Positions 1-57,670 of a stretch of 57,670 bases of DNA are shown one piece after another. The translations under genes were made by a program, and so were the position numbers. How positions within the stretch are numbered: position 1 is the first letter of the stretch; the number at the start of each line of letters is the position of its first letter. The notes under the pieces were generated by a model. It made no database searches, was not told the origin of the DNA, and worked only from the letters and a program-made list of their open reading frames with translations. Source of the DNA: an uncultured archaeon (GTDB taxonomy: Archaea > Nanohalarchaeota > Nanosalinia > Nanosalinales > Nanohalalkaliarchaeaceae); contig CAZNTD010000001.1 in assembly GCA_964575915.1 (NCBI GenBank), positions 1 to 57,670 of the forward strand. Reading direction: 5' to 3'.

Positions 1-2
1 CC

Positions 3-1661
3 CCGTTCCGGGAGTTCCCGCTGCCCCGCGACAACGTGTCGGAGGTGGACCTGACGGTCCGCAACACGTCGGGACACATCGTGAACGAGACCGTCATCGA
101 GGCGCCGTTCGACGACGAGGACTACGACGAGGGGACGCGGATGTTCTCCCACCGGTGGCCGGTCGCCACCAACGTCGACACCGGGGAGTACAGCGTCGAG
201 GCCCGGGTGGAGGACGTGTTCGGGGTGCGGAAGAACCTGTCGTTCACGTTCGACGTCCTGGAGGACGGGACGGAAGGCCCGGTGGTGGAGATCGCGGGGG
301 CCGGTGGGGAGACCGGTATAACCCGGTTCAACCGGACGTACAACACGACCGGGAACAAGAGCATCACCGTCCTGCTCAACAACACGGCGGACGTCCCGGC
401 GCTTGTCACCCCGCACTTCCGCAGCGACCTGTCCGGCATCTCGTCGCTCCACGAGGACGTCCCGGTCTCGTTCTCGGAGAACCAGCTGAAGAACGTCCAC
501 GTCAACGTGTCGCTCGCGGAGAAGGGGACGTACCTCGGGGACATGGTGTTCGAGGTGCACGGCTCGTTCGTCAACGACTACAACCTCAGCCTCCCTGTCA
601 ACCTGACGGTGAACAACGACTGCCTCTATCTCAACGGCAGCCTCTGCCTCGTCAGCACGGACCTGGACCGGTCGGTCGGGACGGTCGGCTCGTTCAACCT
701 CACCGCCTCGGCCGTCCATACCGGGACGGACGCCTCCCTGTCCATCACGTACGAGGGCAACCTGTCCGACATCCTGGCGGAGCGCACCATCAGCCTCGCC
801 GCCGACAACCGGACCGACATCGCCCTCGGCTTCACCACATCGGCCGGGGAGACCGGGACGTACACCGGCAACGTCTCGTTCACCACGGACAACGCCAGCA
901 TCACGCTGCCCGGCAGCGTCGCGGTGAACACGTCGGTCGGCGATGTCTCCGTCACCGCCCCGGTCGTCGAACTGGGGACGTTCGTGGAGGGCGACGAGGT
1001 GCCCATCGACCTGGAGATCACCAACACCGGTGACTCCCGGTTCGATTCGGTGGATATCGTCGGCGGCCGGCTCGACATCGACGAGTCACGCGACGTGGAC
1101 CTCGATCCCGGGAACACCACGACGGTCTCGGTGACCGGGACCGCCCCGGCCGTGGACGGGGAGACCTCCGTCGACATCACGGTCCGCACCCCGTCGGGAG
1201 CGGCCGACACCGCGTCGGTCAGCCTCACCGCTTACCAGAACTACGGCAACCGGTTCACCCTCCTCCAGAACGATATCGGGGTGCTCCGTGACCGGCTCAC
1301 GAACGTCTCCGCGTCGGCGGAGAACCGGAGTGCGGTGCAGGACGACCTCGACCAGGCCGAGACCCTCATCGAGGAAGGGCAGGAGGCATGGGACAACGGG
1401 GATTACAGCACGGCGCAGACCCGGTACCAGGAGGCGGACCAGCTGCGGCAGTCCGCCGACCAGCTGCTCACCGACCTCGAGTCCTCGGACACGGACGGCG
1501 GTGATGGCGGCGGCATCGGCCTGCCCATCATCCCCATCGTCGTCTTCATCGTCATCGTCGCCATCATCGGGGCCATCCTCTACCTGAGCATCGTCCCCGA
1601 GGACGAGGAAGGGGAGTCCGGGTACGGCCCGGGACCGGCCGAGTCACCCCAGGGATTCTAG
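3..1661 (+). CDS. surface glycoprotein-like protein with C-terminal membrane anchor (5' end outside window)
   Basis: Frame is open from nt 3, so the N-terminus probably lies upstream. About 20 N-x-S/T sequons and Ig/CARDB-like repeat segments. A coiled-coil stretch is followed by the hydrophobic anchor IIPIVVFIVIVAIIGAILYL and an acidic tail. Confidence 0.6.
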   Translation, partial: PFREFPLPRDNVSEVDLTVRNTSGHIVNETVIEAPFDDEDYDEGTRMFSHRWPVATNVDTGEYSVEARVEDVFGVRKNLSFTFDVLEDGTEGPVVEIAGAGGETGITRFNRTYNTTGNKSITVLLNNTADVPALVTPHFRSDLSGISSLHEDVPVSFSENQLKNVHVNVSLAEKGTYLGDMVFEVHGSFVNDYNLSLPVNLTVNNDCLYLNGSLCLVSTDLDRSVGTVGSFNLTASAVHTGTDASLSITYEGNLSDILAERTISLAADNRTDIALGFTTSAGETGTYTGNVSFTTDNASITLPGSVAVNTSVGDVSVTAPVVELGTFVEGDEVPIDLEITNTGDSRFDSVDIVGGRLDIDESRDVDLDPGNTTTVSVTGTAPAVDGETSVDITVRTPSGAADTASVSLTAYQNYGNRFTLLQNDIGVLRDRLTNVSASAENRSAVQDDLDQAETLIEEGQEAWDNGDYSTAQTRYQEADQLRQSADQLLTDLESSDTDGGDGGGIGLPIIPIVVFIVIVAIIGAILYLSIVPEDEEGESGYGPGPAESPQGF

Positions 1662-1701
1662 GGGAGATACATTTTTTAGGAGGCGCCGCCAATGGTCCGG
1701 T

Positions 1702-2091
1702 ATGGCCCTCGAGGATGTCATCATCAGCCAGGTACAGGGAAGCAACATCGTCCTGTTCATCATCCTCGTCGTCCTGTTCGTGGTCGCGTACAAGGTGCTG
1801 CGCGCCGTCATCAACACCGGTATCGTCGCCGTCCTGTCCGGCGTCTTCCTCGTCGTCCTCGACCTTGTCGGGCTCGGGCCGGCAGTCACCGTCAACCGGT
1901 TCCTGTTCTTCATGGTGCTCGGCACCGGTCTGTTCATCCTCTACTCGACCATCGCCACGGTCATCCGCACCTCCACGACGCTGATGGGTGCGCTCCGCAG
2001 GATGGGTGGCTGGCTCCACCGCGGCGGGGACGGGGACGACGATGGCGGCAAGGAGCGGGAGATCGTCCTCGACGAGCTGAAGGAGGACTGA
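1702..2091 (+). CDS. small multi-pass membrane protein, function unknown
   Basis: 129-aa ORF with 3-4 hydrophobic helices and an acidic C-terminal tail; GC3-rich codons. Confidence 0.6.
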   Translation: MALEDVIISQVQGSNIVLFIILVVLFVVAYKVLRAVINTGIVAVLSGVFLVVLDLVGLGPAVTVNRFLFFMVLGTGLFILYSTIATVIRTSTTLMGALRRMGGWLHRGGDGDDDGGKEREIVLDELKED

Positions 2092-2094
2092 CCG

Positions 2095-2283
2095 ATGGGA
2101 GACGTATTCAAGCTCAAGCACGGCGAGGCGACCTACGACGACCTGTACAAGGCGCTGGTGGTCGCGGAGGCCAAGGCGGAGGACGAGGACGAACCCGTGG
2201 TCGTCTCGAAGAAGTTGCTGAACACGTTCGAGGATGTCGTCAGGGTGTTCCCGGACGGGACGCAGGAGCGGCTGGACGACTGA
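2095..2283 (+). CDS. small acidic hypothetical protein
   Basis: 62-aa ORF starting 3 nt after the previous stop; acidic composition typical of this window. Confidence 0.45.
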   Translation: MGDVFKLKHGEATYDDLYKALVVAEAKAEDEDEPVVVSKKLLNTFEDVVRVFPDGTQERLDD

Positions 2284-2307
2284 ACGCGAACATATCGCTG
2301 CCGCAGG

Positions 2308-2949
2308 TCAGTCCTGCACGTCCCCGTGTGTACGACCCTCGACCCGGTACTCCGCCCCGCCCATCGCGGTGACCGTGCCGTTGAACCATGCGAACGCGAG
2401 GGTGCGCGGCCGGGTGTAGGTCGTGGTCGTACCGCCGTCCGGGTAGGAGACCTCGCCGGTCGCGTTGTGGAACGTGACCGTCCGCCCGTCGATACCGAGC
2501 GTGAGCGTGTCACGGTCCGCCACGATATGCACCGCCTTCTCCGTATCGGACGTCAGGGAGAGGCCGCCGGTCGCCACCCGCGTCGCGCTGCCATCCACCG
2601 TCACGTTGTCCGGGGTCATCTCCACCGTCCCGCTGAACCCGCCGAGCGCGACCGTGCCGCTACCGTTCACCGTGAAGTCGTCGATGGTCGCGACCGTGCC
2701 GGGATGCACCGGCAGGGACAGGTCGGTCCCGGAGACGGTCACGCTGACCGGCTCCGCGGTGGAGACCGTGGCGTCCACGGTCGTGTTCGCCTCCTCACCG
2801 CCACCCCGGTCGATGACATCGGTCGGGGTGAGCCCCTGGAAGTCGTCCAGCGAATCCATGAAGCCGTCGACGTTCAGCGAGCCGTACTGCATCCCCATCG
2901 CGACCGCGAACAGGGAGATGAATACCGCGGCAAGGACGCGCGTGTCCAT
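2308..2949 (-). CDS. secreted/membrane-anchored hypothetical protein (beta-rich)
   Basis: N-terminal signal/anchor MDTRVLAAVFISLFAVAMG, then a Thr/Val/Gly-rich beta-strand-like sequence. Confidence 0.6.
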   Translation of the reverse strand: MDTRVLAAVFISLFAVAMGMQYGSLNVDGFMDSLDDFQGLTPTDVIDRGGGEEANTTVDATVSTAEPVSVTVSGTDLSLPVHPGTVATIDDFTVNGSGTVALGGFSGTVEMTPDNVTVDGSATRVATGGLSLTSDTEKAVHIVADRDTLTLGIDGRTVTFHNATGEVSYPDGGTTTTYTRPRTLAFAWFNGTVTAMGGAEYRVEGRTHGDVQD

Positions 2950-2989
2950 AGTGATTTAAGGGTGGTCCCGGACGGTATTAAAACTATCC

Positions 2990-3688
2990 ATGCTCCGCGC
3001 CATCCTCCACGAGCCGGCATACGCGGGCAACATCGGGTTCGTCGCCCGGCTCGCCGACAACTTCGCCGTCGACGAGCTCGTCCTCGTGTCGCCGCAGTGC
3101 GACATCGACGGGGAGGCACGGGACCGCGCCAGCCACGCGCAGGAGACGCTGGACCGGGCCCGGATCGTCGACGACCTCGACATGGTGCTGGACGATCTCG
3201 ATGTCGCGGTCGGCACCACCGGTATCAGGACCGGGACGGAGAACGTGCTGCGGCACGGCACCACCCCGCGGGAGATGGCGGACGACCTGGACCCGGCTGC
3301 GCGGACCGGCGTGGTGTTCGGCCGGGAGGGGACCGGGCTGTCCAACGACGAACTGGACCGGTGCGACTACACCGTGTCCATCCCGGCCAGCCCCGACTAC
3401 CCCGTGATGAACCTGTCGCACGCCGCGGCCGTCGTCCTGTACGAACTGTACCAGGCCCGCGACGGGGCGGAACGGGACGGTGAGCTGGCCTCCCGGGAGG
3501 ACCGCGCGGTGCTCGAAAACCTATTTAAAGGTGTGGCGGACAGCCTTGAGTGGAACGGGACGCGCCGGGAGAAGACCGTGCGGGCCTTCCGGAACGTCCT
3601 CGGCCGGGCGACGGTGACACGCCGCGAGCACCGGTTGCTCTGCGGCCTGTTCAGCGACGTGCAGGATAGACTAGGTGATGACACGTAA
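2990..3688 (+). CDS. SpoU/TrmH-family RNA 2'-O-methyltransferase (TrmJ-like)
   Basis: N-terminus ILHEPAYAGNIGFVARLADNF and C-terminal SIPASPDYPVMNLSHAAAVVLYEL match the SPOUT class I pattern. The stop overlaps the next start (TAATG). Confidence 0.8.
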   Translation: MLRAILHEPAYAGNIGFVARLADNFAVDELVLVSPQCDIDGEARDRASHAQETLDRARIVDDLDMVLDDLDVAVGTTGIRTGTENVLRHGTTPREMADDLDPAARTGVVFGREGTGLSNDELDRCDYTVSIPASPDYPVMNLSHAAAVVLYELYQARDGAERDGELASREDRAVLENLFKGVADSLEWNGTRREKTVRAFRNVLGRATVTRREHRLLCGLFSDVQDRLGDDT

Positions 3689-4947
3689 TGGTGCTTTTCC
3701 CCGGGATGGGCGACGGCGGTATCATGCAGTTCGTGCTGCAGATGGTGCTGCTCATCGCGTTCTTCATGCTCTTCCCGCGCATCATGGTCTTCCAGTCGAT
3801 GTACAAGATCCGGAAGTCGCTGAACGCGATGGAGGAGAACGCGCAGGAGACCGAGCAGATATTCCTTGACGCGGTCGCCGGTGCGGCCACGCCCGACCTG
3901 GAGAAGCGGCTGGAGCCGATGAAGAACATGGTCGTCTCCCCGCCGACCGGTATCGACCCCGCCGGTCTCGTCGACAAGCTCGAACTGGTGCTCGACACGT
4001 CCGACGACAAGATGGGCCGGTTCGTCGACGACCTCGTGGACCGCGACCTCGACGACCGGGAGAAGGCCGACCTGACCATGGGGTTCAAGGGGCTGTACGG
4101 CGCCCACCAGATCTACGTGCTTATCCGCCACCTGAAGCTCCTTATCGAAGATACGAAAAGCCTGCAGCTCGCCGGTATGCTGCAGATGATGCTGCCGCTC
4201 TACCAGGAGATCGCCGAGTCCCAGAAGCAGGCGACCGAGGCGTTCGTCAACGGCATCCCCATCGGGGACGCGGTCGGCCCGCTCGTCGCCGCCAAGTTCC
4301 TGGACGGCGAGGTCGAGGAGGCCGCCGAGGACGTGGTCGTCGGCCACACCGAGGTCGACGGCACCGACCTCCACGTCGTCAAGTCGAACGGGCCCGGTGC
4401 ACGGCTCGGCAAGTACGGCGACGCCATCGACCGGGTCGTCGCGGAGGAGGACGTGGAACACATGATATTCGTCGATGCCGGGATGCGGTACGAGGGCGAG
4501 GAGACCGGGACCGTCGTCGACGGCACCGGCGTCCTCATGGGCGGCCCCGGCGTGGAGAAGTTCAAGATCGAGGAGATCGCCGAGGACCACGACATCCCGC
4601 TCGACGGCTACATCGTCAAGCAGAGCGGACCGCAGGCCTCCCGGCCCATGCACAGCAAGATCTACGAGGCCGTGCCCGAGACCGTGGAGAAGGTGAAGGA
4701 TCAGGTCCGGGACAGCGACGCGGACTCCATCCTCCTGGTCGGGGTAGGCAACACGGCGGGCGTCCCGAACAGCAAGCAGGCCACCAGTTCCATCCCGAAC
4801 AAGCTCAAGCCGTACTGGGAGGAGGAAGAGGAGGAATCCACCTCGTACTTCGGTTTGATGAAGGCGTTCCCGATGGGCGGGGGCGACTTCTACGGCGGCG
4901 ACGCCGCGGACACGTTCGACCTGTTCCAGCGACTGGTCCGGCGGTGA
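3688..4947 (+). CDS. membrane-anchored conserved archaeal protein (DUF1512-like)
   Basis: N-terminal TM helix (LQMVLLIAFFMLFPRIMVF) followed by a soluble acidic domain. The family assignment is from memory only. Confidence 0.5.
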   Translation: MVLFPGMGDGGIMQFVLQMVLLIAFFMLFPRIMVFQSMYKIRKSLNAMEENAQETEQIFLDAVAGAATPDLEKRLEPMKNMVVSPPTGIDPAGLVDKLELVLDTSDDKMGRFVDDLVDRDLDDREKADLTMGFKGLYGAHQIYVLIRHLKLLIEDTKSLQLAGMLQMMLPLYQEIAESQKQATEAFVNGIPIGDAVGPLVAAKFLDGEVEEAAEDVVVGHTEVDGTDLHVVKSNGPGARLGKYGDAIDRVVAEEDVEHMIFVDAGMRYEGEETGTVVDGTGVLMGGPGVEKFKIEEIAEDHDIPLDGYIVKQSGPQASRPMHSKIYEAVPETVEKVKDQVRDSDADSILLVGVGNTAGVPNSKQATSSIPNKLKPYWEEEEEESTSYFGLMKAFPMGGGDFYGGDAADTFDLFQRLVRR

Positions 4948-5013
4948 CCCGCCACCCACCGTTCAGGTTTATAAAAGTATTTTTCCCCGTAAGTGGGTAG
5001 AGAGGCGATACAG

Positions 5014-5538
5014 ATGGCGCTACGACCCGCACGTATCTACAGGGACAAGCCGGGACAGCCGTACACCCGGATGTCGCAGAAGCGAGAGAACGATAACTAC
5101 ATCTCCGGTGCCCCGGCCCCGAAGATCTCCATCTTCGAGACGGGTGCCAGGGGCAAGGAGTTCGACGACGAGGAGCGGGTCGTCCTCACCCTCGAGGAGG
5201 ACTGCGCCATCCGCGGCAACGCGCTCGAATCCGCGCGGATCGCCGCCAACTCCCACCTCCGGAAGGAGGTCGGGGTCGAGGACTACCATCTCAAGGTCCG
5301 CGTCTACCCGCACCACGTGCTGCGGTACCACCCGCTCGCCGGTGTGGCGCAGGCGGACCGGTACTACGAGGGTATGCGGAAGCCGTTCGGCCGGCCGACC
5401 GGCCGCGCCGCGCTGTGCGACCAGGGCCAGGAGATCATCGAGGTCCGGCTCTCCAGCGGCGACGCGCAGGACGCGCGGAAGGCGCTCGAGCGTGCGGGCA
5501 TGAAGATCCCGGTCGGGTTCCGCGTGAAGCGGCGCTGA
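5014..5538 (+). CDS. rpl10e: 50S ribosomal protein L10e (uL16)
   Basis: MALRPARIYRD...YHLKVRVYPHHVLRYHPLAG...GMRKPFGRP is typical of L10e/L16. TATA gtttataaaag lies upstream. The track start at 4993 (GTG) is an alternative. Confidence 0.9.
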   Translation: MALRPARIYRDKPGQPYTRMSQKRENDNYISGAPAPKISIFETGARGKEFDDEERVVLTLEEDCAIRGNALESARIAANSHLRKEVGVEDYHLKVRVYPHHVLRYHPLAGVAQADRYYEGMRKPFGRPTGRAALCDQGQEIIEVRLSSGDAQDARKALERAGMKIPVGFRVKRR

Positions 5539-5594
5539 GCCGCACCGACGGCCCCGCCCCGCAACATTTAATACGCTGACACACATGGACGTGT

Positions 5595-6722
5595 ATGCTC
5601 CGGAGCGGTGTCACGCCGGTCGTGGCCGTTGTTATCTTGCTGGGGATGACCGTCGCCGTCTCCGGTGGCGCGTACGCCTGGATGTCGCAGATCCAGGGCG
5701 CGGCCCAGGCGGATGCCCGCGAGGGGCTGGCGACGGAGATGGAGGTCAAGGATTTCCGGTGCGACCGGGGAGCGGTCGAGGTATCGCTCAAGAACAGCGG
5801 AACTACCGCTATCACCACGACATCGGCCAGCCTGTACATCTATGATTCCCGGGACACGCTCGTGACGGCACGGTCGGTCGATGTGAGCGGGATGGCGTTC
5901 CTGGACCCGGGAGGGTTCGACATCCTCCCGGTCCATACTGACTACATCCTCGAAACGGGGGAGCGCTACCGGGCGGAGCTCCGGTTCTCGGATGGGTCGC
6001 ATGGGGCTGAAGCAGGATGTACCGTGGAGGACGGCTCCCTCGTCGACAGGTTCTACGCCGTCGACTGGAGCAACAAGCAGTGGTCCGCGTTCGATACCGA
6101 TTTCAACGAGGTCTCCCCGATGGACCAGTCGCTCGGCGACGAACCCATCGGCTGCACCACCGATGGCCGGTACCTGTACACGAACAACCGGAACGGGAAG
6201 GTGTGCCGGAACAGCATCGCGAACAACTCCAAGCAGTGCATCGATATGGACGCCCTGACCGGGTTCAGCTGGGGCGGACAGGGGATAACGATGGTCGGTG
6301 ACCGGCTGTACGTCGGGACGAGCGGGAGTTACGGTGCGAACGGGAACCGTATCTACGCCATCGACGTATCCGACTGGAGCAGTCCTGCCATCGATACGTG
6401 GTGGGACGCGAGCGGTCACGGACCGGACGAGGTGGCCGGCCTTGCACGTCACGGCGGCTACATCTACCAGACCGAGCGTGACTCGGATTCCACCGGGGTC
6501 GTCCGGTGGGAACTCACGGGATCAGGTGCGACGTTCGACCGCACGTACGCCGCGGACTCGAACATGGACAACCACGGCGCGACCGCTACCGGAGGCACGT
6601 TCTACGTCTCGAACAGCGGGGAGATAGACCGGTTCGACGGGTCATGGACCCACCAGGAGCACCGCAGCGGGCTGGACCTGTACACCGGTGTCTGCGCCGG
6701 GTACTCCGGCGATTTCAGGTGA
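5595..6722 (+). CDS. archaeal type IV pilin-like protein with beta-propeller-like C-terminal domain
   Basis: Class III signal peptide-like N-terminus MLRSG/VTPVVAVVILLGMTVAVSG. The C-terminal part has repeated motifs such as YVGTSG, IYAIDVS and GGYIYQT. Confidence 0.65.
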   Translation: MLRSGVTPVVAVVILLGMTVAVSGGAYAWMSQIQGAAQADAREGLATEMEVKDFRCDRGAVEVSLKNSGTTAITTTSASLYIYDSRDTLVTARSVDVSGMAFLDPGGFDILPVHTDYILETGERYRAELRFSDGSHGAEAGCTVEDGSLVDRFYAVDWSNKQWSAFDTDFNEVSPMDQSLGDEPIGCTTDGRYLYTNNRNGKVCRNSIANNSKQCIDMDALTGFSWGGQGITMVGDRLYVGTSGSYGANGNRIYAIDVSDWSSPAIDTWWDASGHGPDEVAGLARHGGYIYQTERDSDSTGVVRWELTGSGATFDRTYAADSNMDNHGATATGGTFYVSNSGEIDRFDGSWTHQEHRSGLDLYTGVCAGYSGDFR

Positions 6723-6726
6723 GGGG

Positions 6727-6996
6727 CTACTCACCGAACTCAGTGTCCAGCCACTCGACGATGTCGTCGGACTCGTACATGGTCTCGACGACCTCGCCGT
6801 CCTGGTCGCGGACCACGAGGAACGGGACCTGGTCCTCGCCACCGAGATCCATCAGGTCGTCCATCCGGTCCTCGTTCTTCCGCGGGTTGTGCGCGATGTA
6901 GGAGAGGCCCATGTCCGACAGCTTGGTGCGGACCTTCTGGCAGAACGGGCACTGCTCGAACTGGTAGAGTTCCAGGGTGGTCGTGTCGGTATCCAT
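6727..6996 (-). CDS. glutaredoxin-like protein
   Basis: 89 aa with a CPFC active-site motif in thioredoxin-fold context (LELYQFEQCPFCQKVR). Confidence 0.8.
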   Translation of the reverse strand: MDTDTTTLELYQFEQCPFCQKVRTKLSDMGLSYIAHNPRKNEDRMDDLMDLGGEDQVPFLVVRDQDGEVVETMYESDDIVEWLDTEFGE

Positions 6997-7050
6997 GGAG
7001 AACAGGTGGGGTGCGAGACTTAAAACCGGCAGGGACGCGGGATGGGCGGG

Positions 7051-7632
7051 TCAGAGGAACCGTTCGTCCCGCGTGACCTCGGGCTCCGCCTCGTCCCGGT
7101 CCGTGACATCCTCCTGCTCGGTCGCGCCCTCCGGGACGACGAGGTCGTGGTGCTCGGTCTCCTCGTCCGCCTCCATCTTCGCGACCAGCGCGAGGACGGC
7201 CGCGTCGAACTCGCGGTCCGACCCGATGTCGTCCGGGACGATGCCCTGGTCCGCCAGCGCATCGTCGTCCGCGATGTCCAGCATCCGGGCGACCACGTGC
7301 GGGTCGGACTCGATGATGCGGCAGCCGATGCCGGCGGCCTCGATCTGCCGGGCAAGGTGCGCGGCCCGCTCCAGCACCTGCCGGTCCCGCATCCCGTGCG
7401 GCAGCAGCCGGTGGCCGCCGTCCACGAGGTCCTGCTCGCCGGGCCGGAAGTCCGACCGCTCCTCCCGTTCCGGCGGGGCGTTGAGCGCGACCACGTCCGG
7501 CCGGTGCTCCTGCAGCAGCGCGATGATGTCGTCGTTGGTGCTGGCCGACGCGGTCACGGTCGTGTCGTCGTCGAGGAACGCCACGCCGCACGGGTCGTCG
7601 GTGGAGCCGGTGAGGACGATGCCGCAGTACAT
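7051..7632 (-). CDS. RNase H-fold nuclease-like protein (DUF429/COG2410-like), acidic C-terminal tail
   Basis: The 381-aa ORF was trimmed to the internal ATG (MYCGIVLTG...) that sits about 25 nt downstream of the TATA at 7656-7662. The pattern GVAFLDDD...DVVALNAPP resembles the family. The function call is tentative. Confidence 0.45.
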   Translation of the reverse strand: MYCGIVLTGSTDDPCGVAFLDDDTTVTASASTNDDIIALLQEHRPDVVALNAPPEREERSDFRPGEQDLVDGGHRLLPHGMRDRQVLERAAHLARQIEAAGIGCRIIESDPHVVARMLDIADDDALADQGIVPDDIGSDREFDAAVLALVAKMEADEETEHHDLVVPEGATEQEDVTDRDEAEPEVTRDERFL

Positions 7633-7701
7633 GCCCGGGAAGAGCGCTGCCAACCTTTTAAATGCGGAGGGCTTTTTAACCAGGAACGCGCAGGGGTGTC
7701 C

Positions 7702-8220
7702 ATGCTGCTGACCGCGCTGCGGGACGAGGTGGAGCGGAACATCGAGGCGGCGTCGTCCACCAAGCGGATGATCGACCGGGAGCGGGACATGCTCCAGGGC
7801 GACCTGCAGGAGCGCGTGTCGCTGCAACGGTTCCACACCGATATCTGGGATTCGCTCATCGCGGGCGGATCGCTGCAGGAGTACGGCGACGTCCTCGACA
7901 CGGTCGCGGCCGCGTACCGGGATGTCCGCGAGTACAACCAGGTGGTGGACCAGTTCGACCGACACGGCAACAACATCGTCCACTCCCCGCTCATCACCGG
8001 GACCATGTCGGGCTACGGCCGGAAGGAGACCATCGAGATCATCCGGGAGAAGTGCGACGAGGCCGAGGTCGATCTGCGTGACGCGCGGGAAGCACTGGAG
8101 GATATCATCCGCCGCACCTGCAGCGTCTGCGGCGAGCTGTTCCCATCGCGGGGCGCGATGAAGTCCCACCGGTCGCAGAAGGACGATTCGGACCACCGCG
8201 CCGCCCGGGACGGACGATAG
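7702..8220 (+). CDS. hypothetical protein with C-terminal C2H2-like zinc finger
   Basis: The 392-aa ORF was trimmed to the ATG at 7702 (MLLTALRDEVE...). The region upstream is antisense to the previous gene. C-terminal CSVCGELFPSRGAMKSHRSQKDDSDH. Confidence 0.55.
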   Translation: MLLTALRDEVERNIEAASSTKRMIDRERDMLQGDLQERVSLQRFHTDIWDSLIAGGSLQEYGDVLDTVAAAYRDVREYNQVVDQFDRHGNNIVHSPLITGTMSGYGRKETIEIIREKCDEAEVDLRDAREALEDIIRRTCSVCGELFPSRGAMKSHRSQKDDSDHRAARDGR

Positions 8221-8251
8221 TTTTATAGGCGAACCCGGGGAAGCGTGACAT

Positions 8252-9043
8252 ATGTTCGAGCGGCTGGTCCTCGAGTTGAGCGATTCGGAAAGCTACCTGG
8301 ATGTCTTCCTGCTGTCCGGGTTCTTCACCATCCTCTCCATCCTCCTGGTCCAGCATCTCGTCGTGTTCCGGCTCGACGTCATCGACCTCGGCGGACTGGT
8401 CGCGGTCCTGCTCACCTCGCTTGCGGTGTCCTACCCGTTCGTCCGCTACCTCATCGAGGAGGAGCAGGCCGAACTGGCGCAGCGCTGGTCGGAGAAGAAG
8501 CTGCTGCACCGGCATGCCGAGCAGATCGAACTGTACATGGTGTTCTTCCTGGCGGTCACCCTCTCCTTCGCGGTCGCCACGTTCCTGGTGCCGGAGTCGT
8601 TCTTCCAGGTGCAGTTCTCGGTGCTCGAGTCCATCCGCGGCCCGACCGGTGGCGCGACACTGCAGGGCGCGTTCATGGGCATCGTCACCAACAACCTGTG
8701 GGTGTTCCTCATCACGTTCGTCCTGACGTTCTTCCTGTCGTCCGGCATCCTGTTCATCCTGGTGTGGAACGCGTCCGTCCTCGGCGTGCTCATCGGTGCC
8801 CTCGCCAACACGGCGCTGCACATCCCGTACATCACCCTGTTCTACGTGCCGCACGGCGTCCTCGAGATCGGGGCGTACGTCATCGCGGGCATCGCCGGGG
8901 CGCTGCTCTCCTACCGGGTCGAGGCGGACCTGTACGACGACGTCGACCCCGGCCCGAAGCGGGCGGTGACCACGGACGCGCTCCTCCTCATCGGCATCGG
9001 TATCGTGCTCATCGTCGTCGCCGGCGGGGTCGAGGTCATCTAG
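8252..9043 (+). CDS. SpoIIM-like (DUF95) integral membrane protein
   Basis: About 6 TM helices. YVPHGVLEIGAYVIAG is typical of the stage II sporulation protein M family. Confidence 0.65.
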   Translation: MFERLVLELSDSESYLDVFLLSGFFTILSILLVQHLVVFRLDVIDLGGLVAVLLTSLAVSYPFVRYLIEEEQAELAQRWSEKKLLHRHAEQIELYMVFFLAVTLSFAVATFLVPESFFQVQFSVLESIRGPTGGATLQGAFMGIVTNNLWVFLITFVLTFFLSSGILFILVWNASVLGVLIGALANTALHIPYITLFYVPHGVLEIGAYVIAGIAGALLSYRVEADLYDDVDPGPKRAVTTDALLLIGIGIVLIVVAGGVEVI

Positions 9044-9663
9044 AGCAACGGGTCGATACGCCGCACCAGTTCCTGCTGCACCGCCGCCAGATCCCTGCTG
9101 TTATCGATGACCACGTTGTAGAAGTCATGGTCGCGCGGGTCGATACCGTACTTCTCCCGGTACCGCGCCAGCTGCTTCCGGTTCCGCTCCTCCACGTACG
9201 CACGGACATCCGCGTCGTCGTCGATGGACTCGGCCGCCGACTCGCGGCCCTGCATCCGCTCCGCGATGGTCGCCGGGTCGCACTCGACGTAGACCCGGAC
9301 CGGGGCGATCCCGTCGAGCAACACACCGGTCAGCCGGCCCTCGAGGACGAGCCCGTCCTCCTGGAACGCCGTCCGGAGCACGGTGCGGTCCCACTCCAGG
9401 TCGAAGTCGATGTCCTGCTCCTCCTCGATGCGCGCCGCCTCCGAATCGAACTCCTCGATTGTCATGCCGTGCTCCGCCGCCTTCTCACGGAAGAACTGGC
9501 CGGCATCCACGTGCTCAAGGTCGTAATGGTCGGCGAGGAACGCGGCGATGGTGGACGTCCCGACCCCGGTGAAGCCGGAGACGGTGATGATGCGGTCACC
9601 CGGCGCCCCGTGCGCATCACGGAGCTCCTCCTCCAGGTCCGCGAACCGCGGTATCCCTGTCAT
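9040..9663 (-). CDS. cmk: archaeal-type cytidylate kinase
   Basis: P-loop ITVSGFTGVGTSTIA and the overall archaeal CMP kinase pattern. TATA ggatataaaaa lies about 25 nt upstream. Confidence 0.7.
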   Translation of the reverse strand: MTGIPRFADLEEELRDAHGAPGDRIITVSGFTGVGTSTIAAFLADHYDLEHVDAGQFFREKAAEHGMTIEEFDSEAARIEEEQDIDFDLEWDRTVLRTAFQEDGLVLEGRLTGVLLDGIAPVRVYVECDPATIAERMQGRESAAESIDDDADVRAYVEERNRKQLARYREKYGIDPRDHDFYNVVIDNSRDLAAVQQELVRRIDPLL

Positions 9664-9796
9664 GTGGACGTGTGCGCCGGAGGATATAAAAACCCGTCGC
9701 CGCGCATCACACCCCGCCCATCCGGGAGATGCTTGCCAATCGTCGCATTTCGGCCGGAAAATTTAAAAATTTGTGGCTCCAGTGCTGTATGTTCCC

Positions 9797-9958
9797 ATGG
9801 TAGCGGTCTGCAAGGAGTGCGGGTGGCAGGGTCCCGAGGCGGGACTCGAGTACTTCCGGTGCCCGAGCTGTGGCTCCCGCAACCTGAAGACGGAGGGGCC
9901 GCGTATGAACCGTGCGGACGCGCTCAACCCGCCTGACGGCGCACGGCAGGGCGAATGA
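9797..9958 (+). CDS. small zinc-ribbon protein
   Basis: CKEC...CPSC pairs. Trimmed to the ATG at 9797, about 30 nt downstream of TATA aaatttaaaaattt. Confidence 0.5.
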   Translation: MVAVCKECGWQGPEAGLEYFRCPSCGSRNLKTEGPRMNRADALNPPDGARQGE

Positions 9959-9970
9959 CGACCGTCCGAC

Positions 9971-10735
9971 TCATTCTCGCAGCCCGTAGCCGCGGCGGAA
10001 CAGCTCGATGTCGACCAGGATGACCGCGACCGTCGCGGCGGACAGCACCAGGAGCGCCATGTCCGGGTTGACATCGGTGTAGCCGAGCATCCCGTACCGC
10101 ACCCCGTTCACCATGTAGACCATCGGGTTGAGCAACGACACCTGCTGCCAGAGCGGGGGAAGGATGTCGAGCGAGTAGAACACCCCGCCGAAGAAGACCA
10201 GCGGCCGGATGATGAACTGGTTCATGACGGACAGGTAGTCGAAGTCGCGCGCCCACAGCCCGCCCGCGACCCCGAGCGACCCGAACAGCAGCGGAACGAC
10301 GACCATGAACGCGGCGAGGTAGACCGGGTGGGCGATGCCGACAGGGGTGAAGAACGCGCCGATGATGGCGATCATGATACCGATAAGGATGCCCCGGACC
10401 AGGCTTGCACCGATGTACGCCAGCACCATCTCGGTGTACGACAGTGGCGATGTCAGCGCCTCGTTGATGTACTCGTTCCACCGGCCGTGGAATATGGAGA
10501 ACGACGCGTTCTCGAACGCGTTCGAGATGGCACCGAGCACCACCAGGCCGGGCAGGATGAACAGGATGTACGAGAAGCCGGCGATCTCGTCGATACGCGT
10601 GCCGAGGATGACCCCGAACACGGAGAAGTAGAGCACGTTCGTGATGAGCGGCGGCAGGAACGTGTTCCGCGGCCGCCGCACGAACCGCTCGATCTCCCGG
10701 CGGAACAGCGCGACGAACCGTGTGGTCACCATCAC
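9971..10735 (-). CDS. ABC-2 type transporter permease
   Basis: 254 aa with six hydrophobic segments. 4-nt overlap with the upstream ATPase gene. Confidence 0.8.
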   Translation of the reverse strand: MMVTTRFVALFRREIERFVRRPRNTFLPPLITNVLYFSVFGVILGTRIDEIAGFSYILFILPGLVVLGAISNAFENASFSIFHGRWNEYINEALTSPLSYTEMVLAYIGASLVRGILIGIMIAIIGAFFTPVGIAHPVYLAAFMVVVPLLFGSLGVAGGLWARDFDYLSVMNQFIIRPLVFFGGVFYSLDILPPLWQQVSLLNPMVYMVNGVRYGMLGYTDVNPDMALLVLSAATVAVILVDIELFRRGYGLRE

Positions 10736-11652
10736 GCGTCACCCCCGGTCAGGTCGATGAAGACCTCCTCCAGCGACGCCCGCTCGATCTCCATGTCCAG
10801 GATCTCGTGGCCCTGCTCCTGCAGCGCGTTCAACAGTTTCGGGGCGTCCCGGCCGCCACGCCCCACCTTCACGACGAGCCAGCCGTCGTCCATCTCCACC
10901 GACTCCAGGTCGTCGAGACCGAACTCCGGCAGGGAGGCGGGCGGCTCGGCGAGCCGGACCGAGATGGTGTCCGTCCCCGTCTTCATGAGCTCCTCCGGCG
11001 ACGCGTCCGTGACCACGCTCCCCTCGTTCAGGATGGTCACGCGGTCGCACAGCCGCTCCGCCTCCTCGATGTAATGGGTGGTGAGGAGGATGGTCGTGCC
11101 CTGCGCGTTGAGCTCCTCGATGAGATCCCACAGGTCGTGGCGCAGCTGGACATCTACCCCCGCGGTCGGCTCGTCCAGGATGAGCAGGTCCGGCTCCGTC
11201 ACCATCGCCCGCGCCAGCAGGAACCGGCGCTTCATCCCGCCGGACAGCCAGTCGAACCGTGTATCCCGCTTGTCGTAGATACCGACCGTCTTCAGCACCT
11301 CGTCCGCCCGCTCCGCCGCCTCCGCCCGCGGGATGCCGTGGTAGCCGGCCTTGTGCATCAGCACCTCGCGGATTGGGAAGAACCGGTCCACGTTGAACTC
11401 CTGCGGGGACAGCCCGATGCTGTTCCGCACCGACTGGTAGTCCTCCTCCACGTCGTGGCCGAACACCCGGGCCTCGCCGCCCGACTTCTGCACCAGGCCG
11501 ACCAGGATGTTGATGAACGTCGTCTTCCCCGCGCCGTTCGGGCCGAGCAGGCCGAAGAACTCGCCCTCCTCGATGGAGACATCCACCCCGTCAAGGGCCT
11601 GGACGTCGCCGTACGCCTTCCGCAGGTCGTCCGTCTCGACCGCAAGAACCAT
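10732..11652 (-). CDS. ABC transporter ATP-binding protein
   Basis: Walker A GPNGAGKTT, signature LSGGMKRR, Walker B LLILDEPT. Trimmed from the 400-aa ORF to MVLAVETDDLRKAYG. Confidence 0.9.
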   Translation of the reverse strand: MVLAVETDDLRKAYGDVQALDGVDVSIEEGEFFGLLGPNGAGKTTFINILVGLVQKSGGEARVFGHDVEEDYQSVRNSIGLSPQEFNVDRFFPIREVLMHKAGYHGIPRAEAAERADEVLKTVGIYDKRDTRFDWLSGGMKRRFLLARAMVTEPDLLILDEPTAGVDVQLRHDLWDLIEELNAQGTTILLTTHYIEEAERLCDRVTILNEGSVVTDASPEELMKTGTDTISVRLAEPPASLPEFGLDDLESVEMDDGWLVVKVGRGGRDAPKLLNALQEQGHEILDMEIERASLEEVFIDLTGGDA

Positions 11653-11704
11653 GTTCCGGGGTGCGGGGCCAAGATTTTTATGCGGTACGCGCCACCCGGT
11701 ATCC

Positions 11705-12148
11705 ATGCGTCTCACCAGTCCGGCGTTCGACGACGGGGGACGGATTCCCCGGGAGCACGGATACACGGAGCGAAACGCGCGACCGCCGCTGGCCGTCAGC
11801 GACGTTCCGCCGGGAACCGCCACCCTTGCACTGGTCATGGACGACCCGGACGCGGTGGAGCCGGCCGGTAAGGTCTGGGACCACTGGGTGGTCTGGAACA
11901 TCCCCGCCGACACCCGCCGCATCACGGCCGACATGGACGTGCCTGGTGTGGAGGGGACGAACGACTACGGTGAGGTGGGGTACGGCGGACCGAACCCGCC
12001 GGACCGGGAGCACACGTACGTCTTCACCCTGTACGCGCTCGACACCACGCTCGACCTGGAGCCGGGTGCGACGACGGACGACCTCGAGCAGGCGATGCAG
12101 GGCCACATCCTTGCATCCACGGAGCTCCACGGGACCTACGCGCCGTGA
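11705..12148 (+). CDS. YbhB/YbcL (PEBP/RKIP) family protein
   Basis: DPDAVEPAGKVWDHWVVWNIP...YGGPNPPDREHTYVFTLYALD is the bacterial/archaeal PEBP signature. Trimmed to the ATG at 11705. Confidence 0.8.
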   Translation: MRLTSPAFDDGGRIPREHGYTERNARPPLAVSDVPPGTATLALVMDDPDAVEPAGKVWDHWVVWNIPADTRRITADMDVPGVEGTNDYGEVGYGGPNPPDREHTYVFTLYALDTTLDLEPGATTDDLEQAMQGHILASTELHGTYAP

Positions 12149-12205
12149 CGGATCGGGAGAAGAACAGGGAGAGAACGGGGCCAGGAGATATCCTCCCGGA
12201 CCCGT

Positions 12206-12595
12206 CTACTCGTCATCGACCGGGACCGCGTTGACCGTGCCGTCCTGGCCGGGACGGGAGGTGACCCGGGCACGGCCCTGGTCCGTCTCGACGACGGAGC
12301 CCTTCGTCAGGATGTCCCGGCGCACGAAGTCAGGGTTGGCCGGGTTCTCGACCACGTTCTCGACCGTGGCCTCGACGGCCTCGCCGTCGACCGACAGGTT
12401 GACGGTCGGTGTCCGCTTCACGACCTGCTTCTCCCGGTTGCCCCGGGCGTCCTTCGTCCGCACGTCCGCATCACCCGGAGTCGTGGCGGAGAACTCGCCG
12501 CCCTGCTCCGACTTCCTCGGTTTCCGGCTGTCGCGATAGCGGCCCCCGGTCGTCTTGCGTCGTGATCGTGTCTGTCGCTTCGACATGATATCCAC
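12206..12595 (-). CDS. rps8e: 30S ribosomal protein S8e
   Basis: Basic N-terminus SKRQTRSRRKTTGGR and C-terminal ARVTSRPGQDGTVNAV. The start could be the second ATG at 12586. Confidence 0.85.
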   Translation of the reverse strand: MDIMSKRQTRSRRKTTGGRYRDSRKPRKSEQGGEFSATTPGDADVRTKDARGNREKQVVKRTPTVNLSVDGEAVEATVENVVENPANPDFVRRDILTKGSVVETDQGRARVTSRPGQDGTVNAVPVDDE

Positions 12596-12669
12596 CGTTC
12601 AGGCTATGTCGGACCGTTCGGGCAGCATATTTATAAACATAATACCGGGAACACAGTGTACGTGGTATA

Positions 12670-12909
12670 ATGGGAGAAAACGGACCGCTACACAAGCTCG
12701 ATGCAGCAAAAGGCGACCAGGTTCTCGTTCGGCTGAAGCCGAGCGGCGGACGCGGCAACGTGGAGACGGTTTCGGGGACGCTCCGGGCGTTCGACCGCCA
12801 TCTCAACATGTGGATCGAGGACGCTACACTGAAAACCGACGACGCGGAGACGCATTACGGGAAGCTGTTCGTCCGCGGCGACAACGTCATCGTCATCACA
12901 CCCGAATAG
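12670..12909 (+). CDS. LSm / Sm-like archaeal protein
   Basis: Sm1/Sm2 motif pattern (VLVRLK...GTLRAFDRHLNMWIEDA...FVRGDNVIVI). It lies immediately upstream of L37e, the conserved archaeal arrangement. Confidence 0.85.
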   Translation: MGENGPLHKLDAAKGDQVLVRLKPSGGRGNVETVSGTLRAFDRHLNMWIEDATLKTDDAETHYGKLFVRGDNVIVITPE

Positions 12910-12922
12910 AAGGTGAACTGAT

Positions 12923-13093
12923 ATGGTAGAAGGCAAGCTGCGGAAGGGGAAGCGGAACAAGAAGACGCACGGGAAGTGCCGGCGCTGCGGGGAGAAGGCG
13001 TTCCACCTGAAGAAGAAGGAATGTGCCTCCTGCGGGTTCGGCACGTCCAAGAAGCGACGGGACTTCAACTGGAAGAAGGACCGCAAGTCCTGA
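12923..13093 (+). CDS. rpl37e: 50S ribosomal protein L37e (not in ORF track, 56 aa)
   Basis: Hand translation gives [56 protein letters not shown]. It has the CxxC...CxxC zinc ribbon of L37e. Confidence 0.9.
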
Positions 13094-13139
13094 CCCGCAG
13101 ACGACACATATTTTAGGCACGCGCCCACGGATTCTTTAC

Positions 13140-13538
13140 ATGCGGCTCGCACGGGCACGGGACACCGCCGAACTCGTGGCGGGGACGGTCATCCTCTCCG
13201 CCGGGCTCGGTCTCTCCGCGCTTTCGGCATCGGAACGGTCGTTCATCGGGGTATTCCTCGGGTTCATCCTGTTCATCCTCGGCTACAAACTCTCGCAGAT
13301 CAGCGTCCGGAGCGGCCACCGACCACCGTTCCGGGAGACGGTCCGTGACATCCTCGCCCAGGCCTGGGCGGTCGACGTCCTCATGGTCATCGTCGGCTCG
13401 GGCACCATCACCTACGGGTTCGTGATGCTGTTCGGCAGCATCGAGACCGCGAACATCTTCCGGGCCACGCTCGCCGCACTCCTCATGTTCCTGGGCTACG
13501 CCATGGCGCACTACGCCGTGAACAAGACGGTGGTCTGA
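13140..13538 (+). CDS. membrane protein, paralogue of next gene
   Basis: Trimmed to the ATG at 13140. Four TM helices with a repeated LGYxxxxY-type helix end (LGYKLSQ, LGYAMAHY). Confidence 0.6.
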   Translation: MRLARARDTAELVAGTVILSAGLGLSALSASERSFIGVFLGFILFILGYKLSQISVRSGHRPPFRETVRDILAQAWAVDVLMVIVGSGTITYGFVMLFGSIETANIFRATLAALLMFLGYAMAHYAVNKTVV

Positions 13539-14009
13539 GTGTCGCTCCTCGACCGGCTGGACGACCGGCTGGAATCGTGGCTTGACCGGCTCGACCGGTT
13601 CCTCGACGATCCGGACCGCGTGCTGGAGTACACCCGCCGCGGGATCGGGGTCGCCATCGGGCTCAGCATCGCCTCCGCCGCGGTCAGTTTCGGGATATAC
13701 TACGTCCTCCGCGGCGAGACGCTGCGGGTCTACCTCGCCGCGTTCCTGTTCTGGATCGGCTACCTGTTCGCCCATTACGAGGCGACCGGCCTGCTCCTCC
13801 ACCAGGGCGGCGGGGACGGCGACCTGTTCCCGATGGACTCGATGGAGAAGCTGCTCAGCACCGCCGGTATCATCCTCATCCTCGTCGGCGGCACCGGACT
13901 CCCGCTCAGCGTCGCCCGGAACGACATCCTCGCCACCAACGTCGCCGTGTTCATCGCCGGCATCGGCTACCTCATCGCCCACTACGGCCTCACGGAGACC
14001 TGGCTGTGA
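13539..14009 (+). CDS. membrane protein, paralogue of previous gene
   Basis: GTG start directly after the previous TGA. Repeats IGYLFAHY and IGYLIAHY. Confidence 0.6.
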   Translation: MSLLDRLDDRLESWLDRLDRFLDDPDRVLEYTRRGIGVAIGLSIASAAVSFGIYYVLRGETLRVYLAAFLFWIGYLFAHYEATGLLLHQGGGDGDLFPMDSMEKLLSTAGIILILVGGTGLPLSVARNDILATNVAVFIAGIGYLIAHYGLTETWL

Positions 14010-14071
14010 CCTGCACGGCGCCTCCCGGAAGGATATTTAAACATATGGACGGCATCTCCAACAGGCCGAGC

Positions 14072-14145
14072 GGGCCCGTAGCTCAGCCTGGCAGAGCGCA
14101 AGGCTCTTAACCTTGTCGTCGTGGGTTCAAATCCCATCGGGCCCA
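14072..14145 (+). tRNA. tRNA-Lys (anticodon CUU)
   Basis: Cloverleaf folded by hand: acceptor GGGCCCG/CGGGCCC, anticodon arm CAAGG-CTCTTAA-CCTTG, T arm GTGGG-TTCAAAT-CCCAT, discriminator A. No encoded CCA. TATA atatttaaac lies about 35 nt upstream. Confidence 0.9.
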
Positions 14146-14228
14146 TCTCCTGGATTCTTCCACCGACCATCCGCGTCCCGCTCCATCCGGCCACAGATTA
14201 TATTAAACTGCAGCCCGACATCGGTGGC

Positions 14229-15350
14229 ATGCGCGAAACAAAGGGGTTCTTCTACCTCTTCGTGCTGCTCGTCGGCATCGCCCTCGGCATCCTGTTCATG
14301 CAGCCAGCGACCGTCGGGCAGGACGGCCTCCGGCTCCAGGACTCCATCGGGGCCGGACCCTCGACAACCATCACCGTGGAGGGAAACGCGTCCTCCCCGC
14401 TCCCGGCCATCTTCGACGCGGTGAAGGACTCCGTCGTCTCCATCAGGACGGACGGGCCTGACGGCGGGGCGCAGGGCTCCGGGTTCGTCTACGACGCCCG
14501 CGGCTACCTCATCACGAACGAGCACGTGGTCGAGGGAGCGACCGCGGTGACAGCATCCTTCCCGAACGGGGAGCGGTACGAGGCCGACATCGTCGGCACC
14601 GATCCGTACACCGACCTCGCGGTGCTGAAGATAGATCCGCGGCACGACCTCCGGCGGCTGCCGCTCGGGAACGCCTCGTCCGTCCGGGTCGGGGAGCCGG
14701 CCGCGGCCATCGGCAACCCGTTCGGGCTGAGCGGCACGATGACCTCGGGCATCGTCTCGCAGCGCGACCGCCTGCTCCGGGTGGAGGACCGGTTCTCGGT
14801 TCCCGGCGTCCTCCAGACCGACGCCGCCATCAACCCGGGGAACTCCGGCGGCCCGCTGCTCAACCGGAACGGTGAGGTCATCGGGGTGAACACCGCCATC
14901 TCGTCGAACAGCCGCACCTTCTCCGGCGTCGGCTTCGCGGTGTCGGTGGCGACGGTGAAGCGGGTGGTCCCGGTGCTCATCCGGGACGGCCGGTACAGTC
15001 ACCCGTGGATCGGGGTGTCCGGCGTGGACGTGACCCCGGACATCCGGGACGAGATGGGGCTCAACTCGACGCGTGGCTTCCTGGTGACCTCGGTCGTCGA
15101 CGGGTCGCCGGCCGACAGCGCCGGGCTCCAGGGCGGTGACCGGAACGTCACCGTGAGCGGCCAGCGACTGGAGGTCGGCGGGGACGTCATCATCAAGATC
15201 GACGACACCCCGGTCCGGCAGCTCGACGATGTCCTCAACCACCTTGCGACACAAACGAGCGTGGGCGACCGGGTGACGCTCACGGTCATACGGGACGGGA
15301 CCCGGCTGGAGGTCGAGCTCGTCCTGGACGAACGGCCGGACCCCGGGTGA
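14229..15350 (+). CDS. HtrA/DegP-like trypsin-fold serine protease with PDZ domain
   Basis: N-terminal TM helix, TNEHVV (His), TDLAVLK (Asp), GNSGGPL (Ser), C-terminal PDZ-like region. Trimmed to the ATG at 14229 because the ORF track start lies inside tRNA-Lys. Confidence 0.85.
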   Translation: MRETKGFFYLFVLLVGIALGILFMQPATVGQDGLRLQDSIGAGPSTTITVEGNASSPLPAIFDAVKDSVVSIRTDGPDGGAQGSGFVYDARGYLITNEHVVEGATAVTASFPNGERYEADIVGTDPYTDLAVLKIDPRHDLRRLPLGNASSVRVGEPAAAIGNPFGLSGTMTSGIVSQRDRLLRVEDRFSVPGVLQTDAAINPGNSGGPLLNRNGEVIGVNTAISSNSRTFSGVGFAVSVATVKRVVPVLIRDGRYSHPWIGVSGVDVTPDIRDEMGLNSTRGFLVTSVVDGSPADSAGLQGGDRNVTVSGQRLEVGGDVIIKIDDTPVRQLDDVLNHLATQTSVGDRVTLTVIRDGTRLEVELVLDERPDPG

Positions 15351-15354
15351 GCGG

Positions 15355-15786
15355 ATGCCCGAGGAACACCGGGTCTGCATCGTCCTGTACAAGATGGTCG
15401 ACGGCCATCCCCGGTACGCCGTGCTGCGGCGCACACTGAACTGGGAGGGCTGGGAACTGCCGAAGGGTCACGTCGAGGGGACGCCGGAGGAGTCGGTCCG
15501 CATGGAACTCGCGGAGGAGACCGGCATCGAGGAGGTCACCGCCATCAAGCGGCTTGATTTCGACGCGGGCTGGACCTACACGGAGGACGGGGAGACCGTC
15601 GCGGTCACGTGCGACTCGTTCCTCGTCGAGGTGCCGGAGGACACGTACATCGACGTCTCCGCCAACCCGCACGAGGAGCATGCGAAGGGCCATTTCCTCA
15701 ACTACCGGGATGCGCGGGACATCCTGACGCACGACAACCAGCGCGACCTCCTGTCCCACGCCCACGACCTCCTGACCGGCCATTGA
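15355..15786 (+). CDS. NUDIX hydrolase
   Basis: Nudix box GHVEGTPEESVRMELAEETGI. Confidence 0.8.
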   Translation: MPEEHRVCIVLYKMVDGHPRYAVLRRTLNWEGWELPKGHVEGTPEESVRMELAEETGIEEVTAIKRLDFDAGWTYTEDGETVAVTCDSFLVEVPEDTYIDVSANPHEEHAKGHFLNYRDARDILTHDNQRDLLSHAHDLLTGH

Positions 15787-15970
15787 CTGTTTCCATCGGC
15801 ACTGTGGCTGATACTATTTGAGCGGATGATGCGTCCTGTTGTTTTATCCCCGTTTAATAATTCCCGGCCGGGATGGCGCGGTATGCCCGGAACGATGCTG
15901 TGCCGCCGGGAGACGCACGTTACAAAGTTTTTAAACGAGTCGAGTGAAGGTGGAACCGGGGGTGCACCGC

Positions 15971-16576
15971 ATGGACATCGATGACGTCGACTTCTCCATC
16001 CTGAACGTCATCGCGAGCCACGGCGCACCGATGTGGAAGAAGAAGATCCACCGCAACCTGCCGGAGGGCGGCCTGCCGAACGTGCAGGACATCTCCGTCC
16101 AGACGGTTGGTCGACGGGTGGACGATCTCCACGACCGGGGCTACCTCGAATCCTGCATCATCTCGCCGCGGGAGATCAACCGCGACCTCATCATCGCGTT
16201 CAAGGTGACCGGGGACGGACACGAGGTCCGCACCGCGAAGCGCAGCCGGCTGCTCCGCGACCACGCGTCCCGCCTGGTGAGCGGGGGGACGGACGGCGGC
16301 GGAGATGTGGCGACCATCGCCCGGCTGATGGAGGACGAACTGGACCTCGACCCGGAGACCACGGAACGGCTGCACGGCTGCGACCCGGACCACCTGCTGA
16401 CGCTCCTCCTCCTGCACTACACGCGCGACGCCGTCGAGCAGCGGATCGACACCGACCAGGTCGACCAGCTCGCCGACCTGGCCGCGACGGACGACCGGCT
16501 GGCCAGCATCCTGCGGGACGGCGGCATCCCCCGGGAGCACCGGGACAGCATCGATGACGACGTTTCCGGCGCGTGA
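15971..16576 (+). CDS. winged-helix DNA-binding protein (putative transcription regulator)
   Basis: N-terminal DVDFSILNVIASHG...TVGRRVDDLHDRGYL is wHTH-like. The start is set at the first ATG downstream of TATA gtttttaaac; the track start at 15944 is a GTG. Confidence 0.5.
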   Translation: MDIDDVDFSILNVIASHGAPMWKKKIHRNLPEGGLPNVQDISVQTVGRRVDDLHDRGYLESCIISPREINRDLIIAFKVTGDGHEVRTAKRSRLLRDHASRLVSGGTDGGGDVATIARLMEDELDLDPETTERLHGCDPDHLLTLLLLHYTRDAVEQRIDTDQVDQLADLAATDDRLASILRDGGIPREHRDSIDDDVSGA

Positions 16577-16611
16577 AAAGCTATTTATTGGCGCGGCGGG
16601 AACCTCCGGCC

Positions 16612-17061
16612 ATGGCGCTCGGCTACCGGTTGATGGATCACCTGCAGATCAACCTGACCGACGAGTCGAAGGCGTACGGCTACACCCTGTCCATCTGGGG
16701 GTCCGGCGCCTCGCTCATCAACGCGTTCGGCTTCCCTGCCGCGACCGAGGTCATGCTCTACATCCTCGGCGCGGTCGTCGGGTTCGGACTCCTCGCCGTG
16801 GCGGTGTACGGGGCGATGTTCGGTTCCGTGAGCAACCTGAAGGATGAGGAGATGGTCGTCGCCTCGATGATCCATCTCGTCGCCGCGCTCGGCACCGTCG
16901 GCATGTCGCTCGTCATCGTCGACCAGCTCCCGGCGCAGCCCGCGTTCTTCCTCACCGGGGTGAACGCGTCCGTCACCTACAACCTGCTCCTCCTCGCGGA
17001 GACGGTGCTGTTCGGGGAACTGGCGGCGCGGCCGTGGAACCGGGCCACCCGGCACGTATAA
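16612..17061 (+). CDS. membrane protein, function unknown
   Basis: Four hydrophobic helices. Trimmed to the ATG at 16612, downstream of TATA ctatttattgg. Confidence 0.5.
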   Translation: MALGYRLMDHLQINLTDESKAYGYTLSIWGSGASLINAFGFPAATEVMLYILGAVVGFGLLAVAVYGAMFGSVSNLKDEEMVVASMIHLVAALGTVGMSLVIVDQLPAQPAFFLTGVNASVTYNLLLLAETVLFGELAARPWNRATRHV

Positions 17062-17089
17062 AATGTTTCCGGCGCGATTCACGCGTGCT

Positions 17090-17164
17090 GGACCCGTGGC
17101 TTAGCCAGGTTAAAGCACCACGCTGATAACGTGGAGATCCGCGGTTCAAATCCGCGCGGGTCCA
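17090..17164 (+). tRNA. tRNA-Ile (anticodon GAU)
   Basis: Acceptor GGACCCG/CGGGTCC, anticodon arm CCACG-CTGATAA-CGTGG, T arm CGCGG-TTCAAAT-CCGCG, discriminator A. TATA gtataaaatg lies about 30 nt upstream. Confidence 0.9.
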
Positions 17165-17222
17165 CTTCCGCCGCATATTCTCTCGGCGGATTCGTCTCCT
17201 CGCATCTCTGCCGAGAAGCTCG

Positions 17223-17246
17223 GGTTCAAATCCGCGCGGGTCCACT
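17223..17246 (+). repeat. direct duplicate of the tRNA-Ile 3' end (T loop, 3' T stem, 3' acceptor strand)
   Basis: GGTTCAAATCCGCGCGGGTCCACT occurs at 17143-17166 (inside the tRNA) and again at 17223-17246; identical 24 nt. Confidence 0.9.
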
Positions 17247-17320
17247 CTCCAGGTATCATCTCCACGTCCGGGGCGCATCTTGGCAGCATCCTTTTCAGCC
17301 TCACCCCGCAACACCGCTCC

Positions 17321-18367
17321 ATGCGCGCAGCACGCTTCAACGGCGAGGGCGACATATCCATCGACGAGGTCGAAAAACCGGAACTCCAGGCGGCGGACGA
17401 CGCCGTCATCCGGGTGACCCACACCTGCATCTGCGGCTCCGACCTGTGGCCGTACCGCGGGTTGAGCGACCAGGAGCCCGGCACCCCCATCGGCCACGAA
17501 CCGATGGGCATCGTCGAGGAAGCCGGGGACGACGTCGTCTCGGTCGAGGAGGGTGACCGGGTCATCCTGCCGTTCTCCCTCGGCTGCGGCGAGTGCGAGT
17601 TCTGCCGCAAGGGCCTCTACACGTCCTGCGTGGAGATGCAGTTCTGGGGCGGGGACCGGGGCGGGGCACAGGGCCAGTACGTCCGGTGCCCGCACGTGGA
17701 CGCGAACGCGGTCCGCGTCCCCGACCGGTACGCGGACGACGAGGAGATGCTGGAACGGCTGCTTCCCCTGACCGACGTGCTGTGCACCGGCCACCACGCC
17801 GCCGTCAGCGCGGATGTCGGCGAGGGCGACACGGTCATCGTCATCGGTGACGGCGCCGTCGGGCTCTGCGGCGTCCTCGCTGCCCGGCGCCTCGGGGCGG
17901 AGCGCATCATCGCCATGGGCCAGCACGACGACCGGCTCGCCGTCGCGGAACGGTTCGGGGCGGACGAGATCATCAGTTCCGACCCGGAGGAGGCGGTCGC
18001 GGAGGCGCTGGAACTGACCGACGGTGGCGCCGACCACGTCATGGAGTGCGTCGGTCTCGCGGAGACGCTGAACGAGGCCGCCCAGGTATGCCGGCCGGGC
18101 GGGACGGTCGGCTACGTCGGGGTGCCGCACCTCGAGGACGACCTCGACCTCGAGACGTACTTCCGGAAGAACCTGACCCTGCAGGGCGGGGTGGCACCGG
18201 TCCGGGCATACATCGAGGAGCTGATGAACGACGTGCTGGACGGCACGCTCGACCCGTCCCCCATCTTCACCATGGAGACCGACCTTGACGGCGTCCCGGA
18301 CGGCTACGAGGCCATGCACCGGCGGGAGGAGATCAAGGTGCTGGTGCGGCCGTGGGCAGACGGGTAG
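17321..18367 (+). CDS. zinc-dependent alcohol dehydrogenase family (MDR) oxidoreductase
   Basis: GHEPMGIVEEAG, structural Zn cysteines CGECEFCRKGLYTSC, and Rossmann motif VIGDGAVG. Confidence 0.85.
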   Translation: MRAARFNGEGDISIDEVEKPELQAADDAVIRVTHTCICGSDLWPYRGLSDQEPGTPIGHEPMGIVEEAGDDVVSVEEGDRVILPFSLGCGECEFCRKGLYTSCVEMQFWGGDRGGAQGQYVRCPHVDANAVRVPDRYADDEEMLERLLPLTDVLCTGHHAAVSADVGEGDTVIVIGDGAVGLCGVLAARRLGAERIIAMGQHDDRLAVAERFGADEIISSDPEEAVAEALELTDGGADHVMECVGLAETLNEAAQVCRPGGTVGYVGVPHLEDDLDLETYFRKNLTLQGGVAPVRAYIEELMNDVLDGTLDPSPIFTMETDLDGVPDGYEAMHRREEIKVLVRPWADG

Positions 18368-18463
18368 GCCGCCCCACACCCGCTCCTGTCCCCATGACAC
18401 CGCTGCGCCGTGCATCCCGGGATGCGCGCGGGGTTTATAAGTTTCGGCGTGGCGTCGTCATGC

Positions 18464-18883
18464 ATGAGTGCAGACATCGCCCGTGCCGTCGTGATGGACG
18501 ACGACGGGAAGATCCTGGTGCTGCAGAACGCAGCCGACGACCCGAAGGACTACGCCCGCGAGAAGTGGGAGATTCCCGGCGGGTTCGTCGAACACCACGA
18601 CAAGGACGAGAAGGAAGCTGTCAAACGGGAGGTACGTGAGGAGACCGGGCTGGAGGTCGAGGTCGAGCGCCCCATCGAGCGGGTCATCGTCAAGCGGCCG
18701 GACGGCCCGGACGCGGACTGCCAGTACTACCTGTGCCACCCCGAGTCCGGTGAGGTCGAGCTGTCCCGGGAGCACATGGGCTACGACTGGATCGCGCCGG
18801 AGGACTACTGCGAGGTCGACTGGTACTTCTACGCGGCGTACACCATGCCCGTCCTCGCGCGGCTCGTCGAACAGGGATACTAG
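18464..18883 (+). CDS. NUDIX hydrolase
   Basis: Nudix box GGFVEHHDKDEKEAVKREVREETGL. The start is set at the ATG about 30 nt downstream of TATA gtttataagttt. Confidence 0.8.
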   Translation: MSADIARAVVMDDDGKILVLQNAADDPKDYAREKWEIPGGFVEHHDKDEKEAVKREVREETGLEVEVERPIERVIVKRPDGPDADCQYYLCHPESGEVELSREHMGYDWIAPEDYCEVDWYFYAAYTMPVLARLVEQGY

Positions 18884-21549
18884 GAGGATTCGTTCCGGCC
18901 GGGAAGGGACGCCGTGAACCGGTCGACCGCATCGCCAGCCCGGCTCAACAGGCCCTCGTCCAGGACGCGCCGGTATCCCTGGATGCGCACGCCAGGACCG
19001 GTCTCATCGTAGACCGAGGGCCCCCGCTTCCGGGCGATGACCCCTGTCTCCGCGTACCGGTCACCGAACGCTGTCTCGAGCGTCTCGATGAACTCGCGCG
19101 GTGCACTGTTCCGTCCGTTCTCGTTGTAGATGACCGCGTCGTGACCGGCCTCCGCCGCGTACTCCTCGATGCCGTCCAGTGCCGCCTCGACCACCTCGCT
19201 GTTCCGCCGGTGGAACATGTGGCTGCGGGATTCGAGCGTATCGACGACGAGATAGTCCCTGACAGGACCGGTGGCCTCCCACATCGTCGCGTATCCGACA
19301 TCATCCCCTGTCCTGATCTCCATGATCTGGGTGTGATCGTCGGCCATATAGTCGATGAGCGCGTGCTCGTTCACCCCGCCCAGGAACGCGCAGCACCGTG
19401 ATTCGGCCTGTGTCGGTGCGGTCTCGGGGTTCTTGTCCCACAGTCGTACCTGCACGGCTTCGGCCGTCACCTGGTCGGGCCGGACGGTGATGGCCTCGGC
19501 ATACTGCGTGGCCTTCGCCGCCACCGGCGAGTCGTCAGGAAGCAGCTCCTGCGCCGCCTGGTTGAGCGCGTACTGCACCTCGTCGGGCTCCATATCCTCC
19601 CTCTCGAGCAGCCCGGTGTAATCCCCCTCCAGCCTGTCGAAGAAACGGTCGACCTCGTCCGTCGCGGACGGAGCGGCCGCCTTCACCCGTTCGCGTTCCG
19701 CGATGAGCTCCTCCTTGCGCTCGTGGTCGCCGGCACGCGCCGCTTCCCCGATCAGTTCCCCGAGCTCCTCCAGCCGGTCGTGGTCGACGGCGCCATCCAC
19801 GTCGACGCTCACCGCGTTCCGTCGGATGTCCCGGAGGAGAGCGAGCCCACCATCGTACGCGGCATCCCGGGTCGCATCGAGATCGTCCGTCAGTTCTTCA
19901 CGCTCCGGGTGGATGCCGTACGTCCGCTCGAAGCCGGGGTTGACGACGTACTCCGCGGGGTCCCCGCCGAAGAACGCGTCCACGAACGCACCGGCGTCCG
20001 TCCCACGGCCGAGCAGCCGCCGCGCCCGGTCCCGGAGGCCCTCGGACTCCAGCTGTTCCATGAAGTAATCGAGGTTGTCGCTGGACAGGAGCCGGTCTGC
20101 GGCCGTCTCGCTCGCACCGAGCCGCTCCATCACCGCCTCGCGCGCGTGCCGTTCGATATCCGCGAGGTAATCCCGTCGTTCACGGTCGTCCCCGGGGAGT
20201 TCGAGGCCGAGCAGGTCGGAGTGTCGCTGGAAGAAGAGGTGGCCCTCCTCGACCTCGTCGTACCACGCCGCGATGCGTTCCGCGTCCTGCTCCAGGTCCG
20301 CGACGGTGTCGTACACGTCATCAAGATCGAAGACCGCCAGGGCGTCGTTCACGGCATCGAACCGTTCCTCGTCGAGGTCGGTGACGAACCGTTCGAGGTC
20401 GTCCCACTCGCCGGTGTAGGCGATGACAGGTCCCGCATCGAACCGCACGAGGTGGTGTGGCTCGGCGGGGTCCCGGACCGCGGTGATGTCGCGGCGACCG
20501 CGAGAGAGGGATTCGAACCTGGTCAGCCGTCCGTGGATGTCGTCCGCGTCGCCGTCGAGCGGGTCCAGGTCGAACCGGCCGTCGTGGCGGCGGAACTCCC
20601 CGTACGACGCCCGCACCTCCTCGTACATCCCGTCAAGCCGTTCCACATCGGTGCGGAGCCGGTCGAACGTATCGTAGGTATCATCGAGGTCGAAGAGGTT
20701 CGCGAACGCGAACATGCCTGTCGGTGCCGCATCCTCGACGTATTCGACCAGACGGCCCCAGTCACCGCGGTACGTCACCGTGCCGTCCGGCCTCTCGCCG
20801 GGGACGATAACCGGCACGTCGTCCGCGGTCCCCGGCGTATCGAACGTCACTCCGGCCATGTCCCCGATCCCCATCGCCCCGGCGATGGCTGTGTTCACCG
20901 GGATGAGGTCAAGTCCATCGCGGGAGAGGTTGGTCCAGCCGAACCGGCCGAGCGCCTGCACCGCCCGGTCGCCGAGGCCGGGGCCGTAAGCAAGGTCTTG
21001 CGCCAGGACGACCGGTCCATCCTCAAGGTCGCTGCGGTAGCGTCCCTGCCGGGAGATGCCGGATTCGACGATGTCGATGCGGTCTGCGATGACCGCGGCG
21101 TCCCCATCCAGGGAGATGCCGTCCCGGGAGTGGATGTGTCCGGACCGGACGAGGGAGTCCGAGACCGAGACGGCGGGTGCGTGGATGTGAGCGGTGATAT
21201 CCGAATCTGCCGCCCACATCCTTCCATCGATGATCCCGGTCATCTCGCTCCGCTTCAGCGAGCCGCCACCGGCCAGGTCGCCGTGGACCACCGATCCGTC
21301 GATATCTGCCGACGTCGTCCCGTCCACGCTACCGACAAGGACTCCGTCCCGCAGGTCGTACCGGCCGGTGAGTCGGCCAACCACGGCGGCGTCTGAGATG
21401 GTCCGGTACGGTTCGAGGATGTCGTCCCGGTCGAACTCGCGGGGATCAACCGGATCGTCCCGGCGGTCGTCAGACAGCAGGTCCTCGAGCGTTGCGTCGC
21501 CGGCGTCATCCGTGACCCCGTCGGCGGACACCAGCACATCCACGTCCAT
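18880..21549 (-). CDS. large acidic protein of unknown function with internal ~90-aa duplication
   Basis: 889-aa ORF with acidic composition. TATA tatataaaa lies about 25 nt upstream of the ATG. See findings. Confidence 0.75.
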   Translation of the reverse strand: MDVDVLVSADGVTDDAGDATLEDLLSDDRRDDPVDPREFDRDDILEPYRTISDAAVVGRLTGRYDLRDGVLVGSVDGTTSADIDGSVVHGDLAGGGSLKRSEMTGIIDGRMWAADSDITAHIHAPAVSVSDSLVRSGHIHSRDGISLDGDAAVIADRIDIVESGISRQGRYRSDLEDGPVVLAQDLAYGPGLGDRAVQALGRFGWTNLSRDGLDLIPVNTAIAGAMGIGDMAGVTFDTPGTADDVPVIVPGERPDGTVTYRGDWGRLVEYVEDAAPTGMFAFANLFDLDDTYDTFDRLRTDVERLDGMYEEVRASYGEFRRHDGRFDLDPLDGDADDIHGRLTRFESLSRGRRDITAVRDPAEPHHLVRFDAGPVIAYTGEWDDLERFVTDLDEERFDAVNDALAVFDLDDVYDTVADLEQDAERIAAWYDEVEEGHLFFQRHSDLLGLELPGDDRERRDYLADIERHAREAVMERLGASETAADRLLSSDNLDYFMEQLESEGLRDRARRLLGRGTDAGAFVDAFFGGDPAEYVVNPGFERTYGIHPEREELTDDLDATRDAAYDGGLALLRDIRRNAVSVDVDGAVDHDRLEELGELIGEAARAGDHERKEELIAERERVKAAAPSATDEVDRFFDRLEGDYTGLLEREDMEPDEVQYALNQAAQELLPDDSPVAAKATQYAEAITVRPDQVTAEAVQVRLWDKNPETAPTQAESRCCAFLGGVNEHALIDYMADDHTQIMEIRTGDDVGYATMWEATGPVRDYLVVDTLESRSHMFHRRNSEVVEAALDGIEEYAAEAGHDAVIYNENGRNSAPREFIETLETAFGDRYAETGVIARKRGPSVYDETGPGVRIQGYRRVLDEGLLSRAGDAVDRFTASLPGRNESS

Positions 21550-21589
21550 GTGTAACTACTTGCCAGTAACTATATAAAACTGTTCGGGT

Positions 21590-22189
21590 TCAGATGGCGG
21601 AACGCACCCGCTCCACGACCAGGTCGACCGCCCGCGGGTTCATCCCCTCGGGGATGATGACATCCGCGTGGCGCCTGGTCGGCTCCACGAAGCTGCGGTG
21701 CATCGGCTTCACGGTCTCCCGGTACTGCCGGATGACCCCTTCCAGGTCGCGGCCGCGGTCCACCACGTCGCGCTGGATGCGGCGGAGGATGCGCTCATCC
21801 GCGTCCGTCTCCACGTACACCTGCAGGTCGAGCAGCTCCCGCACACGGTCGTGGTGGAGCGCGAGGATGCCCTCCACGATGATGACACTGGCGGGCTCGA
21901 CCCGCTCGGTCTCCCCCGTCCGGTTGTGCACCGAGAAGTCGTACTGCGGCATCTCCACCGGGTCGCCCCCGGCCAGCGCGTCGAGGTCGTCGACGAGCAG
22001 GTCCCACTCGAACGCGTCCGGGTGGTCGTAGTTGATGTCCTGCCGCTCCTCCAGGGACAGGTCCGACCGGTCGCGGTAGTAGTTGTCGAGCGGGACGATG
22101 GCGGCGTCCTCACCGATGCGGTCCGCGACCTCCTCCGCGACGGTCGTCTTGCCCGCCCCGGTCCCGCCGGCGATACCGATCATGAACAT
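21590..22189 (-). CDS. udk: uridine kinase
   Basis: P-loop GIAGGTGAGKTT, then LDNYYRD...INYDHPDAFEW. Confidence 0.9.
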   Translation of the reverse strand: MFMIGIAGGTGAGKTTVAEEVADRIGEDAAIVPLDNYYRDRSDLSLEERQDINYDHPDAFEWDLLVDDLDALAGGDPVEMPQYDFSVHNRTGETERVEPASVIIVEGILALHHDRVRELLDLQVYVETDADERILRRIQRDVVDRGRDLEGVIRQYRETVKPMHRSFVEPTRRHADVIIPEGMNPRAVDLVVERVRSAI

Positions 22190-22192
22190 GGT

Positions 22193-22606
22193 CTATATCC
22201 CGTCAAGCGCATCCACGGTCTCGGCCACCGCGTCGACCGCGCCCTCCGCGTAGTCCACGGTGCGCTGCTCCACCTGGCTCCAGGAGACGCCCGGCCCGAT
22301 GATGCCGAAGCCGACCGGCTTGCCGTGGTCCACGGACAGTTCGAGCAGCTGCTTGGAGACGTTGTGCGCGATGACCTCGTCGTGGTCCGTCGCCCCGGTG
22401 ATGACCGCGCCGACCACCGCGACCCCGTCGATGTCGTCCCGCTGCAACAGTTCGCTCGCCGCGACCGGGACCTCGTGCGTCCCCGGCACCTCCACGACCG
22501 CGGCGACCTCCATGTCCAGTTCCGCGGCCCGTGATTCCGCCGCGTCACGCATCTCCGCGGTGTACTCCGCGTTGAACCGGGCCCTGACGATGCCGATGGA
22601 CGTCAT
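22193..22606 (-). CDS. ribH: 6,7-dimethyl-8-ribityllumazine synthase
   Basis: IGIVRARFN...VEVPGTHEVPVAA...AVITG...HDEVIA pattern. 4-nt overlap with ribC. Confidence 0.85.
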   Translation of the reverse strand: MTSIGIVRARFNAEYTAEMRDAAESRAAELDMEVAAVVEVPGTHEVPVAASELLQRDDIDGVAVVGAVITGATDHDEVIAHNVSKQLLELSVDHGKPVGFGIIGPGVSWSQVEQRTVDYAEGAVDAVAETVDALDGI

Positions 22607-23088
22607 TCCGCATCACCGAGCGGGCCGGCGTCCGTGTGACCCTGCCGCACCCCCTGGCCGGCCCGCGGGGTGAGCGCCTCCTTCCCCTGCAGCAGCTCCA
22701 GCGCGTTCTCCGCGTGTTTGGTGACGCGGTCCTCGAAGATCTCCCGCAGTTCGCCGGGCGACTTGGCCTCGTCCTCGTAGACGAACACCTCGATGATGTG
22801 CGTGTTCGTGGCCAGTTCCGCCTGGATGAGACCCTGCGACGCCTCGTGCGCACACCGCTTGTCGACGTCCGCGCTGCCGGCCATCCCGAGCGCGATGACG
22901 GTGTCGCAGCCGTGCTCCTCGATGAGCTTCTTCGCGGCGACCGGCAGGTCCTTGAACCCGGGGACGGTGTACCGCTCCACCTCGACGCCGGTCCCGTCCA
23001 GCACGTCGAGCGCGACGTCGGCCATGTCGTACCGGGCGAACATGGTGTCCGCCACCCCGACGACCGTCCCGGTCAGATCGTCCGGCAT
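22603..23088 (-). CDS. ribC: archaeal-type riboflavin synthase
   Basis: VGVADTMFARYDMADVA...VPGFKDLPVAAKKL is typical of archaeal RibC. Confidence 0.85.
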   Translation of the reverse strand: MPDDLTGTVVGVADTMFARYDMADVALDVLDGTGVEVERYTVPGFKDLPVAAKKLIEEHGCDTVIALGMAGSADVDKRCAHEASQGLIQAELATNTHIIEVFVYEDEAKSPGELREIFEDRVTKHAENALELLQGKEALTPRAGQGVRQGHTDAGPLGDAE

Positions 23089-23453
23089 GTCACCACGTCC
23101 CCGTCCGCCAGGTCCAGGGTTTCCCGCAGGTTGGCCGGGGCGATGAGTTCCGCGATCGCGTCGGGATGGTCGGTGATAGCCATCTCCAGCAGCGCCGCCT
23201 CAACCCCGTCCACGGTCACGGGGTAGGCGGTGACCGCGCTGTACTCCTCGCCGTCCACCGAGAACGACGGGATCTCCCGGGGGTCGGCCTCCGCCTGCAG
23301 CGCGCGCTTCGCCTCCGGGTCGGTCTCGATGTTGAGGGTGCCGGGGAACGGGTCGAACCCGACCGCGTCCCGGAACCGCTCCCGGTACGCGTCCATCCCC
23401 ACGTAGTCGCTGCCACGTCCGAACCCGGACGTGACCCTGCCCTCGAGTTCCAT
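23073..23453 (-). CDS. ribK: CTP-dependent riboflavin kinase
   Basis: GRVTSGFGRGSDYV...FDPFPGTLNIE motif. Trimmed from the 268-aa ORF to MELEGRV. 16-nt overlap with ribC. Confidence 0.8.
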   Translation of the reverse strand: MELEGRVTSGFGRGSDYVGMDAYRERFRDAVGFDPFPGTLNIETDPEAKRALQAEADPREIPSFSVDGEEYSAVTAYPVTVDGVEAALLEMAITDHPDAIAELIAPANLRETLDLADGDVVTCRTI

Positions 23454-23567
23454 GTGTGAACGTGCTGCAGGGAGCTTTAAGTGTGCTGCGCCGCGGCCCG
23501 GATATCCGCGCGTACCCGGCTCGAGGCCAACGGATTTAAACCGGGAGCGCACATGGTTCACGTGACG

Positions 23568-23861
23568 ATGGGCGACACGCTCGACCAGGAGACCATCATC
23601 GAACGCCTCGCCGAGGTCGAGGGCTGGGAGCAGGACGGCGCCTGGCTCGTCACCGCGTACGAGTTCGACGACTTCGCGGAGGCGCTGGCGTTCGTCAACA
23701 CGGTCGGGGAGATCGCGGAGGAGCTGAACCACCATCCCGACATCACCCTCCACGACTACAGCACGGTCACCCTCGCCATCACCAGCCACGACGCCGGCGG
23801 CATCACCGACCGCGACTTCACGTTCGTGGACCGGGTGGAAGCCGCGGCGGACGAGTTCTGA
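23568..23861 (+). CDS. 4a-hydroxytetrahydrobiopterin (pterin-4a-carbinolamine) dehydratase
   Basis: ELNHHPDITL...TLAITSHDAGGIT motif. TATA atttaaac at about 23537. An alternative ATG is at 23553. Confidence 0.8.
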   Translation: MGDTLDQETIIERLAEVEGWEQDGAWLVTAYEFDDFAEALAFVNTVGEIAEELNHHPDITLHDYSTVTLAITSHDAGGITDRDFTFVDRVEAAADEF

Positions 23862-23898
23862 CGCGGGTAGTATCCCCACTCAAAACTTCGCGTAGAAG

Positions 23899-23918
23899 TG
23901 GGTCCGAGCGGATTTGAA
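23899..23918 (-). repeat. direct duplicate of the tRNA-Val 3' end
   Basis: Plus-strand TGGGTCCGAGCGGATTTGAA occurs at 23969-23988 (tRNA 3' end) and again at 23899-23918; identical 20 nt. Confidence 0.9.
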
Positions 23919-23968
23919 GTCGAAGACCGCTCCGGTCTTCTTCGATCAAATCCGCCGAGATGATGGGA

Positions 23969-24043
23969 TGGGTCCGAGCGGATTTGAACCGCCGACCTTC
24001 GCCACGTCAAGGCGACGTCCTGACCAGGCTAGACCACGGACCC
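23969..24043 (-). tRNA. tRNA-Val (anticodon GAC)
   Basis: Reverse complement folds as acceptor GGGTCCG/CGGACCC, anticodon arm TCGCC-TTGACGT-GGCGA, T arm GGCGG-TTCAAAT-CCGCT, discriminator A. Confidence 0.9.
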
Positions 24044-24068
24044 CTGACGGTCAGATTCGGAACATTTC

Positions 24069-24076
24069 TTTTAAAT
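24069..24076. promoter_or_regulatory. shared TATA box for divergent tRNA-Val and the FAD oxidoreductase gene
   Basis: TTTTAAAT is centred about 29 nt from the tRNA-Val 5' end (24043) and about 28 nt from the ATG at 24100. Confidence 0.6.
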
Positions 24077-24099
24077 GGTGGGGGTTCCCAGTTCGGGGC

Positions 24100-25503
24100 A
24101 TGGAGCGGGGCCATGCGGCACGTGTGGAGCGGATCGCCGACCGTGTCCGGACGCTCCGCGAGGCAGGGGAGACGCCGCGTATCGTGCACGGCAGCACCAA
24201 CTCGACCCGGCCGCAGGCGGAGCGGGACGACCGGGAGGTGGACATCGGGGATCTCGACCATGTCCTGGACATCGACCGGGATGCGATGACCGTGACGGTG
24301 GAGCCGAACGTGCCGATGGACGCGCTGGTCGCGGAGACGCTGGAGCACGGCCTTGTCCCGCCGGTCGTGATGGAGTTCCCGGGGATCACGGTGGGTGGTG
24401 GCATCCAGGGCGGTGCGGGGGAGAGCTCGTCGTTCCGTCACGGTGCGTTCCACGACACCTGTTCCCGGTACGAGTTGGTGCTGGGGAGCGGCGAGGTGGT
24501 CGAGGCGGGTCCGGCGGAGAACGCGGACCTGTTCCACGGGACGGCCTGCTCCTACGGGTCGCTTGGCATCCTCACGGAGGCGGATCTCGACCTCGTCCCC
24601 GCGACGCGCTTCGTCCGGCTGACGTACCACCCGGTGGACGGGATGCGGGAGACGGTGGAACGGGTCCGTGAGTTCGCGGACCGGGACGACATCGACTTCC
24701 TGGATGCCATCGTCTTCGGGCCGGACCGCGGCGTGGTGATGACGGGTGTGCGGAGCGACCGGGACGACCTGCCGGTCAACAGGTTCCGCCGTGCCCGGGA
24801 CGACTGGTTCCACCGGCACGCCCGGGCGGCGATGGAGCGCGGCCCGGTCACGGAGAACGTGCCGCTGGGGGACTACCTGTTCCGGTACGACCGCGGTGCG
24901 TTCTGGACCGGCGAACTCGCGTTCGACCACCTGCCGGTCGGGCCGAGCCGGGAGGCGCGTACCCTGCTCGACCCGCTGTTCCGCACCCGGCGGATGTACC
25001 GGTTCCTCCACGCCGGCAACCTGTCCTCGCGGTACATCGTGCAGGATCTCTGCATGCCGGAGGAGCGGGCCGCGGACTTCGTGGACTGGCTGGACCGGAC
25101 CCTTGACATTTACCCGCTGTGGATCTGTCCGCTCGAGCCGGACGGGCGGGACGCCTCTCCCCTGTCGCCGGGGGAGATCGACACGGACCTCATCGTCAAC
25201 GTCGGGGTGTGGGGCGACCCGGCGATGGAGGTCGGCCGGGCGAAGCGGGCGCTGGAGGATGCGGTGCTGGAGATGGGTGGACGGAAGGTGCTGTACGCGC
25301 ACCAGTACTACCCGGAGGACGAGTTCTGGCAGATGTACGACCGGGAGGGGTACGAGGCGTTGCGGGAGCGGTACGACGCCGCCGGGTTCTTTCCGGACGT
25401 CTACGAGACCACGCACGTGGACCACCTGCCGCCGGCGTCGAAGGCAGGGATGGCCCGGGAGTTGCCGCGGGTGCTCCGGGACGTCCTCCGCGGCGATGCG
25501 TGA
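24100..25503 (+). CDS. FAD-linked oxidoreductase, DHCR24/DWF1 (delta-24 sterol reductase)-like
   Basis: PCMH-type FAD-binding region [31 protein letters not shown] and C-terminal YPLWICP...EFWQMYD resemble DHCR24. Trimmed to the ATG at 24100 because the track ORF runs through tRNA-Val. Confidence 0.75.
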   Translation: [467 protein letters not shown]

Positions 25504-25538
25504 TGCGTTTTATATAACTTCGCGGGGATGCTCCGGAC

Positions 25539-26432
25539 ATGCACATCCTGCTGCGGTACGGGGAGATCGCGCTGAAGAGCGGCCAGGTCCGCGCCGGGTT
25601 CGAGGACCGGCTGCGGGACAACCTGGTGCGGGCGCTCGATGCAGCAGGCATCGACGGCGACATCCTCGAACGTGACGGCCGTATATTCGCAGACGTCCCG
25701 GAGGACGATGCTGCTGATGCCGCGCTCGTGCTCTCCCGCGTCCCGGGCGTGGTGTCGGTCTCGCCGGTCGCCGAGGCAGGGGGGCGTTCCATGGATGCCA
25801 TCATCACGACCGCCCTCTCGGTCATCGCAGGGGTCGAGGTGGACTCGTTCGCGGTCGAGGCGCGGCGTGCCGGCGACCACGAGTACTCCAGCGAGGACAT
25901 CGCGGAGCAGGTCGGGGCCGCCATCGTGGAGGAGACCGGGTGGGACGTCGACCTGGACGATCCGGACATCACGGTGTCCGTCGAGGCGCGGTACACGGAT
26001 GCGTTCGTCTACACCGAGACGGTCGAGGGGGTCGGCGGCCTGCCCATCGATACGCGCGACGCCGTGGCGGTGCTGATGAGCGATCGGCGGGCCACGGTGG
26101 CCGCGTACCGGATGATGAAGCGCGGCTGCACGGTCCACCCGGTCTACACCGGGCGGGAGCCCGGGCGGCTCGAGACGGATATGGCGACGCTCCGCCAGTT
26201 CGACCCGGACGTGAAGCTGACGGTGATGAAGGGGGCGGACGACGTTGCGGCGCTGGAGCGGGCCGTGGACCTGTACGGCTGCGGCGCGGCCGTGCTGCCG
26301 CACACCGTGGAGGAGCTGGTGGAGTTCGACGCGGCAGCCATCGACGCGGAGGTGCTCCTGCCGAACTGCGGGATGTCCGAGGAGGCCGTTCTCGGGACGT
26401 ACAGGGACATCATGGCCGAACCCGGGGCCTGA
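25539..26432 (+). CDS. THUMP-domain ThiI-like protein with degenerate PP-loop
   Basis: N-terminus LLRYGEIALKS and the THUMP region are ThiI-like. The canonical SGGxDS is replaced by SDRRAT. See findings. Confidence 0.65.
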   Translation: MHILLRYGEIALKSGQVRAGFEDRLRDNLVRALDAAGIDGDILERDGRIFADVPEDDAADAALVLSRVPGVVSVSPVAEAGGRSMDAIITTALSVIAGVEVDSFAVEARRAGDHEYSSEDIAEQVGAAIVEETGWDVDLDDPDITVSVEARYTDAFVYTETVEGVGGLPIDTRDAVAVLMSDRRATVAAYRMMKRGCTVHPVYTGREPGRLETDMATLRQFDPDVKLTVMKGADDVAALERAVDLYGCGAAVLPHTVEELVEFDAAAIDAEVLLPNCGMSEEAVLGTYRDIMAEPGA

Positions 26433-26477
26433 ACCGGAACTTTTATAAATACATCCCGCTTTAGCGTTGTTACTGCG

Positions 26478-26633
26478 ATGAAGAAAATCGCTCCGAACCC
26501 GGTGAAGGACGCGGCGACGCAGGCAATCTACGGCCTGGCAGCCCGCGGGATCCCGGCGACGCAGTACACCCCGCTCCGGACGTGGGTGGCGGTCTCGCTG
26601 CTCACGGCCCACCAGCTGAGTCACGACAGCTAG
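26478..26633 (+). CDS. possible small protein (51 aa, not in ORF track)
   Basis: ATG about 30 nt downstream of TATA ttttataaat. GC3-rich codons; sequence MKKIAPNPVKDAATQAIYGLAARGIPATQYTPLRTWVAVSLLTAHQLSHDS. Confidence 0.35.
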   Translation: MKKIAPNPVKDAATQAIYGLAARGIPATQYTPLRTWVAVSLLTAHQLSHDS

Positions 26634-26682
26634 TTTCGGCCCGGACACAATTTTTAAAACCCGGTCTCCCTCTACGTAACCC

Positions 26683-26994
26683 ATGCCGGAAGAGATAGAT
26701 TTCGACAAGGTCGAGTACGTCACCAACCGGAAGCTCCCGAACGACGACGGGGAGCTCACCGGCCACATCAAGATGTACTCCTACGACAACGTCACGTTCC
26801 ATTACACCCTGGAGTGCCCGCACTGCGGCGAGACGACGGAGGGCGAGCGGGAGATGCCCAACCGGCCGTACTACATCAAGTGCAGCGCGTGCGGCGAGAA
26901 CAACCTGGTCCGGAAGATGAAGGGGCAGGGCTCCAAGGTGAAGCGCCCGTCCGGCGAGACGGCGGGTGCGGACGAGGACGCTGACGCGGTATAG
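26683..26994 (+). CDS. zinc-ribbon protein, function unknown
   Basis: CPHCG...CSACG pairs; basic/acidic tail. Confidence 0.55.
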   Translation: MPEEIDFDKVEYVTNRKLPNDDGELTGHIKMYSYDNVTFHYTLECPHCGETTEGEREMPNRPYYIKCSACGENNLVRKMKGQGSKVKRPSGETAGADEDADAV

Positions 26995-27038
26995 CAGGAG
27001 CCCCATTTAAAACGTTTTCCTCCTGTATCTATTGCCGA

Positions 27039-27920
27039 GTGGCTACAGTGAGGGACGACCTGGATATCGATACCGGCATCGTGGCGGAGTGGTTCGAGAC
27101 CGACGACCTGTGGGCGTTCCTCGGCGACCTCTCCGGCGCGCTGGACGGCGACGCACGTGCGGTCCTGCCGCACAGCGTGGAGCCCGAGACGGGTCGGTCC
27201 TACGCCGAGACCCGGCTGGACCGGTACGCCGACCACCCCGACTTCGACCGGGCGGTCGCCGCCGCGCTCGCCAGCCAGGACCTGAACGGCACCGCCGACG
27301 TGGCCGCCGCCCTCTTCCCGCACGACCGGCCGTTCAGCAACGTCCCGTTCCGCCCATCGTTCGCCCCGTCCGAGGGCGACGCGCTACAGCGGTACGTCTC
27401 GCTGGACGGGACGCGGGAGGAGCTCGTGCCCCCGGTCGAGGACGCGCTGCCGTACCGGGAGCGGTTCGACCGGGCGATGCGCCACGCCGTCACCTACGCC
27501 CACAACTTCGAGACGCTGCGCCACGAGTCCCGCGTCACCGTCCCCGGCATCGAGATCCACATGGCCGAGGGCAACGAGGGGCCGTGGCCCTACATCGTCG
27601 CGGAACACGTCGACGGCCCGGCGCTCTCCCAGATCTGGAGCAAGGACTGCGACGAGATCATCGACATGCAGTACGGCAAGGCGAACGTCGACGGCGAGAA
27701 GCTGGCGAAGGACCGGAAGATATCCTACCGGCGGCTGCTCGGTGGCACAGACTACCGCGTGGACGACGACCAGACGCTCTACCTCGTCCACCCCGGCCAC
27801 TACATCCCGGAGAAGACCGAGGACCAGTTCGCCGATGACCCGCACGTCCCGGACCCGGACGAGGTCGACGCGATGGCCGACCCGGACTACTGGGACGGCC
27901 CGGCACGGATAACCTTTTAA
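27039..27920 (+). CDS. acidic hypothetical protein
   Basis: 293-aa ORF with a GTG start about 28 nt downstream of TATA catttaaaacg. No motif recognised. Confidence 0.55.
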   Translation: MATVRDDLDIDTGIVAEWFETDDLWAFLGDLSGALDGDARAVLPHSVEPETGRSYAETRLDRYADHPDFDRAVAAALASQDLNGTADVAAALFPHDRPFSNVPFRPSFAPSEGDALQRYVSLDGTREELVPPVEDALPYRERFDRAMRHAVTYAHNFETLRHESRVTVPGIEIHMAEGNEGPWPYIVAEHVDGPALSQIWSKDCDEIIDMQYGKANVDGEKLAKDRKISYRRLLGGTDYRVDDDQTLYLVHPGHYIPEKTEDQFADDPHVPDPDEVDAMADPDYWDGPARITF

Positions 27921-27946
27921 ACAGTTCTCGCGCAACCGCTACGCGT

Positions 27947-28132
27947 GCCCCGGTGGCTTAGCCCGGTATAGCGGCCGACTTGTACGCCTGCCGTGGCAGG
28001 CGGCAGCACGGACCACCTCCGGTGGTCTCCGCTTCGCGGAACCTGGACCCTGCCCGATACGCTGACGCCGTTCACGGCGGATGACCTGACCAGGAGATCG
28101 GCAGGCCGTGGGTTCAAATCCCACCCGGGGCT
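27947..28132 (+). tRNA. tRNA-Thr (anticodon UGU) with 112-nt intron at 37/38
   Basis: Acceptor GCCCCGG/CCGGGGC, anticodon stem GCCGA/TCGGC, loop CT-TGT-A[intron]A, T arm GTGGG-TTCAAAT-CCCAC, discriminator U. TATA cttttaaac lies about 30 nt upstream. Confidence 0.8.
27985..28096 (+). other. tRNA-Thr intron
   Basis: Bulge-helix-bulge-compatible junctions: exon CTTG pairs with intron CAGG (4 bp). The 5' bulge is TA|C and the 3' bulge is AG|A. Confidence 0.7.
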
Positions 28133-28170
28133 TTCCCCTTCATTCTCGCGGGATTTGTCCGTCTCTCCGG

Positions 28171-28569
28171 TCAGTCGATACGCGTGACCGTGGAGATGGA
28201 GACGTAGACCCGGCCGTCCCGGTCACGGCCCGGCGCGATGTCCGCGGTGGTCGAGAACGGCTCCCGCCGGTCATGGTCGAAGGTGAGGCCGCCCGCCACG
28301 CCGTACCGGGCATCCCCCGCCGCATCAAGGTCGGCCATCCAGGCGCCGTCAAGACGGACGTCCCGGAGCGGCCGGTCGTCAGTCCGTGCCGCGGCCGCCT
28401 CGATACCGGCGGTCACGGCGCCGTACACCCGGTCGGACCGGATGTGCGCCCGGTCCCGGCGCAGCGCGTCCCGCACCGCCTCGTACACCGCGTCATCGCT
28501 GATGGTGATGCCGTCCACCACGACGTACCGCAGGTCCCTGTCGTCGGTCACGGGCAGGTCACGACACAT
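28171..28569 (-). CDS. hypothetical protein
   Basis: 132-aa acidic ORF. Its TATA (ccttatttatac on the minus strand) lies about 22 nt upstream. Confidence 0.5.
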   Translation of the reverse strand: MCRDLPVTDDRDLRYVVVDGITISDDAVYEAVRDALRRDRAHIRSDRVYGAVTAGIEAAAARTDDRPLRDVRLDGAWMADLDAAGDARYGVAGGLTFDHDRREPFSTTADIAPGRDRDGRVYVSISTVTRID

Positions 28570-28597
28570 TTAAGCATCCGGCCGGTATAAATAAGGT

Positions 28598-29038
28598 ATG
28601 GACACGGACAGGCGTTCGGTGCGGTACGTCAACCGGGAGCGGGTGGACCGGACGTACGGCGTCGAACTGTCACCGGACGGGGCGACGTTCCTCGCGGGCG
28701 GCGACCTGCTCGTCGCCGCATCCGGCGGGACCGGCGGGGAGTACGTGGTCGCGGCGGACCACCCCCTGGACGTGGCGGGGCTGGACCGGGACCGGGTCTC
28801 CCGGTTCATCGACGACCTGGAGGCTGCCGTCCCGGGCCGCCACGCGTGGTACGACGGCAAGCCGAAGGGGACGCGTGTCGTCGACCTGCCGCACCGTGAC
28901 CCGCCGGAGAAGACGCCCATCAACACCGTCGACCCGGCGTACGGGGCGGCGCTGGACGCGGTCAGCCGTGAACTCGGCCGGCGGACGGACCACCCGGTCA
29001 TGGCACTCGGGGCGCTGCCGTTCCAGTGGGACGACTAG
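28598..29038 (+). CDS. hypothetical protein
   Basis: 146-aa ORF. TATA catttaagc lies about 27 nt upstream. Confidence 0.5.
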   Translation: MDTDRRSVRYVNRERVDRTYGVELSPDGATFLAGGDLLVAASGGTGGEYVVAADHPLDVAGLDRDRVSRFIDDLEAAVPGRHAWYDGKPKGTRVVDLPHRDPPEKTPINTVDPAYGAALDAVSRELGRRTDHPVMALGALPFQWDD

Positions 29039-30567
29039 CGGAACGCCGCGAGGAGATCCTGCAGGAACCGCTGCAGCGCGGCGAACACCGTGTTCACGAG
29101 GTTCCGGGCATCGCCACCGACCGTCCCGTTCGTGGGGAGGATGGGTGAGCCGCCCGGGTCCAGGTCCGGCCGCTCCACCGGTTCGATGGGGACCTGGTCC
29201 ACCTGGCCCTCGAGGTCACCGAGTTCGGGGATGACCGGCTCCATCTCGTTCACCTCGTCGAGGCATGCGCGGAGCTGCGCCTCGGATGGCAGGTCGCACG
29301 GCCGGAACGTCGCGTCCATGAGGGACAGGATCTGCTCGTTGGACGTGGCGGTGTCCTCGATGGCCTCGGTCCGATCCTCGTTCAACTGCCGGAGGTCGCG
29401 GTAGACGGGCTGGAGCGACTCCGCACCTTCCTCCATGACGTGGTTGCGGATGACGAGTTCGCCGTACGCGTAGCCGAACGTCCGGTCGATGGAATCCTGC
29501 TCGAAGAGCGTCCACTCCAGCATCGCGTTTGAGCCGGACGCGTAGTAGTCCCACAGGTCCTCGGGCGTCTTCCGGGGCGGGTAGGTGTGCGTCCGGTTGA
29601 TGCGCACCGTCTCGCCGAATATCTCCGCCTGCGGGACGGACCGGTTCGCGTTCACCAGCCACTCGACGTACTTGGCGGTGCCCTCGTCGAACCACGCCCG
29701 TTGCGCCCGGGTCCACCGCAGCGCCTGCTCGTTGAACCCGTGCATGACCTCGTGGAGGAGGACGCCGGGGCCGTGATCGCTCTCAAGCGTCGGCCGTTTC
29801 ATGAAGATGATGCCGCCGGTCCGGTACTGGCCGGCGCTCCACCGGTCCACCTCCGCCTCGTATGTCTCCGCGTCGTAGACGATGACCGGATACCGGTTGA
29901 CCGTGGGCAGGAAGCCGGTCACCGCGGCGGGCACCCAGTAGAGGTCGTCGGCGGTCGAGATGTCGCCCGGGCCGAACAGCACCATGTTGTCGTACCGTTC
30001 GCCCTGGTCGCTGACCGTGAGATGGAGGTTGACAGGTCCTTCCCCGGACAGGTTGATGCCGTTCGGCTCCATCGCGGCGTCGAACCCGAGGCTGTGCGAC
30101 TGGCTGTGAAGCGCGCGCTCCGTCGATACCTGGACCTGCGTGACCTCGTCCGGCCGGTCGGGATACCGGTCGGAGAAGCCGGACAGGCGCAGCCGCACCA
30201 GGTCGAGTTCCCGGTACTCCTCCGTCACCGCACTCTCGGTGGTCGCGTGTACGGTCACGACCTCGCGGGTCCGGGCTGTTCCCTGGTTGGTATCGAACCG
30301 GAGCACCCCGTCATCGAAGGTATAGTCCTCGATTGGCCCCAGTGAATCGCTGACGGACAGTACGCGGAACCTCTCGGGAAGCGGGAATCCCTGGTTGCTG
30401 ACTCGCCAGAAGTTTTTCGGCTCGTCCGCGTACAGTTCGAATGTGACGTTGAGGTCCGCGGTGTCGCCGTCGACCGTGATGTCGTACGACGTGACGGCGC
30501 CGACAGCGGGCATCAGGAGCAGCAGGACCGCGAGCGGCAGGACGCCGCGCACCAGGCGTGTATGCAT
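29035..30567 (-). CDS. secreted gluzincin-type zinc metallopeptidase-like protein
   Basis: Signal/anchor VRGVLPLAVLLLLMPAVGA. HEVMH followed by 18 residues and then E (HEXXH-X18-E). Confidence 0.7.
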   Translation of the reverse strand: MHTRLVRGVLPLAVLLLLMPAVGAVTSYDITVDGDTADLNVTFELYADEPKNFWRVSNQGFPLPERFRVLSVSDSLGPIEDYTFDDGVLRFDTNQGTARTREVVTVHATTESAVTEEYRELDLVRLRLSGFSDRYPDRPDEVTQVQVSTERALHSQSHSLGFDAAMEPNGINLSGEGPVNLHLTVSDQGERYDNMVLFGPGDISTADDLYWVPAAVTGFLPTVNRYPVIVYDAETYEAEVDRWSAGQYRTGGIIFMKRPTLESDHGPGVLLHEVMHGFNEQALRWTRAQRAWFDEGTAKYVEWLVNANRSVPQAEIFGETVRINRTHTYPPRKTPEDLWDYYASGSNAMLEWTLFEQDSIDRTFGYAYGELVIRNHVMEEGAESLQPVYRDLRQLNEDRTEAIEDTATSNEQILSLMDATFRPCDLPSEAQLRACLDEVNEMEPVIPELGDLEGQVDQVPIEPVERPDLDPGGSPILPTNGTVGGDARNLVNTVFAALQRFLQDLLAAFR

Positions 30568-30664
30568 GGTATATCACGTCCCGCTGGAGGTATAAGAAAC
30601 CCGCGGGGGCCAGGGAAACCGTCCCCTCCTTTATAAAGGTTTAGTGATTAGTGAGGGGTAGGAG

Positions 30665-30865
30665 GTGTACACTTTGGAAGGTACAGTTGCCTTCTTCCAT
30701 GATAGGAAGAAGTACGGCTTCATCGAGTCCGACGATGTGGAAGACGACGTCTTTTTCCACCTCGACGACATCGATGGAGAATCCATCGCTGAAGGCGACC
30801 AGGTCTCGTTCGAGGCCGAGGAAGCTGAGCGTGGTCCGCGGGCGACGAACGTCGAGATCCTGTAG
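30665..30865 (+). CDS. csp: cold-shock domain protein
   Basis: GTVAFFHDRKKYGFI (RNP1-like) and DVFFH (RNP2-like). GTG start preceded by ggagg. Confidence 0.85.
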   Translation: MYTLEGTVAFFHDRKKYGFIESDDVEDDVFFHLDDIDGESIAEGDQVSFEAEEAERGPRATNVEIL

Positions 30866-30874
30866 AAGGGATCC

Positions 30875-30893
30875 GATCCCGTCTTACGGGATC
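30875..30893 (+). terminator. hairpin downstream of csp followed by pyrimidine-rich tract
   Basis: GATCCCG-tctta-CGGGATC (7-bp stem), then a tctttctccttcttcc tract. Confidence 0.4.
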
Positions 30894-30992
30894 ACCCCGG
30901 TTTGACAGTCTTTCTCCTTCTTCCCATTATCTTTCTCACCTGGGATTCCTATACCGTACCGATATCGATACAACGCAGGGAGGAAGATGCTG

Positions 30993-31931
30993 TCAGTCGC
31001 CGGGTTTCTCCGCGTCCAGGTCGAGCTCCTCGATGAGCTCCCGGGCACGGGCACGGACCGTGACGGTCGTCACCCCGAGCGTCTCCCCGACGTCGGTGAT
31101 GGTGCGGTCCTCACCGGCCATCCGCGCCGCCACGAACAGCGCCGCCGCGGCGATGCCGGTGGGCGACTTGCCGGAGAGGAGTTCCTGGTCGCGGGCCCGG
31201 CCGATGATGTCCAGGGCGTGCTCGCGCACCGCATCGCTCAATTCGAGCCGGTCCGCGAACCGCTTCAGGTGGTCCTCCGGTGCGGGTGGCAGGACACGGA
31301 CATCCGTGTTCCGGCCGATGTACCGGTAGGCGCGGCCGACCGACTTCTTGGACGTCCCGACAGCGGCCGCGACCTCGTCCAGCGTCCGCGGATCGGTCTC
31401 GTCCTTCGCCGCGATGTAGATGACACCGCCCAGCATCTGCGGGAACGGGTACGCCCGCATCAGCCCCTTGTCCCGGACGACCTCGAGCAGTTCGACCGCC
31501 CGGTCGTGGACGTCACGGGACAGTTCAAGGGACGAGATGGCCTGCTGCATCCGGGTCATCTCGTACGCCGGCCGGTCCTGGATGTCGGGCAGCCACTTCT
31601 CGATGCCGCGGTACCGGTCGGTCATCGCCACGAGCAGTATCCCGGCGGCGACCATGACCATGTTGAACCCGACCACCGCCACCGCCATCAGCGCGATCTC
31701 GGTGCGTGGCGCCAGCAGCTCGTCGTACTCCCGGCCGATACGGGAGAGGTAGACCAGGAGGGCGGGGAGGAGCGCGACCGCGAGGTGGACCGGGACGTGC
31801 ACCCCGAGCAGCGTCTCGACCACGACGCTCCCGGTCACCCACTCGAACAGGAGGACCGTGGAGAACACGATGAACCCGTACTCGATGCACGCGAACCCGA
31901 CCTTGCCCCACACCGGTCGTCCTCCCGTCAT
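30993..31931 (-). CDS. TFB/TFIIB-core (two cyclin-fold repeats) protein with N-terminal transmembrane region instead of zinc ribbon
   Basis: The C-terminal 200 aa carry two TFIIB repeats (LELSRDVHDRAVELLE..., LELSDAVREHALDIIG...GKSPTGIAAAALFVAARM...). The N-terminal ~110 aa have three hydrophobic helices and no CxxC pairs. Confidence 0.75.
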   Translation of the reverse strand: MTGGRPVWGKVGFACIEYGFIVFSTVLLFEWVTGSVVVETLLGVHVPVHLAVALLPALLVYLSRIGREYDELLAPRTEIALMAVAVVGFNMVMVAAGILLVAMTDRYRGIEKWLPDIQDRPAYEMTRMQQAISSLELSRDVHDRAVELLEVVRDKGLMRAYPFPQMLGGVIYIAAKDETDPRTLDEVAAAVGTSKKSVGRAYRYIGRNTDVRVLPPAPEDHLKRFADRLELSDAVREHALDIIGRARDQELLSGKSPTGIAAAALFVAARMAGEDRTITDVGETLGVTTVTVRARARELIEELDLDAEKPGD

Positions 31932-31979
31932 ACCATGATGTTGGCGTCCGAGGCTTAAAAGACCGGTCGGATGTCCGCG

Positions 31980-32153
31980 TCACCCCGCGAGACGGACGTA
32001 CAGGATCCAGGTGAGGGACAACCCAGCGACGAGGCCGAACGCCGTGGGGAAGAACGCGAGCACGGGGACGTTCCGGGAGATGACGCTTGCAAGCAGGAAG
32101 ACCGCGACGACCACGAGGGCGGCTCCGATACGCATATGCCGCAGGGCGGACAT
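31980..32153 (-). CDS. possible 57-aa two-TM membrane protein (not in ORF track)
   Basis: Hand translation gives MSALRHMRIGAALVVVAVFLLASVISRNVPVLAFFPTAFGLVAGLSLTWILYVRLAG. GC3-rich codons. It lies between tRNA-Trp and the TFB-like gene. Confidence 0.45.
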   Translation of the reverse strand: MSALRHMRIGAALVVVAVFLLASVISRNVPVLAFFPTAFGLVAGLSLTWILYVRLAG

Positions 32154-32161
32154 GAGCGGAG

Positions 32162-32350
32162 TGGGGACACCCGGATTTGAACCGGGATCAACCGCTCTCT
32201 CCGTGGGGTCGGCAAGATCATCGCCCGTCAGGGCTCAGCCCTCCAGACCACTGCGCAGCAGCGGAGCGTTCCGGACGGAACGCGACCGTATTGCCGCCTG
32301 CTACGGCAGGCGCTGGAGGCGGTTAGGATGCCTGATTACCCCATGTCCCC
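32162..32350 (-). tRNA. tRNA-Trp (anticodon CCA) with 116-nt intron at 37/38
   Basis: Acceptor GGGGACA/TGTCCCC, anticodon stem ACCGC/GCGGT, loop CT-CCA-G[intron]A, T arm CCCGG-TTCAAAT-CCGGG, discriminator A. TATA gttttaaatcc lies about 28 nt upstream. Confidence 0.85.
32197..32312 (-). other. tRNA-Trp intron with box C/D-like guide element
   Basis: Exon CTCC pairs with intron GGAG, with bulges AG|C and AG|A. The intron contains CTGGAGG-G-CTGA, complementary to the anticodon loop. See findings. Confidence 0.7.
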
Positions 32351-32393
32351 TCGCACGGTGGTTGCGGGTGAGGATTTAAAACCGCACCGGTGG

Positions 32394-33224
32394 TCACGGT
32401 GCGGGGCGGATGTGGAGTGTGATACCGTCCGGGTCCCGGACCGTGAATCCCTCGTCAGCCGGTTCGACCGGCATCCCCGCGTCGATACATCGCTCCTGGA
32501 GCGTCGTGACGGCGTCCCGGGACGGGACGTGGAGCGCGAACCGGTCCAGGCCGCGGCCCGACACGGGGGCGGTCCGGCCGTTCCACGTGTTCATCCCGAT
32601 ATGGTGGTGGTAGTCGGCGGCGGCCACGAACAGCGCCGTTCCGAGTTCCTGCCGGACCGTGAACCCAAGCGTGTCCACGTAGAACGCCCGGGACGCGGCC
32701 AGGTCGGTCACCTCGAGGTGGACGTGGCCGACGGTCGTCCCGTCCGGCACCCGGTCGTGGCCGTGCGCGGCGGGGCGCAGGCCGTCCAGGTCGAGGCGTT
32801 CCGTCGGCATCGCCACCATCCCGCCGGTCTCCGTCCAGTCCTCGCGGTCCCGGTCGCGGTACACCTCGATGCCGTTCCCCTCCGGGTCGGACAGATAGAG
32901 GGCCTCGCTCACCCCGTGGTCGGATGCGCCGTGCAGCGCACCGGCCGCCTCCACACGGTCCAGCACGTCCGCGAGCGCCCCGCGGTCCGGCACCCGCACC
33001 GCGGTGTGGAACAGGCCGGCCGCCTCCCGCGGCCGGTCCGGGATGTCGCGGTCCTCGCGGAGGACGATGAGCGGCCTGTCCGGGCCGAGCACCATCCGGC
33101 CGTCCTCCCGGTCCTGGACGGGCAGCCCGACGGTGTCACGGTAGAACCCGCCGACCCCGTCGAGGTCGGTCACGGTGAGCGTGACCGTGCCGGGGACCGT
33201 CCCGCCCGGGATTGTCCATGCCAC
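32394..33224 (-). CDS. two-domain VOC (glyoxalase/extradiol dioxygenase-like) family protein
   Basis: Repeated VOC modules (TLTVTDLDGVGGFYRDTVG..., VGHVHLEVTDLAASRAFYVDTLG...). The start is set at the GTG at 33224, 8 nt after the upstream stop. The track start at 33293 would overlap the upstream gene by 62 nt. Confidence 0.7.
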   Translation of the reverse strand: MAWTIPGGTVPGTVTLTVTDLDGVGGFYRDTVGLPVQDREDGRMVLGPDRPLIVLREDRDIPDRPREAAGLFHTAVRVPDRGALADVLDRVEAAGALHGASDHGVSEALYLSDPEGNGIEVYRDRDREDWTETGGMVAMPTERLDLDGLRPAAHGHDRVPDGTTVGHVHLEVTDLAASRAFYVDTLGFTVRQELGTALFVAAADYHHHIGMNTWNGRTAPVSGRGLDRFALHVPSRDAVTTLQERCIDAGMPVEPADEGFTVRDPDGITLHIRPAP

Positions 33225-33231
33225 GGCGAAA

Positions 33232-33555
33232 TCATCCCTCCTCCCGGTGCTGCCGGGAGCGCCACCGGGGCGGGTGGAGGAACCGGCGGACACGGCGGCG
33301 GGACAGGAGGTAGGAGGTGCCGCTGGTCAGCAGGAAGAGGATGCCGGCGGCGAGGAACACCATGCCGGTCCAGACCGCGAGCGGGGACTCGAACAGTTCG
33401 AGGAGGGCGACCCCGAAGAGGAACGCGGCGAACCCGGTGCGGATGTGCGCGAGGACGGTGCGTTCCCGGGCGAGCTGCGTCCGTTCCTCGGCGAGCGCCT
33501 GGATCTTCCGCTGGTGCTCCGGCAGGTCGTCGTCCGACCGGTCCGGTTCGGGCAT
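33232..33555 (-). CDS. DUF202 (YidH-like) membrane protein
   Basis: LARERTVLAHIRTGFAAFLFGVAL motif. Trimmed to MPEPDRSDDD. Confidence 0.65.
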   Translation of the reverse strand: MPEPDRSDDDLPEHQRKIQALAEERTQLARERTVLAHIRTGFAAFLFGVALLELFESPLAVWTGMVFLAAGILFLLTSGTSYLLSRRRVRRFLHPPRWRSRQHREEG

Positions 33556-33624
33556 GTGTCCCCGTTGGCACCGCTGGTTCTTGAATGCACGGGGTTGAAA
33601 AGCCGGGAGGGACAACGGGGACCC

Positions 33625-34044
33625 ATGGATCGACACGCACACGCGGAGTGGACCGGCGACCTGGAAACCGGTGCGGGAACGATGGACCTGGAGTCCGGCA
33701 CGTTCACCGGGGCGTACACGTTCGGCTCCCGGTTCGGTGACGAGAAGGGGACGAACCCGGAGGAGCTCATCGGGGCGGCCCATGCGGGCTGCTTCTCGAT
33801 GGCGCTGTCGATGCTGCTCGGCGAGGCGGGGTACGATCCGGAGAGTGTCAGCACGGACGCCACCGTCTCGCTGGACATGGAGCCGGACGTGCCGCGCATC
33901 GCATCCATCGAACTGGTCTGCCGTGCAGCGGTGCCGGGCATCGACCCGGACGAGTTCGCGGCCATCGCGGAGGATGCGAAGGAGAACTGTCCGGTGTCCG
34001 TCGCGCTCGACGTCCCGGTCACGCTCGACGCCGAACTCGTCTAG
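33625..34044 (+). CDS. osmC: OsmC family peroxiredoxin
   Basis: GTNPEELIGAAHAGCFSMAL and ENCPVS, the two conserved Cys motifs. Confidence 0.85.
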   Translation: MDRHAHAEWTGDLETGAGTMDLESGTFTGAYTFGSRFGDEKGTNPEELIGAAHAGCFSMALSMLLGEAGYDPESVSTDATVSLDMEPDVPRIASIELVCRAAVPGIDPDEFAAIAEDAKENCPVSVALDVPVTLDAELV

Positions 34045-34775
34045 CCCTGGCAGGGACCGCTGCCGTCCATCACCCGGCGGATCTCCGCCGGTCCGAGTTC
34101 CCGGTCGTACACCCGGACATCGGCCAGGGCAGCGGCGAAATCCGGGTTCTCGTTCCCCTCGCCGAGCACCAGTCCGTCGTTCCAGACCGGGACGCGGATG
34201 CCGCCGACGTCGCCGTCGTCCCCGCTGTAGTCGAGGACACCGTCGATGTAGACCCGCCAGTCACGCGTGTTGTTGACATGCTGGATGGCGACGTGGTACC
34301 AGCGGGACGCGTTCCACCTGGTGCGCACCGTCCCCGGGTTGGTGTTCCGTTCCGCGTGCTTCCATAGCGACCACCACAGCCGGCCGTCGGTCCCCGGTCC
34401 CCGGATCTTCAGCCGGGGGTAGCCGTCCCCGGTCGGCAGCTCGATGATGGAGCCGGTCACCGGGCCGGGCCGGAGCCAGAACGTGATGGTGAACGCGTCG
34501 TCCGTCAGTGGGAGCGGCTCGGCCGCCTCCGCGCTCCCGGTGCGGAGCGACAATGCCCCGCCGTCCGGGCCGTCGGTGAGGGAGGCGCCGGAGAGATGGA
34601 GGTCGTTGCCCATCGGGGATGCGTCGGGGACGGTGCCGTTCGCAGCGGCATCCATCCGGTAGTGGGCGACAAGATCGCACGTCCCATCCGCCCCCTCGAG
34701 GAACGTGCCGCCGAGCCCGACGCCCAGCCCGATGAGGAGTGCGATGACCGCCGCGGCGTGGACACGCCTGTCCAT
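34041..34775 (-). CDS. secreted LamG/concanavalin-like domain protein
   Basis: Signal anchor AAAVIALLIGLGVGLGG. FTITFWLRP...WYHVAIQH...VYIDGVL...VRVYDRELGPAEI is typical of LamG. Trimmed to MDRRVHAA. Confidence 0.7.
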   Translation of the reverse strand: MDRRVHAAAVIALLIGLGVGLGGTFLEGADGTCDLVAHYRMDAAANGTVPDASPMGNDLHLSGASLTDGPDGGALSLRTGSAEAAEPLPLTDDAFTITFWLRPGPVTGSIIELPTGDGYPRLKIRGPGTDGRLWWSLWKHAERNTNPGTVRTRWNASRWYHVAIQHVNNTRDWRVYIDGVLDYSGDDGDVGGIRVPVWNDGLVLGEGNENPDFAAALADVRVYDRELGPAEIRRVMDGSGPCQG

Positions 34776-34854
34776 GCCCCGGGATTGGCGCGGAGCGTTT
34801 AAGTGGGTGCTGCCCGGGCGGGAGATTGATAAGCGAGGCGGGTGATGGTTTCCC

Positions 34855-35493
34855 GTGATGCGGACGTTCGCGGACCGGGAGGACGCCGGGGAACGGCTCG
34901 CCGACCTGCTCCGGGAGGACGGGGTGGAGGCGGATATCGTCCTCGCCATCCCGCGCGGCGGTTTGCCCGCCGGGCGTGCCGTGGCGGACCGGCTCGGTGT
35001 CCCGCTGGACGTGGTGGTCGCGCGGAAGATGGGTGCGCCCGGCAACCCGGAACTCGCCATCGGGGCGGTGGCCAGCGACGGGTCGGCCTGGCTGAACGAC
35101 GACCTCATCGACCGGCTCGGTGTCGGCGAGCCGTACGTGGACGAGGTGCGGGAGCGGGAGGCGGAGAACGCCCGGGCGAAGCTGGAGCGGTACCGGGAGG
35201 GCCGGGAGGAGCCGGACCTGGACGGGAAGCGGGTGGTCGTGGTGGATGACGGGGTGGCGACCGGTGCGACGATGACGGCGTGCCTCCGGCAGGTCCGGAA
35301 CGCGGGGGCGGACCGGGTCGTCGTGGCCGTCCCGGTGGGCCCGCCGGACACGCTGGAGATGCTGCGGGGTGAGGCGGATGCCGTGTACGCGGTGGAGCGG
35401 CCCCCGGGATTCACGGCGGTCGGCGCGTACTACGACCGGTTCGACCAGGTGCAGGACGCGGAGGCCGTGACCTACCTCGGGAAAGGTTCTTGA
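34855..35493 (+). CDS. phosphoribosyltransferase family protein
   Basis: PRPP-binding motif VVVVDDGVATGATM. Confidence 0.8.
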   Translation: MMRTFADREDAGERLADLLREDGVEADIVLAIPRGGLPAGRAVADRLGVPLDVVVARKMGAPGNPELAIGAVASDGSAWLNDDLIDRLGVGEPYVDEVREREAENARAKLERYREGREEPDLDGKRVVVVDDGVATGATMTACLRQVRNAGADRVVVAVPVGPPDTLEMLRGEADAVYAVERPPGFTAVGAYYDRFDQVQDAEAVTYLGKGS

Positions 35494-35516
35494 ACCTCGC
35501 GCTCGCACCGGGGTGT

Positions 35517-36074
35517 ATGCGCCCGGAAGGTGAGTGGTTCAAGCCGGAGGAACTGACCGATCTCTACCACGCCTACCTGGTCATCGGCTGCGTCGTGGCG
35601 CTGCCCGCCGCGGCGTTCGTGGCCATGGTGGCGACCGTCACGACCGGTATCGTCATCGGGGTCATCGTGGTCGCCGCGCTGACGTTCCTCCTCTGGTGGA
35701 TATCCGCGTTCTACGACACCGCCGCGTACCGGCTGACCCTGGAGGACATCGAGTACCGGCGCGGCGTCTTCTTCCGGAAGAAGAGCAACGTCCCGTACAA
35801 CCGCATCACCAACATCGAGACGCACCAGGGTCCGGTGCAGCGGTACGTCGGCGCGGGCTCGGTCGCCATCCAGACCGCCGGGCAGTCCGGGCAGGGCGCG
35901 ACCGCGGAACTCACCGTGAACGGGGTGGCGGACTACGAGGACATCGCCGAGCAGGTGCAGGAGAAGGTGCACGGGAAGCCGCCGGAGGCCGTGGAGGCCG
36001 GCGAGCACGACACCGGACAGGAGACGGTGGTGGCGGAGCTGCGGAAGATCCGAGAACTGCTCGAGCAGGACTAG
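35517..36074 (+). CDS. bacterial PH (bPH_2/YdbS-like) domain membrane protein
   Basis: Two TM helices, then YRRGVFFRKKSNVPYNRITNIETHQGPVQRYVGAGSVAIQTAG. Confidence 0.7.
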   Translation: MRPEGEWFKPEELTDLYHAYLVIGCVVALPAAAFVAMVATVTTGIVIGVIVVAALTFLLWWISAFYDTAAYRLTLEDIEYRRGVFFRKKSNVPYNRITNIETHQGPVQRYVGAGSVAIQTAGQSGQGATAELTVNGVADYEDIAEQVQEKVHGKPPEAVEAGEHDTGQETVVAELRKIRELLEQD

Positions 36075-37348
36075 CGGTCCGCCCGGATGCGATCCGCGCG
36101 CCGCTGCGCCTCCTTCCCAAGCCCGTCAAGGTCGATGTCGACCGGTTCTCCATCCCTGACCAGCACGTCGCCGTCCACCAGGACGTCGGACACCCGGCCG
36201 TCGAACGCGAACACGAGGTTGGACACGACGCCACGCGGCCCGTGGACCGGGGTCATGGACGGGTGGGACAGGTCGACGGCGACCAGGTCGGCCCGCTTGC
36301 CCGTCTCGACGGAGCCGATGCGCCCGTCCAGCCCGAGCGCGGCGGCGCTGCCGCGGGTCGCCATGTCCAGCGCCTGCTGCGCCGGCAGGACGGTCGGGTC
36401 CTGCTCCTTCTGCACGAGCGACGCCAGTTTCATCTCGTCGAACATGTCGAGGCTGTTGTTGGAGGCGACACCGTCCGTCCCGAGGCCGACGGTCACCCCG
36501 GCATCGAGCAGGGCGGGGACGGGGGCGACGCCGGAGCCCAGCTTGAGGTTGGCGGCCGGGTTGTGCACCACCGACGCGCCGCGCTCCGCAAGCAGGTCGA
36601 TGCTGCCCTGGGAGAGGTGGGTGCCGTGCGCAGCGACCGTCCGGTCCGTGAGCAGTCCATGCGCGTCCAGGTGTTCCGCCGGGGAACGTCCGTGCTCCTC
36701 CTGGCAGTCCTCGTTCTCCCGCACCGTCTCGGACAGGTGGACGTGGACGGGGGCGTCGAACCGGTCGGCCTGCTCCCGCGCCCGATCCAGGATGTCCGGG
36801 GAGCAGGTGTAGACCGCGTGCGGCGCGACCGCCGGGGTGATGCGCGGATGGTCCGCGTAGGCGTCGAGCAGGGCGCGGCTCTCCCGTAGTTTCTCCGCAC
36901 CTTCCCCGTCGCTGTCGATGAGGCCGCGGCCGAGGACGGCGCGCATCCCGGTGTCGTCCACCGCCGCGGCCACCGCGTCCTCCGGTGCGTACATATCGTT
37001 GAAACAGGTGGTGCCGGACAGCAGCATCTCGGCGATGGCGAGCCGCGCACCGAGTTCCACGTCGTCCCGGTCCATCACGGACTCGGCCGGCAGGATGTCG
37101 TCGAACAGCCACTCCTGCAGCACCCGGTCGTCGGAGATGCCGCGGAGCAGCGTCATGGAGGCGTGGGTGTGGGCGTTGACCAGTCCGGGCAGGACGGCCT
37201 TCCCGGAGCAGTCGATGACCGTCCCGTCACGGTCCAGGTCGTCCCCGATGGCCACGATCTCGCCGCCATCCACCCTGACATCGACGTGTTCCCGGACGGT
37301 CCGGTCGTCGTCCTGCGTGACCAGGTAGCGGATGTTCCGGAGGAGCAT
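36071..37348 (-). CDS. mtaD: amidohydrolase, 5'-methylthioadenosine/S-adenosylhomocysteine deaminase-like
   Basis: GLVNAHTHASMTLLRG, HLSET and GTDG motifs. Trimmed to MLLRNIRYLV. Confidence 0.8.
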   Translation of the reverse strand: MLLRNIRYLVTQDDDRTVREHVDVRVDGGEIVAIGDDLDRDGTVIDCSGKAVLPGLVNAHTHASMTLLRGISDDRVLQEWLFDDILPAESVMDRDDVELGARLAIAEMLLSGTTCFNDMYAPEDAVAAAVDDTGMRAVLGRGLIDSDGEGAEKLRESRALLDAYADHPRITPAVAPHAVYTCSPDILDRAREQADRFDAPVHVHLSETVRENEDCQEEHGRSPAEHLDAHGLLTDRTVAAHGTHLSQGSIDLLAERGASVVHNPAANLKLGSGVAPVPALLDAGVTVGLGTDGVASNNSLDMFDEMKLASLVQKEQDPTVLPAQQALDMATRGSAAALGLDGRIGSVETGKRADLVAVDLSHPSMTPVHGPRGVVSNLVFAFDGRVSDVLVDGDVLVRDGEPVDIDLDGLGKEAQRRADRIRADR

Positions 37349-37398
37349 GGTGGACCGGTGCGGCCGAGATTTTAAAGCGTGCGGTCGCACCCGGTCGT

Positions 37399-37782
37399 AT
37401 GCTCCTGCTGTTCCTCGTCGCGGTCGCGTTGCCGCTGCTGGACATCTTCCTGCTCGTCAAGATCGCCGGTATCATCGGCATCGTCCCGACCGCGCTCCTC
37501 GCCGTGTTCACCGGTATCGTCGGTATATCGCTGCTCCGCCGGGAAGGCGTGACGGTGCTGCTGCGGCTGCAGAACGCGGTGATGGTGGAGGAGGCCGGGC
37601 AGGCCGTCATGGAGGGTGCGCTGCTGGCGGTGGGCGGCATCCTGCTCCTCACCCCGGGCGTGGTGACCGACGCGCTGGGCTTCGCCATGGTGCTGCCGTG
37701 GACCCGGGTGCGGCTGGCGCGGGTCATCCGGGAGCGGGCGGAGATGTCGGACAACGTCACGGTGCAGGTCCACCGGTTCTGA
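37399..37782 (+). CDS. fxsA: FxsA family membrane protein
   Basis: LLTPGVVTDALGFAMVLPWTR motif. Confidence 0.75.
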   Translation: MLLLFLVAVALPLLDIFLLVKIAGIIGIVPTALLAVFTGIVGISLLRREGVTVLLRLQNAVMVEEAGQAVMEGALLAVGGILLLTPGVVTDALGFAMVLPWTRVRLARVIRERAEMSDNVTVQVHRF

Positions 37783-37810
37783 TTTAAACGCTGGCCCGCA
37801 ATCTCGCGGC

Positions 37811-38398
37811 ATGGCCATCCTCTGCGACACCGACCTGAAGCGGCTGGTGACCGAGCAGGGCGCGATCCGGGTGGCGGAGAACGAGCCTGCCATCGACGAG
37901 GAGCTGCAGTTCGGCCCGTCCTCCATCGACCTCCGGCTCGGCACCTCGTTCGGCATCCTGAACACGCGCAAGATCGAGGTCGTGGACACGAAGGACATGG
38001 AGAAGTACAAGAACTACATCGTCGAGGAGGAGCACAGCCCGGAGGAAGGGGTCATCATCCACCCCGGAGAGTTCGTGCTCGGCTCCACGCTGGAGACGGT
38101 GCACGTCCCGGACGACATGGTCGCACGGGTCGAGGGCCGGTCGAGTTACGGGCGGCTCGGCATCGTGGTGCACGCCACCGCGGGCTACATCGACCCCGGC
38201 TTCGGCGGCGACATCACGCTCGAGATGCAGAACCTGGGGAACGCCCCGGTCAAGGTCTACCCGCACGACCGCATCTGCCAGGTCGTGTTCGAGACCATGA
38301 CCGACGAGGCCGCGGTCCCGTACGGCGACAAGCGCGATGCCAAGTACCAGGGACAGACCGGTGCGACCGGAAGCAAGCTGGACCGGGAGCAGCGGTGA
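37811..38398 (+). CDS. dcd: dCTP deaminase
   Basis: VEGRSSYGRLGIVVHATAGYIDPGFGG and ITLEMQN motifs. Confidence 0.9.
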   Translation: MAILCDTDLKRLVTEQGAIRVAENEPAIDEELQFGPSSIDLRLGTSFGILNTRKIEVVDTKDMEKYKNYIVEEEHSPEEGVIIHPGEFVLGSTLETVHVPDDMVARVEGRSSYGRLGIVVHATAGYIDPGFGGDITLEMQNLGNAPVKVYPHDRICQVVFETMTDEAAVPYGDKRDAKYQGQTGATGSKLDREQR

Positions 38399-38402
38399 TA
38401 GG

Positions 38403-39161
38403 ATGCGCCCGGTCGACACCCACTGCCATCTCGATTTCGACCAGTACGATGATGACCGGGAGGAGGTCGTGGCGGAGTGCGCGGAGCGGCTGGAGGCGGT
38501 GGTGAACGTCGGAACCGACCCGGACCGGAACCGTGCGTCGCTGGACCTCGCACGGGCGCACGACCACGTCCATGCGACCGTGGGGCTGCACCCGACCCGC
38601 GTCCTCGACGTCGACCGGGAGACCGTCGAGGAGGTGGCGGCGCAGGTGCGCGACCATGCGGACGACATCGTGGCGGTGGGGGAGATCGGGCTGGACTACC
38701 ACCATGTCCGCGACCCGGACGGCCGGGCGCGGCAGGCGGACATCTTCCGCGAACTGCTGGCGGTGGCCGAGGATGTCGGGTTGCCGGTGGCGCTGCACAC
38801 GCGGGATGCGGAGCGGGACGCGTTCGACGTGGTGCAGGAGTACAGCCCGCCGGTGGTCGTGCAGCACTGCTTCAACGGCGAACCGTCCCTGGCCCTGGAG
38901 GCGGTGGATGCCGGCCAGTACGTCTCGGTGTCGACCCAGGTGCTCTACTCGAACCGGGTGCAGGACATCGCCGAAGTGGTGCCGCTGGACCGCATCCTGC
39001 TGGAAACGGACGCGCCGTTCCTCTACCGGGGTGAGCGGAACGTGCCGTGGCACGTGGCGGAGAGTGCGGAGACCATCGCCGAGATCAAGGAGGTCGCGGT
39101 GGACGAGGTCGTGGAGCGCACGACGCGGAACGCGCGGGAGGCGCTGGACCTGCCGGTCTAG
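38403..39161 (+). CDS. TatD family metal-dependent hydrolase
   Basis: VDTHCHLDF, GEIGLDYH, HTRDA and ETDAPF motifs. Confidence 0.85.
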   Translation: MRPVDTHCHLDFDQYDDDREEVVAECAERLEAVVNVGTDPDRNRASLDLARAHDHVHATVGLHPTRVLDVDRETVEEVAAQVRDHADDIVAVGEIGLDYHHVRDPDGRARQADIFRELLAVAEDVGLPVALHTRDAERDAFDVVQEYSPPVVVQHCFNGEPSLALEAVDAGQYVSVSTQVLYSNRVQDIAEVVPLDRILLETDAPFLYRGERNVPWHVAESAETIAEIKEVAVDEVVERTTRNAREALDLPV

Positions 39162-39388
39162 TCCGCGGTGTTCCGGCCGACGGCCTTGTTGATGGGGCAC
39201 TTCCGTGTCTGCGCCGTGGCGACCAGTACGATACCGACGACCACCAGGACGAGCGCGGTCAGTGCCTGTGGGAACGGGCCGAACGCGACCGGGACCATCC
39301 CTGCGTATCCGAGCGCTCCCACGACGGCGAGGATGCCGCCGAGAACGCACCGGACGGTGCGGTCTGTTCCGCCGACGTTGTGTTCCAT
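39158..39388 (-). CDS. DUF2892 (YgaP-like) small membrane protein
   Basis: NVGGTDRTVRCVLGG...CPINKAVGRNT pattern. Trimmed to MEHNVGG. Confidence 0.65.
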   Translation of the reverse strand: MEHNVGGTDRTVRCVLGGILAVVGALGYAGMVPVAFGPFPQALTALVLVVVGIVLVATAQTRKCPINKAVGRNTAD

Positions 39389-39470
39389 GCTGACCGGTGG
39401 GGAACGCCGGGATATAAAGGTTGGTCGGACGTGGTGAACAGGAAGCCTTTTATGCCGGTCGTCCCCGTCT

Positions 39471-40271
39471 TTGTGCATGGCGTACGAGCGGACGCTGCAG
39501 GAGATAGACAACTTCGTGTTCGACCTGGACGGCACCGTCTGGGAGTGGAACCGCCTCAAGGACGGTGTGAAGGAGACTATCGTCGACCTTGCTGACCGGG
39601 GCAAGGACATCTACTACATCACCAACTCGGCGATGCTGTCCCGGGAGGGCTACGCGGACAAGCTCCGTGACTTCGGGCTTCCCGTGGAGCGCGACAGCCG
39701 GGTCATCTCCGCGTCGTACATCGCGTCCGAGATATTCGATGCGAAGGACATCCGGAAGGCGTTCGTCATCGGCGAGGAAGGGTTGATGGACGAACTCGGC
39801 CGGAACGGCATCGCCCACTCGGAGGAGGCCGGACACGTCCTGGTCGCGGTCGACCGCAACTTCTCCTACTGGAAGATGGCGAAGGCCGCGGATCTTATCC
39901 GGGCGGGCGCCGACCTGTGGGCGACATCCATCGACTCGTACTGGTGGGCGGGCGACCGGGCGATGCCCGGGACCAACGCGCTGACCGCCGCGGTGAAACT
40001 GGCGGCGGATACGGACGACGTCGAGGTGGTCGGGAAGCCGAGCGCCTACGCCCGTGACGTGGTGACGGACGAGTGGGGGCTCCGCCCGACCAACACCATC
40101 CTCATCGGCGACAACCTGTCCAGCGACATCGTGCTCGGGAACAAGATCGGGTGCAAGACCGCGCTGGTGCTTGGTGGTGCGTCGACCGAGGAGGACCTGA
40201 ACGACGCCGGGCCGCAGGAGAAGCCGCACATCGTCTTCCGCTCCTTCGACCGCATCATGATGAAGGTCTAG
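39471..40271 (+). CDS. HAD-IIA family hydrolase (NagD-like phosphatase)
   Basis: FVFDLDGTVW, ITNS, GKP and IGDNLSSDI motifs. Confidence 0.8.
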   Translation: MCMAYERTLQEIDNFVFDLDGTVWEWNRLKDGVKETIVDLADRGKDIYYITNSAMLSREGYADKLRDFGLPVERDSRVISASYIASEIFDAKDIRKAFVIGEEGLMDELGRNGIAHSEEAGHVLVAVDRNFSYWKMAKAADLIRAGADLWATSIDSYWWAGDRAMPGTNALTAAVKLAADTDDVEVVGKPSAYARDVVTDEWGLRPTNTILIGDNLSSDIVLGNKIGCKTALVLGGASTEEDLNDAGPQEKPHIVFRSFDRIMMKV

Positions 40272-40289
40272 CCACACCGCTTCTTACGG

Positions 40290-41687
40290 CTAGCCGATGA
40301 TGCTGTCGATGTCCCGGATCTCCATCATGTTGGTGGTGCCCGCCTCGGAGGTCGGGGTGCCGGCGGAGAAGATGGCGGTGTCGTCCATGTCGACCATCCC
40401 CTGCTCGTGGAGGAACGTGGCGGAGGCCGCGACGAGTTCGTCGACGTAGTCCGGGAAGTCGAGTTCGAACGCCTGGACGCCCCAGGCCAGCTGCAGCTGC
40501 CGCCTGACCCGGGAGGAGTTGGTGAAGGCGACGATGGGGGTCTCGGGCCGGTACTTGGCGATGTTCCGCGCGGTGAAGCCGGACTGGGTGTGTGCGACCA
40601 GGTAGGCGAGGTCGAGATGCTTCGATGCCTCGTAGATGTTGCGGCAGATGGTCTCGGACACGTCGCCGTCCGTCCCCTCGATGTGGGAGAGGTGGGGGCT
40701 CCACGACTCCTCGACGTCCCGCAGCACCTCGTCCATGAACGCGACCGTGGTCACCGGGTAGTTGCCGACCGCGGTCTCCTCGGACAGCATCACCGCGTCG
40801 GAGCCGTCCAGCACCGCGTTCGCCACGTCGGACACCTCCGCGCGTGTCGCCCGCCGGGAATCGACCATGGAGGTGAGCATCTCGGTCGCGGTGATGACCG
40901 GTTTCCCGGCCTCGTTGCACTTGCGGATGATGCGCTTCTGGTGGGTCGGGACCTGCGCCGCCGGGAGTTCGACACCGAGGTCGCCGCGCGCCACCATGAT
41001 GCCGTCCGATGCCGCGATGATCTCGTCCATGTTCTCGATGGCCTGGACGTGCTCCATCTTGGCGACGATGTGGATGTCGGAGTCGTCCCCCAGGATGTCC
41101 CGCACCGCCGCGACGTCGTCCGCGGACCGGACGAACGAGACCGCGATGAAGTCGAAGCCCTGCTCGGCGGCGAACCCGATGTCGTCCTCGTCCTCGTCGG
41201 TCGGGAACTCCAGTCCGAGGTCGCGACCGGGTACGGAGATGGAGTCGCGGGACGTGACCGGGCCGCCGTACAGCACGGTGCAGGACAGTCCATCACCGGC
41301 CTCCTCGACGTCCATCTCGATGCGGCCGTCGTCGATGAGGATGCGGTCCCCGGGTTCGATGCGGTCGAGCGCGGCCGCGTTCGGCACGGGGAGGGTGGAC
41401 GCGTCGCCGCCGTCCTCGCCGGCCACGACCGTGACGGTGCTTCCCTGTTCGAGGTCGGTCCCCGGCTCCACCTCGCCGAGCCGCAGTTCCGGCCCCTTCG
41501 TGTCCATCATCACCGCGACGTCGTCCGACGCCTCCCGCGCCATGTCGTACAGGTCCGCGTGGTCCGCGTGGTCGCCGTGGGAGAAGTTCTGCCGGAACAC
41601 GTCCACGCCCGCGTCGACCAGGTCGGCGATGGTGTCCGGGTCGTGGGTGGCCGGGCCGAGCGTGGCCACGATCTTCGTCTTGCGCAT
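40290..41687 (-). CDS. pyk: pyruvate kinase
   Basis: MRKTKIVATLGPA, NFSHG, MVARGDLGVE and ATEMLTSM motifs. Confidence 0.9.
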   Translation of the reverse strand: MRKTKIVATLGPATHDPDTIADLVDAGVDVFRQNFSHGDHADHADLYDMAREASDDVAVMMDTKGPELRLGEVEPGTDLEQGSTVTVVAGEDGGDASTLPVPNAAALDRIEPGDRILIDDGRIEMDVEEAGDGLSCTVLYGGPVTSRDSISVPGRDLGLEFPTDEDEDDIGFAAEQGFDFIAVSFVRSADDVAAVRDILGDDSDIHIVAKMEHVQAIENMDEIIAASDGIMVARGDLGVELPAAQVPTHQKRIIRKCNEAGKPVITATEMLTSMVDSRRATRAEVSDVANAVLDGSDAVMLSEETAVGNYPVTTVAFMDEVLRDVEESWSPHLSHIEGTDGDVSETICRNIYEASKHLDLAYLVAHTQSGFTARNIAKYRPETPIVAFTNSSRVRRQLQLAWGVQAFELDFPDYVDELVAASATFLHEQGMVDMDDTAIFSAGTPTSEAGTTNMMEIRDIDSIIG

Positions 41688-41710
41688 GGGGACAGGTTCG
41701 CGGCGCTGCC

Positions 41711-42265
41711 TTAAGAATCCCGGCGGTCGAGATAGGTGCGGAGCGCGTCCAGCGCCTGCATCCGGTGGGAGACCTCGTGCTTGTACGCGGGGTCCTCCGC
41801 GAACGTCCGGTCGTGGCCGGCGGGGCGGAACATGGGGTCGTAGCCGAATCCCTCATCCCCGCGCGGCTCGACCAGTTCGCCGGCCACTTCGCCGGTGAAC
41901 GTGTGGATGTCACCGGTATCCGGGTCGTGGAGGGCGATGGCGGCGCGGAACCGGGCGGACCGGTCGTCGTCGAGCAGCCGGAGCAGCTTCTCCTTCCCGA
42001 CCTTCTCGTCGAACGGGCTGCTCAGGATGCCCGGGAAGCCGCCCAGGGCGTCGACGAACAGGCCGGAGTCGTCCGCCATGAGCAGCGTGTCGCCACCGAC
42101 CCGGCCCAGCGCCTGCTCCACCTTGGTCGTGGCGATGTCAGCCAGGGCGGCATCCTGCGGCTCGACCGCGTCCACGTCCACCTGCTCGACCGTGAACCGG
42201 CCGGGCAGGATGCTGCGGACGTCGTCGACCTTGCCCGCGTTGCCGGTGGCGAACCGGAGGTGCAT
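41711..42265 (-). CDS. rdgB: non-canonical purine NTP pyrophosphatase (HAM1/RdgB family)
   Basis: FATGNAGK, DDSGLFVDALGGFPG and FGYDPMF motifs. TATA at 42287-42294 lies about 25 nt upstream of the ATG. Confidence 0.85.
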   Translation of the reverse strand: MHLRFATGNAGKVDDVRSILPGRFTVEQVDVDAVEPQDAALADIATTKVEQALGRVGGDTLLMADDSGLFVDALGGFPGILSSPFDEKVGKEKLLRLLDDDRSARFRAAIALHDPDTGDIHTFTGEVAGELVEPRGDEGFGYDPMFRPAGHDRTFAEDPAYKHEVSHRMQALDALRTYLDRRDS

Positions 42266-42286
42266 GGGTCGGGATTGGAAAAACGG

Positions 42287-42294
42287 ATTTAAAA
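42287..42294. promoter_or_regulatory. TATA box in the rdgB/metG divergent region
   Basis: ATTTAAAA is the only AT-rich element between the two genes, 25 nt from the rdgB ATG. Confidence 0.55.
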
Positions 42295-42365
42295 GTCTGT
42301 ACAGGGAGACAGGAGCAGGTGCATCACCCATCGCGCTGACCGATATCGACCGTGAGCGGACCATC

Positions 42366-44402
42366 GTGACGTCCGCGTTGCCGTACATCCACGGCGTCCC
42401 GCATCTGGGGAACGTGGCCGGGTCGCTGCTTCCGGCGGACCTGTACCACCGCTACCTCGACCTGCGGGGCCACGAGAACATATTCATCTGCGGCAGCGAC
42501 GAGCACGGCACCCCGCTGGAGCTGTCCGCCATCGAGGCGGGCGAGTCGCCGGAGGAGCACGCGGATCGGCAGCACCAGGCGGTGCGCACCGCGCTGCGCG
42601 ACTTCGACCTTGACTTCTCCCTCTACGGCCGCACCCACACCCGGTTCAACGAGGAGCGGACGCATGACATCTTCCGCAACCTGTACCGGAACGGCTACAT
42701 CGTGGAGAAGGCGCAGGAACTGCCGTACTGCCGGACGGACGAGCGGTTCTTGGCGGACCGGTACATCGAGGGGGAGTGCCCGGAGTGCGGCGGCCTGGCG
42801 CGGGGCGACCAGTGCGACGACTGCGGCACCCTGCTGGAGCCGGAGGAGCTGGTGGAGCCGCACTGCACCATCTGTGACGGGACGGATATCACGTTCCGGG
42901 AGACGAAGAACCTGTTCCTGGAACTGTCGAAGTTCGAGGACGATCTGCGCGACTGGCTGGCGGCGAACGATCCCATCCCGGACAGCCAGAAGCAGGAAGT
43001 GTTGAACCTCATCGACGAGGGCCTGGAGGACCGGTGCATCACGCGGGACATCCGGTGGGGGTTCGACGTGCCCACCGATCTCGACGGCATCGACCCGGAT
43101 ATCTACGACGACAAGGTGCTGTACGTATGGTTCGACGCACCCATCGGCTACATCGGCATCACCCAGCAGCATTTTTCCAAGCGGAACGACGAGGAGCGGT
43201 GGAAGGACTACTGGATGGACGATGATGCCGCGACCGTGTACAGCATCGGGAAGGACAACACCATCTTCCACTCCATCATCTTCCCCAGCATGCTGATGGG
43301 GGGAGCGCCCGAGGGCGAGGCGTACAACCTGCCGGACCACGAGTTCATCCAGCAGTACCTGATGTGGGAGGGACAGGGCTTCTCCAAGTCCCGGAACATC
43401 GGGCTGTGGGCCGACCAGGCCACCGACCTGCTGGAGCCGGACTACTGGCGGTTCTACCTCGCGTCCGCCCTGCCGGAGAACCACGACACCAACTTCGCGT
43501 GGGAGGACTTCGAGGCGAAGGTGAACGGCGAACTGAACGACACGGTCGGCAACTTCGTCAACCGCGTCCTCACACTGACGGACAAGTGGTTCGACGGCCA
43601 GGTGCCGGACGGCGACCTGGAGCGGTACAGGGACGTGCTGGACGAGCTGGCGGACCGGGTGGAGCGGTTCGACGCGGCGTTCGAGCAGGAGCACAGCCCG
43701 AAGCAGGCGGTACAGCAGGCGGTCGCCGTGGCGCGGCTGGGCGACGAGTTCCTGTCCCGCGAGGAGCCGTGGATGCACGAGGAGAAGCAGGCGGACGTCA
43801 TCGCGACCGCGCTCCGCATCGTGGAGGCGGTGGCCGTGGTCATGTACCCGTTCACCCCGGCGGCGTCCCGGGACCTGCAGCGGATGCTCGTGCCGGACGC
43901 GACAAGCGTGGTGGACGGCCGCGACCGGCTTGAAACGTTGCTGGACGGTGGCGACCTGGAACCCGGCGCGGAGCTGGGCGACCGCACCATCCTGTTCGAG
44001 AAGGTGGACGTGGACGACCTCGCGGACGAGATGGACCGCGACGACGGGGATATGGATGATATGGACGACGAAGACGAGGACATGGTCAGTTTCGACGACT
44101 TCCAGCGGATGGACATCAGGACCGGCACCATCGTGGACGTGGCGGACCACCCGAACGCGGACAAGCTCTACCTCCTGCAGATCGACATCGGCGGGGAGAC
44201 GAAGCAGAGCTGCGCCGGGCTGCGACCTCACTTCGAGGCGGACGAACTCGAGGGACGGGACGTGGTCGTGCTGGCGAACCTGGAGCCCGCCGAGCTGCGG
44301 GGGGAGACGAGCGAGTGCATGGTCCTCGCGGCGGACGACGGCGACACCGTCTCCCTGCTGCGGCCGGACGAGCCGGTGCCGGACGGCACCGGGGTCCGCT
44401 GA
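42366..44402 (+). CDS. metG: methionine--tRNA ligase with C-terminal tRNA-binding (Trbp111/EMAP-like) domain; start uncertain
   Basis: SALPYIHGVPHLGN (HIGH-like), zinc knuckles CPECG/CDDCG/CTICDG, GFSKSRN (KMSKS-like), C-terminal DIRTGTIVDVADHPNADKLYLLQIDIG. The GTG at 42366 is the first canonical in-frame start after coding-like codon usage begins. Confidence 0.85.
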   Translation: MTSALPYIHGVPHLGNVAGSLLPADLYHRYLDLRGHENIFICGSDEHGTPLELSAIEAGESPEEHADRQHQAVRTALRDFDLDFSLYGRTHTRFNEERTHDIFRNLYRNGYIVEKAQELPYCRTDERFLADRYIEGECPECGGLARGDQCDDCGTLLEPEELVEPHCTICDGTDITFRETKNLFLELSKFEDDLRDWLAANDPIPDSQKQEVLNLIDEGLEDRCITRDIRWGFDVPTDLDGIDPDIYDDKVLYVWFDAPIGYIGITQQHFSKRNDEERWKDYWMDDDAATVYSIGKDNTIFHSIIFPSMLMGGAPEGEAYNLPDHEFIQQYLMWEGQGFSKSRNIGLWADQATDLLEPDYWRFYLASALPENHDTNFAWEDFEAKVNGELNDTVGNFVNRVLTLTDKWFDGQVPDGDLERYRDVLDELADRVERFDAAFEQEHSPKQAVQQAVAVARLGDEFLSREEPWMHEEKQADVIATALRIVEAVAVVMYPFTPAASRDLQRMLVPDATSVVDGRDRLETLLDGGDLEPGAELGDRTILFEKVDVDDLADEMDRDDGDMDDMDDEDEDMVSFDDFQRMDIRTGTIVDVADHPNADKLYLLQIDIGGETKQSCAGLRPHFEADELEGRDVVVLANLEPAELRGETSECMVLAADDGDTVSLLRPDEPVPDGTGVR

Positions 44403-44408
44403 CCGCGG

Positions 44409-45080
44409 CTACAGGTCGACGGTGCGGCTGTAGGCCTCCTCGATGCGGGTGATGGCCTCCTCGCGCCGGTCGGAGTACGGGGTGAGGAGGTGGTCGTCGA
44501 GGAACCGGATCTTGTTGTGGAAGAAGTCGTTCCGGTCGGGGACGTCGGACGGGTCCACCGTGAACCGGTCGTCCGGGACCTCCCGTTCCGCGCCGTCCGG
44601 CGTGTAGGTGCTGCGGACGACCGCGTACGTGTGCTGGCCGGGCTCGTTGTCGGCCATGCGGGCGAGCGTGTAGCCCTCGCCGTCGACCGCGAACCCGATG
44701 GTCACCACGGCGCCGCTGGTATAATTGGAGCGGTACTGTCCGCGGGTGTCATGGAAGTGCATGAGGACGTCCCGCTTCTCGACCGCGCCGTCCACCTCGG
44801 ACAGCATCTCGACGAGTCCGTCCTCGTCGACCGCGTCGCGCCGCACCGCGTCGAGGGTGTGGCGGTACCGGTCCGGCGCCAGGAACGTCCGGTCGGCCGG
44901 GTCGTAGACGACCGGCTGGCCGCCGTCGGTCGGCCGGAACACGGTCATGTCGCCGGCGCGGATGTCCTCCCAGTTCGGGCTCTTCGTCAGCGTGTGCGTT
45001 ATCTCTTCGGGTGCGAGCCGGTCCACGACCGCGTCGCGCACCGCCCCATCATCGAACCGTACCGTATCGTCATCATCCAT
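44409..45080 (-). CDS. acidic hypothetical protein
   Basis: 223-aa ORF with an acidic halophile-type composition; no motif recognised. Confidence 0.55.
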   Translation of the reverse strand: MDDDDTVRFDDGAVRDAVVDRLAPEEITHTLTKSPNWEDIRAGDMTVFRPTDGGQPVVYDPADRTFLAPDRYRHTLDAVRRDAVDEDGLVEMLSEVDGAVEKRDVLMHFHDTRGQYRSNYTSGAVVTIGFAVDGEGYTLARMADNEPGQHTYAVVRSTYTPDGAEREVPDDRFTVDPSDVPDRNDFFHNKIRFLDDHLLTPYSDRREEAITRIEEAYSRTVDL

Positions 45081-45151
45081 CAGTCATCACGTCGGACCGT
45101 GCACGATGGGGAGAAAGATTTTTAACCGGTCCGGTGTGATGGGGTTCCCGG

Positions 45152-45757
45152 TCAGAGGTCGAACGGGTACGTCCCGAAGTCGTCGGTCCGGTCACGGGCG
45201 TCCGCGAACTCGCTGGCCGGCACGACGTGCTCGTCGCCGGTGTAGATGCGCTCCTGCCCGGACGGGTCGATCTCGACCGCTGCGACGCCGTCGTCCGTGA
45301 GGACGCGGTCGATCTCCCGGAGCGCGGCCGTCTGGTCCTCCGCATGCTTGAGCCGGGAGAGCAGGGTCTTGGATGTGACGATGTCGAACGCATCCTCCTG
45401 GAACGGGAGCTGCCGCGCATCGCCCTGCACCGGATGGTCCAGGTAGGCATGGTCGCCGGTGTCGGGGTCCCGGTTCGCGGCGAGCGCCTCCCCGGAGATG
45501 TCGTACCCGACCGTCTCGACGTCCAGGCCGGTGTAGTGCTCGATGGCTGTCGCCAGGCCGTTCGGTGCCTCTCCCGTGGACGCACCGACATCGAGCATCC
45601 TGACCGTGTCGCGGCCCTCGAAGTAGCCGTCCTCGGCCAGTGCGACGATCCCCTGCGCGAACCCTTCGTACCGGGTCGCCTGGGTCGTGTTGTCCGGCCA
45701 GACGCCACGCTCACGGTTCGCGTCGACGTAGTCGCCGGAGTTGAGATCCCCGTTCAT
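45152..45757 (-). CDS. class I SAM-dependent methyltransferase
   Basis: Motif I RMLDVGASTGE, acidic loop GYDIS, and motif post-II/III (AFDIVTSKTLL...LREIDRVLTDDG). Confidence 0.7.
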   Translation of the reverse strand: MNGDLNSGDYVDANRERGVWPDNTTQATRYEGFAQGIVALAEDGYFEGRDTVRMLDVGASTGEAPNGLATAIEHYTGLDVETVGYDISGEALAANRDPDTGDHAYLDHPVQGDARQLPFQEDAFDIVTSKTLLSRLKHAEDQTAALREIDRVLTDDGVAAVEIDPSGQERIYTGDEHVVPASEFADARDRTDDFGTYPFDL

Positions 45758-45836
45758 CTTATGTTACTACTTTAGTGTAGTTACTTATAAATCTACCGGT
45801 TTTGGCGGGGTGAAACCGGCCTGAACCGCGCGAAAA

Positions 45837-46328
45837 TCAGTCGGAGACGTATTGACGCATCGGCTCCACGGCAGGGAGGTCGCGCATGGTCGCGAAGATG
45901 TCAAGATGCGGGGCGGGCGCCTCGACCACGAGCCGGTCCGGGGCCGTGTAGACCTCCAGTCCAGCGTTCCCGGGCGAGGCCAGGTGGACGGGATCGCCCG
46001 CCTGCCGGACCGGTTCGTCGACCTCCCGCAGGTCGTACGCCATCATGACGAGGTTGAAGTCGCCGCGGACGTCGCCGCCGGACACCGGCTCGTAGACCGT
46101 GCCGAGCCGGCCGCCGTCCAGCAGGTCATCGGCATCGCGGCCGGAGATGCGACCGGACTCGGGGTTGTACTCGAAGACGTCCCGCTCCCGATAGTCCCAC
46201 AGGAGGCTGCACGGGCTGTCCCGCGGCAGCACCCCGTCCACCTCGTCGATCCACTCCACGCCGCCGGGAGCGAGCGCGTCCACCACCCGCGAGGGCCGCT
46301 CCCGCACCGTCACGCCACGCGCGTTCAC
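45837..46328 (-). CDS. hypothetical protein
   Basis: 163-aa acidic ORF with a 4-nt overlap with the upstream gene. Confidence 0.5.
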   Translation of the reverse strand: MNARGVTVRERPSRVVDALAPGGVEWIDEVDGVLPRDSPCSLLWDYRERDVFEYNPESGRISGRDADDLLDGGRLGTVYEPVSGGDVRGDFNLVMMAYDLREVDEPVRQAGDPVHLASPGNAGLEVYTAPDRLVVEAPAPHLDIFATMRDLPAVEPMRQYVSD

Positions 46329-46927
46329 CGGCCGTCCACCTCGCGCGGCGGGAGCTTCAGCCAGTCCGCCCCGTAGCCGTCCCGCGTCCGGAGGTCGGTG
46401 CGGACCACCTCGAAGCCATCGACGATGTCCTGGATCTCGTCCGGGACCGCCGCCTCGCTCCGTTCATCGAACCGGGCGAGGAGGTTGACGCGGTGGCTGC
46501 TCGGGTAGATGACGACCCTGCCGGTGTCGAAGTCGTAGGCAGGGACCCGCTCGCCGTGGTCGCGCTCGAACTGGTCGTCCCGGTCGAGGTAGCGGCGGAT
46601 CGACGCCGTCCCCTCCTGGTCGCCGTGGAGCATGGTCCGCACCACGGGCTCCTCCTCGTCCGCCGCCGCACCCGGCGCGATGTCCGCCGGGTCGCCGGTC
46701 TCGACGTAGAAGTCGGCCGCCGTGGGCACGTCGAGGACCGTGAACGAGACCGTGTCGCCGTCGTACGCGAAGACCGAGACGTCCTCGCCGTACGCGCCCG
46801 GGTCGCGCTCCTCGAACCCGTCCGTCTTCCTGAGCAGGTACCGGTTCTCCTCCGTGTACCCGTTCCGTTCGATGGACCGGAGCACGTCCAGCGGGTGGTC
46901 CGCCTCCATGCCGCGTGTGTTCATCAC
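46325..46927 (-). CDS. hypothetical protein
   Basis: 200-aa acidic ORF. The position of TATA ttttttataac suggests the real start may be the MEADHP ATG at 46909. Confidence 0.5.
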   Translation of the reverse strand: MMNTRGMEADHPLDVLRSIERNGYTEENRYLLRKTDGFEERDPGAYGEDVSVFAYDGDTVSFTVLDVPTAADFYVETGDPADIAPGAAADEEEPVVRTMLHGDQEGTASIRRYLDRDDQFERDHGERVPAYDFDTGRVVIYPSSHRVNLLARFDERSEAAVPDEIQDIVDGFEVVRTDLRTRDGYGADWLKLPPREVDGR

Positions 46928-47065
46928 CGAGTTATAAAAAATGTCCGACGGCGGGCCGGGGCGTCACGGCACGACCCGGCCACCGCGACTGAACGGATGT
47001 TTAGCATCGGGCGGTGACGACAAGATATTTATACGTCGGTGGTCCCGCACGGTCCGTGAACACCC

Positions 47066-48295
47066 GTGTCGCAGGAGAGTGACCGAGCGGCCGGCGGCCT
47101 CCCGGACAGCCTCGCGGAGTTCTCCCGCATCTACGATTCCGGGGCGCGGGACCGGGTGGCGGACAGCGCGGCCGCGCTCGACTACGAGAGCAACGACGGC
47201 GACTGCCGGTACACGGACGAGACGCGCATCCTGGCCGTCCGGGACGCCACCGACATTGTCCTGGGATACAGCGTCAGCCACAGCATCGCCGGCGGGGAGG
47301 AGATGGACGTGGACGGCCGGGACGAACCGGACGGCTACGAGACCGCGCTCGAGATGCTGGACGCCGCCTGGGATCCCGACGCGGGACACGGCGAGGTCAC
47401 CGTCCACCTGCCCGACGACACCGCCACCCTGCTCTGCCGGACCATCCCGGCGAACGACCACGACATCCGGCAGTACGTCACCGAACTCCAGAGCCTCGCC
47501 ACCGAGTTCCGGGTGGACGGCTACCGGTACGGCCGCGGCCCGACCTCCGGCACCGGCAAGACATCGGCCGAGCACCACGCCGCCAACGTCGCCGCGACCG
47601 ACATCGACGGGACCCCGGTCATCGCGACGTACAACCGGCGCATCGGGAAGGACGTGGAGGACATGGGCGCCGTCCCTGCCGCACCGTGGCAGATCCTTGC
47701 GGGCATCCGACTGTCGGAGGGACCGTATACCACACCGGAACTGAACCGGGTGGCGAACGTCCTCGACCGGTTCCGGGATGCGCCCGACTACCGGGACGAC
47801 GTGGAGCACGTCCCGGAATCGCTGCGCGGCGACCTGGACGGGCTGCCAGACACGGTCGTCCCCGACCACAGCGTCACGACCGAGATCGCGGAACGGCGCC
47901 GCCGGTTCGGGCCGGATGACGTCCCGGTGCAGACGTGGCAGGAATCGCTGCGCGCCATCGACGCCGCGGTCGCGGCCGACGACGTGGACGTCCTGCTCCC
48001 GGAGAACACGGGCCGGCGCATGGAGGACACCGTCGGCGGGGAACCCGGTGCCGCGGTCCGCGAGGACATCGAGCGGGTGACCGGGTCGCTGCCGGTGGAC
48101 CTGGACCGGGAGCTTCCGGACGAGATGGGAGCGGTGCCGGACGACGAACGGCGCGTCGCGGCGGAGGACTATGCCATCGCCGTCGCAGCCATCGAACGGA
48201 GCGCGGAGCCGCCGCTCATCCTGACGTACGACGATGATTTCGCGGGGATGGACGGGGTCGTGGCCCGGGAGCCCGGGACGGTCCTGCCGGACTAG
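47066..48295 (+). CDS. acidic hypothetical protein
   Basis: 409-aa ORF (GTG start). Acidic, in contrast to the Arg/Gly-rich 636-aa antisense ORF. Confidence 0.55.
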   Translation: MSQESDRAAGGLPDSLAEFSRIYDSGARDRVADSAAALDYESNDGDCRYTDETRILAVRDATDIVLGYSVSHSIAGGEEMDVDGRDEPDGYETALEMLDAAWDPDAGHGEVTVHLPDDTATLLCRTIPANDHDIRQYVTELQSLATEFRVDGYRYGRGPTSGTGKTSAEHHAANVAATDIDGTPVIATYNRRIGKDVEDMGAVPAAPWQILAGIRLSEGPYTTPELNRVANVLDRFRDAPDYRDDVEHVPESLRGDLDGLPDTVVPDHSVTTEIAERRRRFGPDDVPVQTWQESLRAIDAAVAADDVDVLLPENTGRRMEDTVGGEPGAAVREDIERVTGSLPVDLDRELPDEMGAVPDDERRVAAEDYAIAVAAIERSAEPPLILTYDDDFAGMDGVVAREPGTVLPD

Positions 48296-48828
48296 TGGAC
48301 GCCACGGTCGATGCCGTCCGTGGCGATGAGGTCGTCCAGTTCCGCGTCCAGCATCTCGCGCGCATCCGCGTAGGTCGCGTCGAACCCGTCCGCGCTGTCC
48401 GCCCCGCCCATCGCGCCGTAGGCGATGCCACCGGTGCTGTCCATGATATCGTCGAACAGGTCGTCCGGCGATGTCGGGGCCGTGGCGTGCGCCTCCAGCG
48501 TGGCCGCGACCGCCCGTCCCATCCGCTCCGCCTCGTCCCGGTCCCGCGGGCCGCGCCGGATGGCGAACCGCCGGTCCGCCTCCGCCCCGGGCAGGTAGTC
48601 CGTCCCGTCCGGCCGGTCGGCCACCTTCGCACCGACGCCCCGGACCGTGAACGGGTCCTTCATGTAGAGCGATGCGGCGTAGACGCCGGCGGACGGATGC
48701 GCGAGGTAGAGGTCGGTGCCGACACCCTCCCGGTCGCGCATGGCGGCACGCCAGTCCGCGGGATCCCCGGGTTCGTCGGCGACGTCGGCCATCATGTCCT
48801 CGAAGGAGCGCGGCTGCATGCACACCAC
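48292..48828 (-). CDS. hypothetical protein
   Basis: 178-aa acidic ORF. Its TATA (gggggtttaagtacc on the minus strand) suggests a start at MQPRSF (48819). Confidence 0.5.
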   Translation of the reverse strand: MVCMQPRSFEDMMADVADEPGDPADWRAAMRDREGVGTDLYLAHPSAGVYAASLYMKDPFTVRGVGAKVADRPDGTDYLPGAEADRRFAIRRGPRDRDEAERMGRAVAATLEAHATAPTSPDDLFDDIMDSTGGIAYGAMGGADSADGFDATYADAREMLDAELDDLIATDGIDRGVH

Positions 48829-48920
48829 TTGCCGGCGAGGTACTTAAACCCCCGGCGGGCAGGTGTCGCGGCACCGGCGACCGACGGATTTAAAACTTCG
48901 AACGCGGAGGGGTAGGTATC

Positions 48921-51566
48921 ATGCCCGAGGGTGACTACGAGCCGGAGGTCATCGAGCCGAAGTGGCAGGAGGTGTGGGTCGAGGAGGAGACCTACGCCTA
49001 TGCCGGGGACGGCGACGCGGTGTTCGCCATCGACACGCCGCCACCGACCGTGTCCGGCGACCTGCACATGGGACACCTGTACGGGTTCACGCTGCAGGAC
49101 TTCGTGGCACGGTTCCGGCGGATGAACGAGGACGCGGTGTTCTTCCCGTTCGGCTACGACGACAACGGCATCGCCTCGGAGCGGCTGACGGAGCGCGAAC
49201 TCGGCATCCAGCACCAGGACTACTCGCGGCGCGAGTTCCAGGAGAAGTGCCGCCAGGTGTGCCGCGAATATGAAGACGCGTTCACCGACAAGATGCAGGC
49301 GCTCGCGCTCTCCATGGACTGGAACAACACGTACAAGACCATCGAGCCGCGCGTGCAGAAGATCTCCCAGTTGAGTTTCATCGACCTGTACGAGCAGGGC
49401 CGCGAGTACCGGAAGAAGGCGCCCGCCATCTGGTGCCCCGACTGCGAGACCGCCATCTCCCAGGTCGAGATGGAGGACGCGGAGCGCCACTCGCATTTCA
49501 ACGATATTTCCTTCGACCTCGTCGACGGTGATAGGAGCAGCGGTTCCGGCGGGACCGATGCGACCATCACCATCTCCACGACGCGACCCGAACTCCTCCC
49601 GGCGTGCGTCGCCGTGTTCGTCCACCCGGAGGACGAGCGGAGCGACGACCTGGCCGGGAAGACCGCGGAGGTGCCGCTGTTCGGCCACGAGGTCCCTATC
49701 CTGGAGGACGAACGGGTGGACATGGAGAAGGGGAGCGGCGTGGTCATGAGCTGCACGTTCGGGGACCAGACAGACATCGAGTGGTACCAGGCGCACGACC
49801 TGCCGCTCCGGGTCGCCATCGACGCGTCCGGGACCATGACGGACGAGGCCGGCGCGTACGAGGGCATGTCCACGACGGAGGCGCGCAAGGCAATCGTTGA
49901 GGACCTGGACGAGGCGGGCCACCTGCTCGACCGGGAGCCCATCGAACATACGGTGCAGGTGCACGAGCGGTGCGGCACCGACGTGGAGTTCCGCGTCACG
50001 CCGCAGTGGTATATCAGGATACTTGACAGGAAGGAGGACTACCTGGAGGCCGGGCGGGAGATGGACTGGTACCCGGAGAAGATGTTCACCCGGTACAAGC
50101 ACTGGATCGAGGGGCTGCAGTGGGACTGGTGCATCTCCCGGCAGCGCGACTCCGGCATCCCGTTCCCGGTCTGGTACTGCACCGGCTGCGGCACGGAGGT
50201 GCTGGCGGAGCGGGCACAGTTGCCGGTCGACCCCATCCAGGACGAGCCGCCCGTCGATTCCTGCCCGGCGTGCGGGAACGGCGGGTTCGAGGCGGAGGAG
50301 GACGTGTTCGACACGTGGGCCACGAGCAGCCTCACACCGCTCATCAACGCGGAATGGGACGGCGACGCGCTCGGCCGCCCCGAACTCTACCCGATGGACC
50401 TGCGGCCGCAGGGCCACGACATCATCTCGTTCTGGCTGTTCCACACCGTCGTCAAGTGCCTGGAGCACACCGGCGAGGTGCCGTTCAAGAGCGTGAGCAT
50501 CAACGGCATGGTGCTCGACGAGAACCGGGAGAAGATGTCCAAGTCGAAGGGGAACGTGGTGTCGCCGGACGCGGTGCTCGAGGAGTTCCCGGTCGATGCG
50601 GCGCGGTACTGGGCCGCCGGCACGAGCATCGGCGACGACTTCCCGTTCAAGGAGAAGGACCTCGTCACCGGCCAGAAGCTGATGCGGAAGCTGTGGAACG
50701 CGTCGAAACTTGTCGAGCAGCTCGCACCCGCCGGGGACGTGCCGGACGAGCGGCCGGACCTGGAACCGCTCGACGAGTGGCTGCTCGCCGAACTCGACGA
50801 CCTCGTGGCGTTCATGACCGACGAACTCGAGGAGTACGGCTTCGCGAAGGCGCGGAACCGGCTGCGCGAGTTCTTCTGGAACGTCTACTGCGACGACTAC
50901 CTGGAGATCGCGAAGCAGCGGCTGCACGACGGCGAGGACCCGTCTGCAGCGTACACGCTGCGGGCGGCTCACCGCACCTTCCTGAAGCTGTTCGCCCCGT
51001 TCCTCGTGCACATCACCGAGGAACTGTGGCACGACATGTATGTCGACGAGAGCCAGCAGGTGGTGAACAGTATTGCCGACGTACCTGACAGCATCCACCT
51101 GGCGGACTGGCCGGAGGAGCGCGGTATCGCGGCCGACCGGGAGGCGGGGCAGCGCGCGATGGACACCATCCACGCCCTCCGCAAGCACAAGACCGACAAC
51201 CGGATGGCGCCGACCGACACCCTTGCCCGGGTGACGGTGTACGGCGACGTGTCCGGGTTCGCGGACGCCATCCGCGAGGTGATGCACGTGGACGACCTGG
51301 TGCAGGAGACCGGCAGCCCCGACATCGAGGAGACGGTCAGCGACATCTCGCTGGAGTACAGCGTGGTCGGCCCGAGGTACGGGGAGCAGGTCGGGGACAT
51401 CGAGGCGTCGCTGGACGAGGGTGACTACGACCTGGACGGCGACGAACTGCACGTGGCCGGGGAGACGCTCGGCCCGGACGAGTTCACGGTGGAGATGGAG
51501 CGGACCTACACCGGCGACGGCGAGATGGTCGCGGCCGGCGACGTCACCCTCATCGTCGAGGCGTGA
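48921..51566 (+). CDS. valS: valine--tRNA ligase
   Basis: PPPTVSGDLHMGH (HIGH) and KMSKSKGN (KMSKS). Editing and anticodon-binding regions have ValRS length and pattern. TATA ggatttaaaac lies upstream. Confidence 0.9.
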   Translation: MPEGDYEPEVIEPKWQEVWVEEETYAYAGDGDAVFAIDTPPPTVSGDLHMGHLYGFTLQDFVARFRRMNEDAVFFPFGYDDNGIASERLTERELGIQHQDYSRREFQEKCRQVCREYEDAFTDKMQALALSMDWNNTYKTIEPRVQKISQLSFIDLYEQGREYRKKAPAIWCPDCETAISQVEMEDAERHSHFNDISFDLVDGDRSSGSGGTDATITISTTRPELLPACVAVFVHPEDERSDDLAGKTAEVPLFGHEVPILEDERVDMEKGSGVVMSCTFGDQTDIEWYQAHDLPLRVAIDASGTMTDEAGAYEGMSTTEARKAIVEDLDEAGHLLDREPIEHTVQVHERCGTDVEFRVTPQWYIRILDRKEDYLEAGREMDWYPEKMFTRYKHWIEGLQWDWCISRQRDSGIPFPVWYCTGCGTEVLAERAQLPVDPIQDEPPVDSCPACGNGGFEAEEDVFDTWATSSLTPLINAEWDGDALGRPELYPMDLRPQGHDIISFWLFHTVVKCLEHTGEVPFKSVSINGMVLDENREKMSKSKGNVVSPDAVLEEFPVDAARYWAAGTSIGDDFPFKEKDLVTGQKLMRKLWNASKLVEQLAPAGDVPDERPDLEPLDEWLLAELDDLVAFMTDELEEYGFAKARNRLREFFWNVYCDDYLEIAKQRLHDGEDPSAAYTLRAAHRTFLKLFAPFLVHITEELWHDMYVDESQQVVNSIADVPDSIHLADWPEERGIAADREAGQRAMDTIHALRKHKTDNRMAPTDTLARVTVYGDVSGFADAIREVMHVDDLVQETGSPDIEETVSDISLEYSVVGPRYGEQVGDIEASLDEGDYDLDGDELHVAGETLGPDEFTVEMERTYTGDGEMVAAGDVTLIVEA

Positions 51567-51612
51567 CCCCCGTTACACCCTTTTAACGCTGTTTCACGCA
51601 GGATACGATATC

Positions 51613-52836
51613 ATGGCGCAGGAGATGGAGCCGTACGAACTCGAGAACCTCATCGAGACGCTGGAGGAGAAGCGGGGCCGCAACACCGAGCTCGTCTCGC
51701 TCTACATCCCGCCGGGCTACGACATGGCCAAGATCGTGGACTTCCTGACGACGGAGAAGTCCGAGGCCGAGAACATCAAGTCGAAGGCGACGCGGAAGAA
51801 CGTGCAGGCCGCGCTCGACAAGATCCAGCGCAGGTTGAAGGAGGTCGGGAAGACGCCGGAGAACGGGGTGGCGCTGTTCGCGGGCAACGTCTCCGAGCGG
51901 GAGGGTCGGCCGGACATCCAGATGTGGGAGGTCGTGCCGCCCGAGCCGATACAGTCGCGGCGGTACCGGTGCGACAAGGAGTTCGTGCTCGACCCGCTGA
52001 AAGACCTGGTGGTGGAGAACGATATCTACGGCATGATCGTGCTCGACCGGAGCGAGGCCGCCATCGGCTACCTGAAGGGCAACGCGTTGACCATCCGGAA
52101 GACGCTGGAGTCCAACGTCCCGGGGAAGACGACGAAGGGTGGCCAGTCCCAGCAGCGGTTCGAGCGCATCCGGGAGAACATGTACGACACGTTCCTCAAC
52201 CAGATCGCCGAGGCAGCCCAGACGGAGTTCCTGCCGAAGAAGCGGGAGGGCGAACTGCTTGGTATCGTGGTCGGCGGCCCCGGGTTCGCGAAGGACGACC
52301 TCCTGGACAAGGACTACCTCCACCGCGAGCTGCTGGACGAGGTCATCGCCCGGAAGGACACCAACTACTCCGGCGAGGAAGGGATGCACGAGCTGATGAA
52401 CAAGTCGGAGGACGTCATCCGGGAGAGCCGCGCCATCAAGGAGCAGCAACTGGTGCAGGAGTTCCTCACGAACCTGAAGGAGGAGAACGGCAAGTCCACG
52501 TACGGCCTGCAGGAGGTGGCGCGGGCGCTGGGCATGGGCGCGGTCGACACGGTGCTCATCTCCGAGGACCTCGACATGCGCGAGGTCACCATGACCTGCG
52601 GCGAGGACGAGGAAGAGATCGTGGAGTACGTCTACGCCGACGAACTGGACGACGTGGAATGCCCGGACGGCAGCGAGCCCGACGATCTGACCACGCGGGA
52701 CATCGTGGACGTGGTGAAGGAGAAGGCCGCGCAGATGGACTCCGATGTCCACCTCATCTCCCCCGATTCGGCCGAGGGCAAGCGGCTGAAGAACATGGGC
52801 GGAATCGCCGCCATCCTCCGGTACCGCATCGGATGA
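51613..52836 (+). CDS. prf1: peptide chain release factor aRF1
   Basis: NIKS and GGQ motifs (AENIKSKATRKN, TKGGQSQQRFERIR). Trimmed from the track ORF, which begins inside valS. Confidence 0.9.
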   Translation: MAQEMEPYELENLIETLEEKRGRNTELVSLYIPPGYDMAKIVDFLTTEKSEAENIKSKATRKNVQAALDKIQRRLKEVGKTPENGVALFAGNVSEREGRPDIQMWEVVPPEPIQSRRYRCDKEFVLDPLKDLVVENDIYGMIVLDRSEAAIGYLKGNALTIRKTLESNVPGKTTKGGQSQQRFERIRENMYDTFLNQIAEAAQTEFLPKKREGELLGIVVGGPGFAKDDLLDKDYLHRELLDEVIARKDTNYSGEEGMHELMNKSEDVIRESRAIKEQQLVQEFLTNLKEENGKSTYGLQEVARALGMGAVDTVLISEDLDMREVTMTCGEDEEEIVEYVYADELDDVECPDGSEPDDLTTRDIVDVVKEKAAQMDSDVHLISPDSAEGKRLKNMGGIAAILRYRIG

Positions 52837-52882
52837 CAGCGGACCGCGCACCACTTAAACGTTGGTCCCGTGGCCGTGTGGG

Positions 52883-53488
52883 ATGGACAGTTACGACCCG
52901 GCGGAACAGGACGCGTTCCCGGACATGCGGCTCGTCGACCCGCACGAGACGCACGACGAGCTCTACCTGCTGGTGCATCCCGGGGACAGCATGCTTCGCA
53001 CCGATATCTACGAGAACTTCGGCGGTGCCTGGTCGTTGGCCGGACTGCGGACCGAGGACTACACCCGGTACGCGGGGACGCTCGCCTCCCGGCTGCGCCG
53101 GGCCGACGACCGGGACGTCCCGGTCGCGGTGATGTACCGCGGCCGGACGCTGGATGACACCCGTGAGTTCCTCGGGGAGCACGACGATATCGTGGACGCG
53201 TATATCCCGACCAGCAGCCTCAGCGGCTACATGGTCGATGACGGGCCGGAGATGCTTGCACGCTCCCTCGCACGGCTGGAGCCCGGCGGGACGATCAGGG
53301 TGGCGGGAGAGATGGCGGGACTGTGCCATGACCAGGCGGTGGAGCAGGTCGAGGACATCCTGAACGTGCTGGACCCCGGGGCCACGGTGCGGGAGGACCT
53401 GACGTTCCCGGAGAAACGGCTTGAACGGGTGAACGGGACGCTGTACTGGGAGGACTCATCGACACCGCGGTTCCCGAGCAAGCTCTAG
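52883..53488 (+). CDS. hypothetical protein
   Basis: ATG about 27 nt downstream of TATA cacttaaacg; 201 aa, acidic. Confidence 0.5.
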   Translation: MDSYDPAEQDAFPDMRLVDPHETHDELYLLVHPGDSMLRTDIYENFGGAWSLAGLRTEDYTRYAGTLASRLRRADDRDVPVAVMYRGRTLDDTREFLGEHDDIVDAYIPTSSLSGYMVDDGPEMLARSLARLEPGGTIRVAGEMAGLCHDQAVEQVEDILNVLDPGATVREDLTFPEKRLERVNGTLYWEDSSTPRFPSKL

Positions 53489-53952
53489 TCCAGCATGATG
53501 ACCTCGTCCGCGGCGTCCCGGAGCGCGGTCGAGAACCCCTGGTCCATGCCCGCGACGACGGCACGCTTCCCGTGCTGCTTCGCCTTCTGCACCACCGGGA
53601 CGAAATCCGCGTCACGGGTGACGAGGACGATGGTGTCCACCCGGTCGTCGAACACCGCCTCCATCGCGGCCGCCGCCATGTAGACGTCCACGTCCGACGC
53701 CTCGTCCTCCACCTCGCCCACCCCGAGCACCGGTTCGAAGCCCTGGGAGGCGATGGCCTCGATGAGCTTGTCCGGGGCGAACTGGTTGAGGAACACCTTC
53801 GCGGATGTCACCCGGCCCTCCTCCTCCAGCCGCTCCCGGAACTCGTCGAGATCGAGGTCGAACTCGCGGCGGATGATGTTCGGACCGTCCACGAACACCG
53901 CGATCCTGTCCCGCCGGTCGACCACCCCGAACAGCCTGTCGAGCACGGTCAC
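53485..53952 (-). CDS. NYN / LabA-like (PIN-like fold) domain protein
   Basis: IAVFVDGPNI...VDVYMAAAAMEAV...DTIVLVTRDADFVPVVQKAKQHGKRAVV is the typical NYN pattern. The GTG start overlaps the upstream stop (GTGA). Confidence 0.75.
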   Translation of the reverse strand: MTVLDRLFGVVDRRDRIAVFVDGPNIIRREFDLDLDEFRERLEEEGRVTSAKVFLNQFAPDKLIEAIASQGFEPVLGVGEVEDEASDVDVYMAAAAMEAVFDDRVDTIVLVTRDADFVPVVQKAKQHGKRAVVAGMDQGFSTALRDAADEVIMLD

Positions 53953-54446
53953 GCCCCGTCAAGGCTGCGCTTGATACCGCGCAGCACGTCCAGCATCTCG
54001 CTGTTCTGCTGTTCGATGCGCTGCAGCGTCTCCACCAGTTCGTCGCTGGACGTGTCCACGCCGCTCGCGTGCGTCCCGCCGGCGGACTCCACCGCATCAG
54101 CCTGTGCTGCACCGGTCCCGCCCGCGGTCTCCGACCGGTCCTGCGCGGCACCGGACGGTTCCCGGTCACGCTGTTGCTGCGCGTCCTCGCGTGGCCCCTG
54201 CGACTCCTCCTGCTGCGATGCGGTGTCGGCCGACCCCTCGGCCGGTTTGATGCCGTCCTCGGTGAGGACCTCTATCTCCGTGTCCGAGCCGGACGACCCC
54301 TCGTCGTCCCCCTCGTCTTCCGCTCCCTTCTTCAGATGATCGAATGGCATAGTATCGTTATCCTCGTCCTGTCCTGCCGGCTGTTCCTCCCGGCCGTCAC
54401 CGTTCTCCTCCCGGATGTCGTCCTTGACAGAGTCGTAGAACCCCAT
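53949..54446 (-). CDS. disordered acidic protein, member 3 of tandem paralogue trio
   Basis: N-terminus MGFYDSVKDDI and C-terminus LQRIEQQNSEMLDVLRGIK are shared with the two upstream genes. Confidence 0.65.
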   Translation of the reverse strand: MGFYDSVKDDIREENGDGREEQPAGQDEDNDTMPFDHLKKGAEDEGDDEGSSGSDTEIEVLTEDGIKPAEGSADTASQQEESQGPREDAQQQRDREPSGAAQDRSETAGGTGAAQADAVESAGGTHASGVDTSSDELVETLQRIEQQNSEMLDVLRGIKRSLDGA

Positions 54447-54449
54447 CGG

Positions 54450-54815
54450 TCATCCCCATATCGAGTCGCTCTCGTCGCCACCGGCGATATCCTCCAGCAG
54501 CTCGATGATCCGTTCGTTCTGGTCGATGATGCGCTGCATCTTCTCCCCGTCCGCCGCAGCATCACGGCTGTCACGCGACCGGCGGGAGCGGGACGTTCCG
54601 GAGCCGGAGCGGTCGCGCGACGCGTCCCGAGACGCGTCGTCCTCCGTCTCACCGGACGGCTCCATGCCAGGCAGGAGGAACCGGTCGTCATCCTCCGCCT
54701 CCGCGGCAGCCTCCTCCGTGTCGTCGGGGCGGAGCCGCTCCTCGGACCCGGACCCTGCGGGTGGCCGGAGCTCCACTTCCTCGTCGTTCCCCTTTATCTT
54801 GTCGAACAGTCCCAT
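54450..54815 (-). CDS. disordered acidic protein, member 2 of tandem paralogue trio
   Basis: Start set at the ATG giving MGLFDKIKGND, by alignment with the paralogues. C-terminus MQRIIDQNERIIELLEDIA. Confidence 0.65.
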   Translation of the reverse strand: MGLFDKIKGNDEEVELRPPAGSGSEERLRPDDTEEAAAEAEDDDRFLLPGMEPSGETEDDASRDASRDRSGSGTSRSRRSRDSRDAAADGEKMQRIIDQNERIIELLEDIAGGDESDSIWG

Positions 54816-54820
54816 GTGTA

Positions 54821-55609
54821 TCACCGCCGTCCGCCGCGTCCACGACCCCCGCCCATCCCGTCACGGATATCCTCGAGGAGGTCGATGATGCGGTCGTTCT
54901 GGTCCGCGATCTCGTTCAGCCGGCCCTCCATGTCGACCGGCTCGCCCGGGCCGGGCATGTCCAGGTTGTAGTCCCGCGGCCGGTCCGGCATGTCGTCCAT
55001 CCCGCCGGGCTCGTCCGGGCCACGCCGGCCGCCCCGGCCTCGGTCGGGCTCCATCCGGGGCCTGTCACGGTCACGCGGGCCGCGCCCCCGCTCCGGACCG
55101 GGACCCCTGTCGTCCATGTCGCCGGGACGGTCGCCACCGCCGGGACCGTCACGCGGACCCGCCGGCGAGTCGAAGTCCAGGTCGTCCGGCCCGCCCTCGT
55201 CCAGCGGCGGGAGTCCACCGTCCCGCTCCGGCCTCCGACCACCCGGCTCGTCCGGGCCGGCACGTCCCGGGCCGCCACCCGGCCCCTCCGCGGGGGCGGG
55301 AGCGTCCGGACCGCCGCGCGGTGGTTCGTCCTCGAACCCGGCCGGGTCCTGCCCGGCACCGCCGGGACCGCCCGGTCCCCGCTCCATCTCCCCGGGACCG
55401 CCGGGTCCCTGACCGCCGGGCTCCCCGCCCGGTCCACCACGGCCGCGGCGGTCCTGCCCGGATCCCTGGCCGCGCTGCGGGCCTGCCGGACCCCGCCGCC
55501 GCTCCGATCCCTGGCCCTGTCCGGGTGGTTCGCGCATCTTGCCCTGTGGACGCGGTGGCTGCTCGTCACCGCCCCCGAACCGCCGCTTGATCGCGTCGAT
55601 GAGTCCCAT
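54821..55609 (-). CDS. Gly/Pro/Arg/Asp-rich disordered protein, member 1 of tandem paralogue trio
   Basis: Start set at the ATG giving MGLIDAIKRRF. C-terminus LNEIADQNDRIIDLLEDIR. The frame was chosen by terminal paralogy, because several frames are open in this low-complexity DNA. Confidence 0.6.
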   Translation of the reverse strand: MGLIDAIKRRFGGGDEQPPRPQGKMREPPGQGQGSERRRGPAGPQRGQGSGQDRRGRGGPGGEPGGQGPGGPGEMERGPGGPGGAGQDPAGFEDEPPRGGPDAPAPAEGPGGGPGRAGPDEPGGRRPERDGGLPPLDEGGPDDLDFDSPAGPRDGPGGGDRPGDMDDRGPGPERGRGPRDRDRPRMEPDRGRGGRRGPDEPGGMDDMPDRPRDYNLDMPGPGEPVDMEGRLNEIADQNDRIIDLLEDIRDGMGGGRGRGGRR

Positions 55610-55699
55610 GTGTGTATCTGTCGGTCCCGCGGTAAACCCGCGCTCGGCGGGGTTTTGCGTACCTTTAAATGTGCCTGATACCACAGTATTTTTGTACCT

Positions 55700-55711
55700 C
55701 CTTAATTAAGG
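55700..55711. promoter_or_regulatory. perfect 12-bp palindrome CCTTAATTAAGG immediately upstream of the coiled-coil protein gene
   Basis: Read directly. It lies 3 nt before the ATG at 55714, in the divergent control region. Confidence 0.4.
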
Positions 55712-55713
55712 TA

Positions 55714-57306
55714 ATGGTGATGGCACACGACCACGACAAGGGATACTGCCAGGACGGGTGCTACCCGGTAGCCGGCTCGGGGATGACCGCCGAGGTCGAC
55801 GGCGAGGAGTTCGTCATCGACGACATCCACGACCTCCGGGAGTACATCGCGGCGGTGAACGCGTCCGGCGGCAACGGTCCGCTCGCCGCGGAGCAGCTCA
55901 TCGTCGAGAACGAACCGAACGGCGAGCCCTACGTCCTTCCCGACCCGGACGAGGAGGACCCTATCAAGCGGAAGATCAAGGGACGCGGCATCTCAATCTC
56001 CGGCATCGGCCAGGGGTTCGACATGGCGGCCTACCTCGACGTGGTCGACCGGATGACGACGCACTACCGGTTCAACGGACCTATCAAGGTGAAGGAGTGG
56101 GTGCGGGCCACGCCGCAGAGCCAGGTGCACGACGAGCTGCAGCAGCGGCGGCAGCAGGCTGAGCAGCAGATCAACCGGCAGTTATCAAGTCTATCGGACC
56201 TGTACGAGCAGAAGCAGCTGCTGGAGCACGACCTCCGGACGCTGGAGGAGCGGATGGCGCACTTCGAGGCGGACGAGGACGAGAAAGGAAGTGGCGGCGG
56301 CTACGAGGACGAACTGAAGGCGGACTTCGTCGACCTCGTGGACCAGCACACCGGCCGGCACAGCATCCTGCAGATGCAGGCGAACAACGTGTTCCCGTCC
56401 ATCACCGCCGACTTCTACCAGATGTCCAGCCTGGACGACCTGGAGGACGGGCCGCTGAAGGACCTTCCCGAGAACGAGAAGGCGACGCTGCGGAAGAAGT
56501 GGAAGCTGTACGAGCGGTGGAAGGACCAGTTCGAGGCAGCGGTCCGGTCACGGCTGGAGGACGTGCGCCGCCGGCTGAACTCGGTGGAGGCCAGCATCGA
56601 GCAGACCGAGAACTGGATCAAGCCGTACGTGGAGGACCTGCAGCGCATCCAGGGCGGACCGTTCGACGAGCAGCTGGCGTTCGGCGCGGAGATCGACATG
56701 TACCTCCCGGCGGCCGCCTCCAACACGTACCGGTTGATGAAGATGATCGCGTGGCGCGACCGGAGCCCCGGCGAAGAGGAGGACCTCTACCAGGACGTGG
56801 TGCTGATGGAGCCGCTCAAGTTCTTCACCGGCGACCTGGAAAGCCCGCAGCGGGCGGGAGAGGGTCTCGGCGTGTTCAAGAACCGGTGGACGGAACTCCT
56901 GGTCTGCCAGCACGTGTTCGAGGCGGTGTTCGAGCCGCAGCTTGACGAGAAGACGGACGAGATCCAGCGGGTCATCAGCCAGTTCGTCGGGGAGCCGGAC
57001 GTGGAACTGGAGGAGGCGCGGGAGCGCATCCAGGAGCGGTACCACCTGACCGGGGACGAGGAGGAGGCGCTGGAGGACGCCGCGACCGGCAGCGAGGCGT
57101 ACGAGATCGAGCGGGAGATCATCGACCGGGTCCGACCCGGGTTCTCGACGCGGCTGCGTGAACGTATCAAGACGTTCCTCGGGATGACCGACGCGTTCTA
57201 CCATCCCAAACCGACGGAACTCCGCCGGGAGCTCATGGGCCCGTACTTCCCGACCCAGTTCTACCTGGACTACAAGTACGAGAACGGCCTCTACGTGATG
57301 AAGTGA
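55714..57306 (+). CDS. large coiled-coil protein of unknown function
   Basis: About 530 aa with long heptad-like segments (QQRRQQAEQQINRQLSSLSDLYEQKQLLEHDLRTLEERM; RLEDVRRRLNSVEASIEQTENWIKPYVEDLQRI). The AT-rich element tattttt lies about 24 nt upstream. An alternative ATG is at 55720. Confidence 0.65.
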   Translation: MVMAHDHDKGYCQDGCYPVAGSGMTAEVDGEEFVIDDIHDLREYIAAVNASGGNGPLAAEQLIVENEPNGEPYVLPDPDEEDPIKRKIKGRGISISGIGQGFDMAAYLDVVDRMTTHYRFNGPIKVKEWVRATPQSQVHDELQQRRQQAEQQINRQLSSLSDLYEQKQLLEHDLRTLEERMAHFEADEDEKGSGGGYEDELKADFVDLVDQHTGRHSILQMQANNVFPSITADFYQMSSLDDLEDGPLKDLPENEKATLRKKWKLYERWKDQFEAAVRSRLEDVRRRLNSVEASIEQTENWIKPYVEDLQRIQGGPFDEQLAFGAEIDMYLPAAASNTYRLMKMIAWRDRSPGEEEDLYQDVVLMEPLKFFTGDLESPQRAGEGLGVFKNRWTELLVCQHVFEAVFEPQLDEKTDEIQRVISQFVGEPDVELEEARERIQERYHLTGDEEEALEDAATGSEAYEIEREIIDRVRPGFSTRLRERIKTFLGMTDAFYHPKPTELRRELMGPYFPTQFYLDYKYENGLYVMK

Positions 57307-57670
57307 TGGTCGACTGGCCAGACCCGCTGACGGTGCCGGACGCGGTCAGGGACCTGAAGGACCGGTTCCTCGCAAGTTTCCAGTCCGGGGCGGAGGAGTC
57401 GGAGAAGGTGCGAGACCTCAACTACATCGTCGCGGTCTCGTCCGGCAAGGCGGTGACGGAGGATATCCCGAAGCAGATCGGCCGCCGCGCCGGGTGGGCG
57501 TCGCAGCAGGGCGCCAACTTCGTGGAGATCCTCATCGAGAACCCGTCGCAGCTGGTGATGGACCAGGACATGCTGGTCAACCTGGCGGACCGGCTCGACC
57601 TCCACTACAACATCCACTCCTCCACCAACCTCGCGTACGGCATGTCGTACCGGGTCGGCCGGGGCAACGG
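57306..57670 (+). CDS. hypothetical protein, 3' end outside window
   Basis: The ATG overlaps the previous stop (TGATG). Sequence MVDWPDPLTVPD...; the frame is open to the window end. Confidence 0.55.
   Translation, partial: MVDWPDPLTVPDAVRDLKDRFLASFQSGAEESEKVRDLNYIVAVSSGKAVTEDIPKQIGRRAGWASQQGANFVEILIENPSQLVMDQDMLVNLADRLDLHYNIHSSTNLAYGMSYRVGRGN

Follow-up and report, generated by a model that had tools for sequence, protein, structure and literature searches.

Reviews present the intron of tRNA-Trp as the only one among tRNA introns to encode a guide for the modification of its own tRNA (PMC4090602, PMC11408192). This box C/D guide in archaeal pre-tRNA-Trp has been described for Haloferax volcanii and Pyrococcus (Clouet d'Orval 2001 and Singh 2004, as presented in PMC4090602, PMC11408192 and PMC7994747). 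Transposed tRNA introns of the Thermoproteales type were described in 2010, by the account given in PMC4090602. Finally, the disrupted tRNA genes of DPANN archaea have been studied together with an alpha4-type EndA that carries an L3 loop, and their introns were counted (PMC5829648). The window analyzed here, a stretch of 57,670 nucleotides, contains a tRNA-Thr(UGU) gene with an intron that shares features with each of these systems and departs from each of them.

The DNA comes from a MAG of 69.5% completeness that belongs to a nanohaloarchaeon (DPANN) and not to a haloarchaeon. An earlier note on this DNA had supposed a halophilic archaeon with long introns mainly in tRNA-Trp, which does not hold, as introns are present in about a third of the tRNA genes of this genome (~14 of ~43). 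As in the genomes of PMC5829648, this is a small, symbiont-type genome with a high share of intron-containing tRNA genes and a single alpha-type EndA, a 176-aa ORF on contig C52 with both endonuclease domains (PF02778, PF01974). In contrast to that work, which described neither, guide units and shared modules are found here. The closest relative is genome G007, and G006 belongs to the same genus as G007.

The Rfam tRNA model RF00005 matches 27947-28132 (+) over its full length (1-71) with 45.2 bits, against a gathering score of 29, and places a 114-nt insertion in the anticodon loop. The gene and intron coordinates of both the Thr and the Trp loci were verified letter by letter, and the gene model of the earlier note was confirmed. 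Exon 1 (27947-27984) covers positions 1-37 with the anticodon TGT at 27981-27983, the 112-nt intron (27985-28096) occupies the canonical 37/38 site, and exon 2 (28097-28132) covers positions 38-73, with U39 at 28098. The BHB-compatible junctions proposed there can also be read at these places. The 5' half (27979-27985) has the helix CTTG (27979-27982, nt 32-35) and the bulge TAC with the 5' splice site after its A (27984/27985), while the 3' half (28091-28097) has the helix CAGG (28091-28094) and the bulge AGA with the 3' splice site after its G (28096/28097). The motif is thus composed of the anticodon stem, the bulge AGA, the helix CUUG/CAGG with one G-U pair, and the bulge UAC. Orthologues share this geometry of the 5' half, as do the introns of Trp, Thr(GGU) and Lys, and the 37/38 position is identical in the Thr(UGU) orthologues. 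In many relatives Thr(UGU) is interrupted at 37/38 by an intron, the lengths ranging from 14 to 220 nt, and the G007 orthologue is 79% identical across all 186 nt. A promoter-like TATA element, ACCTTTTAAACAG (27912-27924, +), was recognized by direct reading ~25-35 nt 5' of the tRNA start; it may act as a promoter, and TTTTAAA is found at equal spacing upstream of the Trp gene.

ARAGORN did not call the tRNA-Thr(UGU) gene at 27947-28132 in default mode. With introns allowed it reported a 112-nt intron at this locus, set 3 nt too far 5', and named the gene Ser(UGA). This call was rejected, because the long variable arm is absent and the shifted sites fall within the 4-bp helix; it is also contradicted by the orthologues and by Rfam, which both give UGU. 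Default tRNA finders overlook such intron-bearing genes, so that the tRNA sets of MAGs of this kind appear incomplete, which is a warning for annotation.

The missing default call could also mean that the tRNA gene has decayed to a pseudogene, or that the repeated module described below (PK) has produced a chimeric assembly; PK copies do break assemblies, several contigs terminating inside one. However, the cloverleaf is intact, the promoter-like TATA element is present and the 57.7-kb contig extends far beyond the locus on both sides. Furthermore, the Thr gene, its intron architecture and the Thr-Trp neighbourhood recur in an independent MAG, on contig C8 of G007. The earlier note had named a pseudogene call and an intron-less copy as observations that would speak against it. 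The 69.5%-complete assembly yielded no pseudogene call, and no second Thr(UGU), intron-less copy or spliced-junction-like sequence was found elsewhere in it. We regard a pseudogene or chimera as scarcely credible. Judged by its sequence, 27947-28132 (+) is an intact, working tRNA-Thr(UGU) gene of a nanohaloarchaeon, with splicing predicted. EndA should cut the BHB that flanks the 112-nt intron at 37/38. The outer BHB helix is here a local hairpin, the PK stem, while in the short G026 orthologue the intron ends pair instead; since the outer helix is not made by the intron ends, cleavage by the alpha-type EndA is an assumption.

The tRNA-Trp(CCA) gene (32162-32350, -) was detected by ARAGORN with introns allowed and has a 116-nt intron (32312-32197). 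Its first 27 nt (32312-32286, -) are identical to the first 27 nt of the Thr intron at 24 of 27 positions, as the earlier note had counted. The local alignment of the two introns scored 39, as opposed to 15.6 +/- 2.4 in 2000 shuffles, none of which reached 39 (~10 SD). The remainders of the two introns align no better than shuffled sequences (1192/2000 reach the score), and the mid-intron element GGTGGTCT/AGTGGTCT that had been thought to be shared is at chance level. The two parts of the Thr intron also differ in their nearest relatives. The 27-nt PK module is closer to that of the Trp intron of the same genome (24/27, stem 14/14) than to that of the G007 Thr intron (19/27, stem 10/14), whereas the next 31 nt, hairpins H2 and H3, match G007 Thr at 29/31 and the own Trp intron at 9/31. 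This is the pattern expected if the module alone was copied or converted. A block of ~63 nt is present in the Thr introns of this genome and G007, and is missing in G006, G003 and G026. The Thr intron is, on these comparisons, a mosaic of two parts of different age. The 5' 58 nt (27985-28042), that is the 27-nt PK and two stable hairpins, may be a later insertion, and the PK part would have been homogenized with, or copied from, the neighbouring tRNA-Trp intron; the direction and the mechanism of this spread are those that we infer from the pattern.

The PK module (27985-28011, +) consists of the stem CGCCTGC (27985-27991)/GCAGGCG (27996-28002), the loop CGTG (27992-27995) and the tail GCAG-CAC-GG (28003-28011), and the loop GTG pairs with the tail CAC to form a pseudoknot. 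Among 26 distinct copies, 94.9% of the loop-tail positions are paired, with changes on both sides in two of the three pairs, compared with 13-59% when the pairing is slid. Four loop variants (CGUA, CGCG, CGCA and CGUG) were found, each with a matching tail. With this covariation behind them, the 5' 27 nt are, at the level of sequence, a new pseudoknot motif. Rfam 15 has no curated family for the 5' module: the search of 27000-35500 up to E = 1 gave only tRNA, and 14 other loci of this genome likewise gave tRNA matches only. Two hairpins follow. H2 (28012-28026, +; ACCACC-TCC-GGTGGT) has a UNCG-like loop, shows a compensatory change from A-U to G-C relative to G007 (ACCGCC/GGCGGT) and also follows PK in other copies. 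H3 (28027-28042, +; CTCCGC-TTC-GCGGAAC) is identical in G007 and recurs 3' of PK and H2 in an element on contig C38 and in the Thr(GGU) intron.

At least 8 PK copies are present in this 70%-complete genome, and relatives have 0-9 per genome. A search of 61 genomes gave matches in 25 and none in 36, with copy numbers that vary within families and genera. Here the module is common to the Thr(UGU), Trp, Thr(GGU) and Lys(UUU) introns. Outside introns, copies in the lineage also occur in tRNA flanks, 3' of an EF-1beta gene and of a small ORF, between tRNA 3' ends that are duplicated, and in intergenic DNA. The proposal of the earlier note, copying between two tRNA genes, is therefore upheld as regards the exchange of a module (own Trp matches at 24/27, G007 Thr at 19/27), but not as a private link between two genes, the motif being dispersed. 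Some copies of the cassette are flanked by direct repeats. Three exact matches to the 18-base pattern on viral contigs were dismissed as chance, as they depart from the motif in loop and tail, and ~25 bacterial matches in the genome-wide scan were also put down to chance, ~17 being expected.

Both modules are equally placed relative to the splice site and part of their sequence is stem, so the resemblance of the Thr and Trp introns could be ascribed to convergence under a shared structural constraint, with neither descent nor copying. Against this, the unpaired tail (GCAR) and the loop are shared too, near-identical 27-mers occur in non-intron contexts and across many genomes, the match lies ~10 SD over shuffles, and in other introns unrelated sequences meet the same splice geometry. 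Convergence is disfavoured as very improbable.

The spread of PK is comparable to that of transposed introns of the Thermoproteales type, as these are presented in PMC4090602: one genome has near-identical intron sequence in several tRNA genes that differ in specificity, the positions are canonical or, in relatives, also non-canonical, and close relatives differ in its presence or absence. In contrast to those introns, as the same source has them, the lineage is another one, a module and not the whole intron is shared, the module also occurs outside introns, and it contains a conserved pseudoknot. PK resembles MITE- or REP-like prokaryotic repeats in being multi-copy, patchy, intergenic or gene-adjacent and assembly-breaking, with direct repeats at some copies. 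It differs from them in that it has neither terminal inverted repeats nor an associated transposase, in its covariation, which indicates selection on RNA structure, and in its strong preference for tRNA introns and tRNA flanks. The cassette may represent a repeat-like family of the Nanohaloarchaeota, with members in several tRNA introns, beside tRNA genes and downstream of protein genes.

The cassette might instead be a structural element that benefits the host, as an outer splice helix, in protein binding or folding, or in the stability of the excised intron, and not a selfish repeat. PK starts 0-5 nt past the 5' splice site in canonical introns, its core is almost invariant across genomes of 44-67% GC, and covariation at the RNA level argues for structural selection. 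However, 36 of the 61 genomes lack it and its copy number ranges from 0 to 9 within families and genera, orthologous Thr and Trp introns work without it, and its copies after protein genes, in intergenic DNA and between tRNA 3' ends lie outside any intron. The PK hairpin sits at the place of the outer helix of the splice motif, but this helix seems dispensable, and the idea that PK is required for it is weakened, as short PK-less orthologues also lack a strong outer helix. A beneficial role is, in our judgement, rather doubtful, and the repeat-like reading is preferred.

The 3' half of the intron contains a guide-like element, CCTGCCCGATACG (28049-28061, +), a box D/D'-like CTGA (28062-28065, +), an inter-box hairpin CGCCG-TTCA-CGGCG (28066-28079, +), which would be the C-stem of a K-turn or a K-loop, and a box C/C'-like GGATGA with the GAUGA core (28079-28084, +). 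These boxes, and a second CTGA (28086-28089, +), were located as the earlier note had given them. Orthologous Thr introns have the first CTGA in the corresponding position, some of them as ATGA or CCGA, CTGA of D/D' type is kept in all Trp introns of the order, and (N)GATGA is present in all guide-bearing Thr and Trp introns. The hairpin has changed in sequence with its pairing kept in G007 (CACGC...GCGTG) and in other introns, and the unit, with its internal D'/C' pair, is conserved in orthologues despite this change. The Thr and Trp introns of the order have a single CUGA...GAUGA pair, flanked at 12-nt spacing by neither a terminal C box nor a terminal D box. The CUGA, the hairpin, the GGAUGA and the guide before them are, in their arrangement, a single-K-turn box C/D-like unit. 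The second CTGA was rejected as a D box and is probably not a box at all, being unconserved (CCGG in G007) and preceded by a 12-mer without a convincing target.

The earlier note had seen no complementarity between the intron and its own exons, and had placed the target of any guide elsewhere. Both statements proved wrong, as a guide-like complement lies in exon 2: UAGCC pairs with A38-G42 (5 bp), or with one bulged C over A38-G46 (9 bp), and U39 is opposite the fifth nucleotide upstream of CTGA (N+5). The earlier note had proposed a search of rRNA and tRNA genes for complementarity to the sequences before the CTGA elements; no trans target of this kind was found, in an assembly that contains only a 16S fragment. 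U39 is opposite the fifth nucleotide upstream of CTGA, ATGA or CCGA in 9 of 10 Thr(UGU) introns compared, from two families; in the 49-nt Thr(UGU) intron of G006 the register is off by one. When eight Thr introns were scanned freely, the best Watson-Crick run through N+5 (5-8 bp) fell on position 39 in all eight. The G007 guide has an 8-bp run in the U39 register (p = 0.004 against shuffled guides), while the own guide has 5 contiguous bp, which shuffled guides reach 42% of the time, so that the case for a guide rests on the relatives. Guides of the tRNA-Trp type are expected to pair over ~8-12 bp. In relatives, guide nucleotides 2-3 covary with the last two intron nucleotides (AC/GU, UU/AA, AU/AU), which implies pairing with the unspliced precursor. 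In an unanchored search the Thr guide pairs about equally well with the PK stem of the intron (best ungapped match); such a search is too noisy in GC-rich RNA and was replaced by the test anchored on N+5.

The guide may be a relic in this genome, in which case the intron is spliced and the CUGA/GGAUGA unit directs no methylation of tRNA-Thr, being inert or having drifted to another target. This would agree with a 5-bp run through N+5 that is not above shuffled guides, with guide nucleotides 2-3 (AC) that mismatch the last intron nucleotides (AG), unlike in relatives, and with a perfect 13-nt complement in a LamG-domain ORF on contig C41 of this genome (C41:7551-7563). On the other hand, the two boxes with their intervening hairpin are intact and conserved in G007, the 9-bp duplex with one bulged C is formed in the minimum-energy structure of the precursor computed with RNAfold, and ~0.08 chance 13-mer matches are expected in this genome, so that the C41 site could be chance. 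We consider a relic unlikely, though not negligibly so, and continue with the reading of a guide for U39. As only 5 contiguous bp are left of the pairing (9 with the bulged C), its activity may be weak or lost in this genome.

Guide units are also present in other tRNA introns. In the Trp intron, the guide GGTCTGGAGGG (32249-32239, -) is followed by CTGA (32238-32235), a hairpin (32234-32223) and GATGA (32222-32218); it forms a 7-bp run with C34 at N+5 (p ~0.025 against shuffled guides) and is retained in every Trp intron of relatives in the order. The same CUGA-hairpin-GAUGA unit is found in the Trp, Met and Lys(UUU) introns of this genome, with 7-8 bp and N+5 on position 34 (p = 0.005-0.025), and the Ser(CGA) intron probably hosts one too. 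The proteins for such units are present: L7Ae is encoded on contig C4, and fibrillarin and Nop5 on contig C30; among the 61 genomes searched, 58 have fibrillarin and 57 have Nop5. The single box pair speaks against an active guide, half-mer C/D RNAs being known as poor methylation guides in vitro, and so does the GGAUGA form of the C-like box.

The Thr unit thus shows both likeness to and difference from the pre-tRNA-Trp guide intron as the reviews portray it. In both, the guide lies within a 37/38 BHB intron and pairs, here by prediction, with the anticodon-arm region of its own tRNA across a splice junction, with position 34 and/or 39 as the target. Both would depend on L7Ae, Nop5 and fibrillarin, and in both the precursor could adopt either its guide form or its splice form at one time. 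Unlike in the review descriptions, where Trp is unique and Euryarchaeota are concerned, the organism is a DPANN archaeon and the hosts are Thr(UGU), Met, Lys(UUU) and probably Ser(CGA). Where the described guides have C, D', C' and D, a half-mer of one box pair and one guide is present here; its C-like box reads GGAUGA, which differs from RUGAUGA, and an unrelated 58-nt cassette precedes the guide. If active, the intron would extend the logic known from tRNA-Trp to further tRNAs.

The account that we favour, and hold to be fairly probable, is that of a working gene whose intron joins an old guide half to a later PK cassette. The 3' half (28049-28084) would be the old, lineage-conserved unit of guide, CUGA, hairpin and GAUGA. 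As in the archaeal pre-tRNA-Trp intron, its K-turn may be the site at which L7Ae, Nop5 and fibrillarin assemble, the guide would base-pair around the 3' splice junction while the pre-tRNA is still unspliced, and the ribose of U39 may be methylated before or around splicing. A broader reading, which is a possibility put forward tentatively and short of an even chance, is that Nanohaloarchaeota carry an undescribed family of mobile RNA cassettes together with tRNA introns that serve as a general platform for single-K-turn guides. The cassettes would pass from one RNA gene to another and settle in BHB introns, in tRNA loops and in the flanks of tRNAs, and the guides would act on their own precursors, at position 34 (Trp, Met, Lys) or 39 (Thr, Ser).

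If this broader reading is true, the tRNA-Trp intron is one member of a wider system and not a unique case. The own-guide logic is seen in up to five tRNAs of one tiny genome, in a stripped-down form with one K-turn. If these units are active, a C/D particle of half the usual size can function in vivo, carrying the guide of its host tRNA can be a reason for an intron to be retained, and very reduced symbionts still invest in ribose methylation of the anticodon arm. The PK cassette offers a concrete case in which to follow how archaeal tRNA introns may grow and exchange parts beyond the Thermoproteales.

The region 27947-28132 (+) is matched end to end by the Rfam tRNA model (45.2 bits; the anticodon loop holds 114 inserted nt). 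Setting the intron at 27985-28096 gives the anticodon UGU, and its junctions present the helix CUUG/CAGG with bulges UA|C and AG|A on either side. The Rfam match and direct reading of the sequence thus bear out the earlier note, which had described an intron-bearing tRNA-Thr(UGU). In its default mode ARAGORN missed both this gene and tRNA-Trp, the latter being missed also by Rfam; with introns allowed, it detected a 112-nt intron in the Thr gene and a 116-nt intron in tRNA-Trp (c32161-32350). In tRNA-Trp, two nucleotides (UA; UG in relatives) instead of the usual one separate the D stem and the anticodon stem (32313-32350 (-)), a spacing kept in relatives. A Ser(UGA) call by ARAGORN, with the Thr intron displaced by 3 nt, was rejected: the tRNA body has no long variable arm and is almost identical to the Thr(CGU) gene of the same genome, and the displaced splice sites would land within the 4-bp helix. 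Neither an intron-less Thr(UGU) nor a spliced-junction-like sequence was found elsewhere in the assembly, which is 69.5% complete. In G007, the genome with the closest orthologue, gene and intron are 79% identical across all 186 nt and tRNA-Trp lies on the same contig, 2 kb away (4 kb in the window). Introns of 14-220 nt at position 37/38 were found when the Thr(UGU) genes of relatives were searched, in many of them. The Thr(UGU) gene is real and conserved.

The source organism is a nanohaloarchaeon (DPANN), not a haloarchaeon. Its assembly (G000) has 986 kb in 83 contigs, with 67.5% GC, and the genomes of the relatives found are all of 0.6-1.3 Mb. About 14 of roughly 43 tRNA genes contain introns, as counted by ARAGORN with introns allowed and with Rfam support on most loci. 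Besides Thr(UGU) and Trp, introns are present in Thr(GGU) (about 170 nt), Met (131 nt), Lys(UUU) (129 nt), Leu(UAG) (126 nt), Ser(CGA) (111 nt), Thr(CGU) (about 85 nt), Gln (67 nt) and Arg(UCU) (63 nt), and four further genes have shorter ones. Haloarchaea such as H. salinarum have introns in tRNA-Trp and tRNA-Met only (PMC12558985). The genome encodes one splicing endonuclease EndA, of 176 aa and with both domains; a study of DPANN endonucleases had earlier tied the alpha4-type EndA to a higher number of disrupted tRNA genes (PMC5829648).

The 3' half of the Thr intron appears to be a guide-like unit, a candidate guide in this organism. From 28049 it reads CCUGCCCGAUACG-CUGA-[CGCCG UUCA CGGCG]-GAUGA. 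The order guide, CUGA, hairpin, GAUGA is common to the Thr introns of two families, and the hairpin between the boxes varies in sequence while its pairing is kept. U39 of the same tRNA lies at N+5, opposite the fifth guide position upstream of the CUGA-type box, in 9 of 10 Thr introns compared; the 49-nt intron of the relative G006 has an extra base that puts the register off by one. A scan of exons and junctions in any register picked position 39 in all eight Thr introns scanned, with runs of 5-8 bp (8 bp in G007, p = 0.004), although such counts come from related sequences and overstate the independence of agreeing orthologues. Covariation events are stronger evidence. Guide positions 2-3 covary with the last two intron nucleotides (AC/GU, UU/AA, AU/AU), which implies that the guide pairs with the still unspliced precursor, as is known for tRNA-Trp. 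The guide of this genome forms only 5 contiguous bp, which alone is not above chance (p about 0.4), and 9 bp when one C in a row of three is bulged out; the intron had been said to lack complementarity to its own exons, which is therefore incorrect. The minimum-energy precursor structure from RNAfold contains the CCUGCC/GGCAGG part of this pairing. Only one C/D-type box pair is present, and the intron therefore does not qualify as a box C/D RNA in the full sense. The genome encodes fibrillarin, Nop5 and L7Ae. A perfect 13-nt complement of the guide (CGTATCGGGCAGG; chance expectation about 0.08) occurs at G000:C41:7551-7563 (-), close to the 3' end of a LamG-domain ORF of 505 aa.

Similar units were found in other introns of this genome. 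Those of Trp, Met and Lys(UUU) carry CUGA-hairpin-GAUGA with runs of 7-8 bp and position 34 at N+5 (p = 0.005-0.025), namely U34 with 8 bp in Lys(UUU) (G000:C15:18220-18422) and C34 with 7 bp in Met(CAU) (C5:5283-5488 (-)). The CUGA...GAUGA unit of Ser(CGA) (C51:6348-6545 (-)) has a weak 5-bp run with U39 at N+5. Across the order, every Trp intron retains CUGGAG(G)N-(C/A)UGA-hairpin-(C/U)GAUGA, and the guide of Met recurs in two more nanohaloarchaeal MAGs (L052, L099). Thr(CGU) introns (G000:C53:1767-1924 (-); L010, L013, L022) have a pair of GAUGA-type boxes and a guide-like sequence, GUGAACACCC, that is conserved; the partial assembly, whose rRNA is a 16S fragment only, yielded no target for it.

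The 5' half of the Thr intron, judged from sequence comparison, is probably a later insertion from a repeat-like family. When five Thr genes are aligned, a block of about 63 nt stands out cleanly: this genome and G007 have it, and G006 (of the same genus as G007), G003 and G026 lack it. The block comprises a 27-nt module (27985-28011), a UNCG-type hairpin (ACCACC...GGUGGU, compensated to ACCGCC...GGCGGU in G007) and a second hairpin. The module has a 7-bp stem, which exists in two forms related by compensatory changes (CAACUGC/GCAGUUG and CGCCUGC/GCAGGCG), together with a loop CGYR and a tail GCAR-YRC. Among 26 distinct copies gathered from this genome and its relatives, collected on the stem and not on loop-tail pairing, 94.9% of cells show complementarity between nucleotides 2-4 of the loop and 5-7 of the tail, with four matched variants (GUA/UAC, GCG/CGC, GCA/UGC and GUG/CAC); with the partner slid by 1-3 columns, 13-59% are paired. 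This pairing supports a putative compact pseudoknot (PK), or else two alternative hairpins. No Rfam family matches the module.

The earlier note had seen 24 of the first 27 intron nucleotides shared between Thr and Trp, and this similarity withstood shuffling (local score 39 against 15.6 +/- 2.4, with 0 of 2000 shuffles reaching 39); two of the three differences are one compensating loop-tail pair. The GGTGGTCT/AGTGGTCT element which it placed in the middle of both introns is due to chance, the intron remainders being no more alike than shuffles. That a module was copied between the two genes is supported for the PK, which is closer to the Trp copy of the same genome (24/27, stem 14/14) than to that of G007 Thr (19/27), but not for the next 31 nt, which follow G007 Thr (29/31) rather than Trp (9/31). 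CGCCUGCC stands right at the splice site in the Thr(UGU), Trp and Thr(GGU) introns of this genome, and in G007 Thr, CACG precedes the CAACUGC-type stem. The PK is found at the junction in Trp introns of three families; of the Thr(UGU) introns, those of this genome and G007 alone have it there. We infer the direction and mechanism of transfer: in the simplest reading, the Thr intron would have acquired the cassette (PK plus hairpins) in the ancestor shared with G007, and the PK part of the cassette would later have been homogenised with the nearby Trp intron.

A covariance model run on 61 genomes matched in 25 of them and gave 0-9 PK copies per genome; copy number varies widely inside families and genera. 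This genome has seven copies plus a variant in a second Thr(GGU) gene (G000:C3:4054-4296), whose intron consists of modules only (PK, extra hairpins, H2 and H3, the hairpins that follow the PK, and a GAAA-hairpin), without C/D-like boxes; an intron-less Thr(GGU) lies at C17:8319-8393. An 18-base pattern run against 185,579 species genomes matched nanohaloarchaeal MAGs, and bacterial matches were about the number expected by chance. The pattern also occurs in a Candidatus Asbonarchaeaceae archaeon record; other records with the motif are Nanohaloarchaea or Nanohalobium. Copies lie in canonical introns at the 5' splice site or <=5 nt away, between the two boxes (in Met introns and part of the Thr introns), in a D-loop, directly past stop codons, in intergenic DNA and between duplicated tRNA 3' ends. 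The D-loop copy, a non-canonical intron position, follows GGTA in a tRNA-Thr(CGU) that also has a long 37/38 intron (L021, G016:C5, about 1244-1541). An EF-1beta-like gene and a small ORF each have a cassette that begins 1-2 nt past the stop codon (G000:C60:4223-4330 and G000:C27:12477-12507), and the C60 copy is arranged internally like a tRNA intron in MAG L083. At L121 (G005:C5, about 1440-1600) the element lies between 45-nt direct repeats which themselves have GUGAUA...CUGA box-like motifs and may be a duplicated small guide RNA. The tRNA-Ile (17090-17246 (+)) and tRNA-Val (23899-24043 (-)) of the window have their own T-loop-to-3'-end repeated about 50 nt downstream. The tRNA-Ile spacer (...CCTCGCATCTCTGCCGAGAAGCTCGG) nearly matches one on G000:C38:1-230, where there are three copies of a tRNA 3' end and a complete PK cassette, flanked by the 15-nt repeat CCTGCCGGGCTCGTT, separates copies 2 and 3. 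A second recurrent module, the hairpin GARAAAnnnn-loop-nnnnUUUCGA, is found at the 3' end of several introns (on G000:C3, C5, C53 and C58) and in the spacer past tRNA-Val (23920-23945 (-)). Several contigs end inside PK copies (G000:C27 end, C58 start; G007:C144; L081), so that short-read assemblies of these MAGs are broken at the repeat.

Our literature search turned up no publication about tRNA introns in Nanohaloarchaeota, and the pseudoknot cassette is undescribed. The nearest precedent for the shared module is the tRNA intron transposition in Thermoproteales (Fujishima 2010, as summarised in PMC4090602). That for the Thr guide unit, with the same logic, is the box C/D RNA carried by the intron of pre-tRNA-Trp (Cm34 and Um39), which reviews call a unique example (PMC4090602, PMC11408192, PMC7994747). 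Unlike this precedent, the nanohaloarchaeal introns involve new host tRNAs and a minimal one-K-turn form, and add a pseudoknot cassette.

What the first reader, a model, noticed from the sequence alone, without database searches (positions are those of the whole stretch)
30993..31931. TFB/TFIIB-core protein whose zinc ribbon and B-reader are replaced by three transmembrane helices
The C-terminal ~200 aa of this 312-aa protein contain both cyclin-fold repeats of archaeal TFB. They include the helix-turn-helix-like end of each repeat: LDEVAAAVGTSKKSVGRAYRYI and ITDVGETLGVTTVTVRARAREL.

Canonical TFBs start with a CxxC...CxxC zinc ribbon and a B-reader/linker that contact RNA polymerase. Here the first ~110 aa contain one Cys only and three strongly hydrophobic helices: VGFACIEYGFIVFSTVLLFEWV, VPVHLAVALLPALLVYL and IALMAVAVVGFNMVMVAAGILLVAM.

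A membrane-tethered TFB core could still bind TBP/DNA but could not recruit RNA polymerase. That would make it a candidate TBP- or promoter-sequestering (anti-TFB-like) regulator, or a signal-released transcription factor. A 57-codon two-TM ORF lies directly upstream.
Basis: partly seen in the sequence, partly recalled or inferred. Interest (0 to 1): 0.6.

Follow-up and report, generated by a model that had tools for sequence, protein, structure and literature searches.

The report
Membrane-anchored TFB core paralogue, Nanohaloarchaeota
A tiny salt-loving symbiotic archaeon encodes a copy of the general transcription factor TFB whose polymerase-recruiting front end is replaced by three membrane helices; this conserved, undescribed design probably ties a promoter/TBP-binding module to the membrane, though which side it faces is unsettled.

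Summary
ORF 30993-31931(-) encodes 312 aa. Residues ~121-305 are a confident double-cyclin TFB core (Pfam 7e-32; 1D3U_B 5e-35). Residues 1-104 carry no zinc ribbon or B-reader, one Cys, and three hydrophobic helices. No ribbon is hidden upstream: a stop lies 16 codons up and a TATA box 26.5 nt up.

This is a conserved family of about 25 sequences, all named carriers being Nanohaloarchaeota. It occurs in 7 of 70 genomes of the phylum. It is monophyletic and sister to a short paralogue that keeps the ribbon but lacks the B-reader. Both modules are under purifying selection. The BRE-recognition helix residues T-x-R-x-R are kept in 25/25 members. The genome also has canonical TFBs and a single TBP.

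The positive-inside rule (loop1 7 K+R, loop2 62, 21 members) predicts N-in/C-out, which would put the core outside the cell. Conserved DNA-contact residues and natural TM-less derivatives argue for a cytoplasmic core. I estimate about 65% inside and 30% outside.

The upstream 57-codon ORF is not conserved and is not a partner. I found no published description: a new variant of a known kind.

The parts
30993..31931 (-). Gene for the 312-aa membrane-anchored TFB-core paralogue
   Evidence: ORF. Pfam and NCBIfam hits. Family conservation. dN/dS below 1.
31955..31960 (-). TATA-like box TTTTAA, centred 26.5 nt upstream of the ATG; implies a leaderless or near-leaderless mRNA and its own promoter
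   Evidence: Sequence. The 13-nt core CTTTTAAGCCTCG is identical in the closest relative L047. TTTAA-type boxes sit ~25-33 nt upstream in all eight family loci examined.
31902..31931 (-). N-tail, residues 1-10 (MTGGRPVWGK), net positive; W8 nearly invariant in the family
31836..31901 (-). Hydrophobic helix 1 (residues 11-32) with the family motif G12..C15..Y18-G19; Y18 and G19 are invariant
   Evidence: Hydropathy. Hessa sum of 1.7. AF2 helix 5-33. Invariant columns.
31743..31796 (-). Hydrophobic helix 2 (residues 46-63), shorter, Pro-containing and only marginally hydrophobic
   Evidence: Hydropathy 2.06. It is not called by the Hessa sum in this protein or in most members. AF2 helix 46-64 here and 51-70 in P0009.
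31695..31742 (-). Loop 2 (residues 64-79), rich in Arg and Lys across the family; the main topogenic signal
   Evidence: K+R totals 62 in loop2 against 7 in loop1 over 21 members
31623..31694 (-). Hydrophobic helix 3 (residues 80-103), the most hydrophobic segment; G88 nearly invariant, G97 and L100 invariant
   Evidence: AF2 models it as a straight helix (75-102 here, 79-108 in P0009).
31587..31613 (-). Juxtamembrane motif YRGIEKWLP (residues 107-115). W113 aligns with the invariant W of the canonical 'RKW' at the end of the B-linker, and the motif is shared with the short-ribbon paralogue ('YSGIEKWQ')
   Evidence: Alignments A1 and A2. Short paralogue sequence. The linker has low AF2 confidence.
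31293..31571 (-). First cyclin-fold repeat of the TFB core (residues ~121-213)
   Evidence: Pfam PF00382. Aligned to 1D3U_B and 1AIS_B. AF2 pLDDT 88-94.
31017..31283 (-). Second cyclin-fold repeat (residues ~217-305), with the C-terminal helix-turn-helix
   Evidence: Pfam stretch 217-301
31035..31070 (-). Recognition helix TTVTVRARAREL (residues 288-299). T291, R293 and R295 are kept in 25/25 family members and in at least 96% of canonical TFBs. E289->T and Y296->small are family-specific changes
   Evidence: The role of this HTH in BRE recognition is stated in PMC13502027.

Best explanation
**What it is (shown).** The gene encodes a membrane-anchored paralogue of transcription factor B.
- Three N-terminal hydrophobic helices replace the zinc ribbon, the B-reader and most of the B-linker.
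- A short conserved juxtamembrane motif, Y-x-G-I-E-K-W-L-P, follows.
- The complete two-cyclin TFB core comes last.
- It belongs to a small monophyletic family found in Nanohaloarchaeota. The family arose once, from a paralogue lineage that had already lost the B-reader.

**How it most likely works (inferred).**
- The core faces the cytoplasm.
- It still binds the cell's single TBP and BRE/TATA DNA.
- Without the ribbon it cannot dock RNA polymerase.
- It would therefore act as a membrane-tethered, non-productive competitor. It would either hold TBP or selected promoters at the membrane, or occlude them.
- The altered helix-turn-helix positions suggest its own BRE preference.
- Activity could be tuned by its expression level or by its membrane module.
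For: - **Architecture:**
- **Core identity:** closest to the P. woesei TFB core of the TBP/DNA ternary complexes (1D3U_B and 1AIS_B, E 5e-35; top Foldseek hits).
- **Family size and spread:** ~25 members with the same design. It occurs in 7 of 70 genomes of the phylum and in 3 of the 28 genomes that are at least 90% complete.
- **Carriers:** every carrier record that bears an organism name is from Nanohaloarchaeota.
- **Single origin:** the membrane clade has 100/100 support. It groups with the short-ribbon paralogues against canonical TFBs, also at 100/100.
- **Selection:** dN/dS is 0.09-0.20 for the core and 0.18-0.61 for the membrane module.
- **Conserved positions:** of 47 columns that are at least 80% identical in 76 canonical cores, 25 are kept in at least 80% of the family and 12 more in 50-80%. 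These include the surface basic residues R161, R176, R182 and R203, and T291, R293 and R295 of the recognition helix.
- **Cytoplasmic derivatives:** P0011 and P0007 lack the membrane segments. They keep their own TATA boxes and intact cores, so they can only be cytoplasmic.
- **Competition is possible:** the genome has two canonical TFBs and one short-ribbon TFB, and one TBP gene.
- **Domain roles:** the ribbon recruits RNAP and the second-repeat HTH reads the BRE (PMC13502027).
Against: - **Topology rule:** the positive-inside rule points the other way. Over 21 members K+R is 41 in the N-tail, 7 in loop1, 62 in loop2 and 40 in the 15 residues after helix 3. Loop2 exceeds loop1 in 20 of 21 members. 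With three straight spans (AF2) the core would be outside.
- **P0014:** it keeps only the third helix, preceded by an Arg-rich stretch. This also reads as N-in/C-out.
- **No direct data:** there is no evidence for TBP or DNA binding.
- **Divergence:** three HTH-region positions (Q278, E289, Y296) are systematically changed. The family's branches are much longer than those of canonical TFBs.
- **Context:** no conserved neighbour or operon suggests a target.
Confidence: 0.45

Rival explanations
1. Exported TFB core. The protein inserts N-in with three spans, and helix 3 acts as a signal anchor. The cyclin-fold core is then displayed on the outer face of the membrane. There it has a non-transcriptional role, such as binding DNA or a partner at the cell surface of this host-attached symbiont.
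For: - The charge pattern is consistent across the family: loop1 is nearly free of K/R (7) and loop2 is rich (62). The N-tail is positive in most members.
- AF2 gives three uninterrupted helices long enough to span a membrane.
- P0014 has a single hydrophobic helix with an Arg-rich N-flank.
- Branches are long and several canonical positions are replaced family-wide, which suggests a new function.
Against: - All known TFIIB-fold factors act on DNA and TBP inside the cell (general knowledge).
- The DNA-recognition residues T291, R293 and R295 and several surface basic residues are kept across members whose pairwise identity falls to about 36-40%. That is hard to explain outside the cell.
- TM-less derivatives with intact cores and their own promoters exist.
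- Helix 2 is only marginally hydrophobic in most members, so a two-span N-in/C-in topology is not excluded.
- The divergent clade (P0080-P0083, L020, L022) has acidic N-tails and little charge bias.
Confidence: 0.3
2. Signal-released factor. The core faces the cytoplasm but is inert while tethered. An intramembrane protease such as S2P/M50 cuts helix 3 in response to an envelope or host-contact signal. This releases a soluble ribbon-less TFB core, which then represses or re-targets transcription. The logic resembles pro-sigma-K or anti-sigma systems.
For: - M50 proteases are present in the genome and in 65 of 70 genomes of the phylum.
- A small second M50 paralogue occurs in 5 of 7 genomes with the membrane TFB, against 9 of 63 without it.
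- Conserved helix-breaking or small residues sit in helix 3 (G88, Pro or Asn, G97).
- Soluble natural derivatives show that a free core is tolerated.
Against: - The presence of M50 is not specific. The paralogue association is confounded by phylogeny, because most genomes of family f1 have it.
- No protease gene is linked to the locus.
- A released core still lacks the RNAP-recruiting ribbon, so it cannot act as an activator.
- No cleavage evidence can be obtained here.
Confidence: 0.15
3. Artefact or decaying gene. The ORF would be a truncated or mis-started TFB pseudogene, and the hydrophobic N-terminus would be non-functional read-through of GC-rich sequence.
For: - Random long ORFs are common at 65-70% GC.
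- The family is sporadic, in 7 of 70 genomes, and has long branches.
Against: - The N-terminal module is conserved in register, with invariant Y18, G19, G97 and L100.
- Its dN/dS is below 1.
- It is modelled at pLDDT ~80 in P0009.
- It occurs in two taxonomic families, with a gene tree that follows them.
- Promoter and start are conserved.
- An in-frame stop lies 16 codons upstream, and no ribbon is encoded in any upstream frame.
Confidence: 0.02

Closest known systems
Canonical archaeal TFB (NCBIfam NF001658; P. woesei TFB core in 1AIS and 1D3U)
   Same: - Both cyclin repeats are present.
- The C-terminal HTH has the conserved T-x-R-x-R.
- The PRT, YR and SGK-x-G-x-AAA motifs are kept.
- The W of the 'RKW' at the end of the linker is kept.
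- Identity over the core is 39%.
   Different: - No zinc ribbon and no B-reader; only the last few residues of the B-linker remain.
- About 105 residues with three membrane helices stand in their place.
- Q278, E289 and Y296 in the HTH region are replaced family-wide.
- It evolves much faster than canonical TFBs.
Short-ribbon TFB paralogue of the same genome (G000 contig 10, 273 aa) and its relatives (P0084, L018, L019, L021)
   Same: - It is the sister lineage in the core tree.
- It shares the Y-S-G-I-E-K-W motif.
- It shares the loss of the B-reader.
- It shares several core substitutions (Y149, Y296, A124, L209).
   Different: It keeps a CxxC...CxxC ribbon joined to the core by a ~25-residue polar linker. 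It has no membrane helices and is found only in family f1.
Sulfolobus TFB3 and TFB2 (specialised TFB paralogues; PMC6101594, PMC6101591, bioRxiv 10.64898/2026.09.06.749720)
   Same: They are accessory TFB paralogues with an altered domain set and regulatory, non-housekeeping roles.
   Different: - From my own knowledge, TFB3 is the opposite truncation: it keeps the ribbon and lacks a functional DNA-binding core.
- None of these paralogues is membrane-anchored.
Membrane-held bacterial initiation-factor systems (pro-sigma-K/SpoIVFB, PMC11486902; anti-sigma/ECF sigma pairs) and membrane-integral DNA binders of the ToxR/CadC type
   Same: The logic is the same: an initiation-factor-related or DNA-binding module is kept at the membrane, possibly coupled to envelope signals and intramembrane proteolysis.
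   Different: - The folds and domain of life are unrelated.
- Here the tethered module lacks its polymerase-binding part, so release could not activate transcription.
- No proteolysis or sensing has been shown.
Eukaryotic membrane-tethered transcription factors (SREBP, ATF6, plant NAC MTTFs)
   Same: A transcription-factor domain is fused to transmembrane helices.
   Different: - Those are gene-specific activators released by proteolysis.
- This one derives from a general factor and belongs to a prokaryote.

Membership tests
TFB/TFIIB family (functional general initiation factor) | N-terminal zinc ribbon (CxxC...CxxC) that docks RNA polymerase | tested here: not met
   There is no PF08271 hit even at E<=1. 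The whole protein has a single Cys. No upstream frame encodes a ribbon.
TFB/TFIIB family (functional general initiation factor) | B-reader and B-linker between the ribbon and the core | tested here: not met
   The NF001658 alignment starts at profile position 126. The canonical PEWRAF...HDMG.ST.IG block is absent, and only the W of 'RKW' aligns.
TFB/TFIIB family (functional general initiation factor) | Two cyclin-fold repeats (TFIIB core) | tested here: met
   PF00382 gives two stretches at 7.3e-32. The core matches 1D3U_B at 5e-35. AF2 core pLDDT is 88-94 and the top Foldseek hits are 1AIS_B and 1D3U_B.
TFB/TFIIB family (functional general initiation factor) | BRE-recognising helix-turn-helix in repeat 2 | tested here: inconclusive
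   T291, R293 and R295 are kept in 25/25 members and V290 as V or I. E289, Y296 and Q278 are replaced family-wide. Binding itself was not tested.
TFB/TFIIB family (functional general initiation factor) | Forms a TBP-TFB-DNA ternary complex | not testable with these tools
   No complex prediction or assay is available. One TBP gene is present in the genome.
Integral membrane protein | Hydrophobic helices long enough to span the bilayer | tested here: met
   Kyte-Doolittle windows reach 1.98-2.46. By the Hessa sum, helices 1 and 3 are robust and helix 2 is marginal. AF2 gives helices of 20-32 residues.
Integral membrane protein | Defined topology, that is, the side on which the soluble domain lies | tested here: inconclusive
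   The positive-inside rule predicts C-out. Functional conservation and TM-less derivatives suggest C-in. No dedicated topology predictor was available.
Regulated-intramembrane-proteolysis substrates (pro-sigma-K or RsiW-like logic) | A cognate intramembrane protease and signal-dependent cleavage | tested here: inconclusive
   M50 is present in 65 of 70 genomes and is therefore non-specific. The association with a small M50 paralogue has p=0.0027 but is confounded by phylogeny. Cleavage is not testable here.

The most novel reading that the evidence does not exclude
The positive-inside rule is right, and the TFB core is exported. It would be displayed on the outer face of the nanohaloarchaeal membrane, a general-transcription-factor fold re-used outside the cell. 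It might bind DNA or host factors at the interface between this obligate symbiont and its haloarchaeal host.
Probability: 0.2. Interest if true: 0.9.

Novelty: new variant of a known kind. Interest (0 to 1): 0.62.

Why it matters
- **A new kind of regulator for archaea.** Archaeal transcription is thought to be regulated mainly by swapping TFB and TBP paralogues and by bacterial-type repressors and activators. No membrane-tethered general factor, and no archaeal counterpart of an anti-sigma or decoy factor built from TFB itself, turned up in four full-text searches.
- **A link between envelope and transcription.** A conserved family that joins a promoter/TBP-binding core to a membrane module would give DPANN symbionts, which have ~1-Mb genomes and few regulators, a direct link between the cell envelope and the basal transcription machinery.
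- **A stepwise evolutionary path.** The family documents canonical TFB, then loss of the B-reader, then replacement of the ribbon by a membrane anchor, then secondary loss of the anchor in some lineages.
- **If the core is extracellular,** it would be an unprecedented re-use of the TFIIB fold.

Tried and rejected
1. **Hidden zinc ribbon upstream or in another frame.** Rejected. A stop lies 16 codons upstream, a TATA box lies 26.5 nt upstream, and a tRNA gene lies beyond that. The only Cys-rich alternative frame (31955-32221) overlaps the tRNA and has no second CxxC.
2. **The 57-codon ORF as a partner.** Rejected. It is absent from the closest relative's locus and from all other carriers.
3. 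**Conserved operon or neighbour.** A PIN_5 gene lies downstream only in one sub-clade. The window shares CSD and 509/510-aa neighbours only with its closest relative. The 510-aa neighbour is unrelated to the recurrent 415-aa protein.
4. **A dedicated TBP paralogue.** None: there is one TBP gene per genome.
5. **Third hydrophobic segment as a re-entrant hairpin,** which would reconcile the charges with a cytoplasmic core. AF2 does not support it even in a Pro-containing member.
6. **Relatives of the membrane module alone.** None were found at E<=0.01. That search has limited sensitivity for short hydrophobic queries.
7. **Mobile-element origin via the adjacent tRNA.** The window has no second copy of the tRNA 3' end. 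The gene tree follows the taxonomic families.
9. **Published TFB-DNA contact list** (Littlefield 1999, PMC24122). The paper is not held, so the contact arguments rest on PMC13502027 and general knowledge.
10. **Literature.** Four searches found no membrane-anchored TFB.

Full report
**1.

- The minus-strand ORF 30993-31931 encodes 312 aa.
- Pfam finds two TFIIB repeats (E 7.3e-32) and no zinc-ribbon domain, even at E<=1.
- The NCBIfam TFB model aligns residues 123-307 to profile positions 126-310 of 312. The first ~122 residues therefore occupy the place of the ribbon, B-reader and B-linker.
- The protein has one cysteine, C15.
- Three segments exceed the usual hydropathy threshold (peaks 1.98-2.46). 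The genome's canonical TFBs have no such segment and carry four ribbon cysteines.
- AF2 models the core with confidence (pLDDT 88-94). It places helices at 5-33, 46-64 and 75-102.
- Both quoted helix-turn-helix strings are at residues 184-205 and 278-299.

**2. No ribbon is hidden**

- The reading frame closes 16 codons upstream.
- A TTTTAA box is centred 26.5 nt upstream of the ATG, the usual spacing for a leaderless archaeal mRNA.
- The 13-nt promoter core and the start context are identical in the closest relative, which is 78% identical as protein.
- All eight family loci I examined have a TTTAA-type box 25-33 nt upstream of the annotated start.
- Further upstream lie a 57-codon ORF and the 3' end of a tRNA gene.

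**3. It is a conserved family, not a one-off**

- A word-indexed search found about 13 full-coverage homologues that carry PF00382 but no ribbon domain.
- An exhaustive profile search of 1.84 billion representatives returned 8074 TFB-like proteins. Among the best 150 listed, only about a dozen representatives matched the N-terminal module as well.
- All share the same plan:
  - a short N-tail, usually with W-x(3)-G;
  - helix 1 with an invariant Y-G;
  - a polar or Pro-rich loop;
  - a shorter Pro-containing helix 2;
  - an Arg/Lys-rich loop;
  - helix 3 with conserved glycines;
  - the motif Y-x-G-I-E-K-W-L-P-(D/E);
  - the TFB core.
- In the 70 species-level genomes of the phylum, seven give a full-length match: G000, G018, G019, G020, G022, G023 and G031. 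Three of these are among the 28 genomes that are at least 90% complete.
- Named carriers are Nanohaloarchaea archaeon B1-Br10_U2g1, Ca. Nanohalalkaliarchaeum halalkaliphilum NHA21 and Ca. Nanohalarchaeota archaeon NHA25.

**4. Origin**

- The window's genome is ~1 Mb and 70% complete. It has four TFB genes:
  - two canonical genes with ribbon and B-reader;
  - a 273-aa paralogue that keeps the ribbon, lacks the B-reader and carries Y-S-G-I-E-K-W;
  - the membrane form.
- In a maximum-likelihood tree of the cores, the 25 membrane-type sequences form one clade (100/100). That clade groups with the short-ribbon paralogues against canonical TFBs (100/100).
- The deepest split inside the membrane clade matches the two taxonomic families that carry it. 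This fits vertical descent with many losses.
- Branches are far longer than those of canonical TFBs.
- The likely path is: canonical TFB, then loss of the B-reader, then replacement of the ribbon by a membrane module.
- The membrane module alone has no detectable relatives.

**5. The gene is functional, and the core still looks like a DNA/TBP binder**

- dN/dS is 0.09-0.20 for the core and 0.18-0.61 for the membrane module in pairs where dS is not saturated.
- I took the 47 well-occupied columns that are at least 80% identical among 76 canonical cores. Of these, 25 are kept in at least 80% of the family. Another 12 are kept in 50-80%, mostly with conservative swaps. Ten are lost.
- Retained residues include the surface basic residues R161, R176, R182 and R203. 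They also include T291, R293 and R295 of the recognition helix, in 25 of 25 members.
- That helix-turn-helix reads the BRE, and the ribbon recruits RNA polymerase (PMC13502027).
- Family-wide replacements in the HTH region (Q278 to M/L/I, E289 to T, Y296 to a small residue) suggest altered sequence preference and not decay.
- The closest solved structures are the P. woesei TFB cores in the TBP/DNA complexes.
- Every genome in the phylum has one TBP gene, so all TFB paralogues share it.

**6. The unresolved point is topology**

- Over 21 full-length members, K+R counts are 41 (N-tail), 7 (loop1), 62 (loop2) and 40 (the 15 residues after helix 3). Loop2 exceeds loop1 in 20 of 21 members.
- By the positive-inside rule, loop1 is outside and loop2 inside. 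A straight third span then exports the core.
- AF2 on P0009 (mean pLDDT 81.5) gives three uninterrupted helices and a disordered linker. A re-entrant third segment is therefore not supported.
- P0014 keeps only helix 3, behind an Arg-rich stretch, and reads the same way.
- Four observations point the other way:
  - The DNA-contact residues are conserved (section 5).
  - Helix 2 is only marginally hydrophobic in most members, so a two-span N-in/C-in form is possible.
  - The most divergent sub-clade has acidic N-tails and almost no charge bias.
  - Two natural derivatives lack the membrane segments but keep their own TATA box and an intact core. P0011 sits just downstream of a canonical TFB gene. 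P0007 is a clean in-frame deletion that joins the start of helix 1 to the juxtamembrane motif. Such proteins can only be cytoplasmic.
- My estimate is about 65% for a cytoplasmic core and about 30% for an exported one.

**7. Mechanism**

- If the core is cytoplasmic, the protein can bind TBP and promoter DNA but cannot dock polymerase. It is then a membrane-tethered, non-productive competitor or promoter tether. This step is inferred, not shown.
- A proteolytic-release variant is possible. M50 proteases are present in 65 of 70 genomes. This is non-specific, and a released core could still only repress.
- No conserved neighbour points to a target or signal.
- The 57-codon ORF is not a partner.

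**8. Novelty**

- Four full-text searches found no membrane-anchored TFB or TFIIB.
- Where a source gives these proteins a name at all, it is a generic TFIIB name. Most carry no name.
- Earlier notes from this scan mention other odd TFB paralogues, but not this family.
- I class it as a new variant of a known kind.

**9. Limits**

- No dedicated topology predictor was available.
- No complex modelling was available.
- Most family members come from single metagenomic contigs.

Noticed in passing
G000 contig 10 (L002:1462-2283, minus strand); relatives L018, L019, L021, P0084: A 273-aa TFB paralogue keeps the CxxC...CxxC ribbon. Its B-reader and most of the linker are replaced by a ~25-residue Ser/Gly/Thr-rich spacer. 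It shares the YSGIEKW motif with the membrane family and is found only in taxonomic family f1. It is the sister lineage of the membrane TFBs.
   Followed up: partly
window 32160-32340 (minus strand): A tRNA gene lies upstream of the 57-codon ORF. Its T-arm and 3' end are at 32162-32183. Earlier notes call it tRNA-Trp with a long intron. Neither ARAGORN nor Rfam at gathering score reports it.
   Followed up: partly
L047:1-110: In the closest relative's contig, two copies of the tRNA 3' end (GTTCAAATCCGGGTGTCCCCA) lie ~75 nt apart, directly upstream of the membrane-TFB promoter. The window has the 57-codon ORF at that place. This looks like a variable, possibly integration-scarred spot next to the tRNA.
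   Followed up: no
window 31980-32153 (minus strand): The 57-codon two-helix ORF has no counterpart in 68 of the 69 other genomes of the phylum. The single exception is a marginal hit (E 0.0017). It is either specific to this lineage or not a gene.
   Followed up: yes
G000:C29:10126-10539 and equivalents in G018, G019, G023, G031: A small (~175-220 aa) second M50/S2P-like paralogue occurs in 5 of 7 genomes with the membrane TFB, against 9 of 63 without it (Fisher p=0.0027). The association is confounded by phylogeny and by MAG incompleteness. It is only a weak lead for a release protease.
   Followed up: partly
L054:1-81 and 135-827: The TM-less family member P0011 lies 54 nt downstream of the 3' end of a canonical TFB gene and has its own TTTTTAAA box. 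This is a tandem arrangement of a canonical TFB and a core-only TFB.
   Followed up: partly
L009, L010, L011, L043, L044, L046 (gene directly downstream of the TFB): In the P0008/P0009/P0012/P0013 sub-clade, a ~210-aa PIN_5 (PF08745) gene follows the membrane TFB on the same strand after a 34-60 nt gap. This is not so in the other sub-clades or in the window.
   Followed up: no
window 29035-30567 (minus strand): A 510-aa protein has an N-terminal signal-like hydrophobic stretch and an HEVMH (HExxH) motif, but no Pfam hit. It is syntenic with a 509-aa gene in the closest relative (L047). It may be a secreted metalloprotease-like protein.
   Followed up: no

What the first reader, a model, noticed from the sequence alone, without database searches (positions are those of the whole stretch)
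53485..55609. Operon of three tandem paralogous disordered proteins (shared N-terminal MG[LF]xDxxK and C-terminal QN-helix) coupled to a NYN-domain gene
Three consecutive minus-strand genes lie at 54821-55609, 54450-54815 and 53949-54446 (262, 121 and 165 aa). They are separated by only 5 and 3 nt. The last one overlaps (GTGA) the GTG start of a NYN/LabA-like gene at 53485-53952.

All three proteins begin with the same short motif: MGLIDAIKRRF, MGLFDKIKGND, MGFYDSVKDDI. All three end with the same ~19-aa amphipathic helix: LNEIADQNDRIIDLLEDIR, MQRIIDQNERIIELLEDIA, LQRIEQQNSEMLDVLRGIK. The sequence between the termini is low-complexity and unalignable. Two linkers are extremely acidic; the longest is a GPGG/RGRG/DRP-type quasi-repeat.

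Conservation confined to the two termini, with free-drifting linkers, is what I would expect of flexible tethers or adaptors. The N-terminal amphipathic segment could bind membrane or a polymer, and the C-terminal helix could act as a short docking peptide. Tight translational coupling to a predicted RNase-fold (NYN) protein suggests a functional module.

I do not recognise this as a named family or system. It is the best candidate for something undescribed in the window.
Basis: partly seen in the sequence, partly recalled or inferred. Interest (0 to 1): 0.7.

Follow-up and report, generated by a model that had tools for sequence, protein, structure and literature searches.

The report
Orphan disordered-protein trio in Nanohaloarchaea
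Three back-to-back genes encode mostly unstructured proteins that share a short head and a helical tail; the family was found only in tiny salt-loving symbiotic archaea (Nanohaloarchaeota) and is reliably linked to two other orphan genes, not to the neighbouring RNase-like gene.

Summary
Three tightly packed minus-strand genes (A 262 aa, B 121 aa, C 165 aa) each start with MG-Φ-Φ-D-x-Φ-K and each carry a C-terminal Φxx-Φxx-QN-xx-ΦΦ-x-ΦL-xx-Φ helix. Each motif occurs exactly three times in the 57.7 kb window, against 0.015 and 0.000 hits expected from shuffles.

The interpretation needs correcting.
- The window is nanohaloarchaeal (DPANN), not haloarchaeal.
- All three genes are conserved orthologous groups across loci with 39-67% GC. 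No member matches Pfam or NCBIfam, and the window trio also has no PADLOC hit, only one insignificant PHROGs hit (B, E 0.014) and no PDB relative for the shared helix.
- A profile search of 1.84 billion protein representatives found only about 60 B-type clusters. Every named one is a Nanohaloarchaea "hypothetical protein".
- The linkers are not free-drifting. Each paralogue keeps its own short motifs.
- The conserved partner is not the NYN gene, which is adjacent, separated, convergent or absent depending on clade. It is the divergent pair D (orphan coiled-coil protein with no fold match) and E (about 700 aa, weakly xylose-isomerase-like TIM barrel).

My best reading is that the three proteins are co-translated flexible tethers. 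They would oligomerise through an Asn-core coiled coil and carry a PspA/Vipp1-α0-like amphipathic head, serving D-E. The mechanism is inferred, not shown.

The parts
54821..55609 (-). Gene A, 262 aa. Gly/Pro/Arg/Asp-rich disordered protein with head MGLIDAIKRRF and tail helix LNEIADQNDRIIDLLEDIRDGM, ending in ...GGRR.
   Evidence: A-type genes sit divergent from D in every locus with enough flank, although in the deep clade their match to the A model is weak or absent. The ATG start is supported by orthologues.
54450..54815 (-). Gene B, 121 aa, acidic and disordered. Motifs: MGLFDKIKG, EEVELRP (54762-54782), FLLPGM (54663-54680) and the helix MQRIIDQNERIIELLEDI, followed by an acidic tail ending in IWG.
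   Evidence: 62 representative clusters in 1.84e9 proteins, all B-like except one false positive.
53949..54446 (-). Gene C, 165 aa, very acidic (net charge -30) and disordered. Motifs: MGFYDSVKDDIR, M-x-F-D-x-L-K, TEIEVL and the helix LQRIEQQNSEMLDVLRGIKRSL.
55586..55609 (-). N-terminal motif of A (MGLIDAIK). The equivalent motifs are B at 54792-54815 and C at 54423-54446. Hydrophobic residues fall at positions 3, 4 and 7 in all three, and also at 11 in A and C, which resembles the PspA/Vipp1 helix α0 start MGLFDRxxRV.
54854..54919 (-). C-terminal helix of A (residues 231-252). The equivalent helices are B at 54486-54539 (residues 93-110) and C at 53961-54026 (residues 141-162). Gln-Asn is invariant and the Asn falls in a core heptad position.
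53485..53952 (-). NYN-domain gene (155 aa), translationally coupled to C in this window through the GTGA overlap. It is a syntenic neighbour rather than a conserved member of the module.
55610..55719 (.). Divergent intergenic region between A and D. It is AT-rich and holds TTTAAA and TTAATTAA elements, which are presumed archaeal promoter boxes.
   Evidence: sequence inspection only. The 5' hairpin is not significant.
55720..57306 (+). Gene D, 528 aa. Orphan protein with an α/β N-domain, a long antiparallel coiled-coil hairpin, and β-sheet and helical C-domains. It is the invariant divergent partner of A.
57306..57670 (+). 5' part of gene E, which runs off the window end. Full length is 692-865 aa in relatives. 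It always follows D and is modelled as a TIM barrel with a large helical insertion.

Best explanation
A, B and C form a Nanohaloarchaeota-specific family of paralogous, mostly disordered "beads-on-a-string" proteins. They are made from one transcript in near-equal amounts, because the genes overlap or lie only a few nucleotides apart.

Each protein has three kinds of element:
1. A short N-terminal amphipathic head of the PspA/Vipp1-α0 type (MGLFDR-like, with hydrophobic residues at positions 3, 4, 7 and usually 11).
2. Paralogue-specific short linear motifs on a flexible, compositionally drifting linker.
3. A C-terminal amphipathic helix of 18-25 residues, with a widened a/d/e hydrophobic stripe and an invariant Gln-Asn whose Asn sits in a core position.

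I infer that the three helices bundle in parallel and in register into a hetero-oligomer, most simply an A:B:C trimer with a polar Asn layer. That would yield a multivalent flexible tether whose heads and linker motifs recruit or position the products of the divergent operon. Those products are D, an orphan coiled-coil protein, and E, an orphan enzyme that looks like a metal-dependent TIM barrel. The site of action may be the membrane.

The NYN gene is a conserved-synteny neighbour that became translationally coupled in this clade. It is not a defining partner.

What is shown: the genes are real, are conserved, are restricted to this lineage, have this motif architecture, and are linked to D-E. 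What is inferred: oligomerisation, membrane binding, and any action on D or E.
For: - **Real coding genes.** The three orthologous groups are conserved in about 15 distinct genomes spanning 39-67% GC.
- **Lineage restriction.** Every named homologue of B, D and E is nanohaloarchaeal. A full HMM scan of 1.84e9 representatives gives 62 hits.
- **Linkage to D-E.** D and E are adjacent in every locus where the sequence extends beyond D. A lies divergent from D in every locus with flank, including the deep clade that keeps only one paralogue there.
- **Tight spacing.** A-B gaps are -4 to +10 nt and B-C gaps are +3 to +22 nt (or a 7-nt overlap, depending on the start chosen for C in L008) across six genomes.
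- **Helix homology.** hhalign gives E=2e-9 to 4e-5 between the paralogue profiles.
- **Helix pattern.** Hydrophobic residues sit at N-7, N-4, (N-3), N+3, N+4, N+6, N+7 and N+10, plus N+14 in A and C. QN is 52/52 invariant.
- **Non-interchangeable helices.** Charges are paralogue-specific and reciprocal. B has Arg at N+2 (20/22) and Glu at N+8 (21/21). C has Glu/Gln at N+2 (14/14) and Arg at N+8 (14/14).
- **Literature on core Asn.** Conserved core Asn residues are a known feature of bZIP dimers, and Asn triads bind chloride in trimeric coiled coils (PMC13580157, PMC12933892).
- **Literature on the head.** PspA/Vipp1 helix α0 starts with a conserved MGLFDRxxRV, is unstructured until it binds lipid, and then becomes amphipathic (PMC13051332).
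- **Disorder.** Composition and charge-hydropathy values place the trio far on the disordered side.
Against: - No structural or experimental test of oligomerisation or membrane binding was possible.
- The head is only 8-11 residues before acidic sequence begins. It is especially short in B, so it is short for a stand-alone membrane anchor.
- A similar N-terminal start occurs on the NYN proteins and on a haloarchaeal NYN homologue, so it may be a generic feature rather than a specific signal.
- Three heptads is near the lower limit for a stable coiled coil.
- Some clades keep only A+C (L018, L025) or only A (L026-L030) next to D. In one genome a B-like/C-like pair sits elsewhere. A strict 1:1:1 trimer therefore cannot be universal.
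- Gene order in these small genomes is conserved over a long housekeeping stretch (aaRS, aRF1, NYN, trio, D, E, nucleotidyltransferase, Trm1). Adjacency alone is therefore weak evidence of function.
Confidence: 0.4

Rival explanations
1. Docking-peptide adaptor. The C-terminal helix does not self-associate. It is a short linear motif that each paralogue uses to dock onto a folded partner such as D's coiled-coil hairpin, E or NYN, much as MIM helices dock on MIT domains or the FtsZ C-terminal peptide docks on its partners.
For: - The helix is short and sits at or near the C-terminus.
- Its a/d/e stripe is as compatible with burial in a groove as with a helical bundle.
- Paralogue-specific surface charges could match three different sites.
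- D offers a long helical hairpin and is always adjacent.
Against: - No partner domain with a known helix-binding function (MIT, TPR and the like) was detected nearby.
- An invariant buried-type Asn is more typical of coiled-coil cores than of docking peptides.
- The clade with a single paralogue keeps the same helix.
Confidence: 0.3
2. RNA-processing module with the NYN RNase. A's RG/RGG-like low-complexity region binds RNA, or forms a condensate with the acidic B and C, and recruits the translationally coupled NYN nuclease.
For: - C and NYN overlap by GTGA in the window, and NYN is directly downstream in six related genomes.
- NYN lies close to the trio in most clades, even where the arrangement differs.
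- A contains RGRG and GGRR segments.
- The NYN N-terminus resembles the trio head.
Against: - NYN is separated by two unrelated genes in L007, L008 and L015. It is on the opposite strand in L026-L030 and absent within 8 kb in Nanoanaerosalina.
- A's RG content is not conserved. It is Q/N/S/K-rich in other lineages.
- A haloarchaeon that was not seen to carry the trio has the same NYN N-terminus.
- Electrostatic coacervation is unlikely in a salt-in cytoplasm (established knowledge).
Confidence: 0.1
3. The genes are part of a mobile, defence or toxin-antitoxin element, or they are spurious ORFs produced by GC-rich DNA.
For: - They are small, unannotated genes next to a nuclease-fold gene.
- The 67% GC window contains many long overlapping ORFs.
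Against: - The trio has no PADLOC hit, and PHROGs gave only one insignificant match for B (E 0.014).
- The genes hold a fixed chromosomal position among housekeeping genes across the phylum.
- The reading frames and motifs are conserved in loci down to 39% GC.
- The motifs occur far more often than chance predicts.
Confidence: 0.02

Closest known systems
PspA/Vipp1 (IM30) helix α0, bacterial and plastid ESCRT-III superfamily
   Same: The N-terminus matches the start of α0. The trio reads MGLFD[KR]I.. (B), MGL[IV]D.IK..[FV] (A) and M[GA]FYDSVK..[IV]R (C), against the conserved MGLFDRxxRV of α0. That segment is unstructured until it binds lipid and then becomes amphipathic (PMC13051332). A and C share its hydrophobic spacing at positions 3, 4, 7 and 11.
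   Different: There is no ESCRT-III helical core and no EDPE linker. None of 43 family members hits PF04012. The amphipathic stretch is only 8-11 residues, against 20-30 in α0.
Coiled coils with a conserved core asparagine: bZIP/GCN4 Asn at position a, and the N@d chloride-binding layers of trimeric autotransporter adhesins
   Same: The helix has heptad-spaced hydrophobic residues with one invariant Asn in a core position. In known coiled coils such layers are conserved core features, and in trimers they can bind Cl- (PMC13580157, PMC12933892).
   Different: The helix is only about three heptads long. It has an extra hydrophobic e/g position. It sits at the end of an otherwise disordered protein. 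No sequence relationship was found, and the oligomeric state was not tested.
Disordered proteins with a short oligomerisation helix, such as the paramyxovirus phosphoprotein P
   Same: The architecture is similar: long disordered regions carrying short motifs, plus one short coiled-coil helix. The only PDB sequence resembling the helix profile is a phosphoprotein oligomerisation segment (6eb9, RLNHIEEQVKKIINKLESIDRVL).
   Different: The match is not significant (E=0.35). This is an analogy only, with no homology, and the biology is viral.
TIGR00288 / LabA-like NYN-domain proteins (this applies to the neighbouring gene only)
   Same: The 155-aa downstream gene is a clear NYN-domain protein: PF01936 at 2.9e-29, with closest PDB entry 2qip.
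   Different: This NYN group occurs without an adjacent trio-like gene, for example on a Natrinema replicon. Its linkage to the trio varies between clades.
Xylose-isomerase-like TIM barrels such as YcjR, D-allulose 3-epimerase and UVDE (this applies to partner E only)
   Same: The AF2 model of E aligns to these barrels: 6wn6 with probability 1.0 and TM-score 0.57 normalised to the target. E also carries invariant His/Asp/Glu motifs.
   Different: Foldseek E-values are only about 0.02. There is no Pfam or PDB sequence match. A helical insertion of about 250 residues is present. The model is of moderate quality, with pLDDT 69.

Membership tests
PspA/Vipp1 (PF04012, ESCRT-III superfamily) | N-terminal amphipathic helix α0 that starts with MGLFDRxxRV | tested here: inconclusive
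   The first 5-8 residues match (MGLFDKIKG, MGLIDAIKRRF), and A and C have hydrophobic residues at positions 3, 4, 7 and 11. The stretch is much shorter than α0, and lipid binding was not tested.
PspA/Vipp1 (PF04012, ESCRT-III superfamily) | ESCRT-III helical hairpin core (α1-α5), detectable as a PspA_IM30 match | tested here: not met
   No Pfam hit at E<=1 for the window proteins and none at E<=0.1 for 43 orthologues. The bodies of the proteins are compositionally disordered.
Coiled coil with a polar Asn core layer (bZIP type a-Asn, or trimeric N@d) | Heptad-spaced hydrophobic core positions with a conserved Asn at a core position | tested here: met
   The pattern is Φ(N-7) Φ(N-4) N Φ(N+3,+4) Φ(N+6,+7) Φ(N+10) [Φ(N+14)]. 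QN is invariant in 52/52 sequences.
Coiled coil with a polar Asn core layer (bZIP type a-Asn, or trimeric N@d) | The helices actually assemble into a parallel oligomer | not testable with these tools
NYN-associated operon or defence/TA system | Conserved co-oriented linkage of the small genes with the NYN nuclease gene | tested here: not met
   NYN is adjacent in six genomes, separated by 1.4 kb in three, convergent in five and absent within 8 kb in five loci. The trio has no PADLOC hit.
NYN domain, TIGR00288 (neighbouring gene) | Match to the NYN domain and to the TIGR00288 equivalog model | tested here: inconclusive
   PF01936 is clearly met (102.9 bits against a cutoff of 24.2). TIGR00288 scores 166.6 bits, just under its 178.45 cutoff.
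Any described protein family (Pfam-A, NCBIfam, PHROGs, PADLOC, PDB sequences) | A significant profile match for A, B or C | tested here: not met
   The best hit is PHROG 5375 at E=0.014 over 18 residues.
Xylose-isomerase-like TIM barrel (partner E) | (β/α)8 barrel fold with metal-ligand His/Asp/Glu residues | tested here: inconclusive
   Foldseek probability is 0.96-1.0 but E is about 0.02, and the model has pLDDT 69. Candidate ligand motifs were seen by inspection only. There is no sequence-level match.

The most novel reading that the evidence does not exclude
A, B, C, D and E together form a previously unrecognised cellular machine specific to the Nanohaloarchaeota. Three disordered paralogues would form a heterotrimer through a halide-coordinating Asn-layer coiled coil suited to a molar-KCl cytoplasm. 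They would use PspA/Vipp1-α0-like heads to tether an orphan coiled-coil scaffold (D) and an orphan TIM-barrel metalloenzyme (E) to the membrane. That would make it a lineage-defining system for membrane or envelope maintenance, or for host contact, in these obligate symbionts.
Probability: 0.15. Interest if true: 0.75.

Novelty: categorically new. Interest (0 to 1): 0.5.

Why it matters
Nanohaloarchaeota are obligate DPANN symbionts of haloarchaea with very small genomes, so genes kept across the whole phylum are likely to matter for their unusual cell biology. This work defines a five-gene orphan set (A, B, C, D, E) that is conserved wherever the data allow it to be checked. It has no detectable relatives elsewhere, and one member (D) has a confidently modelled fold with no match in the PDB or in viral structure libraries. 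That gives a concrete, testable target in a culturable system, the Nanohaloarchaeum-Halorubrum co-cultures. It is also a clean natural example of paralogous disordered proteins in which only the terminal motifs and short linear motifs are under selection, and of a possible Asn-core coiled coil working at multi-molar salt. Finally, it corrects an attractive but unsupported "RNase operon" reading.

Tried and rejected
**Sequence-family searches**
- Pfam, NCBIfam, PADLOC and PHROGs scans of A, B, C, D and E, plus Pfam scans of 43 orthologues, gave nothing significant.
- PDB sequence searches gave nothing. D and E were searched as single sequences and as profiles, and the C-terminal helix as a profile.

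**Structure searches**
- Foldseek of the D model against the PDB and BFVD returned no match better than E=0.014, and all hits had low TM-scores.
- Foldseek of the E model gave only weak TIM-barrel similarity.

**Ideas considered and dropped**
- D as a Rad50/SMC/JetC-like protein. The weak hits (E 0.002-0.02) cover only the coiled coil, no P-loop is present, and there is no fold match to an ATPase head.
- The trio as degenerate PspA/ESCRT-III proteins. They have no helical core and no PF04012 hit.
- The N-terminal Met-Gly as a lipidation signal. Position 2 varies (G/A/S/K/N/E) among orthologues.
- The acidic proteins as DNA mimics. The high negative charge is not conserved in low-salt-type lineages, where net charge is -3 to -7.
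- A structured 5' leader upstream of A. The z-score is -1.46, which is not significant.

**Other dead ends**
- Literature searches found no description of these genes.
- Looking up the window's own NCBI record failed, so the assembly name is unknown.
- GC3 periodicity cannot discriminate A's frame in this GC-rich gene. Ortholog conservation was used instead.


Full report
**1.

ORF listing and direct reading of the minus strand confirm the genes:
- A lies at 54821-55609 (262 aa from the ATG).
- B lies at 54450-54815 (121 aa).
- C lies at 53949-54446 (165 aa).
- A 155-aa gene lies at 53485-53952.

The spacers are 5 nt and 3 nt, and the C stop overlaps the start of the last gene in GTGA. That last gene is a clear NYN-domain protein. 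PF01936 gives E=2.9e-29, and TIGR00288 scores 166.6 bits, just below its cutoff.

A regular expression for the head (M[GAS]ΦΦDxΦ[KR]) and one for the tail helix (ΦxxΦxxQNxx[IM][IL]x[LV]L) each hit exactly three times in all six frames of the 57.7-kb window. All hits fall in these genes. Two hundred codon-block shuffles give means of 0.015 and 0.000.

Composition is strongly of the disordered type. A is 44% Gly+Pro, B and C have net charges of -18 and -30, and mean hydropathy is 0.33-0.37 against a charge-hydropathy boundary of 0.43-0.48. The neighbouring folded proteins sit at 0.42-0.50. DNA-level repeats in A are only weak quasi-repeats.

**2. The organism is a nanohaloarchaeon, and the genes are real**

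Homologues of B are 98-162-aa proteins, and every named one comes from a Candidatus Nanohaloarchaea MAG. The same holds for the divergent 528-aa gene D (33 homologues) and for the gene E that follows it (14 homologues).

A scan of one genome per GTDB species with a D profile returned 21 loci. All came from Nanohaloarchaeota: QJJ-5, QJJ-7 and QJJ-9, Asbonarchaeaceae, Nanoanaerosalina and SW_4_43_9.

The window's aRF1 and class-I aaRS are 76% and 68% identical to those of MAG QJJ-7, in the same gene order.

The related loci span 39-63% GC, against 67% for the window, yet they keep the three reading frames with the same heads and tails. This settles the frame of the GC-rich gene A and its ATG start, because orthologues have only 4-10 codons of open frame upstream of the MG. 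One automatic gene call had chosen the GTG at 55684 instead.

**3. How far the family reaches**

A profile of 13 B orthologues was scored against all 1.84 billion cluster representatives. It found 62 proteins at E<=1e-3. All are 59-172 aa and B-like except one obvious repeat-protein false positive. The named members of the weakest clusters are again "hypothetical protein [Candidatus Nanohaloarchaea archaeon]".

For the window trio, Pfam and NCBIfam found nothing at E ≤1, PADLOC found nothing, and PHROGs gave only an insignificant 18-residue hit for B (E 0.014). Pfam also reported nothing significant for 43 orthologues of A, B and C (best chance hits E 0.002-0.06). A PDB search with the shared C-terminal helix gave no significant match. 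The family is therefore undescribed and, as far as these searches reach, restricted to one phylum.

**4. Anatomy**

hhalign between the three ortholog profiles aligns only the C-terminal helix, but does so significantly: B/A 2.2e-9, C/A 1.9e-8 and B/C 3.6e-5. "Paralogous" is therefore supported for the tail. For the head it rests on inspection plus the chance estimate above.

The linkers do not align between paralogues, but they are not featureless among orthologues:
- B keeps EEVE[IL]x-P directly after the head (sometimes duplicated) and an invariant [FIL]-L-P-G-M. Its acidic tail ends in W, LW or VL.
- C keeps M-x-F-[DE]-x-L, [DS]-D-T-x-I-E-[VD] and, in one subclade, YGDPSSIEL.
- A keeps [MIL]-R-x-P-P after the head, P-x-D-Y-N-L-D-L-P in one subclade, and a terminal RR.

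In the helix, Gln-Asn is invariant in 52 of 52 sequences. Hydrophobic residues occupy N-7, N-4 (and N-3 in B), N+3, N+4, N+6, N+7 and N+10, plus N+14 in A and C. This is an a/d/e-type stripe over about three heptads, with the Asn in a core position.

Some positions are paralogue-specific and reciprocal. B has Arg at N+2 (20/22) and Glu at N+8 (21/21). C has Glu/Gln at N+2 (14/14) and Arg at N+8 (14/14). The three helices are therefore not interchangeable.

**5. What the trio is really linked to**

Local HMMs for A, B, C, D, E and NYN were run over all fetched loci.
- D and E are adjacent in every locus where the sequence extends beyond D, and an A-type gene is divergent from D wherever flank exists.
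- The full A-B-C trio is present at that position in about 15 distinct genomes.
- Two lineages have A+C only (L018, L025).
- A deep clade, where D is 27-30% identical, has a single A-like gene (L026-L030).
- In one further genome a coupled B-like/C-like pair lies elsewhere, next to Amphi-Trp, OapC, OapB and GTPase genes.

NYN behaves differently from clade to clade. It is immediately downstream and co-oriented in the window, L001, L004, L012, L013 and L017. It is separated by AlaX-like and radical-SAM genes in L007, L008 and L015. It is convergent on the other strand in L026-L030. It is absent within 8 kb in Nanoanaerosalina, where a MarR-like gene and ABC-transporter genes follow.

The whole stretch (aaRS, aRF1, NYN, trio, D, E, nucleotidyltransferase, Trm1) is syntenic across the phylum. 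I therefore read the C-NYN overlap in the window as local compaction of neighbours, not as a defining module.

**6. The partners**

D gives a confident AF2 model (pLDDT 82.8, pTM 0.74). It has an α/β N-domain, a 50-60-residue antiparallel coiled-coil hairpin, a three-stranded long β-sheet and a helical C-terminal region. Foldseek finds nothing better than E=0.37 in the PDB or E=0.014 in BFVD, and all hits have low TM-scores. Its weak SMC/JetC/SbcC profile hits are coiled-coil noise. D has invariant C14, C396 and H398, and near-invariant C10 and H12.

E gives a moderate model (pLDDT 69). Its best matches are xylose-isomerase-like TIM barrels (YcjR 6wn6 with probability 1.0 and TMt 0.57, D-allulose 3-epimerase, UVDE) and the barrel of O-GlcNAcase, all at E of about 0.02. 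E carries invariant His/Asp/Glu-rich motifs but has no sequence-level match. I treat [quoted passage not shown] as a lead, not a finding.

**7. Mechanism**

The following are shown: co-linear, tightly spaced genes; a lineage-restricted family; conserved termini and short motifs on disordered linkers; and invariant linkage to D-E. The steps below are inferred.

- **Tail.** The tail is a short coiled-coil oligomerisation element. Conserved core Asn residues are a hallmark of bZIP zippers (position a). In trimeric coiled coils, Asn layers point inward and can coordinate chloride (PMC13580157, PMC12933892). Three conserved paralogues with non-interchangeable helices, made in equal amounts, fit a hetero-oligomer, most simply a trimer. 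The single-paralogue clade would form a homo-oligomer.
- **Head.** The head matches the conserved start of PspA/Vipp1 helix α0 (MGLFDRxxRV), a segment that is disordered until it binds lipid (PMC13051332). A and C share its 3/4/7/11 hydrophobic spacing. A weak membrane-binding head would gain avidity from oligomerisation.
- **Linker motifs.** Motifs such as E-V-E-L, which could form a β-strand, would then bind D and/or E.

There are caveats. The head is very short. A similar start occurs on the NYN proteins and on a Natrinema NYN homologue (MFDRVRTRL), so it may be generic. Oligomerisation and partner binding could not be tested here.

I give it nearly equal weight.

**8. Comparison with what is known, and verdict**

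The trio fails the defining test for PspA/ESCRT-III, because it has no helical core and no PF04012 match. It is not a conserved NYN operon. It matches no defence, phage or structural family. The resemblances (α0-like head, Asn-core coiled coil, viral-phosphoprotein-like architecture) are at the level of motif or analogy only.

I therefore rate it an undescribed, phylum-specific protein family inside an undescribed five-gene set. Interest is moderate, because the function is still inferred and orphan families are common in DPANN genomes. Against that, the conservation pattern, the unmatched fold of D and the availability of co-cultures make it a tractable target.

Noticed in passing
window 55720-57306 (+); A1 alignment: Gene D is an orphan 528-aa protein. 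Its AF2 model is confident (pLDDT 82.8) but has no significant fold match in the PDB or BFVD. It has invariant C14, C396 and H398, and near-invariant C10 and H12, which suggests a metal site bridging the N-terminus and the β-domain. Two homologues carry a precomputed BAR-domain (PF03114) hit that is probably coiled-coil noise.
   Followed up: partly
window 57306-57670 (+), runs off the end; full length at L001 4524-6626 (-): Gene E is 692-865 aa and restricted to Nanohaloarchaeota. It has invariant motifs HYNIHSS, NGHM, FESHMAGP, IDMEH, HVTHPY and MYEIG. Its model weakly resembles xylose-isomerase-like TIM barrels (YcjR, allulose epimerase, UVDE) with a helical insertion of about 250 residues.
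   Followed up: partly
window 53907-53952 (-); L001 9694-9740; L004 10722-10760; L034 2947-2975: The NYN proteins start with a head like the trio's (MTVLDRLFGVV, MLFKKLKKGL, MLFDRLKKGL). A haloarchaeal NYN homologue on a Natrinema replicon starts MFDRVRTRL. This amphipathic start is therefore a feature of this NYN group and is not specific to the trio.
   Followed up: partly
L004 11756-14542; L008 3222-6041 (compare window 51550-52836): The aRF1 gene carries an intein with a LAGLIDADG/HTH insert (928-939 aa) in two related nanohaloarchaeal genomes. The window's aRF1 is intein-free (about 428 aa).
   Followed up: no
window 52862-53488 (+): An orphan 208-aa gene is convergent with NYN, and their 3' ends overlap by 4 nt. 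It has no Pfam or NCBIfam match. A probable counterpart is present in L004 (186 aa) and L031 (201 aa) but absent at this position in L001.
   Followed up: no
L032 7653-8303 and neighbours: In GCA_012927685.1 a translationally coupled B-like (115 aa, with the helix mid-protein) and C-like (100 aa) pair lies away from any D-E locus. It sits beside genes with Amphi-Trp, OapC, OapB and GTPase domains.
   Followed up: partly
window 53949-55609: The three disordered-protein genes have lower third-position GC (0.81-0.83) than the neighbouring genes (0.93-0.95), even though overall GC is equal or higher. The window (67% GC) is the most GC-rich of all the nanohaloarchaeal loci compared (39-63%).
   Followed up: no
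window 48792-51452 (-) and other long antisense ORFs: Very long ORFs lie antisense to real genes, for example 886 aa opposite the aaRS and 423 aa opposite aRF1. They are by-products of the high GC content and not evidence of genes.
   Followed up: no
L001 1-685; L004 1-2552; L008 16465-17535: HerA-like (DUF87) and NurA genes lie a few kilobases beyond E, after the nucleotidyltransferase, Trm1 and TFB genes, in several genomes. No Mre11 or Rad50 gene was seen in these stretches.
   Followed up: no
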